Shown here: positions 1-64,000 of the stretch, piece by piece
Numbering within the stretch: the first letter of the stretch is position 1
Layout of the letters: every line of letters begins with the position of its first letter
DNA from: Zygnema circumcarinatum SAG 698-1b
Taxonomy: Eukaryota > Plantae > Zygnematophyceae
Length of the DNA: 64,000 nucleotides
Assembly: GCA_037447605.1 (NCBI GenBank)
Contig: CM074819.1
Span: 744,001 to 808,000, forward strand
Direction: 5' to 3'
Position numbers and translations under genes: made by a program
The notes under the pieces: model-generated
What the model was told of the DNA's origin: nothing
Databases searched by the model: none
Seen by the model: only the letters and a program-made list of their open reading frames with translations

Positions 1-316
1 ATCAAGGCGGCAGGATGAAGAAGCTGTACATGAAATGGAAAACATAAGAAATCAATGATACTGAAGTGAACAAGGCACCCACGCAAATAAACCGCATAAT
101 TTCTCTCCTCAGAAAGAGTTCGTCCATCATACGTCATCTCATTCAAACCCTCCAGCTTCCACGCGAACCCTACCCTATATCACTTTTTGACAATACCAGG
201 ACGTCCAGCTCCAAACACTCCCTACAGCGGCACCAACAGAAACTGCAGAAGCCTCGATTACACTTCCATTATTCCTACGCCATTGAACTTTAAGCAAGAA
301 AAGGAACAATACTCAC

Positions 317-427
317 ACTCTCAGGCTTGCCAAGCGACTGTGCAACTGCCTTACTCGCATCCTTCAGAATGTCAGACGTCAACACTGCATCCACAGGCAC
401 ATTGGTCACCACATGCAGACTCGGCAT
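317..427 (-). CDS. MDL: MIF/D-dopachrome tautomerase-like protein (MDL), first coding exon; rest of the gene lies beyond the window start
   Basis: ATG at 427 gives MPSLHVVTNVPVDAVLTSDILKDASKAVAQSLGKPES followed by a GTGAGT donor. It has the catalytic Pro2 and the TNV and GKPE motifs of plant MIF-like proteins. Confidence 0.85.
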
Positions 428-662
428 GTTATCAAAAAAATATATTTTTCTGCAAAAAATCTTCCTGCTTGCCGCAGCTGAAGCAGCAACAACAAGTGTC
501 AGGACTCTCCAGGAAATGCCGCTTGAATATAAACTTAATATAAGCAGCAGCTGCAACTGTTTCAGTTTACGTATGGAGGGAGCTTCCAAGAAAAACCATT
601 TGCAACTTTGTTTTCAGGGGAGAGTGTGCACCTGGTAGGGGGCTCTACCCTGTAAGCGGAAG

Positions 663-714
663 CCAATCACGACATGCCACGTAAGCACATTATAGCGTGG
701 CAGACTGTGATTGG
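663..714. promoter_or_regulatory. Inverted pair of CCAAT-N9-CCACG (ERSE-like) elements upstream of MDL
   Basis: CCAATcacgacatgCCACG at 663-681, a 14-nt spacer, then CGTGGcagactgtgATTGG at 696-714; about 240 bp upstream of the MDL ATG. Confidence 0.6.
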
Positions 715-815
715 TCGACCGGAAGGTCGCTCAAGGATGAAAGTGAGCGAAACTGGAAGCGAAACCACGAGGGCATCGCCATCGAATTTTCATTGGATGA
801 TTATGGCGACCATTT

Positions 816-1003
816 CCTCGTGGTTCCCCATGATGATGATGTTGTCCATGTACATTTGATGGCATCATCGCCATCGTGAGATCAATGCCACATCCCCCCT
901 ACGATTCAATCCGAGCCATAGTAATAGAATGTGGCATTGATCTCACGATGGCGATGCCATTAAATGTACATGGACAATATCATCAACATGGGGAACCACG
1001 AGG
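816..1003. repeat. Fold-back formed by two inverted copies of a ~100-bp dispersed repeat
   Basis: Arm 816-893 (cctcgtggttccccatg...gagatcaatgccacat) is nearly the reverse complement of 929-1003, with a 35-nt loop. More copies at ~1455-1545, ~1817-1915, ~2068-2165 and ~58611-58700. Confidence 0.85.
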
Positions 1004-2799
1004 GACTGGCCGCCATAGTAATAGGATACCATCCAATGGAAATTCGCCACGTCACCATATTGTCCGCGTGGTGAGTCCCCACAGGACAATGCTCGGCTAT
1101 GCACACTACTGCTACTGCTAATGCGAGTCATCGTGTTGTACTTGGAAGGCCTAGAACAAGAAGAACAATGCTTCAGGGTCGTCGCCACAGAAGCGCAGAG
1201 TGGCAACCTTTCATCACAACTTAGTTGGTTGTCTTGCAAAATTACTCTCTGTATAGCCGTGTGGAACTAATTGGTCCCTGACTCCAACATAAAATTTACC
1301 TACAGGGATCGGGTTCAAGTAACGGCTCTCTTGTTCAGTCATTATATTATCAAGAACTGAGGATTGGCATTGGCCTCATGACAGCGAAGCCATCACCATG
1401 ATACCTTCTTTTGTTGATACTCGATAAGTCTACAAGACCACAAGGACATAGAATTGGCATTGCTCTCAATACGGCGATGATGCCCTCAATGGAACATGGA
1501 CAAAGTCAACATGGGGAACCACGAAGAACCAACCGCTCACGAAGGACCTAAGGACGACAGAAAAGAGCCATGAGCTGGCCTTTGCTCCACAACATCGGCT
1601 CCTGCTTGTTGCTTCTGGGCTCGATATCGCTAAATCGCATCGTATCGACGGAGGCCATTATCGTATCGTAGCACAACGTATCGCATCGCGTAATATCGCA
1701 GCGTATCGTGGTGGCCATGTCCGGGCCGCCGCACATCGGCGACCTTCGCGGCTGCTTCTAGGGAGGGCTGCGATGTTGCGCCTAGGCGTAGCTTTCAACT
1801 CCTAGCTTTTTTTTTTGTCCTTAGGCCCTTTGCGACCAGTTCCTCGTGGTTCCCCATGATGATGATGTTGTCCATGTACATTGATGGCCTTGCCATCGTG
1901 AGATCAAAGCCACATCTTCCATTCCCTTTACAATCATACGCAATAAATCTAGCATTTTAAACAATAATATAACATCGTGAAACAATGAATAGCATAAAAA
2001 AAATAAAAAATCGCACATGTGAAATCCTGAGTAACGAGGACCGTTTTCCGCTCTTAGTTTCTTTCTTTTGTGCTTTGGTCCTTTGCGACCCGTCCCTCGT
2101 AGTTCCCCATGCTGCTTTTGTCCATGTACATTTGATGGCCTCGCCATCGTGAGTTCAATACCATTTTTCCACATTTTGGTTCTGGATTCTTCCAAAGATT
2201 TTTGCGGCCAACCGCGCCCTATGGCTTTTCCTGGAAGCCAATATGATTTTTTGAATTCTTTGTACGGCTCAGCAACGGATCGAGCTGGCGGCCTCTGATT
2301 GGCGCAGTCGTCATCCAACGCGGCTCGACGCCATCGTACGAGCCATACGAACGTACAGCTTTGTGCGGTCCATCCGCCGCTTTGGACCGCCGCGATGTTG
2401 CGGCGCCACCCAGGCAAAACGGGGTCGCAAATCGCAGTCCAGATTCCGTACTCCGCTTCTGCCGAAATATATAGCAAACAAGCATTAACAATGTACTAGT
2501 TCTTTCAATTTGCAACTTCCACTGTCAGCGTACTGGTTCTTGGACGTCGTTACAGCTCGGTTCACCAAACCACAAGCTCGAATCCGTACTCCGCTACTGC
2601 CGGCCTTGCTCATACGCAAAACAGGTGCGATGTACGAGTTCTAGCCATTTGCCACCTGTCCGCGTCCTGGCACCTGGACGTTCTTGGTGAAGGAGACAAG
2701 TCAGGAGTGCCCACATAAGGAGAGAGGCAAGAGTACAGCAGGAAGCAAGCAGCAAACAGAGATTTAACTCGTACATGTAAATCTATTATGCCAGAGCAG

Positions 2800-5700
2800 G
2801 CGTCTTGCTTTGTAGGGCTTCCGCTGCCCATGGCGGTTCGGGTCTGTGATCATTTTGTCTATGATGCGGGCTAGATTTTTCACAGGCGGAGTTGATGATG
2901 CACAGGATTACGGAATATGGAGGGTTGACGCGCCCTTTCTGGAGGCTATCTTGCGTCCACTGTTGGTGCGGAGCGGAGGGAGCGGCACATACAGGTACAT
3001 GGAGTCGCTAAGCCTTTTCTGCTGCCGTTTGCCCCGTGAAGGTCTCGAATCTGCTTGGGGTAAGATGCTTAAGATGCTTATGGCAGTCCTTAGTTTCGTA
3101 GCAAGTGTAGTTACGATGTGTAGTTTTGACAGTAGTCAAAGTTGGCATGGTCGTTGTTTTCCTTGCCCTTCTTGTCTTGTGAGGATTGCGTAGTTATTGT
3201 GTTGGCTGTCCCGGTCGTTCTTTCTAGATTCGAGGTTTCTGAACTTCTTCACACGCTCTGCAGACTCTTTTCCTGGCGTTTCGAGGACCGTCCAGCACGG
3301 TTGTCGTCAGCTGTCTATGAAGATCCACGGCGTGTCCTGTCGTCGCCGCAGCATCAACTTCGGCCATACCAGCAACAGCATCTGCAAGGGCTATTGTGTC
3401 CTCAGTATGCAGGGTGAATATCTTCTGGTTGTGATTCTCTGCTGCGCCAGAGACGTCATTAGATGGCATCGCAGCGCCTCCTTAGCCCTATGCGCGCACA
3501 TGATTTGCTTTTAGTGGGCTCATCCTCATGCTCTTGTATTCTATCTGTTCCACGGGGGTGCGCTCTCGTGGTCGGGTGGACTTCCAAAGTTATCCGGGGG
3601 TAGAGCCTCCGGTTTTCTTGGCGGGCTGCGGGTTTTTCCCGCAGTCCGATGGCCTGGGGGGATGGGATTCCTGGGTTTCTCCTTTTTTTTGTTGCTGGAA
3701 TCCATATGGCTCTACAGTGTGGTGTCGTATTGATAGCCCTTCACCAAAAGTTGGCACAGACCATTCGACAACCTCACCACTGAGTTACGGCAGAAACAGT
3801 GACAGATGCGACAGAACGTACACAGGACTACGCATTCTCTCACTATTCAAACCGAAGGTTCATGTCAAGCCGGAGGCTCTCTACTTTGATGGTATCAGTG
3901 GCGTTCAGGTGGATCTGCATCGATTCCATTATTGCAGTGTCCCGACTATGCGCCCGGTGCGTCGGGTAGGTCAACATGCGACTCTTACAGACCTTGGCGG
4001 AGTTGTTAATGGAATCCGTCCAGCACACAGTCGGTACCTGAAGCCTTTTGAGGGCTCTGTTTGGAAAAAAGCCGGAGATCGTTGGTCAAACCGAAGTGAA
4101 TACCTTCACAATTGGCCTTATTTCTCTCTGAAGCAAGTTCTCTACAACTCACGTACTCCGGCTGAGCACAAACAGTCCCTCTTTGACAGTGCAGGCAATG
4201 GATTTTTCGATTTGCATGGAGCAGTGAGAACAAAAACTACACTTTCCATTTACAGCGTACTTTTTTGCATTGATTTCACTTGCAACCAGTGTCTTTCTTT
4301 TGCCAAACAATTCGCTGTCTGTTGGATTTAAGATATTGTGCACCCCCTTTTTGCTTTCGGCTCGTTCTGAGTGCTTTGAAATTTGCCAGTTCTACTCAAC
4401 CTCCCAGTAGTAGCCGAAGGGCTGAAGAAGCTACTTGTCCTCCTATAGTTTGTTTTCAGAAAATCTATGTACTGCATATCTAGGACCGTCCCTGTTTGCA
4501 GTCTTCTGACCTATTCGCTTAGTATCAGTTATTAGTCGATGCAAGACCCTCTTGCAGTCGATGGTGGAGAATCTAATGTTGTTGAGGGGATTCGCCTTGT
4601 CATATTGTTGTCGGTTGTCGGCGTGTCAATCAGCTGGAAGTTGTCGTCCTTTCAGAGGTTCATATGATGATATGCCAGGGAGACGAGGTTTCGGTTGTAT
4701 GACGCCGACTACTGGCTCTGCACGCTCTAGTTTGGAGAGAAGATTTTCGGAGGCGCTTCAAGCTTTCTTGTGCTCGGCACATCAGTGTGTGGAGGTGCGT
4801 TTTCATCCTGGCTCTGGCTTGGTTTATGTTGGCATGAGCTGCTAGGTTAATGTGATGTCATGTCTGTTTGGTCTTCTGTGTTTGTGCTTTATATTGTCTA
4901 CATGTCAGTCATACCTCTTTGATGATTTATGAATATGCAGTTTCTCTTGAATGGTCGTTTGATCGTTTGGCTTTCTTCTCTTGGAATGATTGCTGATGTT
5001 CCACCGCAGGAGTTCTTACATGTTTAGCTCCTACACGGTTGATTTACAGTACTGTCATGTTTGTCAGCCTCTTCTTTTATTTTAGGAATTGTATACATAG
5101 GCTGTATTTGACGCTTGTTTTGTGTGTTTATCAGGACCCGAATCGCTCCACGACGGTGGAACGTGTGGACGGATGGAAGACAATTTACTAGCGCATTACT
5201 ACAGTCGATATCAAGTTTTTCCGTGCTAGGGAGCCGTCTTCTACCACCGACGCTATTACAGCCGTTCCGAATCGTGCTTTGTCCGCCTTCTATTCGTTCG
5301 TCATTCGTTTTTCTTTCGCAGTGCTCCTGCCAATCCCTTGGTATCGTTATGTTCTTGGAGGGTGCATTCGTACGGGCTGGCAGTCTTTGAAGGAGCTTCT
5401 CGTTTTCTTGGATGTGGTGCTCCCTGTCATCATAGCCTTGTTGGTGTCTGATTTTGAATCTTTGCTGGCTGTCTGGTCTTTATTCTCCAACCCGAGAAGT
5501 GAAGAATTTTATTTTTTTAGACGAATACTAAATATCACGAGCAGGCGACTGCCCCTGATCATGAACATGATGGTGGTGATGCTGGCTGTACCTTGTTGTG
5601 AAGGACTTCTTGGTATTGCAGAGCTGGCGATTGAAGCACTATACACTGAACAGACCAAGCGGTCTAGGCGAGATGCGAAGCACTGGCTTTTGTGGATATT

Positions 5701-7368
5701 ATCGGAGCATCGACGCTGATAGCCTGGACTCATACACGATAGGACTCTCAATGTCACTACATGAAATTTTGAAGAACATGCGGTTTTTTCTCAAGGAGTG
5801 TAGTACTTGTTGAATCTATAGGCGGTGATTGCAGTGATGCAGGTCTGGTCCTTCTAACTCTTTCTATCTTATGCTGTTTTGTTGGCTCCATGCGTCTATC
5901 TGGCTGGTTTGATTGCAGATTGGTAATTTGCAAGCAAAAGACTAATCGAGCTAACAGACGGTGAAAATTCGTCATTGCATCTTGCTTGGCAATGATAATG
6001 TTCCTGCATGGTAGTGAGAATGTTCTGATCAAACATTTGTCCGAAATGAAGTGGTTGGCTTGATTGGTTGCAATGTCTTGTATTTGTTGACTGCTTTGGT
6101 TTTCCTCTCGATTTCTGGCTTTCTCTGTCACTTATGCCATCATATGCAGCCATTCTGTTTATCGGTTTTTTATTACTCTGCCGTTGGATGATGGAAAACA
6201 ATCGTGTTATTGTATCCACTGTCTTAGTGCTCAATTACAGCGAGTGATCCCTATATTCTGTTTAAGGACATCCTTCTCTTCAGAGATCAAATGTCGATTT
6301 AGGGCTAGAAAAGGTGTGCAAAGTGTGCGATCTTGTGACTAAGTAGAGGGTTTTGGCATTTTTATTCGGTCTTTTGTTTGCTTGTCATGTTTGGTAAGTG
6401 GATGTTGTTGTGTATGGTACATGACCTCGTGACCGGTTATTTCGTGAGTGTCGAAAGTGAGAGTGACAGAAAGCTAACAGTGCGATGGTGGGGGGAGTGG
6501 GCCGGACTATGGGTTATTAGATGAACGTTTGTGGTGTGTTCTGTGATTTTTCCTGATTCGGTTTTTGCCACATGATGGACAAGGGAAGGATTTACACGTA
6601 AATGTCGGGTCCGCCACACTCATGCCTCATGATTAGGTATATGTAGACCAGTACAAGTGGAAGTGTCTGGGGTGATGATCTTATTCTACGATCTCTCTTC
6701 TTGCTGAAACCACTTGTGATTGCTTTCAACGGGTCCTTCAAATTATTACTCTGTTACAGGTGTAGGCTTGTGTTGACATATCCGTCAGAGAAAATTGGTG
6801 CAGGGTGACGGAACATGAAACATGGGGATAAGTTCTTGGCGGATTCTGGCTTTGTCGGTTGTTTTGACGCTTGCATGCTGTCATGTAGCGGTCACATTCG
6901 ATATTGAAGGAGGTGGTGTGCCGAACACAATGTAGCTGGAGAGTAGGGACTGTATTGGGAGGCTTTTTCACACTGGTGAGTACGTGTTTTTGGCTTGATC
7001 TGAAGTAAGGTCGTTTTTTTTTTTTTTTGTGTAATGGATGTATCTTGTTGTGCATTGTGGAATCGCCCACGGTCAGACTCGAAAAGTTCGAACTCGTAAA
7101 TTTTGACATTTGTTCGTTTTCAGTGTCGTCTCCCTCAAACCGAGTAGGGCGTTTAGCTGTCTTACCGAAGGTCGTCAAAGAAGGCAAATTGTCAATACCC
7201 ATGTCCTTAACGAGGCGTACCTTGCGGGGCCATGTGGGGACAATTATCGTCGACTTTCTCAATTTACTGCAACACATTTCTCCTATTTCTCTTTCCCCTT
7301 CCATTCGTACTTAATTCAGCTTAGTTTTAAGAATAACTTGTCTCACGTCCATGTACTGAGTTCCAAAT
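2800..7368 (-). mobile_element. Decayed L1-clade non-LTR retrotransposon, copy 1 (boundaries approximate)
   Basis: Frameshifted minus-strand remnants: ORF1-like region at 6740-7300; RT-like PTISGFFPNR (~4070) and NNGID...YHQSREP (~3880-3930). Collinear with copy 2 at an offset of about 6.0 kb. Confidence 0.6.
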
Positions 7369-7440
7369 GGTGTGCGGCTTTTCTGGAAGGACGTTTGCTC
7401 TGAAGTGGGCAAATTGTCGGGTTCAACTCCCGGGTGCATC
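7369..7440 (+). ncRNA. tRNA-like cloverleaf (non-canonical; SINE head, tRNA pseudogene or t-element), copy 1
   Basis: GGTGTGC/GTGCATC acceptor stem, 4-bp D-like stem, GTTTGCTC-TGAAGT-GGGCAAAT central stem, TCGGG-TTCAACT-CCCGG T-arm with a B-box-like GGTTCAACTCC. Confidence 0.6.
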
Positions 7441-8372
7441 TTACTAGAAGAGTCGTACATGTGGCGTATTGGTCACGTCTAACAGGTTAATTCCTTTTAG
7501 ATTGAAAACTCTTGAAAGTTAGTCTGCTTGATTTGAAAACCTCTGTCACCATCAACAAAGGGATTGTTAAATTTGCATTATCTGCCGGGGAGATCTTCGG
7601 GGGACAGTTCGGGGAGGATAGGTGTTCGTTTCTGACTGTAGACTGTAAAGTCCCCTAAAGTGACTATGTCTGGTCTTTTAGCCTCTGAAGTTGGCGAAGG
7701 GAAATCCAGTTTTGGCTTTTTAGCACTACCCTACAATATCTTTGAACGATTGTTCTGTTTCTAGGTGTTTGTGGTGTAGCTTTTACAAAATGAATTAAGA
7801 ATTTGCTCCGTGACGGGGCGAAATCTGTTTATATGGTATGCATATGTGGTATTTTATATGGTAACCAAACCTAAAACCCTAAAAACCCTATGGCAAGCTT
7901 TCGCTCTAGGTGACAGTATCCCAGTCAGCAGTTTGCACACTCTTTGTTGCATAATTTTCTTACAAATATGTACTCTGCACCTCCCGTCCTTGACAACCTA
8001 CTTTCCACTTCTTTACTTTGACGTGCTGGTAAAGCTCGTGATGGCCACTTCAATTTATCGTATTCAATCATCTGTCTACCTGTGCTTCAAATCTGTATCC
8101 TGCTGCCTTGGGCGATGCTTTACTTCAATCTCGCAATGGAAATTAATGAAATTACTTTTTAGTAATCTTTCATCTCCCCTCCCTCTCTCCTCTCTCTCTT
8201 CTCTTCTAAAAATCTTTCATTTTAAAATCTTAAAATCAATTGATGAAATTTTCAGAAAGCTTGCAAGCAGTTCCTGGAGACCTCCTTTGAAGCGGCAGTT
8301 TCCTCAGAAGCAGCACACGACCTCTCTTCCGTTGCGGGCTAACACTTCGACCTCACAGTCTCTAGACTGATC

Positions 8373-8432
8373 CAGCCAATCACAGCCTGCCACGTCATCC
8401 ACTGTGTCCACGTGGTGACCTGTGGTTGGCTG
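8373..8432. promoter_or_regulatory. Inverted pair of ERSE-like elements with no assigned gene
   Basis: CCAATcacagcctgCCACG at 8376-8394, a 16-nt spacer, then CGTGGtgacctgtgGTTGG at 8411-8429. Outer arms are CAGCCAATCACAG and CTGTGGTTGGCTG. Confidence 0.5.
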
Positions 8433-8530
8433 CCGCCAATGGAGGGGAGACCCATTCTGGAAGGAATCTGTCTCTTGTCGCCACGATGGTTGCAGTTCTT
8501 TTCAGGGCGCTTTCTTTTTAGTTTATACTC

Positions 8531-8792
8531 GCAGGCCTTCTGCTTGCAGCAAGAGGAGGCTTATTTAGAGGAATCAAACTTGCAGGCCTTTTGCTTGCAG
8601 CAAGAGGAGGCTTATTTGGAAGAATCATACTTGCAGGCCTTTTTGCTTGCTGCAAGTGGAGGCTTATTTGGAGGAATCACACTTGCAGGCCTTCTGCTTG
8701 CAGCAAGAGGAGGCTTATTCGGAGGTATCATACTTGCAGGCCTTTCGCTTGCAGCAAGAGGAGGCTTATTTGGAGGAATCATATTTGCAGGT
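8531..8792. repeat. 51-bp tandem minisatellite, 5 full copies plus a partial
   Basis: Unit gcaggccttctgcttgcagcaagaggaggcttatttggaggaatcatactt starts at 8531, 8582, 8633, 8685, 8736 and 8787. Confidence 0.9.
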
Positions 8793-9259
8793 GTGCTTGG
8801 AGGAAGGAGGCTCATGACGGTCGTGTCGTGTTCACGGCGGCCCGGCTGAAAGCTGGGCGCTTTGTCCTTGTTGTGGAGTGGTTTCGTTATGTCGGGAATG
8901 GTCCCTTTTGTCAGAGTCGGTGATGTGAAGAGGGCGGGCTATGGATGAGTGAGGGATGCTTGGACAGCTGTCCTGCATCAGCCGTTGGTTCAAACGGGAG
9001 TCGGAGAACATGTATAGGTAGAGGCAGTAGTGCTGAGGTTTTTTTCTCTACTTCTTGCCTGATGAAGGTGTTGGTATCCGTATAGGTAAGTTGGTTTGGT
9101 TGTGTAGTTGTGTGGTATAGTTTGTTGTGTTCAGAAGTTGGTGTTGGAGCTGTAGAAGCCGTTTAGAAGCTGCTTTAGTTGTTTCAGTCAATACGCTGGC
9201 TATTAGTCAGTCTTCACGCTGGCTATGAGGGTTGCTCACTTCGTTTTCGAGGCCGCTGA

Positions 9260-12200
9260 AGGTCTTCATATGCTCTGCAGATTCTTGACTTCGCGACTTC
9301 TAAATCTTCAGCCGACCACGAAGAACCACGGCGTGTCCTGTCGTCGCCGCAGCATCAACAGCAGCCATGTCAGCGACAGCATCTGAAAGAGTTATTATGT
9401 CCTCAGTATGCTGGGTGAATATCTTCTGGTTGTGATTCTCTGCTGCGCCAGAGAAGTGTCATTAGATGACATCGCAGCGCCTCCTTAGCCCTATGCGCGC
9501 ACATGCTTTGCTATTAGTGGGCTCATCCTCATGCTCTTGTATTCTATCTGTTCCACGGGGGTGCGCTCTCGTGGTCGGGTGGACTTCCAAAGTTATCCGG
9601 GGGTAGAGCCTCCGGTTTTCTTGGCGGGCTGTGGGTTTTTCCCGCAGTCCGATGGCCTGGGGGGTGGGATTCGATGGTTTTCTTCTTTTTTCTCCCTTTT
9701 CCCCTTTCATTCTCCTTTCTTCTTCCTTTTTTCTGCCTTTTCTGGACTGCACATGGCTCTGCAGTGTAGTGTAGTCTGCTATCAATAGCCTCCCCTGCAC
9801 CACCAGATCTTCAAACAGCCATTCATTTCCTTGATGCAAGAGAATGGAACCGGAGCCGGGATTATTCTGCCTTCGCATTTCCAAACCGATGGCTTACTTC
9901 AAGCAATCGTGACCTATCCATCCATATCTATTATTGGTGTTGTTGGGAGGATCACTTTTCATTATCGTTATTGTAATCTGCGGTGTTCTCTGCATATGCC
10001 TACGGCTGCAAGACCCTTTTCCTGCAGGTCTACTATGTTAAAGTCAAACATCATGCTGAACCCTGGAGACTGGAATCCTCCCAGCAGACACTCGGCCACG
10101 GAAAGTCTTCGGGAAGTTGACATTTGGCAAACAAACTGAATCTGCCATTCAAACTGAAGTGAAGTGAACCCAAGTTTTGAATGTTCCGATCTATCCTTTC
10201 GGAGTCACTCGGCATTCACGAGGTCGCACCTATTGTTGGTTAGCACATGGCGGCCGCATATGGAGGTTTCCGTGGAGCGGAATCAATGATGGATCGTGTT
10301 TTTTTGATGTGCAAGGAGCCGTGGGAACATTAACAAACTTGCCATCCACAGCAGCTTTCCCTCATTCGTTTTGTTTGCAGTCAGGATCCGTCATTTGGCA
10401 CAACAATCTCTCTTCATTGGCATCAAATGATGGTTCTGTGTTTTTCCTTGCTCGGCTAGTCGGGTTCAGTGTTGAATTCGGGAGACTTGACAAGTTTTCC
10501 CAGTTTTAATATTCCAAGAGCAGCTGGATAGATATGCTTCATGCCCTCCAGGGCCACTTCTGCTTTTCCCTGGGCTGTATTGTGTTAAGGGTTTTGATGT
10601 ATTGTATGTGACTGGGCAGTGGATATCGTGTTTTGGTTTGCAGATTTCCTGACCTTTCCTCTAGATTCGATTCTCGTCATTGGTACTACATCAATAGGCA
10701 GTAAGCATCTGAGAGAAAGGAAATGTTTGCTGTCTGCTGCCTTGCCTGGTCTGGAGATATAGGAGCTTTGGAGGTGCATCCGTCATCTGTTTTGTTTCTG
10801 TGTATGGAGGTACGTCGTCTTCCAAGACTTCTGCGTTGTCAGTGGATATGGTTATTTGGTTTTGTGAAGTTGATATGGGGTTTGTTTAGATGACATTCAG
10901 TATCGTATTTAGGTGAGAGTCTCTCCACCTTTGTAGATGTAGAGACTTTTAGTTGCCCTGTTTTGAAACTTCGAACTTCCGTCCCTCATTGATGCGCTTC
11001 CCTTACTGTCTACAGTTTGAGGAAAGCGTGCACTCTAGACCTGCTTTCTTCCTCCGGCATTGTAGGATTACTATTAGCTATGAGAATTTCTCTTAAGCAG
11101 ATACTGCCGTTTTTTTGGAGTGCAGTTAATGTACATGTAGCTGAAAATTTTGGCAGAAAAAAGTTTTGCAAATGTTTGAACCTCTTAAGCAGGGAATAAA
11201 GGACATCGGTGCAGCGCCAGTTCGCTGCTCTGCCTTTGGTTTGGACGAGACTTCAACGATTGCGGGACGGGTGTGGCGCTTTTTCTGCTGTGAGTGGCAT
11301 GCGCTTGAAGAATTTAACTCCGAACATATGAAGGGAGGAGGGGACAGGAGGAGGGGAGGAAAGGGCAATTGGGGAGGAGGAAGGGGAGGAGAGGAGGAGA
11401 GGAGAAATGGATGAAGAGAGGAGAAAAGGACGAGGAGAGGAGGAGAGGAGAAATGGATGACGAGAGGAGAAAAGGACGAGGAGAGGAGAGGAGGCACCTC
11501 CTCTTGGCATCAGAGGGTCCGACTCGAATTTTTGGCTTTCGAGGAAATTTTATTGACGTCCTTAGAGGAGGAGGAAAGTAATCCCGGAGGAAAGCCGGGA
11601 TTACTTTACTGAACTTTGTGCTGTACTGCTTGTACGTATGTCGTATTGTATGCTCAGCTATTGCATGGATGCATGCATGTGCCTCCTGTCTGAAACGCCA
11701 TGTCTGTATCCACGTTCAGCACTATCAGGCCCCTCCTCCCCCCTCCCCCTCTACCCCACACAAACATGCAAAATCACAAAAAATCTGAGTGCTTTATCCT
11801 AAGGGACTGCAGTATCCATTCAAGGGCGAAAAGCAGTCAGCGCATTGCGCTGAACTACATAATAGGGGGAATGGTGTTGGCGTCACACTTTGATCATATT
11901 TTTTGTGAAGCAGAGTGTATCCGCAGACTTTTCAGCTGCCATTCAATTGATCAATTTAGTTAGGCAACTTAGTCACTGTCCCTTTGAACTTTTTTGTCAA
12001 CGTATTACTTCCTCTTTTCTGATCACATGTTTGTAGGGTTCCTTCCTGGTCTCGAAAAGGATGTGTGCGTGCTGATTGTGCTGACTTTGATTACACACGT
12101 CGGTTAGAAATTGGTTGGAAGGACGGGTTTTTGGTTTTTGATTCTTCTCTATCGTTTTTGGGTACCTCAGCTTTAGTGAAAGGGCTTGACGATTGTGGTC

Positions 12201-13368
12201 AGTCACTTACTCAGAAGCATGGCCAGATGCTCAGTTTATGAGGGCCCATGTACTGCTTTTGTTCGGTGGTATGGGCCAAATTGAAAAGGCAAAAACTCTG
12301 GGTCAATGACACTTTCTGAATAAGAAAGGAATCGTTTTTCTTAACCAAATAGCTGATCCCATTCCTCAACATTGTGACTAAATGCACCTGTGGCGGTGGC
12401 CGTTTTGTTTGCTAGAAAAGTGCAGTGTGTTTCCCAATGTAGATTGGTGTACGTCTGTTGTTCTGGTCCTTTTCCATACTTTGGAGAATGGCCGGTGGTG
12501 CTGAGCAGGGTAGAAAGCTGGAGGGAAATTCTTCTTCATGTCCCGTCTCACTGGAAATACAGGACGCACAGGCATTGAATTTTGTGATCTTCAAATCAAA
12601 ATATGGCCCGAGAATACGACACTAATTTCTTTAGCATTTTTAAGGGTTTTGAGTTTTTTACTCGCTAGTGGTACTTCCCCGTGCTGCTTGCAAAAAAAGC
12701 ATTGTCCAATTACACGGTTTTGATGTCTCAGGGCTGCGCAGTTGGTTGGAGTTGTGGAACAGATTATGTGAGGCTTGGAAAGGTGATGTAACTCTCGTTC
12801 ATGTGTGGGGTGGCGTCTAAAGGATGGGATGCAGCTAAAGGTTAGGCAATGTAGCGGAGGTGTGTAAGACTGTAAATGGTTGCACCACTCGATGCGAGTG
12901 GAACTGGCCAACTCTCGTTGAACCAAGTGAGCTTTGGAATGGTAAACTGGCGCATCTAACCCCTTAATTTCGGGATGTGATTTTTGAATACGTGGACTCA
13001 GGCGCTTGAGGAGGTAATTTCATGGTTTCAAACATCAAATATTGTACTACTTTAATTAAAAAATCAAATGACCATGGGCCAATTGGAGCAACCATTAAAA
13101 ACTAGCAACTCCTACGCCTCCTGAGACCTTTAGTGGCGTTAAGGGGTGTCAGACTGACTAGTTGTTCGTAAGTTTGAGACCAAAACGAGTACTCCGGTGA
13201 AATCGCGGTTTTGCTGCAGCGGAGTACTTCCGAAACCTTCTTGTTCGTAAGATTTCGTATGTCTGACACCCCCTATTGTGAGTCTTGAACAGATGAGCCT
13301 TATGGTGAAGCCTAAATATACGGAACTGTTTATGTATGGTTGGGTTAACTCTGGGTCAAAGTGGATAC
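9260..13368 (-). mobile_element. Decayed L1-clade non-LTR retrotransposon, copy 2 (boundaries approximate)
   Basis: Minus-strand motifs in L1 order: ORF1 GPWSF (~13075), zinc-knuckle-like CFFCKQHG (~12690), APE endonuclease KITKFNA (~12590), LHWETH (~12440), GISYLVKK (~12350), RT GKSRSGPGG (~10560) and MFDF (~10050). Many stops and frameshifts. Confidence 0.7.
13143..13273. mobile_element. Small MITE-like element, PIF/Harbinger (Tourist)-like termini, inserted in the 5' part of L1 copy 2
   Basis: Terminal inverted repeat ggggtgtcagac...gtctgacacccc and an internal inverted gagtactccg/cggagtactt. TSD is imperfect (taa vs cta or tat). Confidence 0.5.
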
Positions 13369-13441
13369 GGTGTGTTGGCCCCTCTGGGAGGGTGTTTGCT
13401 CCAATGTGAGCAAGCGGCCGGGTTCAACTCCCGGGCACACG
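13369..13441 (+). ncRNA. tRNA-like cloverleaf, copy 2, followed by an A-rich tract
   Basis: GTGTGT/GCACAC acceptor stem, CCCT/AGGG D-like stem, GTTTGCTC-CAATGT-GAGCAAGC stem, CCGGG-TTCAACT-CCCGG T-arm. About 73% identical to 7369-7440. Confidence 0.6.
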
Positions 13442-14206
13442 TCAGAAATTGAACTAAAGAAAAATGTGAAAAATATTAAGTTAAAGTAAAGATAAGAAAC
13501 GAAATAGAATGCGCTGTGCTGCGACTACTGCCCATGGATAATCCTCTGTCTGTGTTTTTGCAGCAATATTTTTCATATGCTGGGATGAAATTCACATTGG
13601 AGGGTTCACCTTCAGCACACTCGATAATGCTTTCTTTAAGAAGGGCTGCAGAGTTTGAATGCCCACATGTGTTTTTTTTTGTTTTTCTTGGCCTGTACTT
13701 ACACGGGTCAAATGAGAACATGAGATGTGACCAGACACTCAGAACAAGCATTCCATGTCACACCTCTCCAGTCCTGTCTCTCCATGCGAAAGTGTGAAAG
13801 TAGAACCGCATTCTCACTAAATGGAAGTTCCTTATATTTTCCTTTGCAATACAGATTTCGTATCAGACGCATATTTTCCTAAACCCTAAGGTTTAGTGCA
13901 ATTTCTTTCTACTGCAATTCTGAATACTAATACCACATTTGAGCAGCATATTTCTCAAGATATAAACGCTAAGCCCATATTTGTCCGCTCTACAATCAAA
14001 ATCACTTGTAACGTGACATGAAAGAACGTGACGTGACGTGCCAATGCCGCTGCCAATGTACACCGCCTGCATCGCTGTGATGTCTAATTCCTCCTCTATT
14101 CAAATCCGAACCCCCGAAAATAATGAAGGCGAAGTCTGGAAACTTTTACAGAACAAGAAAAAGTTGACAAAGTATGTCGCAATCGCAACATCCCCTGAGT
14201 ATGTTG

Positions 14207-14624
14207 TCACGAGTGCGACATCACTGGCGACGCCTTCCTTACATCATCATCAGAGGGAGAGGCTCTCCTCCAGTCCGTTACCTTTTTTAGGGTTTCCAGA
14301 GACGTTCCGAGCGCCCCTTTGAGCCACTCTGGGAGGCTCTTCCTCTTCATATCCTCCGGCTGACTGAACCCGCGCGTCGAGTTGAGGCACACCAGAAGAG
14401 TGCCCCCCTCATGCAGGAGGACCTGCAGCCCATACACTGACCCGAGTCAATCTCACAAAAACTGAAAAAATTAAAAACCGAAAACAGATTCATAGTTCGA
14501 AATGGAGATGAGGGGATTGGGTGACAATGGCTTGCAAGCAGTTTATTGAATGAGCTCATGGAGGCTTTTTCTCTCTTTCACAGACTCAGATACATGCCAA
14601 CACTCCCATACACACTCCCCACCC

Positions 14625-14657
<33 letters not shown>

Positions 14658-14786
14658 CCCTACATATGCTCCACACGCTCACATGCCCCCGTTCTCTCTC
14701 CTGCTCCCTCAATATGTTCTCAGAAGCAGTGGCACGTACGGCTCTTTCTACTCTGTCGGTCTCTCGCTCTCTTTTCCCCTTCCTCC

Positions 14787-14844
<58 letters not shown>

Positions 14845-17800
14845 AGAGGGCCTTACCGTGATCCAAAGAGGAAGAAATCCCAATACCGAAGCTGTCCCTG
14901 CCAGAAAGGCACAACCAAGAGCCAAAAAAACACTCTGCTTCACCTGCAAAAAAAAAAGAAAAACCCCAGGAAGATATTATCCACATCAAACCTCATGAAA
15001 CAGAAAGCAACAGGAACCACCTCATCCAGGCTATTCAACGTCAAAGTCTCCAGCTTAAAAATACTAGTTATAACACTTCTTGGGCAGTACCAACAAACTA
15101 ACATACTATCGCAGCCTGAACCCAACCATGGTTTCTCCAACAGTTACACATATCCACCCCGGAAAGGTGCACATATCAACCCCCAAAAAGCCCATACCCG
15201 AACCCCAAACAAACTCCACACAATCATCCGAAAAAGAAGCCTGCAACCAACCATGTTTCCCCTAACAAGCCCCACATATTTACCCCCAAATTCTGCCCAT
15301 GCTTATCCCTACAAGCTCCGAAAAACCACCCCCATCCTCTGTTGTGTCCTCACCAGAGCCGTTGTCTGCCTCGCCTTCGCGATGACAAAGGGCACACCCT
15401 CCAGGCTGCTCTGCAGTAGGAGCACGTCCGCTGCGGCCACAGCTGTGGCGCTAGCCCTCTCCGCCAGGACTACGCCCACAGTCGCAGCGGCTAAAGCAGG
15501 GGCGTCGTTGATGCCGTCTCCCACCATGATCAGACCCCCACTACCACTCTCTCCTGCGTAGAGGAATAACCCCCAAAGACAAATTCGTTCGCGAGCAGTT
15601 TATGAATCAGAAAAGTAGACGATTGCCCTTTTGGAGAAAGAAAGTGGAAAGGTTCACAAGTTGACGGGCACTTTTCCCGACTGGAAAATGCCCTAAAACA
15701 TCTCCAATTTTCTATGTATCTTCCCCCCCCCCCCTCCCCCCCATCGCCCACATGCTATTGTCCTTGCCCAACACCATCCCATCACTCACACATGCTGACG
15801 TCACCTTCCAACACCATCCCACAACGAAATACCCTGCTGCTGACATCATTATGCCGACACCATTCTATCGCTCACACGACAAACCGGTGACGTCACCATG
15901 CTGACGTCAGGAAAACCGTCCTTACTTGCTTCATCCGCCAACCGGCGAACATGTCTGAGTTTATCCGCCGGTTTAAGCCCCGAATAGACTTCCGTTATCC
16001 CTACCGCTGCTCCCACTTTTCTAGCAGAGACTGAATGGTCTCCAGTGAGCATAAGGAGACGGAGCCCTCCCTTCTGTTGGAGCTGCTCTACCACTCCCTC
16101 CACTCCATCTCTCAGCTCATCTTCAAAGTGGAAGAGAGTCACCTGCATGCATGCAAGAGGCGAGAGCAGTTTTCTTGAAAATTAAGGGTTGTTTAATGGG
16201 TGCATGCTGCACCGAGGCTTGAAGGCAAGAAGTCGGCTGAAAAAAGTCAAAGTATTGAGGGGGAAAGAAGGGGGAAAGGTGGGTTAGGTGAGGGAAATGA
16301 ATGTGTGAAACGTGAAGCACTGAAGGACAACCTCAAGTTACAGTATCGGAACTCGAACATCAGATTCTTCTAACGAACAGCGACTTAACATACATGTCCA
16401 TAAAGACATAATAGAAAGGGTTTGATATCGTTGAGTCGTCAAATTGAAAAGGATAAATAATCACTCACAACGAATTGGAGAATTTTTTCATGGCGTGTAA
16501 TTCCCTATCTTGGATTCAATACGCAAAATCGAACAACACACAAACACCTTGCATAAAAAACTGAGCTACATCAAAGCTACATCTTGTTGTATGTTTCATA
16601 TTCTTCTCTTTTCACACTTTGCAGTTTGTGAACCCCAGAAAGGACCCACCTTCTCCTCCACTGCGAGAGCGGCGAGAACGAGCTCTTTGCTGGTGAGGGC
16701 GGAGGAGGCTGCCTCGTGGATGCGACGTGACTCCTCTCCCGCAAGGGAGGCTTCGGAGATATACTCTATGGAGCCAATGCGGGCAGACTGTGGGCCACGC
16801 TTCAGCCCTCCTCTCTGCGGGAGGGAGAGAGGGAGAGAGAGAGAGAGGGAGAGAGGGAGAGAGGGAGAGAGGGAGAGAGGGAGAGGGAGAGAGGGAGAGA
16901 GGGAGAGAGGGAGAGAGGGAGAGAGGGAGAGAGAGATAGAGGGAGGGGAAGGAAAGGGGAAGGGGGAGAGTGAAAGGGAAAGGAAAGGGGATGGCGGGAG
17001 TGTGAGAGAGGAGTTGGAAGGGGATGGGGAACAGTGAGAGAACATATGGATGGGGAACATATCCTCGTATCTTTTCCCCTCATGATCCTCTTCAGTTCCA
17101 CAAGAACAAACGTCCACTATATTTTGAGCTTGTAGAGATCACTTTTTTCTTCAACTTTTTATTACACAAAAGGGCCTTCTAAAGAATACTAAACAATCGC
17201 AAAAGCCTGATTTTTCACCCACCGAAATTGTGGTAACATCCGCAGTCAAGCCCTGCCCTGGAACAGCTCTCCAGTTCTCCACACTGACAGCTGGCAGTGT
17301 ACGGCCCTCCGTTGCCACCAACACGGCTCTGAGGAGGGACAGAGAGGGAGAAAGAGGGAGCGAGAAAAAGGGGAAGGGGAGGAACAGAGAGAGGGAGAGT
17401 GAGGGGGCGAGAGCGAGAGTGAGGGGACGAGAGAGACGGAAAGAGGGTAAACAGAGTGGGGAGGTAGACAAAGAAAGGAGCATGGTTATTCCTAACCTTG
17501 CAATAGGGTGGGGAGGGAGACAAAGAAAGGAGCATGGTTATTCCTAACCTTGCAATAGGGTGGGGAGGGAGACAAAGAAAGGAGCATGGTTATTCCTAAC
17601 CTTGCAATAGGATGTGTTGCTGCTTGCTCGATTGCAGCCGCCACCGCCAAAGCTTCCTCTACACATCCTGGACTGCAGCATGTGACCTTCGACGCTGTTC
17701 CGTTGCCCTCTACTGTTACGGCCGTCAGCGGCCAGTCCTTCCGTTCCATTACAGTTGCGTCGTGTCCATGGAGCGGTTCTATGCTCTTGCAGACCAGTTC

Positions 17801-20800
17801 GCCAGTTGTAAGGGTTCCGGTCTTGTCAAAGGCCACAGTTGTGCACACGGAGAGGGCGTCCAAAGCTTGGCCACCCTTCAGGAGAATGCCCTGCAAGGGG
17901 GAGAGGGAGGGTGAGGGAGGGTGAGAGGGAGGAGAGAGGGTTGAGGGAGAGAAAAGGAAGGGAGGGGGGGAAGGGAAGGAAAGGGAAGGGGCGGTGTGGG
18001 AGTGGAGAGTGGGGATAAGGGGGAGGATAGGAAGAGAGGGGCCGCCCTTCAGGAGGATGCCCTGCAGGGGGGAGAGGGAGGGGGGAGGGAGGAGAGAGTG
18101 TTGAGGGAGAGAAAAGGAAGGGAGGGGGGGAAGGGAAGGAAAGGGAAGGGGCGGTGTCGGAGTGGAGAGTGGGGATAAGGGGGGGAGGATAGGAAGAGAG
18201 GGGCCGCCCTTCAGGAGGATGCCCTGCAGGGGGGAGAGGGAGGGGGGAGGGAGGAGAGAGTGTTGAGGGAGAGAAAAGGAAGGGAGGGGGGGAAGGGAAG
18301 GAAAGGGAAGGGGCGGTGTCGGAGTGGAGAGTGGGGATAAGGGGGGGAGGATAGGAAGAGAGGGGCCGCCCTTCAGGAGGATGCCCTGCAGGAGGTAGAG
18401 GATGAAGGAGGAAAGAGAGAGATGGAGGAGGGAGCAGGAAGGGAAGGAGAATGGGGGAAGGGGCGGACGTGGCAGTGGAGAGAGGGGACAGAAGGGGAGG
18501 GAAAGGAGTGGGAAAGGGGGAAAAGGGGAAGCTTCGGTGGAGAGAAGGAGGGGAGGAGAGGAAAGGGGGAGGAGGGATAGGAGGAGAGGGAACGAAGGAA
18601 AGGGGGAAGGGTGGAAAGGAGGGCAGGAACGGAGAGCAGAATGTGACGGATCACCTTCCGAGTGCATGCACTGATGGCTGTTGCATAGGCCAATGGGGCT
18701 ACAGCGAGAGCACATGGAGAGGCCGCCACCATCAGTCCCAATGCACGGTAAACGGAACCCCGAACAGCTGCACAGAAACAGGGTGAGGTCAGTATCCAAA
18801 CCTAGCCACCTTCAGCACCTAAAAGTGGAGGCCTTGCACATAATCTTGATGAAGCAAGAATACAAATTCTAAAAAAGCAAAATCCATGAACCCTAAACCC
18901 TAAAGCACTGCAGCCTGACCGATGAAGCCTCTTGCCCAGCAACGTCCACCATTGTCAGTGCTGCTAGTTGGAGTCTAACCTATCCAGTAAAGGGAAAGCG
19001 AGGAGAAAGCATGAAAGGTTTCCAAAGGAGCCCCCTTTCAAGTAGTTTCAACTCACTTGCAGTGCTCATGAATGGCCACTTGAAGAGCAGAGGTCCAAGC
19101 AGCGCTACAGCCAGCGATGCGAGCACCACTGCCTGGCTGTAGCGCTCCCCGAACTGGTTCAGCCACCGCTGTAGTTTGGGCCGGTTCAGCTGCGCATCTT
19201 TTGTCAGCTGCATGATGCGAGCAACCGTCGAATCCTCCCATTTCTTGGTAGCCTGCAGGCATGGAAGTTCATTTGTATGGAATTCTTGATGTCTAGAATT
19301 GTAGGGGTATTAGCTATTAGGTGTTAGCTATTTTAGGTTTGGAGAGTTAGGGTTAAGGATTTCCAGATATTCATGGGTTTTAAGACGTTCTCAACCTTGC
19401 AAGGTATATCGTGCATACAAATCTTTTGGAGATTAGGGTTCCCTATGCGACAAGTCTAAGCAGAGAGGATGATTAAACCGAAAGGAAGGTGGAACTTCGC
19501 GTGACTTGACCTGTTATCTCATACCTCCCTCTCCTCGCCTTCTCTTGTGGTCACCCATTTTTCCTTCAGAAAGACCTAATCTAGAACCATGGAAAAGGAA
19601 TTAATCTGAGAATGTTCAGAGAATTGATTTACCTTAATTATGAGCAGACCATCCAGACTGCGGGCCCCACCCGGTACATTGTCTCCCGGCTGTAAATTTT
19701 GTGGTTTGGCCTCTCCAGTCAAATGCTCTGTTGTTACCATCACTCGTCCATGCCACACTACTCCGTCCACAGGGACAGCCTGCATGACAAATCCTAAACC
19801 TTTCTAAATTTAGGGTTTCCGCATTGGAGAGAACTCTGGATCAAGATTCGAGCAAACGAAAAAAAGTCGGAACTCTGACAGGTCGCGAGTTTTATGTCTT
19901 AATGTTAAATTTCTGAAATCCTCAAAACACGCAAAATTGAGGACCTCTTCCCCTTCCTAATCCCTTACGCCTCAAATGAAATTCACGAGAGTCGAACGGA
20001 CGGACCAATTGAGTGCAAAGTTGAATTATGAAAGATTTGAATGGAAACAGCCTCGCCTCTCACCTCACCCTGGCGGACGAGAAAGAGCATCCCCTCTCTA
20101 ATCTCCGCAACAGGAAGCTCGTCATAAGTTAGGGCTGACATCAGCGGAGGTGAATCGCGGTCGAAGGGTTCAACCATGAGGGCGTTGCCGGGATTGCTTT
20201 CACGGAGGCTCTCCACGTCCCCCATAGCCTTGCGGGTAAAATGCTCCTCGGCTGCAAACAGCGGGAGAGAGAGATGAGGGAAAGGGAGGGAGGAGAGGGA
20301 GAGGGAGAGGGAGAGGAGAGGGAGGGAGAGGGGCAGGAGAGGGAGGAGAGGGAGAGGGAGAGGGAGAGGGAGAGGGAGAGGGAGAGGGAGAGGGAGAGGG
20401 AGAGGGAGAGGGAGAGGGAGAGGGAGATGGAGAGGAGCGGGAGAGGAGAGGGAGCGGGAGCGGGAGGGAGAGGGAGCGGGAGGAGGAGCCGGGAGCGAGA
20501 GGGAGAGGGAGCCGGGAGAGGGAGAGGGAGAGGGAGGAGAGGGAGAGGAGAGGGAGAGGGAGAGGGAGGGAGAGGGAGAGGGAGAGGGAGAGGAGAGGAG
20601 AGGGAGAGGGAGAGGGAGAGGAGAGGGAGAGGGAGAGGGAGAGGAGAGGGAGAGGGAGAGGAGGGGGGGAGGGAGAGGAGAGGGAGAGGGAGAGAGGGAG
20701 AGGGAGAGGGAGAGGGAGAGGGAGAGGGAGAGGGAGAGGGAGAGGGAGAGGGAGAGGGAGAGGGAGAGGGAGAGGAGTAGTGGAGAGGGAGAGGGGAGAG

Positions 20801-23238
20801 GGAGAGGGAGAGGAGAGGAGAGGGAGAGGGAGAGGGAGAGGGAGGGAGGAGGAGAGGAGAGGGAGAGGAGAGGGAGAGGAGAGGGAGAGGGAGAGGGAGA
20901 GGGAGAGGGAGAGGGAGAGGAGAGGGAGAGGGAGAGGGAGGGAGAGCAGAGTGGCAGGGAGGAGTGGAGAGGGAGAGGGAAAGAGGAGAGGGAGGAGAGG
21001 AGAGGAGAGGGAGAGGAGAGGGAGAGGGAGGCAGGAGAGGGAGAGGAGAGGAGAGAGGAGTGAGCAGGGAGAGGGAGAGGAGAGGAGAGGGAGGGAGAGG
21101 GAGAGGAGGAGGGAGGAGGGAGAGGGAGAGGGAGAGGAGGGGAGAGGGAGAGGAGAGGAAGAGGAGAGGGAGAGTGAGGAGGAGCAGGGAGAGGGAGAGG
21201 GAGAGGAGAGGGAGAGGGAGAGGGAGGAGGGAGTGGTGAAGAGGGAGGCAGGAGAGGGAGAGGGAGAGGGAGAGGGAGAGGGAGAGGGAGGAGGGAGAGG
21301 GAGAGGAGAGGGAGAGGGAGAGGGAGAGGGAGAGGGAGAGGGAGAGGGAGAGGGAGAGTGGAGAGGGAGAGGAGGAGGGAGAGGGAGAGGGAGAGGGAGA
21401 GGAGAGGGAGAGGGAGAGGGTGAGTGGAGGAGGAGCAGGGAGAGGGAGGGAGAGGGAGAGGGAGAGGGAGAGGGAGAGGGAGAGGGAGAGGGAGAGGGAG
21501 AGGGAGAGGGTGAGGGAGAGGGAGAGGGAGAGGAGAGGGAGAGGGAGAGGGAGAGGGAGAGGAGAGGGAGGAGGGAGAGGGAGAGGGAGGGAGAGGGAGA
21601 GGGAGAGGGAGAGGAGAGGGAGAGGAGAGGGAGAGGGAGAGGAGAGGGAGAGGGAGAGGGAGAGTAAATGGCTCTTGCATTTCTATCGAAGATGTTGCAC
21701 CAAAGTAATACATCAATACCTTGAACAGTACGCTACAGCTATTAATAAAAATTTGTCAATGGCGACAAGTGGAGAGGGCGAATAGAAGAATTTGAACTTT
21801 ACTCACCCACGTGGGACAAACTGAACATCGCCAATAGAAGTGCTCCTTCTAAAGCTGTGCCCATAAAGATGGAAGCGAAGGCAGCCAGGGCCATGAGGAC
21901 ATGAATATTCACATTTCCACCCCCAATATCCAATGAGGCATCCAACAAAGCCGGGACCTGGTTACAAAAAAAGGCGAAGAAGAGGATATAAATATTTCTT
22001 TGGGAGGAAAAGCCTAAATTTATATGAGAAGCGGTTAATATGGGATGAAAACGGTAGTATTTTTAGGAGAACAAACGGTCAATGGTGTAAGCTCTCAAAA
22101 AGGTGAAAGATTTATTTAGCAAACAACACATTGGTTGAATTTTTGAAACTGAAGTCTCCAGTCAACTTGTGAAAAATATATTTTCTAAATACACCAACCC
22201 ATTGTAGATATTAAAAAAAGAAAAAAAGATGAAAGATGTCATGAAACTCACCCCGGTCAAGGTGAAAGCCAGCGAGACAAAAACGCTCTGCAGCACTGAG
22301 CCAACTTTATGCGCCAAAAGCATCGGCGTGATAAAGGCAGCAACGCAGAGGCCCAGCGAGGTCAAGGCCATGGGAACGTTGTCGCGAAGAACGTCTGCAA
22401 GCTTCGTCAACTGCAACACTCGCGCTACGAACAAAATGCTGCGCTGAAAAGGGTTCAGAGATGCGGCATCTGATGCATGCACATGGCCATGCGTGTCGCA
22501 GCAGCTATCATGTGCATGGTTATGATGTTTATGGTCATCTGCATGTGAATGGGAATGCGAATGCCCATGTGAATGTGCATGAGAGTGTGAATGTGAATGT
22601 GAATGTGAATTTGAAGTTGATTGTACATGTCCATGCGCATGGTGATCATGATGGTCATGGTGATGGTGGTGATCATGATGGTCATGGTCATGGCTATGCT
22701 GACGACTCCCTGTTTGATGATGATGTTCATGGTGGTCATGGTCATGCTCATGATGATGGTGATCATGACCATCGCTATGCAAAGATGCATGCTCATGCTC
22801 ATGCCCATGCGCATGCCCATGTTCAGAATGCACATGCGGCTTGGAAGTGATATTGGAACTGTTTGATGAACTATCGCTACAATCCGCACAGCTTCCAGCG
22901 CCGTCTGCAGCAGCAGCTGCTACAGGGAGAGCCCTTCTGCCACTGCTATTTGGTGACCTGCCCTGCAGCCTGCTATTCAGCAGGAACTCCCTCCTGCAGG
23001 AGACAGAAAGCTTCACATTTCCTCCTACTCGCCGAGATCGCGGCCCAAGAAAGGGAGTCACTTTGCTGGAAATTGAAGAAATTGTTCCAACTGGCGCAAG
23101 CAAGCGCACAGGAAATGCCGCTCCTGCTCTCGCAGCTGCATGTCGAGGGAATCTGTATCTGTCATCAATATCACCTGCACGGTCGGTATAGGATTGGCAG
23201 CAGCCGCTGCAGAAACTGACTGCGCTTGCAGCTGCCAT
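14207..23238 (-). CDS. HMA1: Chloroplast-type heavy-metal P1B-4 ATPase HMA1, 13 exons
   Basis: Exons 22252-23238, 21807-21957, 20064-20251, 19633-19779, 19057-19252, 18655-18767, 17601-17890, 17223-17328, 16650-16814, 15926-16142, 15354-15553, 14857-14943, 14207-14422 join in phase with GT-AG. Motifs: His-rich N-terminus, [30 protein letters not shown]. The extreme 3' end could involve one more small intron (donor near 14280). Confidence 0.93.
20270..21665. repeat. ~1.4-kb (GAGAGG)n low-complexity tract in HMA1 intron 2
   Basis: Almost pure A/G hexamer repeat ending next to the exon 3 acceptor. Confidence 0.95.
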
Positions 23239-23593
23239 TTCTGAGCTCCAAAAATAGGTAAAAATGGTGAAAAGAAGCAAAAAATCTTCCAAAGATGTTG
23301 TCACTTCAGCTTAAAAGAATCCAACCAAGAGACTGCCAAAGAGTCAGCAGGCATCGACCAGCCTCCTGCAATGTCCCCTACTTCATAAACTCAAAACTTT
23401 ATCCTCATGCTCATCTTCCTCTTCCAAACCAAACCTGTGATCTTCCAAACCCTACAGTTTCATAGTCCTCACTGCAGCCATCATCCAATGCTGCACACCT
23501 TCATCACAGGAAACCTGCAACCCTAATCTTGATCACTCCCAGTGGAAAAATTACAAATTTGTATAAAAACCCTTCTTCTATAGTCCAGCAACA

Positions 23594-23646
23594 CTAATCG
23601 AGACCTGCCACGTGAACATCTTGTTAACGTGACGTGTCCCTATTGG
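23594..23646. promoter_or_regulatory. Degenerate inverted ERSE-like pair upstream of HMA1
   Basis: CTAATcgagacctgCCACG at 23594-23612, a 15-nt spacer, then CGTGAcgtgtccctATTGG at 23628-23646; about 360-410 bp upstream of the ATG. Confidence 0.5.
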
Positions 23647-25945
23647 ACGAAACTCCAGCCCAAGTTTCACGGTCAAGGGAAAAAACTCATACAGTATGTG
23701 CCCATACAATTGATCAGCCAATAGGAGCTCATTATTGTGCCACGTAGGCGTCAAATTGTCACGTCACGGTATTCGAGATTATTAAATCCAGAATGGCGTG
23801 CCATCATTGGCCCGCGGGCAGCTAATTTTAAGGCAATATTAAAATTTGCAAATAAAACTGCAAGGGCGGAAAAGTAAACTAAGTTGTCAGACTTCACTAT
23901 GTGGAGGGGCATGGAAAATTTAAGCTGTATATCGCAGCCAACCACGAACTCCGGTAACACGTGTCGGGCAATTTCATAGAAATATTTCTGCCCGAAGTGC
24001 CCAATGACACCAATCGTCGAAGTCGACATTACGTGACGAGATATTACACTACAGTATATGATACCATAAAATCTAAATCTCACGGATGTCCACGTGGCAC
24101 ATCCAACGGTCAAGTTCTTACAACCTCCTGCTCGATCTAACGGTTTGGATTTGGCCACCCAACGGCCACTTTCCACACCTGCATGCATGCATGCTCCGTC
24201 CAATGATCGACTCGCCTTGTATGCATAGCATGCCCTTTCCACACATGCATAATGCATACTCCTTCCAATGAGGACTCGCCACGTATGCTGAGCATGCCCC
24301 ATCCACACATGCATGCATGCATGCTGCATGACCCCATGCCCAGACCAGCCCTGAAGAGCCCAAATTCACTACAAACAAACCAAAATTTACCTTTCACAGA
24401 TTTCCTAACCATTTCCCACATAGAACCCACCGCCCCTCCGGGCCCCGCGAGGCACGGTTTAGGGTTCAGAGAGGGGGAGGGCTAAGGGTTCAGAGGTTTT
24501 AGAGTTCAGAGGGAACAACAAGCAACCTCGCCTACAATAAAAAGAGCGCTAACACAATTACCTGCACTGCTACACAAATTTCGATATTGAAAACTTCCTC
24601 AAACCCTAAAACCCTAAACCCTAGATTGGACCCTAATTTCTCGGCAATTTATCCGTGTTTTTGGCTTCCATTCATGCCTCCCTGAACCCCTGCAATCGCC
24701 ACATGCTCCATGGCCGCCTCCGCCTCCGCCAAGGCCTCCCCCGCCCCCCCAAACCCTCCCCTCTTCCTCCCTCCCACCTTCAACCCCTCCCTCTCCCTCT
24801 CCCTCTCCCTCTCCCTCTCCCTCTCCCTCTCCTTCTCCTTCTCCTTCTCCCCATCTTCCCGACTCCACGCTTTACCCCCACTCCCACTCCCACTCCCGCT
24901 CCCTCTCCCTCCCTCTCTCTCCCCCCCTCCCCCTCCCCCTCCCCCTCCCCCTTCCATCCTCTCTTCCTTCCGCTTCCGCACGTCCTCCTCCTCCCCGTCC
25001 TCCCCCCCCCTCCTCCTCCTCCTCTCCTCCCACTCCCTCTCCCTCTCCCTCTCTAGCAGCGCGGGCAGCGGCGTGGGTTCCGGGTTGAGCCAGGGGTGGT
25101 GCAGCGCCTGCCGGGCGGTGGCCCTCCTCTCGGGGCCGTAGTCGAGCAGCGGCGCCAGGAAGGCCGTGAGCCCCGCGGCGTCCCCCTCCGCGAAGTTGTA
25201 CTTCTCCACGAGGACGCGCTCCAGCGGCCAGTACCGCAGCCGCCGGATGTGCCGGAGCTCGCCGTGGCGCGTGAAGTAGTCGCGGGAGTACCGCCCGCCT
25301 AACGCNNNNNNNNNNGAAGTCGACATTACGTGACGAGATATTACACTACAGTATATGATACCATAAAATCTAAATCTCACGGATGTCCACGTGGCACATC
25401 CAACGGTCAAGTTCTTACAACCTCCTGCTCGATCTAACGGTTTGGATTTGGCCACCCAACGGCCACTTTCCACACCTGCATGCATGCATGCTCCGTCCAA
25501 TGATCGACTCGCCTTGTATGCATAGCATGCCCTTTCCACACATGCATAATGCATACTCCTTCCAATGAGGACTCGCCACGTATGCTGAGCATGCCCCATC
25601 CACACATGCATGCATGCATGCTGCATGACCCCATGCCCAGACCAGCCCTGAAGAGCCCAAATTCACTACAAACAAACCAAAATTTACCTTTCACAGATTT
25701 CCTAACCATTTCCCACATAGAACCCACCGCCCCTCCGGGCCCCGCGAGGCACGGTTTAGGGTTCAGAGAGGGGGAGGGCTAAGGGTTCAGAGGTTTTAGA
25801 GTTCAGAGGGAACAACAAGCAACCTCGCCTACAATAAAAAGAGCGCTAACACAATTACCTGCACTGCTACACAAATTTCGATATTGAAAACTTCCTCAAA
25901 CCCTAAAACCCTAAACCCTAGATTGGACCCTAATTTCTCGGCAAT

Positions 25946-31803
<5,858 letters not shown>

Positions 31804-32154
31804 CTATTCAGAGAGAGCGGCGCCTGTAACAAAAGCGAAAAGAAGGAGAAATGGGAGTGAAGCAGGAGCAGAAAAGAGGGAGAGAGGAGTGGTAGAGGGG
31901 AAGCGAGAGGGAGGGAGTGTGAGAGAGAGCGAGAGAAGTGGGAGGTGGAGGGAGGGAGAGTGGCAGTGACAGCTGTGGGCGAGCCAGCAGGGTCCAAACC
32001 CTAACTGCCGTTCTATGTGGTCTCGCAACACACGCGTCACCGCCCGCGTTCAATGGACGAGGATAATTTATTTATTTTAAAACGTTTCCTTCTGAAAATA
32101 ATTACAATATTTGCCTCCCTCCGAACCGGTACGGTCGGATTTTATGCTCGGTAG

Positions 32155-32513
32155 TAGGGATGGCTTAATTACGACTATATAATATATATTATATTATATA
32201 ACTGTGACGACTAAATAACGGCTATTATATAATACTTTACAACGCCTTTACAACATGTACGGTCGTACGGTCGTACGACTGTACGGTATTATGCGGTGAA
32301 GACAGAGTGAACCAGACGGACGCATTTCGCAACGCCAACGCCAAAACGACCTAATTTTGGTATGGTACGACCGTACGAATACGGTCGTTAATTGTTCAAA
32401 ACAAGTGGGTATAATATATGTAATAAAGTGTTTTACTTTGTACTATATTACTACTTTTAAACCCGTTGTAAAGTATATAATATAGTCGGACTTTATAACG
32501 CGGGCCATCCCTA
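32155..32513. mobile_element. Non-autonomous hAT element (MITE), 359 bp
   Basis: TIR TAGGGATGGC...GCCATCCCTA (Ac-like) and a perfect 8-bp TSD CTCGGTAG at 32147-32154 and 32514-32521. Confidence 0.9.
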
Positions 32514-32653
32514 CTCGGTAGTACCAGGGAAACAACTGAACATTTTCATTTTAACTTTCGTTTTAGGTAGAAATGCATGATGACATGGGAAGCTTCCTCC
32601 AGAGTATCAGCTTCGGCTGTGGCCCTGTGGGGCGAAAACAAGTTAAGCATCGT

Positions 32654-32707
32654 CCAATGGGGACTCGCCACGTATACAAGTTTCTCCACGTGGCTAATAG
32701 TCATTGG
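32654..32707. promoter_or_regulatory. Perfect inverted pair of CCAAT-N9-CCACG elements between DRT111 3' end and SRPK start
   Basis: CCAATggggactcgCCACG at 32654-32672, a 16-nt spacer, then CGTGGctaatagtcATTGG at 32689-32707. Confidence 0.55.
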
Positions 32708-32992
32708 CTTTCGACAGCACGTGTTTGCAGGCCCAGGCGCATGCATGCATGTCCATACACATACGAGACATGGACATGCATGCATGCATGCACATGCATA
32801 TGCAGATATACTCGTACAATCATATCCAGCCATGAATACCACACTCATGCACATACCCATGCACGCCCATATCCACATCCATACATGCATGCATCCATAT
32901 CACATACCCATGCCACGTCATGGTCCCCACTCCACTTCCATCCAAACCCCATACAAAAAACTCCCCATGCATTCAAAGGCGCTTTTTCCAAT

Positions 32993-35900
32993 TCAAGCGA
33001 GGCCTGTCGACGGCACTTCGCCGGGAGCCGGCGCGAGCTCGTTCCTAGCAAAGCGCTCCTCCTCGTAGAAGCTCGCCCGCACGATTCGCCCCCCAAAGAA
33101 GCGGCCGTCGAGGTCGACCAGCGCCTTCATGGAGGACTCCGGCCGCTCGAACTGAATGAAGATGCGGACGGCCTCCGTCGCAGAGAACCCCGCCTCCGTT
33201 ATTTCGAATATGAGCACACGCGTGACGGCGCCGTACTTTGTGCACTCGCTCGCCACCTCCTCCTCGAGCTCGTCGTCCACTTCGCCGGGTCCAACCTGAA
33301 GGGGAGAGAGAGAGAGAGAGATTCAGAATGGAAGTTGAAGGGTAGGGGAGGGAGGGAGGGAGGGAGGGAGGGAGGGAGGGAGGGAGGGAGGGAGGGAGGG
33401 AGGGAGGGAGGGAGGAGGGAGGGAGGGAGGGAGGGAGGGAGGGAGGGAGGGAGGGAGTGGAGGGAGGGAGGGAGGGAGGGAGGGAAGGGAGGGAGGGAGG
33501 GAGGAGGGAGGGAGGGAGGGAGGGGAGGGGAGGGAGGGAGGGAGGAGGGAGGGAGGGAGGGAGGGAGGGAGGGAGGGAGGGAGGGAGGGAGGGAGGGAAG
33601 GAGGGGAGGGAGGGAGGGAGGGAGGGAGGGAGGGAGGGAGGGAGGGAGGGAGGGAGGGAGGGAGGGAGGGAGGGAGGGAGGGGAGGGGAGGGAGGGAGGG
33701 AAGGGAGGGAGGGGAGGGGAGGGAGGGAGGGAAGGGAGGGGAGGGAGGGAGGGAGGGAGGGAGAGGGAGGGGAGGGAGGGAAGGGAGGGGAGGGAGGGAA
33801 GGGAGGGAAGGGAGGGAAGGGAGGGGAGGGAGGGAGGGAGGGAAGGGAGGGAAGGGAGGGAAGGGAGGGAGGCAAGGAAGGGAGGGAAGGGAGGGAAGGG
33901 AGGGAAGGGAGGGAAGGGAGGGAAGGGAGGGAAGGGAGGGAAGGGAAGGGCGGGAAAGAGGGAGGGAGGAAGGGAGGAAGGGAGGGAGGGAGAAAGAGGC
34001 GGCAGGGCGAGAGGGAGAGAGGGAGAGGAGGGATAGGAGTGAGAGGAGGCAGAGGAGGGAGGGGAGGGAGGCGAGGGAGGCGAGGGATGCAGGACAGGAG
34101 GACTCCATTCAAGCCACCCACATTTCAAACCAGCTCAATTCCTTGACGAAATCTTGCACTCCCCCTCCACCCCAATTCCCAAAGCCTCACCATATTCCTC
34201 AACAGCAGAACCCTTGTCGGCGGCCCGCTCAGCGTTGTCCCTCCCTTCGCCTTCACAGCTCCTCCGGGAGTCACTGCCACAGCCGCCGTCTCCCTCTCCC
34301 TCTCCCTCTCTCTGTCCTTCTCCTTCTCCTTCTCCTTCTCTCTCTCCATGGGACTCGCGTTCACAATGACCCCCGCCCTTTTATCCGTCTTCCTTGCCAT
34401 TAAGGGCGTGGTTATCCCCTGCTCCTGCCTGCCCAGCCCCTGCCCGGCCTTCCACCCCATCTTGGCCATCATGCGCTCTGCGGCAGTCATTTGCCCGCCG
34501 GCTCCAACACCAAGTCCTCCGCTTCCCTTGCTTTGGAGCAGGCCGTCGCTCCTGCAGGGAGGGAGAGGGAGGGAGAGGGAGGGAGAGAGAGGGAGAGAAA
34601 GGATGGAGGAGGGGGGGAGGGGGAGTGGAGGGGGAGAAGGGGAAGGGAGAGACAGGGAGAGTGAGGGAGGAGGGAGGAGGGAGGAGGATGGGGGAGGGGG
34701 AGAGGGAGGGAGAGAGTGGGGGAGAGAGGAGGGAGGAGGGGAGGGGGAGAGGGAGAGAGAGAGAGGAGGGAGGGGGGGAGGGGGGAGAGGGAGGGAGAGA
34801 GAGAGGGAGAGAGAGGAGGGAGGAGGGGGGGAGCGGGGGAGAGGGAGAGAGACGGAGAGAGAGAGGGAGAGAGAGGAGGGAGGGGAGGGGTGGGGGAGAG
34901 GGAGAAGTGGGGGATTGAGGATTAGTAAAACGATTAAGTTTTAAGTGGATATCTAGTGTAGATTACTTATATGGAGTTCGTAGACGAGAGGAGCGAAAAC
35001 GAAAAGAAAGTCTAGGAAAGAAAACGGGGCAGAGAAAGGCCATGGGATAGGGAAGGTGGGAGGGAAACGGGAGGGCATTGAGGATTTCTCTTTCTTTGGG
35101 TGGGTGGTGGTTTAAGGGTTTCGGAGGAGTAAACTCTTAAACCTCTAAGCCGTAAAACTGCAAACCCTAACCCTCCTTGAACAATCTTTGAGGCATGTTG
35201 AGTGTTTACCTCGGAGGCGAAGGAGAGCGCTGAGTTCGACCGTCTGTTCCGCGGCCTGCACTCAAAAGGGCCCTTCTCTTCCACGCCTCCTCTCCAGAAA
35301 TCGACAGTTTTGCACGGCCATCATTTGCATCCTGAAAGTTTATTTCGCATTGTTGATTCGAGTTTACAGAAGAACCACTAAGAAAGTTAATTATCAGAAA
35401 AAGACGAATGAATAGAAATTGGAGAAGGGACGGGGGTGGGGAGGGGGAGGGGGAGACTAGAGGTGGCGTTTGGCTTAGAGCTATCACTTAAGAGTTTCAG
35501 GGTTATAGCTCTTTAAGGTTAAGATTAGGATTGAAGGTGTTCTGTCGCACGAAAAAAGAGAAAAATTCATTTAACAATTTATTTTCTGCCAAAAGTTAAT
35601 CAAAGTAAAAAATTGGTGTGTTAACTAATCAATTTACGATAGATTAAAGGAAACTCGGAAAGTGAAGTTGGAACTACTCCACCTCAAGTACCGACATTCT
35701 TCAAAACTCTAAACTTCCCCCTCTCTCCTTTAACCTGAGCTCACCTGCTCTCCCTCTGTGTCGCGCTTACTCTCCGCTGCCTCCCGCATTCGCAGCAGCT
35801 CCTGCTCTCTCTCCCTCTCTCTCTCCTCCTCCTCTCTCGCCCGCCTCTCCCTCTCCCTCTCCCTCTCCTCCTCCACCTTTCTCCTCCTCCTCTCCTGGCA

Positions 35901-36413
35901 GTACACTTCATAGTCATTTGGTCTCGCCGGGTCGTACTCCTCCGCCACCGCATGACTCGCTCCCACGAGCGCCACGTGTCCTGGTGCCACCTGTACTCCT
36001 GCCACGTGTCCTGCGGAGATCTCCCCCCCATCTCCATACTCTTCGGCCTCTCTCTCCACCGCCCACCGGGAAGGAGGGGCGGAGGGGGTGGCAGCCATGG
36101 CAGGGGTAGAGGGAGGGCGGAGGGAGGAAGCCATGGCTGCTGCGGGAGAGGCAGAGGGAGAGAAAGACGAGGATTTAGAGTTTAATCGGGAGGCAGCGGG
36201 AGAGGAGGTCTGGTTGCGCAGGACGGAGGGAGGGGCGGCGATGAGAGAGGCCCGGCGGAGGGTTGGAGGCGCCATTTTGGAGGCAGAGGAGGACCAAGAG
36301 GAGGAGGGGGGGAGGGAGGAGGAGGAGGAGAGAGGGGTGTTAGGGGTGCGGGAGGGGTCTGGTTCGGAGGGGCGGGAAGGAGCAGGGAGGTCGCCATAGA
36401 GGCCGCTCTGCAT
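32993..36413 (-). CDS. DRT111: Splicing factor 45 / DRT111-like (G-patch plus UHM-type RRM), 4 exons
   Basis: Exons 35745-36413, 35210-35331, 34191-34551, 32993-33295 join in phase. Motifs: GLYGDLP, EEYDPARPNDY, ISGEEAWKRRA, MMAKMGWKAGQGLG, PTRVLLLRNMVGPGEVD, LDGRFFGGR. Confidence 0.95.
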
Positions 36414-37123
36414 GGCGGGAGGGAGGGGTCGAGAGAGGGGGGGATGGAGAGAGAGAGGAGAAGAGGGAGAGAGGTGACAGGTGGGAAATGGAGAAGGCGG
36501 AGGAGAGGGAGAGGGAGAGGGAGAGGGAGAGGGAGAGGAGGAGCGAGAAGGGGAGGGAGAGAGCGCAGAGTGGGAGCGGGAGGGAAGGGCGGAGCGATGA
36601 AGGCAGAGCAGAGCACGCTGGATTTGGACGCAGGGTCGATATTGACCCATATCGGGCTTGGGATATATCTTGTAAAACATATCGGGGTATTTTTTTACCT
36701 ACACGTAACATATCTCGATACTATTCGTGGATATTGTATCGGGATATTTCATATTGGCAAGGGGTGTATCTCAATGTACCGTATCGATACAAATATTTTG
36801 CTGGAGGAATATATCTCGATATATTGGCGATACTTTAGCGCCAACAAGTTGCAGCAGGCTGCACTTCCTCTTCTTATCGTCGTCGTTATTCTAATTGGAT
36901 TGAAGGCACAATTACAAATTTTTAGTTCTAATTTCTGAGCCACGCCACTGTTGTTAATTTCACAAATTCAAACTCAAAGCAGTCTCAAACGATTAGAAAA
37001 TATTTTAGTTAGCTCCTAAAATGACTGTACAATTCAATCGGTTTCTTCACACAAACAAATTGAACTTTGGTTCTAAAACCTCCAACCCCAAAAGCCTCCA
37101 ACCTAAACCCTAACCCCTTCAGT

Positions 37124-39586
37124 CTAGCACTGACTTCCTCGTGGTTTCGGCCGCCAGCAACTTCTGACAGGGCAGACCCTCCCATCGCTCCTCCCTCCTC
37201 CCCCCTCCTCACTTATCTGCGAGGCCAAAACCCTAACTGAAGCGTTCCTCATATATGCTCCAAAATGTGCATTGGTCCCACTCCACAAATTCATGTCTTC
37301 CATCCCTCCATGCTCAAAGTAGACATATCTCACTCCCTTCCCATAGTCCCTAAAGGTGTGTTCTATCTTCCTGAAGGGCCATGGCTGCCCTTCAGCCATG
37401 GCGGCCGGGCAGACTATGTCTCCACTTGCAAACTGCGCCAAGATGCGGAAATTGGAATCGAGCAGCATGCAGGTGAGAGAGAAGAGGGAGTTGGCGTTCC
37501 ATTGGGCGGCGAAGCAGTCGGAGACAGTGATAGGAGGCTGACACGTGTCCAGAAATTTGGGGTCAAAGCCGCGGTCGATAAGGTTGATGGTTTGTGACTT
37601 TACGCAATGGCAGTGGGCGGCGACGAAGCAGAAGGTGGGGCCTGTGGGGAGGAGGGGGAGGGTTGGGTTAGGGTTAAGGTTAGGGGGAGGGGGAGGGGGA
37701 GGGGGAGGGGGAGGGGGAGGGGAGGGGGGAGGGGGAGGGGGAGGGGGAGGGGGAGGGGGAGGGGGAGGGGGAGGGGGAGGGGGAGGGGGAGGGGGAGGGG
37801 GAGGGGGAGGGGGAGGGGGAGGGGAGGGGAGGGGGGAGGGGGAGGGGGAGGGGGAGGGGGAGGGGGGAGGGGGAGGGGGAGGGGGAGGGGGAGGGAGGGA
37901 GGGGGGAGGGGGAGGGGGAGGGGGAGGGGGAGGGGGAGGGGGAGGGGGGAGGGGGAGGGGGAGGGGGAGGGGGAGGGGAGGGTAAGGGGGAGGGGGAGGG
38001 TAAGGGGGAGGGGGAGGGTAAGAACTTAGGGTTCAAGGCTTCAAGGTTTACCTGTGTTGCTGGGCACCTGCTGGGTGGTCCAGCGGTAAGCGGGCCGGAC
38101 CTGCCGATTCTTCATTATGGCAAACTGTATATTCACAAAAAAAAAAAAAATTGATCGTTTAAATGAGACGCTCCTACTCCGCTTGGGAGCTGCAATTTGT
38201 TTTTCTACAATTATGACAAAAGGAAGCATTCACCAAAACATGCAAGCAACACATTGCTATGGAGTCCAATTCAACATAAGCCGTTGAACTGCAATTATCA
38301 CATCCTTCTTTTTTTGTCAAATTTCCTTTATCACATCAAAACTGAAGGCCCCTAATCTTCACCTTCAAGCCATGATCTCTTCATTTCAAACCTTGCCCTC
38401 TCAACTTTTTTGAAGACAATTCAAAGTGCCCAATCGCCCCTGTAATGTTCTCAAATTTTCCCGCCTCTCTCTCCTCCACCTTCTGCAACTTGCCTTTCGG
38501 GTTGTCACCTTCCACTGAGAGAGGCCCTCTTCTCCGTTTGGGTTGTGAATCAGGTTCCGTTCTACGGACAGTTACAGCCAACGGAACAAACAGAGACGGA
38601 CTCAGTCACATGTCACCAAGCATTGTCCTTGCCAAACCCAACGCAACTTCGCAAAATTCATCAAATATTAGGTGAATTCGGGTCAAATTAAGACTCAAGG
38701 TAGGTCGAATTAAGATCAAGGGCTTTTTAAAAGCCAAGTCAAAACCTTTGGTCAAAATTCAGTCAAGTTTACGCCAAAGTTGGAATCAAATTCAATCTAC
38801 GGCATTAATTTATGTCCTGATACGTCACGGCAGAGGGTGAAAGAGTATTTTACACTTGAACTGACGACCCCATAATTAATCGACAAGCCAAAACTTACTA
38901 AATTCAAGACCCAAAACATCCAAATCCTCAAAACGCCAAACTCCCCAAACCCCCAAAAAACGAAAATTCAAAAGCCCTAAAAGATCCAAAATCCCCAAAA
39001 GCCCCAAAAGCCCCAAAATCCCAAAACCCACAAAAGACCCAAAAACCCAAAACTCAAAGACCCACAAATCCTCAAAAAGACCAAAGTCTATGGTGCCCTC
39101 ACCCGCAAACCGCTCCATCCACGTGGCAGCATTCAGCGACACATGTGTCGTGTTGTGTCGTTCCGTTCCCCCCTCTCCGTTAAACAGATTTTTGTCTGCC
39201 AGCTGGCGCCACATCCACTCTCCGTCGTCCAGAACGCTCCTCAGTTCTTTGCTGACCATCCGAAGCCGCATGCAGTCCGTGTCGTCCAACCAGAAGGAGA
39301 CAGCTGGCAGCACATCCAGAACAACGGAGCTCTCCATGTCGCAGTTCTGTGCGACACATGCGTCGTTGCCTGACGCTTTTCCATGTTGTTTCAGTTCAGT
39401 TTCTGAGCACGTGCAAGCGCCTGCCTCGTCTCCGCATTTCGAGCAGAATGAAATTTTCTTTTCGGGTTTTGATTTTTTTGAAATGTCGGGATCGCTCCAG
39501 AAATTGGTGGGCGAGAGCACGGAAGCTTCAAAGAAATTTCTGGCAGTTGCTGCCCTCATCGGTATCCAAGGCCATGATAGCCCCAT
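37124..39586 (-). CDS. F-box protein with C-terminal FBA (Fbxo2/Fbxo6-type sugar-binding) domain, 4 exons
   Basis: Exons 39103-39586 (F-box-like [11 protein letters not shown]...[12 protein letters not shown]...W), 38509-38561 ([16 protein letters not shown]), 38052-38124, 37124-37641 ([28 protein letters not shown]...W...FGA...NASV) join in phase. The C-terminal tail may be spliced differently. Confidence 0.82.
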
Positions 39587-39599
39587 GGAAGGAGAGAGC

Positions 39600-39634
<35 letters not shown>

Positions 39635-41694
39635 GCTCTCTCTCCTTCCCTCCCTCTCACCTCTAGCTCCCTCTCCCACTCTCCCTCCCCCACCTCTCTA
39701 TCTCTCGTCCACCTCACCGTCCCACCTCCCTCTCTCCTCTCCCACTCTCCCTACCCTACCCCTCTCTCTCTCTCCCACCTCCCCCTCTCACTTCCCTCTC
39801 CCTCTTTTCCTCGTAATTCCAATCTCTCTCTCTCCCTCTCTCCCCCAATCCAGTTCCCACCTCTCCTTCTCTTTCCCACCTGTCCCTCCCACGTCCCTCT
39901 CCCACTCCCTCTCTCCCTCTCCCACTCTCCCACTCTCCCACTCTCCCACTCTCACGTCCCTCTCCCTCTCTCTCCCTCTCTCCCTCTCCCCCTCTCCCTC
40001 CCTACCTCCCACCCGTCCCTGTCACACTTTCCCACTCCCTCCCCTTTTTCAGTACATCATCATGGGCATGTCAGACTTGAAACAAAATCGAACAAAATAC
40101 TGAAGTTGACTTTAACAAAGTATCGGTACTCCTTTGACGGAAGATCCCAATCTTCCCAGAGTATTTATTTTTGTTTCAAACTGATAAATCTTTGTAAACT
40201 TTTGAACTTCTTAAAGTTTTTTAAAATCTGACCTGCCCTCTTGAATCGTACGTTTTCGTACGATAAAAAATACAAAACGTGTCCATTCGTGACCTTTCGC
40301 AGATCTGTCTCACACTTTCGGGCAGAAAAATATTTTCCTTCTCCATTCTTGATAGGTCCTGTAACATATTTGTAAATTTCCCAATTTCCAGCCCCCAGTC
40401 CAACGCGGTCAAATCTTTGCCGCCTTGGACTCGCTTTTTGAAAGGTCAGAAATATCTACAAAGGTGACGTCAGGATGATTTGAGATCGACGGCATATAGA
40501 TGCAGCCACGGAATCCCGTGAATCTCTCGTTATCAGAGATTGCGCCATGTGGCAATTTTTTGTCATCTAAAGTGCAAGCTGACGTCATTGACAAGCATGA
40601 AGGCGGCAAGGTCGTTCACACTACAGCGGAAATCGTCGTTGTTCTTCGCCTGCTTTGGCTTTTGATGGCGGAGTAATGTCTGCTTTTGTGGCCGCTGTCA
40701 AGAAGTGGAGCAGGTGAGGCTTTTAAGCTTCGTCACTTATTTTTTTTTTTTTTAAGGGGGATGTTGGTTTTTAAAGGCCAAACATGATAGTGAATTGGGG
40801 TCAATGGCGATGCCAAGAAATGTACAAGGACGAAGACAATAAGCAAAACCAAGGTGAACTGTGATCAGGGGGAAAGGGAGGGGAGCGGGAGGACAGGTCC
40901 CACAAGAGTATCAGGGAGTTTAAGAGTCTTTGGGATTTCGGGTTTTCAGGGTTTGGGGTTTTGAAGGTTGCAATGACAGTTGAAGTCTTTCGCTTACTAA
41001 GTTGGGCCTAGGTGTCAACCGGGAGAGGAACCTGCCAAAACCAGGTTGAATACATGGAAGAGGGCCTTACCTTGTGTACAAGTAGAAAACATCGTCCCAA
41101 ACACTTTTGTGGCAAGCTTTTTGGGTTTTTAGGGTTTTTAGAGTTTTTAGGGTTTTTGTTCCTTTAAGTGCCCATACCCTCAACATATATCGTGAACTCA
41201 CCCTTTATTAGGTCCAACTTCCCGTCTATCCTTATTGTTCCATCACGAATGAAAGGGTCGTAAATTCCACCACGACTCTCTACCACACTATCTCCACCTG
41301 CGGCTTATGTGCTACTTATTTTTTACTTTTGCTTTATTACCTGCAGCCATTAGCCCTGAAATTTACAAACACTGATCTCTCTGCTCCATAGACTCTGGAC
41401 TAATTTCTGGTACCAGTTACGCCGTTTCCCCTCCCTACAGTTCCTTATATTGCACACATGACCACATGCATTCATTTTTTGAAGCAGACTTTCGCTGACA
41501 AATTGGGCACGCTTGTGCCCTCGCCTCCTCCGCCTCCCCATCCCACTCCTCTCTCGCAATCCTCCCTCCAAAACCAGCTCTCCCTCTGCTTCACCCACCC
41601 CTTCCTCATCTTCTTCGTTTGGAGATACTGTCTCTTTCCAACGGAGAAGCAATCAACCTCGTTTAGCCTGCAGGTTGAAAGTTAGCTTTTCCTC

Positions 41695-45505
<3,811 letters not shown>

Positions 45506-45678
45506 GGATGGCTGCTTGCAGGCTTGCAGGCGATGGGATATGTATGTATGGCTGGATGGATGGATAGATGGATGGACGGATGGCCCAATGGCAGCATGCA
45601 GCATGAAGCAGGAAGGGGAGGTGAGGGTAGGCAGCCCTTGCGAGGAAGCTCGTCCTGCTTCCCTCCCTTGAGGACCAA

Positions 45679-45730
45679 CCAATGGGAGCATCCACGTGTC
45701 CAATTTTGACACGTGGCGATTTGTAATTGA
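45679..45730. promoter_or_regulatory. Degenerate inverted ERSE-like pair upstream of LDH
   Basis: CCAAT-N8-CCACG at 45679-45696, a 15-nt spacer, then CGTGG-N9-ATTGA at 45712-45730; about 175 bp upstream of the tentative ATG. Confidence 0.45.
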
Positions 45731-46399
45731 TGATTTTCCTTCCTCCTAAAAAAATTCGAAGACAAACCAATGGGAAGCCTTTTGGTGTTTTGTAATTGGA
45801 GGAGTTTTTATACACCTAGGCCCAGGCGCATGCCCATGCCTTTCCCGAGTTGCAGGAAGTCCTTCTTGGAAGCCGACAAAGGAATCTTTCGTAAGTGCGT
45901 GACGTCAGGACAAGGTGCACACGTGGCAGGTTAAGAGGCACAGCGGAGAACACAGCGCTTTTTTTTTTGCGGATCGTATGTAAATTTGGTCCGACCAATC
46001 AAGAGCCGCCGATTACCCGTCGGGCAGCTAGAGGAAAAACATCGTACGGCTGGGTCTGTCGCGAGTCGCGACGGGGCGGCTAATTTTGTCTTTTGCGAGA
46101 AGCGTACGGTACAAATATCGACAGCCTTGCCAGCTTGGCACTCCTAAATAAGTCGAAATTAGGGATGGATATTATAACGCAGAATTTACAATTTGCACAC
46201 CTTTTTTGCTAGATACACACCTTTATTCAAGTCAGATTTTTTGTTAGGGTATTGGGATTTTTAAAGGTGTGTATCTATCCAAAAAAGTGTGTAAGAACTA
46301 AGAAGTAAACTCCTTCAGATATGAGAACGTTCAAATTCTGAAATCTAAAACTCTAAAAGTCCCTTGTACGGTCTTTTTGCCATCCCTACTGTACAGTCA

Positions 46400-48700
46400 A
46401 CAGTCCACATATTTTCGCCATGGTTTTGGCAAATATGAGGCGAAAATAGTGATTTTTGCAAATAGAAGGTTCGTGTTACCAATAGACGGGCGGTATTGTT
46501 AGAGTTCATGTTAGAGTTCATGTTGGACCGTACGTATCGTACCGCATCATATCGTACCGTATCGTACCGCGTCATTCAGTATCGTATCGTGTCGTATCGG
46601 AGCCAAAAAGGAGGAAAGACGAGCGAGCGCCTCTTACGGCGGCAAGTGCGGGAAGATTCGGTGAGTTTTGCTGAAGCCCGTAACGGCTAGTACAGCTAGT
46701 ACGGCAAGTACGGATAGTACGGCTAGTACGGTTTTAGGGTTTTAGGGTTTTAGGGGTACGGTAGTACGGATAGTAAGGATAACACAGAGTTACCGTACAA
46801 AAAGGTGGTTTCGGCAAAATCGGGGCGAATTTCTTGGGGACGCACTGTACAGGGGAAAATGATACAGCGGCCCCACTTTTTGGATATCGGCGCCCCCTTT
46901 TGGGAAAAATGTACTTTTTTTTTGGCTAACCCCCCCTTGGATCTTTCGGGAGGAGAGATCTTGTAGACAATCGGACCCCGCGCCTCGCGCGCAGGATCCG
47001 ACCGTGCACCGACGTACGGCGCCGCGCATCGCGGCGTGGCCCGCGAGATGCGGCGAGCCTACGGAAAAGATGTCCTCACCCGACCCTTTTGGGTCAGAGG
47101 CTGCCACGTGGCAGTCTGCCATTGGAAAGCCCTGCTGCCGGTCCCCCATGCCGATACAGTGGACCCCCATAATATTTTCGCCATGGTTTCGGCAAAGACT
47201 GGGCGAAAATATTGTAATTTGCAAATATAAGGTCCGTGTTACCAATAGGCGAGCGGTATTATGTTAGAGTTCATGTCGGTTCGTACGTATCGTATCGTAT
47301 CGTATGGTATTATGTTAGAGTTCATGTCGGTTCGTATGTATCGTATCGTATCGTATCGTACCGTGATTTAGATACACGAGCTCCTATTGGTGTCGTACGT
47401 ACACCGTACGTTTTAGAGATTCTATTCGTACTTACCGTACAGCGTAAAAGCGTGACCCATGTTTGAAACCCGTTTCGATTGACAGATTTTGTATTGGAGA
47501 ATAGGTCAGGTTAGGTTAACACCCCTAATACGTTAACATTAAGTTACCGTACAAAAAGGTGGTTTCGGCAAAATCGGGGCGAATTTCTTGGGGACGCACA
47601 GTACAAGGTGGAAAATATTATGGGGGTCCACTGTATCGGCATGGGGGACCGGCAGCAGGACTGTCCAATGGCAGACTGCCACGTGGCAACCTCTGACCCA
47701 AAAGGGTCAGGTGAGGACAACGTTTCCGTAGGCTCGCCGCATCTCGCAGGCCACGACATATGCGCCGTACGTCGAAAATGGTTGATTCCCAGTATGAGTA
47801 AAGTGGGTCCGATTGTCTACAAGATCTCCTCCCGAAAGATCCAAGGGGATGATTAGCCAAAAAAAAAAGTACATTTTTTTCCAAAAGGGGGCGCCGATAT
47901 CCAAAAAGTGGGGCCGCTGTATCACTTTCCCTGTACAGGGTGGAAAATATTAGGACTGCTGACTGTACAGTACAGTACAGTACCCCATCATATTTTCCAC
48001 CTCCAAAAGTGCGTCACCAATAAATTCGGGAAAATGATACAGGCGCCCCACTTTTTGGATATCTGTGCCCCCTTTCGGGAAAAAACTGTACTTTCATTTT
48101 GGCTAATCACGCCCCCCCCTTGGATCTTTCGGGAGGAGAGATCTTGTAGTCAATCGGACCCCGCGCCTCGCGCGCAGGATCCGACCGTGCACCGACGTAC
48201 GGCGCCGCGCATCGCGGCGCGGCCCGCGAGATGCGGCGAGCCTACGGAAACGTTGCACAGATCGGACCATTAGACAAACCAGTCGACCTGGTTGGCAACC
48301 AGTGGTTGCGGACCGAAACAACCATTCGACTGGTTTGGAACCAGTGGATGCCACTGGTTGGCAACCAGTCGAATGGTTGGCAACCAGTGCCGCCGGATCG
48401 AAACAACCATTCGACTGGTTGCCAACCAGTCGACTGATTGCCAACCAGTAGACGTCCAACCATTGCCATCCAATGGTTGTCCAATGGTTGCCGATCCACT
48501 GGTCCGAACTGTGAAACGTTGTCCTCACCTGACCCTTTTTGGTCAGAGGTTGCGACGTGGCAGTCTACCATTGGACAGCCCTGCTGCCGGTCCCCCATGC
48601 CGATACAGTGGACCCCCATAATATTTTCGCCATGGTTTCGGCAAATACTGGGCGAAAATATCGTAATTTGCAAATATAAGGTATTGTTACCAGTTGCGTT
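46400..48700. mobile_element. Cluster of nested MITE-like repeats in the divergent LDH/DapL intergenic region
   Basis: A 330-bp core occurs at 46850-47179, inverted at 47604-47933, and interrupted at ~48027-48628. TA|CAGGG-type ends resemble Tc1/mariner. Shared leader and trailer segments and (CGTAT)n runs are present. Confidence 0.75.
48256..48513. mobile_element. 258-bp hAT-like MITE nested in the third copy of the 330-bp core
   Basis: TIR CACAGATCGGACCA...TGGTCCGAACTGTG (13/14 match) and an 8-bp TSD AAACGTTG at 48248-48255 and 48514-48521. The empty site is visible in the copy at ~47710-47735. Confidence 0.88.
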
Positions 48701-49938
48701 AGGGTTGTCTACAGTGTATAATACTGTATTATACATTGTGTCGAACCTCAAAGTGTATAGAACGGAGCTATAGAAGCGACCCAGCGACAAAAGTCCTTGT
48801 TGTCGTCTTTCGTGGGAGCTACAGGGTAGGGGTTGTTAGACTTTGCAAAAAGTTACGAAAGCGTTACGGAAAAGTAAGTTACAAATTTCGTACCTCGCTG
48901 CAGGAGGATTGCCATTTCATCTGGGTACTCGTTTTTTTGGTAGAACTTAAGAACGGACATACTGACGATGACGATTTCTAAGTCTGACAACCCCTAGAGT
49001 CGTGTCGTGTAGTGAGCATCAGGTATAGGAGATCTTCCAATAAAATGTGGACACGTGTACACAGTCAGCATCACAAAATGCACCAAAAGAGGATTTTCTC
49101 CATTGTGAACTTCTCGCATATCATCCAATGGCGACGTGCCACGTGTAAATTCTTGCACACATCAAGTCGCTATTTGGAGAGATGCTCCGCTAGTGTCACA
49201 ATGCAAAGACGGCCACAACATGTACGGTAGTGTATGTCTGTCATGTGGTGATGGCCTACATGGTGTCGTCACCACACAAACCCATGCATGGTACAATGTC
49301 TTGTGCAGACATGTACATGCCCAGCCGTGGTACATTCTAAAGGACATTCCTAGATACAAATGGACTCTTGGATGCTACCATGGTACAATTGTACTGAACA
49401 ACACAGGACAAATTATTGGATTCGACCATTGGATTCAACGGTTGACAACCATAGCCAACCATTGGTTGCAAGCATCGGTTGGTTTTGTTTCCTCAATTGG
49501 TTGATTGGTTAGTTAAACTAGAAACCATGGTTGATAACCGCCATTGGTTGCCAATGGTGGCCACCCTTGGCCTGCCAGCCATTGGCAACCAATGGTGGCA
49601 ACCCTTGGCCTGCCAGCCGTTGGAAACCAATGGTTGGGCCATCGTTTGCAAATCCAAAGCACAATCTGAAGTTCTGAACCCCTTGTCTCCATGCGCAATT
49701 TGACAAGCCATTCTGCCGGCCGGCTAATCCTGAACGCGCCGTTCATCAGTATAGAAACAATACTTTGCAAATAAATTTATTATCTAAATATTTCCAAACG
49801 TGTACTGATTCGTGTTTTGATGTGACGCCGTTTTTCCCGTTCACAAACTGACGGCCGGCAGCCTGCAGTCGCCGGCGGCAGCCATGCTCCCCCCCTTACT
49901 CAAGCGCTCCCTCCCCCCTGCAGCCGAAGCTTGCAGTC

Positions 49939-55425
<5,487 letters not shown>

Positions 55426-56053
55426 GGGGAGGGTTGGGATGGGGTTCTGTGAACTCCGTGTACTGTTGGCCGTTGAACATAGAATGTAATCGAATTAAAC
55501 GCCATTTCCATGTGGCCTCCGTTTTTTGCTTGGCTGTGGAATGGGCTTTTCTTGTACATGGAACCGCCTGTTTGCAGTTTACAGAAATTTAAGAAATGGA
55601 GAATTGTGACTGAAGAGGAAAGGCCATTCGAGTTTCAGATTCGAATAATTTAAAAAATGTGAGCGAATTAGAACAGAAATTCATCGCATCAAATTCGTCA
55701 GAGGAACTCGCGAAAATTAACCCTACTTGGAATGGTGAAATTTTAAGGTAGTTCATTTTTAGGGTGTTGAGGCCCTCGACCGAACTCTTCCCAGAAAACT
55801 TTCATTCAAGGAGTGAGTGCCTCCAAACGAACCACTCATTAAGAAAGTTGTTGTTTTTTTTTATTTATTTTTCCTTTTTTAAGAAAGCTCGTTTCTAAAT
55901 AAGCACCCGTTGCCTCACCTACCTACGTCTCCCGCACATGCGAGAAACGCTGCAATGGCATAGAAAACCCCGTTCCCTGTACCGCCGTTGCCAGTAAATC
56001 AAACAAACTGAACTGAAACTAGAACTATATCTCTTGAACTGGAGCCACTCTCT

Positions 56054-56320
56054 CCCTTCACAAGAAAAAACTGTGGCTGTAACTGCCACATAGACATAGA
56101 ATCCCCCTCCTTTGTTCCCCTTCACATGAAAAAACATTAACCGAACTGCGACATAGAAATAAAACGCCCCGGCTTTGTACCCCTTCACATGAATAACTGT
56201 AACCATAACCGCAACATAGGCATAGAACGGCCCCCCCCGCCCCCCCCCTCCTATATTCCCCTTCACATGAAAAAACTGTAACCGTAACTGCGACATAGGC
56301 ATAGAACGCGCCCCCTCCCA
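56054..56320. repeat. Four diverged 63-78 bp tandem units upstream of NDUFB9
   Basis: cccttcaca(t/a)gaa...aactg...acatag...tagaa units start at 56054, 56118, 56181 and 56259. Confidence 0.8.
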
Positions 56321-56426
56321 CCCCACCTCTCCCTCTTCTCTCTTTTCTGCCCTACCAGCAGCTGCCACGCGTCGTTAGCCTGTGGCGCTAGCGGCAAGCA
56401 GGGGAGGCAGATTGCCACGTGGCAGC

Positions 56427-58790
56427 ATGAGCGCCCCCAACGTGTCAGCCGCTAAGCGCGCTCTGCAGCAGCTGAGGGCCCGCCACCTGTACCGCCATGG
56501 ATTGAAGCACCTCCTGAGCTGGGCCGTGCACCGGAACATCTTCTACGAGGAGGTGAAACCCCCCCCCCCCCACATGGAAACCCTAATTTCTGAACCCTAG
56601 GACGGACAATGAGTATCATTAATCCTAAATATCTCCGAAATCCAAGAGGTTATGGGTCCTTCAATAAGTTTGGAAAACTAGCATGTGGCTGAAGCATGGT
56701 TGGGTCTGAAAAAAGGCAAGAGAGGCTTGAATCCGAGGAGGGCTGGAACCCTAAAAACTGAAAACTGGAAGTGATAAACTGTAAACTGAATACTGAAAAC
56801 TGGAAACTGCAGTTTTCAGAAACATAGGTAGTTCTGAGCGGGGAAAAGACTCCGAATCTTATATGTTTTTGGAACCCTAGCATTTCCTGGACCCTATTTG
56901 TCTCTGAGATTTAAAAAAGTCTTCAATCCGAGCAGGTATGAACCCTTAAGAGTTCTGAAGGTACTAGCAAGTCCTTGAGAAAGCTGGAAAGGAAGTCTGC
57001 ATTTTGGGTTTCTTCAGGCCAGCCAGCAAGCTGGCCAGCTGGCTGACTAACTGAAAGCTGGCCCCAGAAGTGCATTCCTATAACTTAGCATTTGGAGTGC
57101 GAGTTCTGAAATTTGAAGGCTGAGATCGAATATGATCTTCATACGTATTGCATACTATTGATTCTTTGTTACGAGTGTTTTCTTTTCATGTTTTGTAACA
57201 AGAAGAAACCCTTACCTTGCTTGCATGTTTGCATTAGAGGTTGAAAGGGGTTCTATTATAAGGCAGATACTTTTTTGTTCGAACGTAAGTACCCCCTTTT
57301 CTCTCCAGAATTTTGACATTTCCTGCTTTTACCAATGCAGGCTGACAAGCTGCGCAGTGAGTTTGAGGCAAACAGAAACGAGGTGAGTCCAATAGACATA
57401 GTTCTGCTTAAATACTCTTTTTTTCAAGTATGTTTAAAAAAGAAATGGAGAAAATGTGGAACTTTCTTAGCTTGTCAAGACTTCCTGGGGCAGGTCCCTT
57501 CCGGACGCTCACCAAACTTTCGTGGTTTATATTCCCTCTCTCTCGCCCTCTCTCTCCCTCACGCTCACTTATCTTTCTCTCAGCCTCCTTCTCTCCATCT
57601 CTCCCTCTCCCTCTTCCCCTCCCTCTTCCTCTCCCTCTTCCTCCCTCTCCTACTAGTCCTACTAGTTTTAAAGGGCTTTAGAGTTCTTAAGTCCGTTTTC
57701 AGGCATGGAAATCAGCTGATACTGTAACTCTTGGACTTGACTTTTCACACACCACAACTTTTTGTTGTTTTGACAAAAGTCTAATCTTATTCTCTCACTC
57801 GTAATTTTGCACAAATGCATGCATGCAGACCGATATATCGCGCATAGAGCGCCTCATTTCTGCCGGGGAGACAAAACTTTGGGATAACCAACATCCCGAC
57901 CTCTACACTGGTACATTCATGACAGTCTTTTGGTCTTAAAAGTTTAAATATGAGTTTATTAGAGAGGCTGAAAATATGTTCAATGCAACTGAAACAAAAA
58001 TCACGAACAATGAGGAAACCCAAACAAGGGGCAGCTTATGAGAGTAACCCTATTGTCTCCTGCACAGCGCATGTGCTTTGAAGAAAGAAGAAGCACAGGA
58101 ATGGAACTAGGGTTGATGTGCTGCATCATTTTAGGGTTAATTTCAGACATGTGAAAAGCCAAGTGGAGGGCTTCTATGTCTTTCAGGTTCTGCAGTTTCT
58201 TGGGGTTCTGGAGGTTTTAGGGTTCTTTTGGTGTTTGAGGGTTCTGCCACTTTGGAGGAGTTCAACTCTTCACTTCGCTCAGTTTCAGTTTCAGTTTTTT
58301 TTCAGTTTCAGTTGCTTTCGGTTACAGTTTGGTTTTTTGTCAGCAATTCCCTCAGTTCTATGTCGGAAAAGACCCTTTTTGGTTAATTAATGGGATTTAA
58401 GGGTTTCCCGGTGGATCATCTCACAGTGCCGTGGGTCTACTGCGGTTCGAAATATGCTCGCAATCCTCCTGTTCCGGAAGAGGTAAACGCTTTGAATCCC
58501 CTTTTTTCTTTTATTAAAAACATAAATGGAATATCAGACACAGGTATGTTGATTTATATCCTGTTATGTTTGTAACGTTTACACTCACCTATATACCGTT
58601 AAGAATGAATTGGCATTGGTCTCACGATGGCGGTGATGCCATCAAAGTTGAATGGACAAAAGCAAGACCGAGAACCACGAGGAACCGCTCACAAAGGATT
58701 ATGGATGCGTGCGTAGCTGATGGCATGCACTTGCCCTTTCTTTTGATGCAGATTCATGTCAATCTCAACTATGGGAAGCAAGTGGACTGA
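56427..58790 (+). CDS. NDUFB9: Mitochondrial complex I B22 subunit (LYR family), 5 exons
   Basis: Exons 56427-56552 (LYR...LSWAVHRNIFY), 57341-57382, 57829-57910 (HPDLY), 58427-58482 (VPW..GSKYARNPP), 58752-58790 (NYG) join in phase. Confidence 0.9.
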
Positions 58791-59576
58791 ACGCTTAACT
58801 GTGACCCTTTCCATGTGGACTATGTATGGGCTCTCATGGAGCTGCATGGCAAGGTAGCTGCCATGGCCTACCAGCCATGCATGCATGCATACATACATGG
58901 GGAGCATGCCGAGAGACTGTGACTTCCAAGACTTAGACTGTTTGTGTTTATGGGTGCCTAGTGAAGGGAAGGGGGACTTTTCAAGGGAGGCTCTATGTGT
59001 ATACAGTTCCGAACATTGACATTGAAAATGGAATTCCATGGCTTCGATGAAGTTTGTTTTGTCGAACGCAATTTGAGGGCTTGGAAATTTGTTTGTTTCC
59101 TTTCAGAGACTAGAGCGGTTTCAGAGGGTCTAGAATTGATGGAGATCAACGTTCCGTTGTTTGCTGAACAGGGTCCTTTGAACGTGCAAATGCAACAAAA
59201 AATTAGAGATCAGAGATTTTTTTCCCGCCAGAATCCCCGTATAGCTCAGTGCAGCTTCGAGGCAAAAAGCACAGGGATGGAGGGGGAGGGAGGGGGGAGA
59301 GAGAGGGAGAGGGAGAGAGAGAGGGAGAAGGAGAGGGGGAAAGAGAGAGGCGGAGGGAAAGGGGGGAGAGAGGGGAGGGAAGGGAGGGAGGGAGGGGAAA
59401 GGGGAGAAGGTGGGGTAGCCGCCGCCAGTTAAGCGCTTGGAGTGGGGAGAGGGGAGAGGGGAGTGGGGAAAGGGGGGGGGGGGAGTGAAGGGGAGGGAAG
59501 GGGGGAGGCGGGGAGTGAGGGGAAGTGGGGAACAGGGGGGGGGGGGGTGAGAGAGAGAGAGAGAGTGTGTGAGAGG

Positions 59577-59673
<97 letters not shown>

Positions 59674-59832
59674 GGAGAGAAAAATCAAGTTATTCCATTA
59701 TTCCAAGCGGGGCTTATCCATATACTCTACACAGAGTTCCTCAGATACAGGAACCGCGCTGCCCCTCTTAAACCCTGAACCCTGCAGAGCCCTTCCCCCG
59801 CCTTACAGCGACGCGGCCCTGAACCTTAAACC

Positions 59833-61020
59833 CTATAGCGGCCGTGGGATAATCGTCCCAAACAGAAAATGTTGCATTATGGGGATTTTCTCCAAACACT
59901 CCGCTCGATACATTTTCAACATTCCGGAATTTACTTTCTGCCAAGTCGGAACTCCACTGATGTCATTCAACATGGGCGAGTGCTCGGCTAAAGGCCCCTT
60001 CTTAACCTTCTTTATGAAACTAATACACGAAAAATACAGATACTCGGATGAAAAATTTTCAAGCACGTCGTCATTTTGTATCGATTTCGGTTTCATGTAC
60101 TTGTGACCGATCAGCTGCGAGGAGCCAAAAACAAAGGGAAGAAAGTGGTAGTCATCAAGACCCCACACGCCATGGCTGCCGGCCGGCTCCAACCAATAGG
60201 TCGTCTGCAACTTCCGCATTAAAGATAGGTAATTCACAAAAACTCGCGTTACAACGGCTTGATAATCTTCTCTTCTAATAAGCCCAAGCCTCGCAAGACA
60301 AAGCAAAAAAGCGGCGAAATTCGCTTCATGGCCTGTCCCATAATCGATCCTCGTGGCGTTCCCAAAGCTATCTGCGAAATACGGATATAGTTCCGTTACA
60401 GTTTCCGTTAAACTCTCCGGAAGAATCCGTTCAACCAATGCAGGCCCCTCCTTCTGCAGCCTCCCCTGCCATACCCTAAAAGAAGGGTTTCCGTACCGCA
60501 CAGCTGTCGCAGAGGGAGGTATCTCATCGACCCACGTTGACATCGTCTCTATGATCGAGATTAAGCTTGAGACAAAGTCTGACACGTGGCATTCATCTGA
60601 GAGCTTATGGCCCTGCACGGAATTGCTTAGGTTAACCACAAACCCTAAAAACATGGAAAGCGCTTCCGAACGCATGAATTTTTCCATCTCCGCCTTTCCA
60701 GTGATCCATTTTTGGGGGACTTGAACCCTAATTGGAGGGCTTAGGAGGGGGATTTCACGAGCTTGAGGGACGGAAGCCGTGGATGCCGCAGAGGGAGAGG
60801 CGGAAGGGGGTGGGGGGCCGCCCATTTGAGCCCAGGGCGCAACGCCACCTGGCAGGTCCTGAATGGCTGCAGAAGCTCCACCGTCGCGAGAGAGGCTGTA
60901 GCCGTAGCTCATGGAGGAGGGATGCGAGGAGAGGGGGGGAGAGGAGGAGAAGGGAGAGGGAGATGTGGATGAAGCCATGGGGGAGGAGGAAGAGGGCGAG
61001 AGCGATGGAGTGGACGCCAT
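59833..61020 (-). CDS. PTPA: Serine/threonine-protein phosphatase 2A activator (PTPA), single exon
   Basis: 395-aa ORF with RYGNPSFR, DSFGNATRIDYGTGHE, LEPAGSHGVWGLDDYHFLPF, HSPML and PIMQHFLFG. Confidence 0.95.
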   Translation of the reverse strand: MASTPSLSPSSSSPMASSTSPSPFSSSPPLSSHPSSMSYGYSLSRDGGASAAIQDLPGGVAPWAQMGGPPPPSASPSAASTASVPQAREIPLLSPPIRVQVPQKWITGKAEMEKFMRSEALSMFLGFVVNLSNSVQGHKLSDECHVSDFVSSLISIIETMSTWVDEIPPSATAVRYGNPSFRVWQGRLQKEGPALVERILPESLTETVTELYPYFADSFGNATRIDYGTGHEANFAAFLLCLARLGLIRREDYQAVVTRVFVNYLSLMRKLQTTYWLEPAGSHGVWGLDDYHFLPFVFGSSQLIGHKYMKPKSIQNDDVLENFSSEYLYFSCISFIKKVKKGPLAEHSPMLNDISGVPTWQKVNSGMLKMYRAECLEKIPIMQHFLFGTIIPRPL

Positions 61021-61557
61021 AGGAGAGAGAGGGAGAGGGAGAGTGGGAGAGAGAGGGAGAGGGAGAGAGAGAGGGAGAAGGAGAGGGGGAAAGAGAGAGG
61101 CGGAGGGAAAGGGGGGGAGAGAGGGTGGGAGTGGTAGAGGCAGAGACCTAAAGGAAAGTTAGGCGAAGGAACTCGGGGGCCTTTACTTTTTTCACGGGCA
61201 GACCGATATGTAACTGCCACGTGGCAGCAATGAAGGTTGCTACGTGACAGACACGTGGCGTATGCTGACTTCATCGCTCGCTCGCTCGTGCTTCTTCTTC
61301 GCTCGTGCGGATGGTTCACAAGTTTTTGGTGAAAAACCGGAATTTAGCCGAGTTTGTAACTTGGAAAAAAACTGAAAATGAAGATTGGATACTGACAAAC
61401 TGGTTAGCCACATTGGTGGTTGACATTCCCAGCCAACTAGATGTTGCTAATTCCTAAATTTCTGAAAATGGTCAAGTTTTTCCCCAACGTGTGGAACTGG
61501 TCAATATTGGCGATACGCTATCCCGATACAGAGTAATATCGGCTACGTCGGTGACGC

Positions 61558-61947
61558 TGACCGTTGGATGAAATGTGCGAAACGTGAACCGTTCGATGTT
61601 TTAATTTCCTTTGAACATAGGGTGAGGCAAGCAGGGCCGTTGGATTAGAAAATAGGGGACCGTTGGATGAAGGCAAGCAGGGAGGACCGTTGGATTGAAA
61701 CAGGGCGTTGGAGGGCTGAGATCCGGACCGTTAGAGATGTCGGATTGGGAGCTTTATAACCGTCAGATGCAATAATTCAAGGCCGTTGGATTCGAACACC
61801 GTGAATTACGGCCCAAGGACAGCCGTCGATTCGGTCAGGGCAAGGAAGATTCTTGGTCCTTGAGGCGGGGTATCGGGACTCTGGAACCGTTGGATTCGAG
61901 CGTAAATTTGCTGCAGGATGTCACGTGTAAGCTTGAAGACCGTTAGA
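61558..61947. promoter_or_regulatory. Cluster of MSA-like (AACGG core) motifs in the divergent PTPA/ETR1 promoter
   Basis: CCGTTGGA at 61561, 61637, 61660, 61687, 61783 and 61887; CCGTTAGA at 61728 and 61940; all in the same orientation. Confidence 0.55.
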
Positions 61948-62773
61948 TATTGAGACTGTAACTCGCATGGAAACAGCCTCTTCTATGTGATTCTGTTGGA
62001 GTCATTGACAGTTCAAATGGCTGTTAGGAACAACGCTATTTCGGTAATTTCGTCATATATCCAGTTGGTGGCATGTCCTGCCAAAAGTTCACCGTATGGC
62101 ATGCCCCCCCCTCCCCCCTCCCATCATCATGTGCTCTCCGCATGGGTAGGTGAGGGAGATCAGAGGAGTGGGAGGGGGCTCGAGGGGTGAGGGAGAGAGT
62201 GAGAGAGATTGAGAAAGGAAGGGAAAGAGATAGAGAGGAAGAGAGCGAGAGAGAGGGAGAGAAGACAGGGAGGTAGCGAGAGGAGGCAGGAAAGAAGGAG
62301 TGGGGTGAGAGGGGAGAGAGAAAGCGAGAGAGAGAGGGAGAGAGGAGAGGAATGCAGCGAGAGGAGAAGGAGGAGGTAGGAAGGGAAAGGGAGGAGATTG
62401 AGACTGCGAGAGATAGAGAAGGAGGAGTTCTTCCCTCCTATAAGCTCACTATAAGCTTATAGGACCTTATAGCTCACTCACTCTTCCCACTAGAAGCTTG
62501 TAATCCCAAACGCAGATAATTAGGGTTCGCCGCCTCTCTCACTTTTAGGCTTCTTCGCTTTCCTCCAATTGTTACCCCACATCTTCCCCGCTAAATGAGG
62601 GTTTGCCGCGACTGTACACTCTCAATTTCCCTCCCTTTCAAATATCCCCCCCGAATTTCCGGGCCAGAAATGGGAAATCTTTGGCCCATATACTTTTCCA
62701 TGAGCAATCCCTAAGAAAGAAACCCCTAACCCCAACCCTACCCCCCCCCCCCCTCCCTCCCTTCGGATTTAGA

Positions 62774-63088
62774 ATGGATACCTGCGAGTGCATCGGCGCC
62801 CAATGGGCCCCTGATGACCTTCTTATGCGATATCAGTACATCTCTGATTTCTTCATAGCCCTCGCCTACTTCTCCATCCCCCTTGAGCTCATATACTTTG
62901 TGAAAAAGTCCGCCGTCTTCCCCTATCGCTGGGTACTCGTTCAGTTTGGCGCTTTTATTGTGCTGTGCGGTGCGACCCATCTGATCAATATGTGGACCTT
63001 CCGAGAGCACACGCGCACAGTGGCGATGGTCATGACCATCGCCAAAGTTCTGACAGCTGTCGTTTCTTGCGCAACAGCGCTCATGCTG
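62774..63088 (+). CDS. ETR1: Ethylene receptor, subfamily I (ETR1/ERS1 type), exon 1; gene continues beyond the window
   Basis: MDTCECI...[24 protein letters not shown]...[12 protein letters not shown]...[10 protein letters not shown] followed by a GTAAGG donor. Copper-ligand Cys and His and the N-terminal disulfide Cys pair are conserved. Confidence 0.92.
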
Positions 63089-63091
63089 GTA

Positions 63092-63375
63092 AGGATTAGG
63101 GATAGGGTTAGGGATAGGATTAGGATTAGGGGTAGGGGTAGGGGTAGGATTAGGGGTAGGGTCAGAGGTAGGATTAGGATTAGGATTAGGGGTAGGGGTA
63201 GGGGTAGGGGTAGGATTAGGGGTAGGGTCAGAGGTAGGATTAGGGGAAGGGGTAGGATTAGGGTTACAGGATTAGGATTAGGGTTAGGATTAGGGGTAGG
63301 GTCAGGGGTAGGATAAGGGGTAGGGGTAGGATTAGGGTTACAGGATTAGGATTAGGATTAGGATTAGGATTAGGT
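63092..63375. repeat. Degenerate TTAGGG/TAGGGG/TTAGGA hexamer array at the 5' end of ETR1 intron 1
   Basis: Starts immediately after the donor site; about 45 hexamer units. Confidence 0.85.
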
Positions 63376-64000
63376 GTAGGGATAGAGGGCTGGGAGGAGG
63401 GTGCAAGGGTCTGGGAAGATGGGGGCCTGTGGAGGTTGTTGAGCTGGGATACGTGGGTTCTGAAGCATTTTAGGTTCTTGGGAGGCTGGGGTGTTTAGGT
63501 TTTCGGGTTTTTGGTTTTTTGAGCTTTTGGGGTGTCGAGTGTTTTAGGTCTCAGAGTGAAGGGAGGAGGATCATAGGCAGGAACTGGTTGAGAGAGAAAT
63601 GCGGGAGCCGGGGAGAGGGGGGGAAGTAAAGGAAAGGCGGTAGTGGAGAGAGGGTGACAAAAGAGAGGGGGGAGAGGGGGCAGGAAAGGAGAAGGGCATA
63701 GGGCTGGAGGGGGGGGTGACGGAGGGAGCACGAGAGTGGAGGAAATGGGAGGGGAGAGAAGCGAGAGAATAGAGGGAGGGAGAGTAAGAGACTGAAGTGA
63801 TTGCAATGAGCCTCTAAGTAATATACACTCGAAGGGAGAATTCTTGAGGACAAAAAATCCAAGGTTCTGATGCTTCATAGGGTTCCTGTTCAAGATTGCA
63901 ACCAGAAGCCTGCCAGTCTTGGTCCCTCTTTTCCCTAGAATTAGGGTTTGCAGTTAGATACCTCCGTACTAAACTGATTTGCAGATAGCTACACTGTCTG

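Follow-up and report, generated by a model that had tools for sequence, protein, structure and literature searches.

What are two tRNA-shaped sequences of ~73 nt, lying 6 kb apart in gene-poor DNA, if they are not tRNAs? The window examined here is the whole stretch of 64,000 nucleotides of Zygnema circumcarinatum DNA, and the two elements were located in it where an earlier note had placed them: copy 1 at positions 7369..7441 and copy 2 at 13369..13442, both on the + strand. Copy 1 is defined by its fit to a cloverleaf, its alignment to copy 2 and a score of 89.6 bits with R1, a model made from this pair and applied without filters; copy 2 is defined by its cloverleaf fit, its alignment to copy 1 and a call by ARAGORN. 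In a pairwise alignment, 54 of 74 columns are invariant, with 19 substitutions and one 1-nt indel, which agrees with the count of about 20 differences in 73 positions made in the note. Identity of the element between copies is 74%. The answer that we favor, and hold with some reserve, is that the pair may represent a paralogous, tRNA-derived gene for a non-decoding, tRNA-shaped small RNA whose fold is under constraint.

In copy 1 the acceptor stem is 7 bp long, and three of its pairs are G-U; the other parts are a D-like arm, a central stem of 8 bp whose loop is TGAAGT, and a T-arm in which a 5-bp stem carries the loop TTCAACT. Copy 2 has the same geometry; its pairs are mainly Watson-Crick, its central loop reads CAATGT, and it has a mismatch, G1xG72. 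The variable region measures 1-2 nt, and in both copies the acceptor stem is followed by a T. The geometry had been described as common to both elements, and this holds for the 8-bp central stem, the 6-nt loop and the T-arm with TTCAACT, whereas the 5-nt D loop is found in copy 1 only; for the D-like stem three registers are possible, which leaves its pairing ambiguous. The 17 nt of the T-arm are identical in the two copies. The T loop and the D-loop TCTGG are also invariant, as are the 5' strand of the central stem and the A-box-like bases, while the central loop is variable and differs at 3 of its 6 positions. Both copies contain a perfect B box, GGTTCAACTCC. Their A boxes are partial: copy 2 reads TGGCC...TGG, and copy 1, with a C at position 8, reads CGGCT...TGG.

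Several lines of evidence support the view that the pair is non-canonical and non-decoding, as the note had proposed along with the ARAGORN and covariance-model scoring that bear on it. The Rfam tRNA model RF00005 matched neither copy, even at E<10, and no gathering-level tRNA match was found in an Rfam scan of the 64-kb window. With default settings ARAGORN reported copy 2 only, as tRNA-??? with a 4-nt anticodon (ccaa), and did not call copy 1. A 90-nt "tRNA-Gln" reported at copy 1 by relaxed ARAGORN draws in upstream sequence and was rejected as spurious. The tRNA-Sec model RF01852 reached 15.2 bits, compared to a threshold of 47, in copy 2 only. In tRNA-Sec the acceptor/T geometry is 9/4 or 8/5, the variable arm is long and the anticodon is UCA; the pair lacks a variable arm. 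The elements resemble a canonical tRNA (RF00005) in the 7-bp acceptor stem, the 5-bp T-stem with TTCAACT, the GG of the D-loop and the length of 73-74 nt, but differ from it in having an 8-bp stem and 6-nt loop in place of the canonical 5-bp anticodon stem and 7-nt loop, a variable region of 1-2 nt and no fixed anticodon. E. coli tRNA-Cys likewise has a T after the acceptor stem, and alignment to this tRNA revealed generic tRNA similarity only. Decoding tRNAs with an odd anticodon arm, for example four-base-anticodon suppressors, would explain the 4-nt anticodon that ARAGORN assigns to copy 2. However, the fully paired stem leaves a 6-nt loop, half of which differs between the copies, and the null result with RF00005, the 15 bits with tRNA-Sec and the uncalled copy 1 also argue against decoding, which we consider very improbable.

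The two elements occupy equivalent positions in two collinear units of ~6 kb. A conserved block at 2876..4365 in unit 1 aligns with 8907..10460 in unit 2 at offsets of 6001-6097, and the telo-box AAACCCTAA, a third collinear landmark, occurs on the + strand at 7874..7882, 433 bp downstream of copy 1, and at 13881..13889, 439 bp downstream of copy 2. Block, tRNA-like element and telo-box have the same order and orientation in both units, with offsets of 6000-6097. The equal spacing is not an artefact, because these offsets drift as they would with natural indels. The ~1.5-kb block and the tRNA-like element are all that can be aligned between the units; the flanks and intervening DNA of the units have no significant similarity, with identity at the random level. 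We conclude from these sequence comparisons that the two units are probably an old tandem duplication, and the copies themselves appear to stem from a single tandem duplication at this locus. Since both copies sit at the identical position in collinear units, they point to one ancestral copy and not to two insertions. That two unrelated sequences came to be alike by chance is extremely unlikely, given a blastn E value of 5e-7 to 5e-8 within about 5 x 9 kb, and chance resemblance was rejected on the basis of the 54 identical columns, the exact 17-nt core and the collinear positions.

The changes that separate the copies are largely ones that preserve pairing. On the cloverleaf, which was picked with both sequences already in view, 24 of 26 pairs are kept in copy 1 and 25 of 26 in copy 2, and 96% of cells are paired compared to 33-66% after the 3' partners have been shifted by 1-3 columns. 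Ten pairs are separated by a change between Watson-Crick and G-U, and the sole double compensatory change is T-A versus C-G at columns 12-24 in the D-like stem. These results bear out the earlier observation that the stems still pair in both copies, mostly by Watson-Crick/G-U swaps, and identify the C-G versus T-A exchange that it included as a true double change. Simulations with the structure fixed showed pairing kept beyond chance (p = 0.001-0.007), and when the structure was re-optimised the p value was 0.04, 0.007 or <0.001, depending on the assumed ancestor and the transition:transversion ratio. A column-pairing shuffle control is uninformative with n = 2 sequences. The ratio of transitions to transversions is 16:3 in the element compared to 22:25 (about 1:1) in neighboring alignable DNA (Fisher p = 0.006), and an excess of transitions is expected if G-U pairs serve as intermediates. 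The strand of the RNA can be assigned as +, because the eight G-U pairs of copy 1 correspond to C-A mismatches on the - strand.

Folding energies add a second view of the pair. Copy 2 has a minimum free energy of -34.3 kcal/mol (z = -2.1 relative to shuffles). Copy 1 alone has no fold gain over shuffles (z = -1.2), and its stability is no higher than that of randomly mutated versions of copy 2. RNAalifold produced an alternative, non-cloverleaf consensus, compatible with both copies, whose central hairpin is 11 bp long. A scenario in which copy 2 is intact and copy 1 is decaying is weakly rejected, at p = 0.04. For these two sequences, the substitution pattern and the kept pairing provide moderate support for selection on a + strand RNA fold. 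To that extent the selection for fold suggested previously is upheld, by the contrast of random-level flanks with a 74% identical element, by the 16:3 transitions and by the simulated pairing; the word "family" is not, as two copies were found.

R1 detected no third copy, either in the 64-kb window or in the loci that were fetched. In JGI metagenomes a pattern scan returned two matches (L001 and L002), which are unrelated and attributed to chance, and the same pattern had no match in viral contigs. When a pattern combining the T-arm and the 3' acceptor strand was applied to 185,579 prokaryotic genomes, the one match was a chance match inside a coding region and not a tRNA, so a close bacterial-type source tRNA is unsupported at that stringency.

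An A-rich tract at 13443..13512 (+) lies directly 3' of copy 2, as noted previously; it contains 40 A in 70 nt (57% A), a content equalled by just 11 of the 63,930 stretches of that size in the 64 kb. Copy 1 has no counterpart of this tract 3' of the element. The first run of four or more T is 54 nt downstream of copy 1 and 113 nt downstream of copy 2. Such a distant T-run is atypical of plant Pol III genes. The translations of three ORFs, at 6741-7310(-), 12594-13019(-) and 3504-4328(+), appear random. Between 2500 and 16500 there are 127 stop-to-stop ORFs of 55 aa or longer; a Pfam scan of the full set detected no reverse transcriptase and no endonuclease, and yielded Hydrolase matches only, from an ATPase gene. 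An L1/LINE element of the kind that targets tRNA genes was rejected because these domains are absent. A dicistronic tRNA-snoRNA arrangement was also rejected: the downstream sequence is unconserved, and inspection by eye revealed no C/D boxes. Organelle-derived sequence was not detected, and short, copy-specific fragment matches occur around copy 2.

An alternative to a constrained gene is that the pair consists of inert old copies of a dispersed tRNA-derived family, such as SINE heads or solo LTRs of Helenus-type TRIMs, with the likeness and the fold inherited from master copies, or due to conversion by other members of the family, and unrelated to function at these loci. Helenus/TRIMp3 elements have two direct LTRs within about 1 kb, a PBS, a PPT and a 5-bp target-site duplication. 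We regard this origin as a real but rather unlikely one. Helenus LTRs conserve TRGCY...YGG and GGTTC (Kojima 2024, PMC10886601), and copy 2 carries TRGCY, YGG and GGTTC. Like SINE heads and the LTR cores of Helenus/TRIMp3 (PMC10886601), the pair is tRNA-shaped and non-decoding, with the B box GGTTC and the A-box remnants TRGCY...YGG, and copy 2 has an A-rich tract downstream, which is significant. The T that follows the acceptor stem in both copies, as in E. coli tRNA-Cys, the marginal stability of copy 1 with its eight G-U pairs, and the copy-specific fragments around copy 2 would also fit old repeats. In contrast to these families, the pair has no shared body: the flanks beyond the 73 nt are unrelated, which leaves neither a SINE body nor an LTR in common, and because the two copies share no flank they do not have the appearance of solo LTRs of one family. 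No LTR partner lies near either copy, no target-site duplication is visible at either copy, and no second LTR or PBS/PPT context was found, so that the structure of Helenus/TRIMp3 is absent. The lack of a third copy by R1 in 64 kb, the equivalent positions in a tandem duplication, which imply one ancestral copy, and a non-neutral substitution pattern in which divergence preserves pairing are further points against an inert family. If the elements are only old tRNA-derived repeats they are ordinary, yet they would warn annotators of tRNA look-alikes in this genome that are half-recognised by tRNA finders.

Two other explanations retain a function for the element but place it elsewhere. In one, each element would serve a fast-evolving lncRNA as its 3'-end processing signal, similar to mascRNA of MALAT1, with a transcript that would start in the block about 4 kb upstream; RNase P cleavage at the tRNA-like fold would mature the long RNA and free a 73-nt tRNA mimic. 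In each unit a conserved 5' block is indeed followed by an unalignable body of 3-3.7 kb and then by a tRNA-like element, which has the same orientation in both units, does not decode and leaves its central loop free; both copies also match the Rfam mascRNA-menRNA family (RF01684) weakly. The likeness to vertebrate mascRNA/menRNA of MALAT1/NEAT1 extends to the acceptor stem and T-arm, the atypical non-decoding middle and the GG start, and the pair has a conserved block about 4 kb upstream in its own unit. However, the RF01684 scores are 13.9 and 13.8 bits compared to a threshold of 42.5 (E about 4), the conserved A-rich/U-rich triple-helix motif was not found upstream, and the block, read on the + strand, ends in a T8 run. 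The 120 nt upstream of the copies are neither conserved nor A-rich. The pair differs from mascRNA/menRNA also in belonging to a streptophyte alga. This arrangement is improbable in our judgment, although it would be the first such 3'-end mechanism in the green lineage. Slightly less probable still is a role at the DNA level, in which the element is a B-box site that binds TFIIIC, either an ETC site or a tDNA-type boundary, and is kept for protein binding. Such a role would explain why the 17-nt T-arm with its perfect B box is the most conserved segment and why the A-box-like bases are invariant, but it explains neither the changes that preserve pairing in the acceptor, D-like and central stems nor the invariant 5' strand of the central stem.

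For the fold-constrained RNA gene that we favor, we envision that the ancestral gene was already inside the ~6-kb unit before the tandem duplication, and that the neutral DNA of the units then diverged past recognition while the 73-nt element was retained by selection on its + strand RNA fold. The selected fold would comprise the acceptor stem, the T-arm, the bases that make D/T-loop contacts (D-loop GG and T-loop TTCAA) and the long central hairpin, with the sequence of the hairpin loop free to vary. The B box GGTTCAACTCC and the partial A box may recruit TFIIIC and Pol III, and RNase P, RNase Z and the CCA-adding enzyme could act on the transcript by virtue of its acceptor/T minihelix. The predicted product is a tRNA mimic of ~73 nt that would be unable to read codons, and candidate roles for it include decoy, regulator, primer or unstable by-product. 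tRNA mimics are known mainly from the ends of vertebrate lncRNAs, viruses, organelles and transposon heads. Plant mitochondrial t-elements, which are RNase P/Z signals, are likewise tRNA-like, non-decoding folds, but the pair differs from them in lying in gene-poor DNA of the nucleus, where no mRNA or organellar gene adjoins it. If constrained, the pair would be a stand-alone nuclear tRNA mimic in a streptophyte alga, retained for its shape, and a simple test case for the role of non-decoding tRNA-shaped RNAs in the plant lineage.

The conserved block presents a separate case of retained similarity. It matched no Rfam family, and a coding function was rejected because a - strand ORF of 81 aa has a frameshift in unit 2. 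Its core at 3470-3660 appears non-coding and is about 99% identical to unit 2. This near-identity is the result of strong constraint or of gene conversion between the units, and an older conversion tract could be the source of part of the similarity that the tRNA-like element retains.

The two tRNA-like sequences lie on the + strand at 7369-7441 (copy 1) and 13369-13442 (copy 2), where inspection and alignment confirmed them. Their pairwise alignment of 74 columns contains 54 invariant columns, 19 substitutions and one 1-nt indel, in line with the roughly 20 differences in 73 positions reported in the earlier note. The common fold consists of a 7-bp acceptor stem, a D-like stem of 4-5 bp that is ambiguous in register and encloses an invariant TCTGG, a central stem of 8 bp capped by a 6-nt loop (TGAAGT in copy 1, CAATGT in copy 2), a junction of 1-2 nt between the central stem and the T-arm region, and a 5-bp T-stem with the loop TTCAACT, this T-arm of 17 nt being identical between the copies. 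Both copies begin with GG, and their acceptor stems carry G-U pairs or a mismatch. As had been claimed, the stems remain paired despite the divergence, with 24 of 26 pairs kept on the tested cloverleaf in copy 1 and 25 of 26 in copy 2. Overall, 96% of cells were paired, compared to 33-66% when the 3' partners were slid by 1-3 columns as a control. Between the copies, ten pairs show a one-sided Watson-Crick/G-U change and one shows a double change (T-A vs C-G), matching the predominance of G-U swaps and the single C-G/T-A exchange noticed previously. Both copies also satisfy an alternative consensus proposed by RNAalifold, in which the central hairpin has 11 bp and the T-stem 3 bp. Eight G-U pairs are present in copy 1, whose fold is no more stable than those of shuffled sequences (z = -1.2); that of copy 2 scores somewhat better (z = -2.1).

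Simulation of 19 random substitutions at the observed transition:transversion ratio showed that only 0.1-0.7% of descendants keep as many pairs when the structure is fixed. The objection that this structure was chosen post hoc is met by a second simulation, in which the consensus structure was re-optimised for each simulated pair. With copy 2 as the ancestor, this gave p = 0.04 at the observed ratio of 16:3 and p = 0.007 at the local ratio of about 1:1; with copy 1 as the ancestor, p was <0.001 at either ratio. Selection acting via G-U intermediates yields an excess of transitions, and the ratio of 16:3 in the element differs from the 22:25 found at well-flanked mismatches in adjacent alignable DNA (Fisher p = 0.006). 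On the opposite strand each G-U pair would be a C-A mismatch, which suggests that the constraint acts on an RNA from the + strand. The retention of pairing and the transition excess are nevertheless suggestive rather than conclusive, coming as they do from two sequences. Copy 1 is itself no more stable than copy 2 after random mutation, so copy 2 may be intact and copy 1 in slow decay. The proposal of a structured, non-decoding tRNA-like RNA selected for its fold is thus partly supported, by moderate statistics with n = 2; a wider family and a function are putative only.

The non-canonical, non-decoding character of the pair was upheld. There were no Rfam matches in the window at gathering thresholds, and the general tRNA model was absent for both copies even at E<10. 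At that cutoff, the mascRNA-menRNA model scored 13.9 and 13.8 bits (threshold 42.5) and the tRNA-Sec model 15.2 bits (threshold 47), all at chance level. ARAGORN called copy 2 alone, as tRNA-??? with a four-base "anticodon"; a 90-nt fold built around copy 1 at relaxed thresholds was rejected as spurious. E. coli tRNA-Cys has a T after the acceptor stem, like both copies, but otherwise aligns with generic tRNA similarity only. The combination of T-arm and acceptor seen in the copies occurs in no tRNA of the prokaryotic genomes scanned (185,579), and a metagenome pattern scan for the element returned only chance matches. The pair is best placed among the known tRNA-derived, non-decoding tRNA-like elements.

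A blastn comparison of 2.5-7.7 kb against 7.7-16.5 kb revealed two collinear matches, namely the tRNA-like pair and a conserved block at 2876-4365 and 8907-10460. The pair has an offset of 6000-6001, and the offset drifts from 6000 to 6097 along the two units, in line with natural indels. A telo-box (AAACCCTAA) lies 433 bp downstream of copy 1 and 439 bp downstream of copy 2. The remainder of the units is at random-level identity by global alignment, by local alignment against shuffles and by ungapped comparison, including in a purine/pyrimidine alphabet. This pattern is most simply explained if a ~6-kb unit with the element already in it was duplicated in tandem long ago and its neutral DNA has since diverged to saturation. 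Identity within the block is 92.5% over 3304-3688 and ~99% over 3470-3660, falling to ~66% at the edges. Its best-kept stretch (3304-3690 and 9305-9693, core 3470-3660) comprises ~260-390 bp that are 92-99% identical between otherwise saturated units. The block is non-coding, since its 81-aa - strand ORF carries a frameshift in unit 2, and it matched no Rfam family. The best-kept stretch is GC-rich, with several strong hairpins and a T8 run at its + strand end. It may be a strongly constrained noncoding RNA or promoter of no known family, or else a tract of recent gene conversion.

There is a reasonable chance that the pair is a real pair of small-RNA genes. The main rival, with a comparable chance, is that the copies are relics of a repeat family dispersed through the genome. 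A SINE would be expected to have a common body and target-site duplications, neither of which was seen around the copies; the sole SINE-compatible feature is the A-rich tract that the earlier note had remarked 3' of copy 2, which is statistically unusual and has no equivalent after copy 1. The absence of a flank common to both copies is also unlike solo LTRs of one family. A Helenus-type TRIM requires paired LTRs, a PBS and a PPT, and a 5-bp target-site duplication (Kojima 2024, PMC10886601), none of which was found at the copies. An L1 origin was ruled out, as the ORFs of 2500-16500 contained no reverse transcriptase or endonuclease domain in Pfam.

If the pair does represent small-RNA genes, transcription by TFIIIC/Pol III is plausible, given a perfect B box and a partial A box in the element. 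The nearest downstream T4 or longer run is 54 nt from copy 1 and 113 nt from copy 2, which exceeds the usual distance in plant tRNA genes. The acceptor/T minihelix and the bases for D/T-loop contact would allow RNase P, RNase Z and the CCA-adding enzyme to act on the transcript. Where a tRNA-like RNA begins with GG and its acceptor stem is weak, CCACCA can be added and the RNA degraded. A MALAT1-like long RNA, starting in the conserved block and ending at the tRNA-like fold, would be consistent with how conservation is distributed along the units, but we consider it improbable.

ORFs are sparse in the window, as is typical of a eukaryote. A Pfam scan of every stop-to-stop ORF of 55 aa or more between 2500 and 16500 (127 ORFs) matched only the Hydrolase domain of P-type ATPase exons at 15312-16181 (-), and the ~12-kb stretch holding the pair (2.5-14.5 kb) has no recognisable protein domain. 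As these exons are on the - strand, copy 2 lies ~1-2 kb past the 3' end of the ATPase gene. A PTPA (phosphotyrosyl phosphatase activator) gene at 59833-61020 (-) has a complete domain in one uninterrupted 395-aa ORF and appears to be intronless.

Fragments of 13-23 nt matching copy-2-specific parts of the tRNA-like element occur within ~1 kb of copy 2, at 13079-13091(-), 13592-13613(-) and 14320-14341(+). The sum of the top six scores around copy 2 exceeded all 300 shuffles, compared to a marginal result around copy 1 (p = 0.05), and the fragments may have been left by local patch duplications. Plant telo-boxes number 27 in the window, compared to 0.64 expected from shuffles (for example at 7874, 13881, 24601/24609 and 46734/46742), and are often paired, which suggests heavy use of this promoter element in the alga. 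A GC-rich, strongly skewed region contains a perfect (100%) 1277-bp tandem duplication (24019-25295 and 25316-26592), which is either very recent or an assembly artefact.
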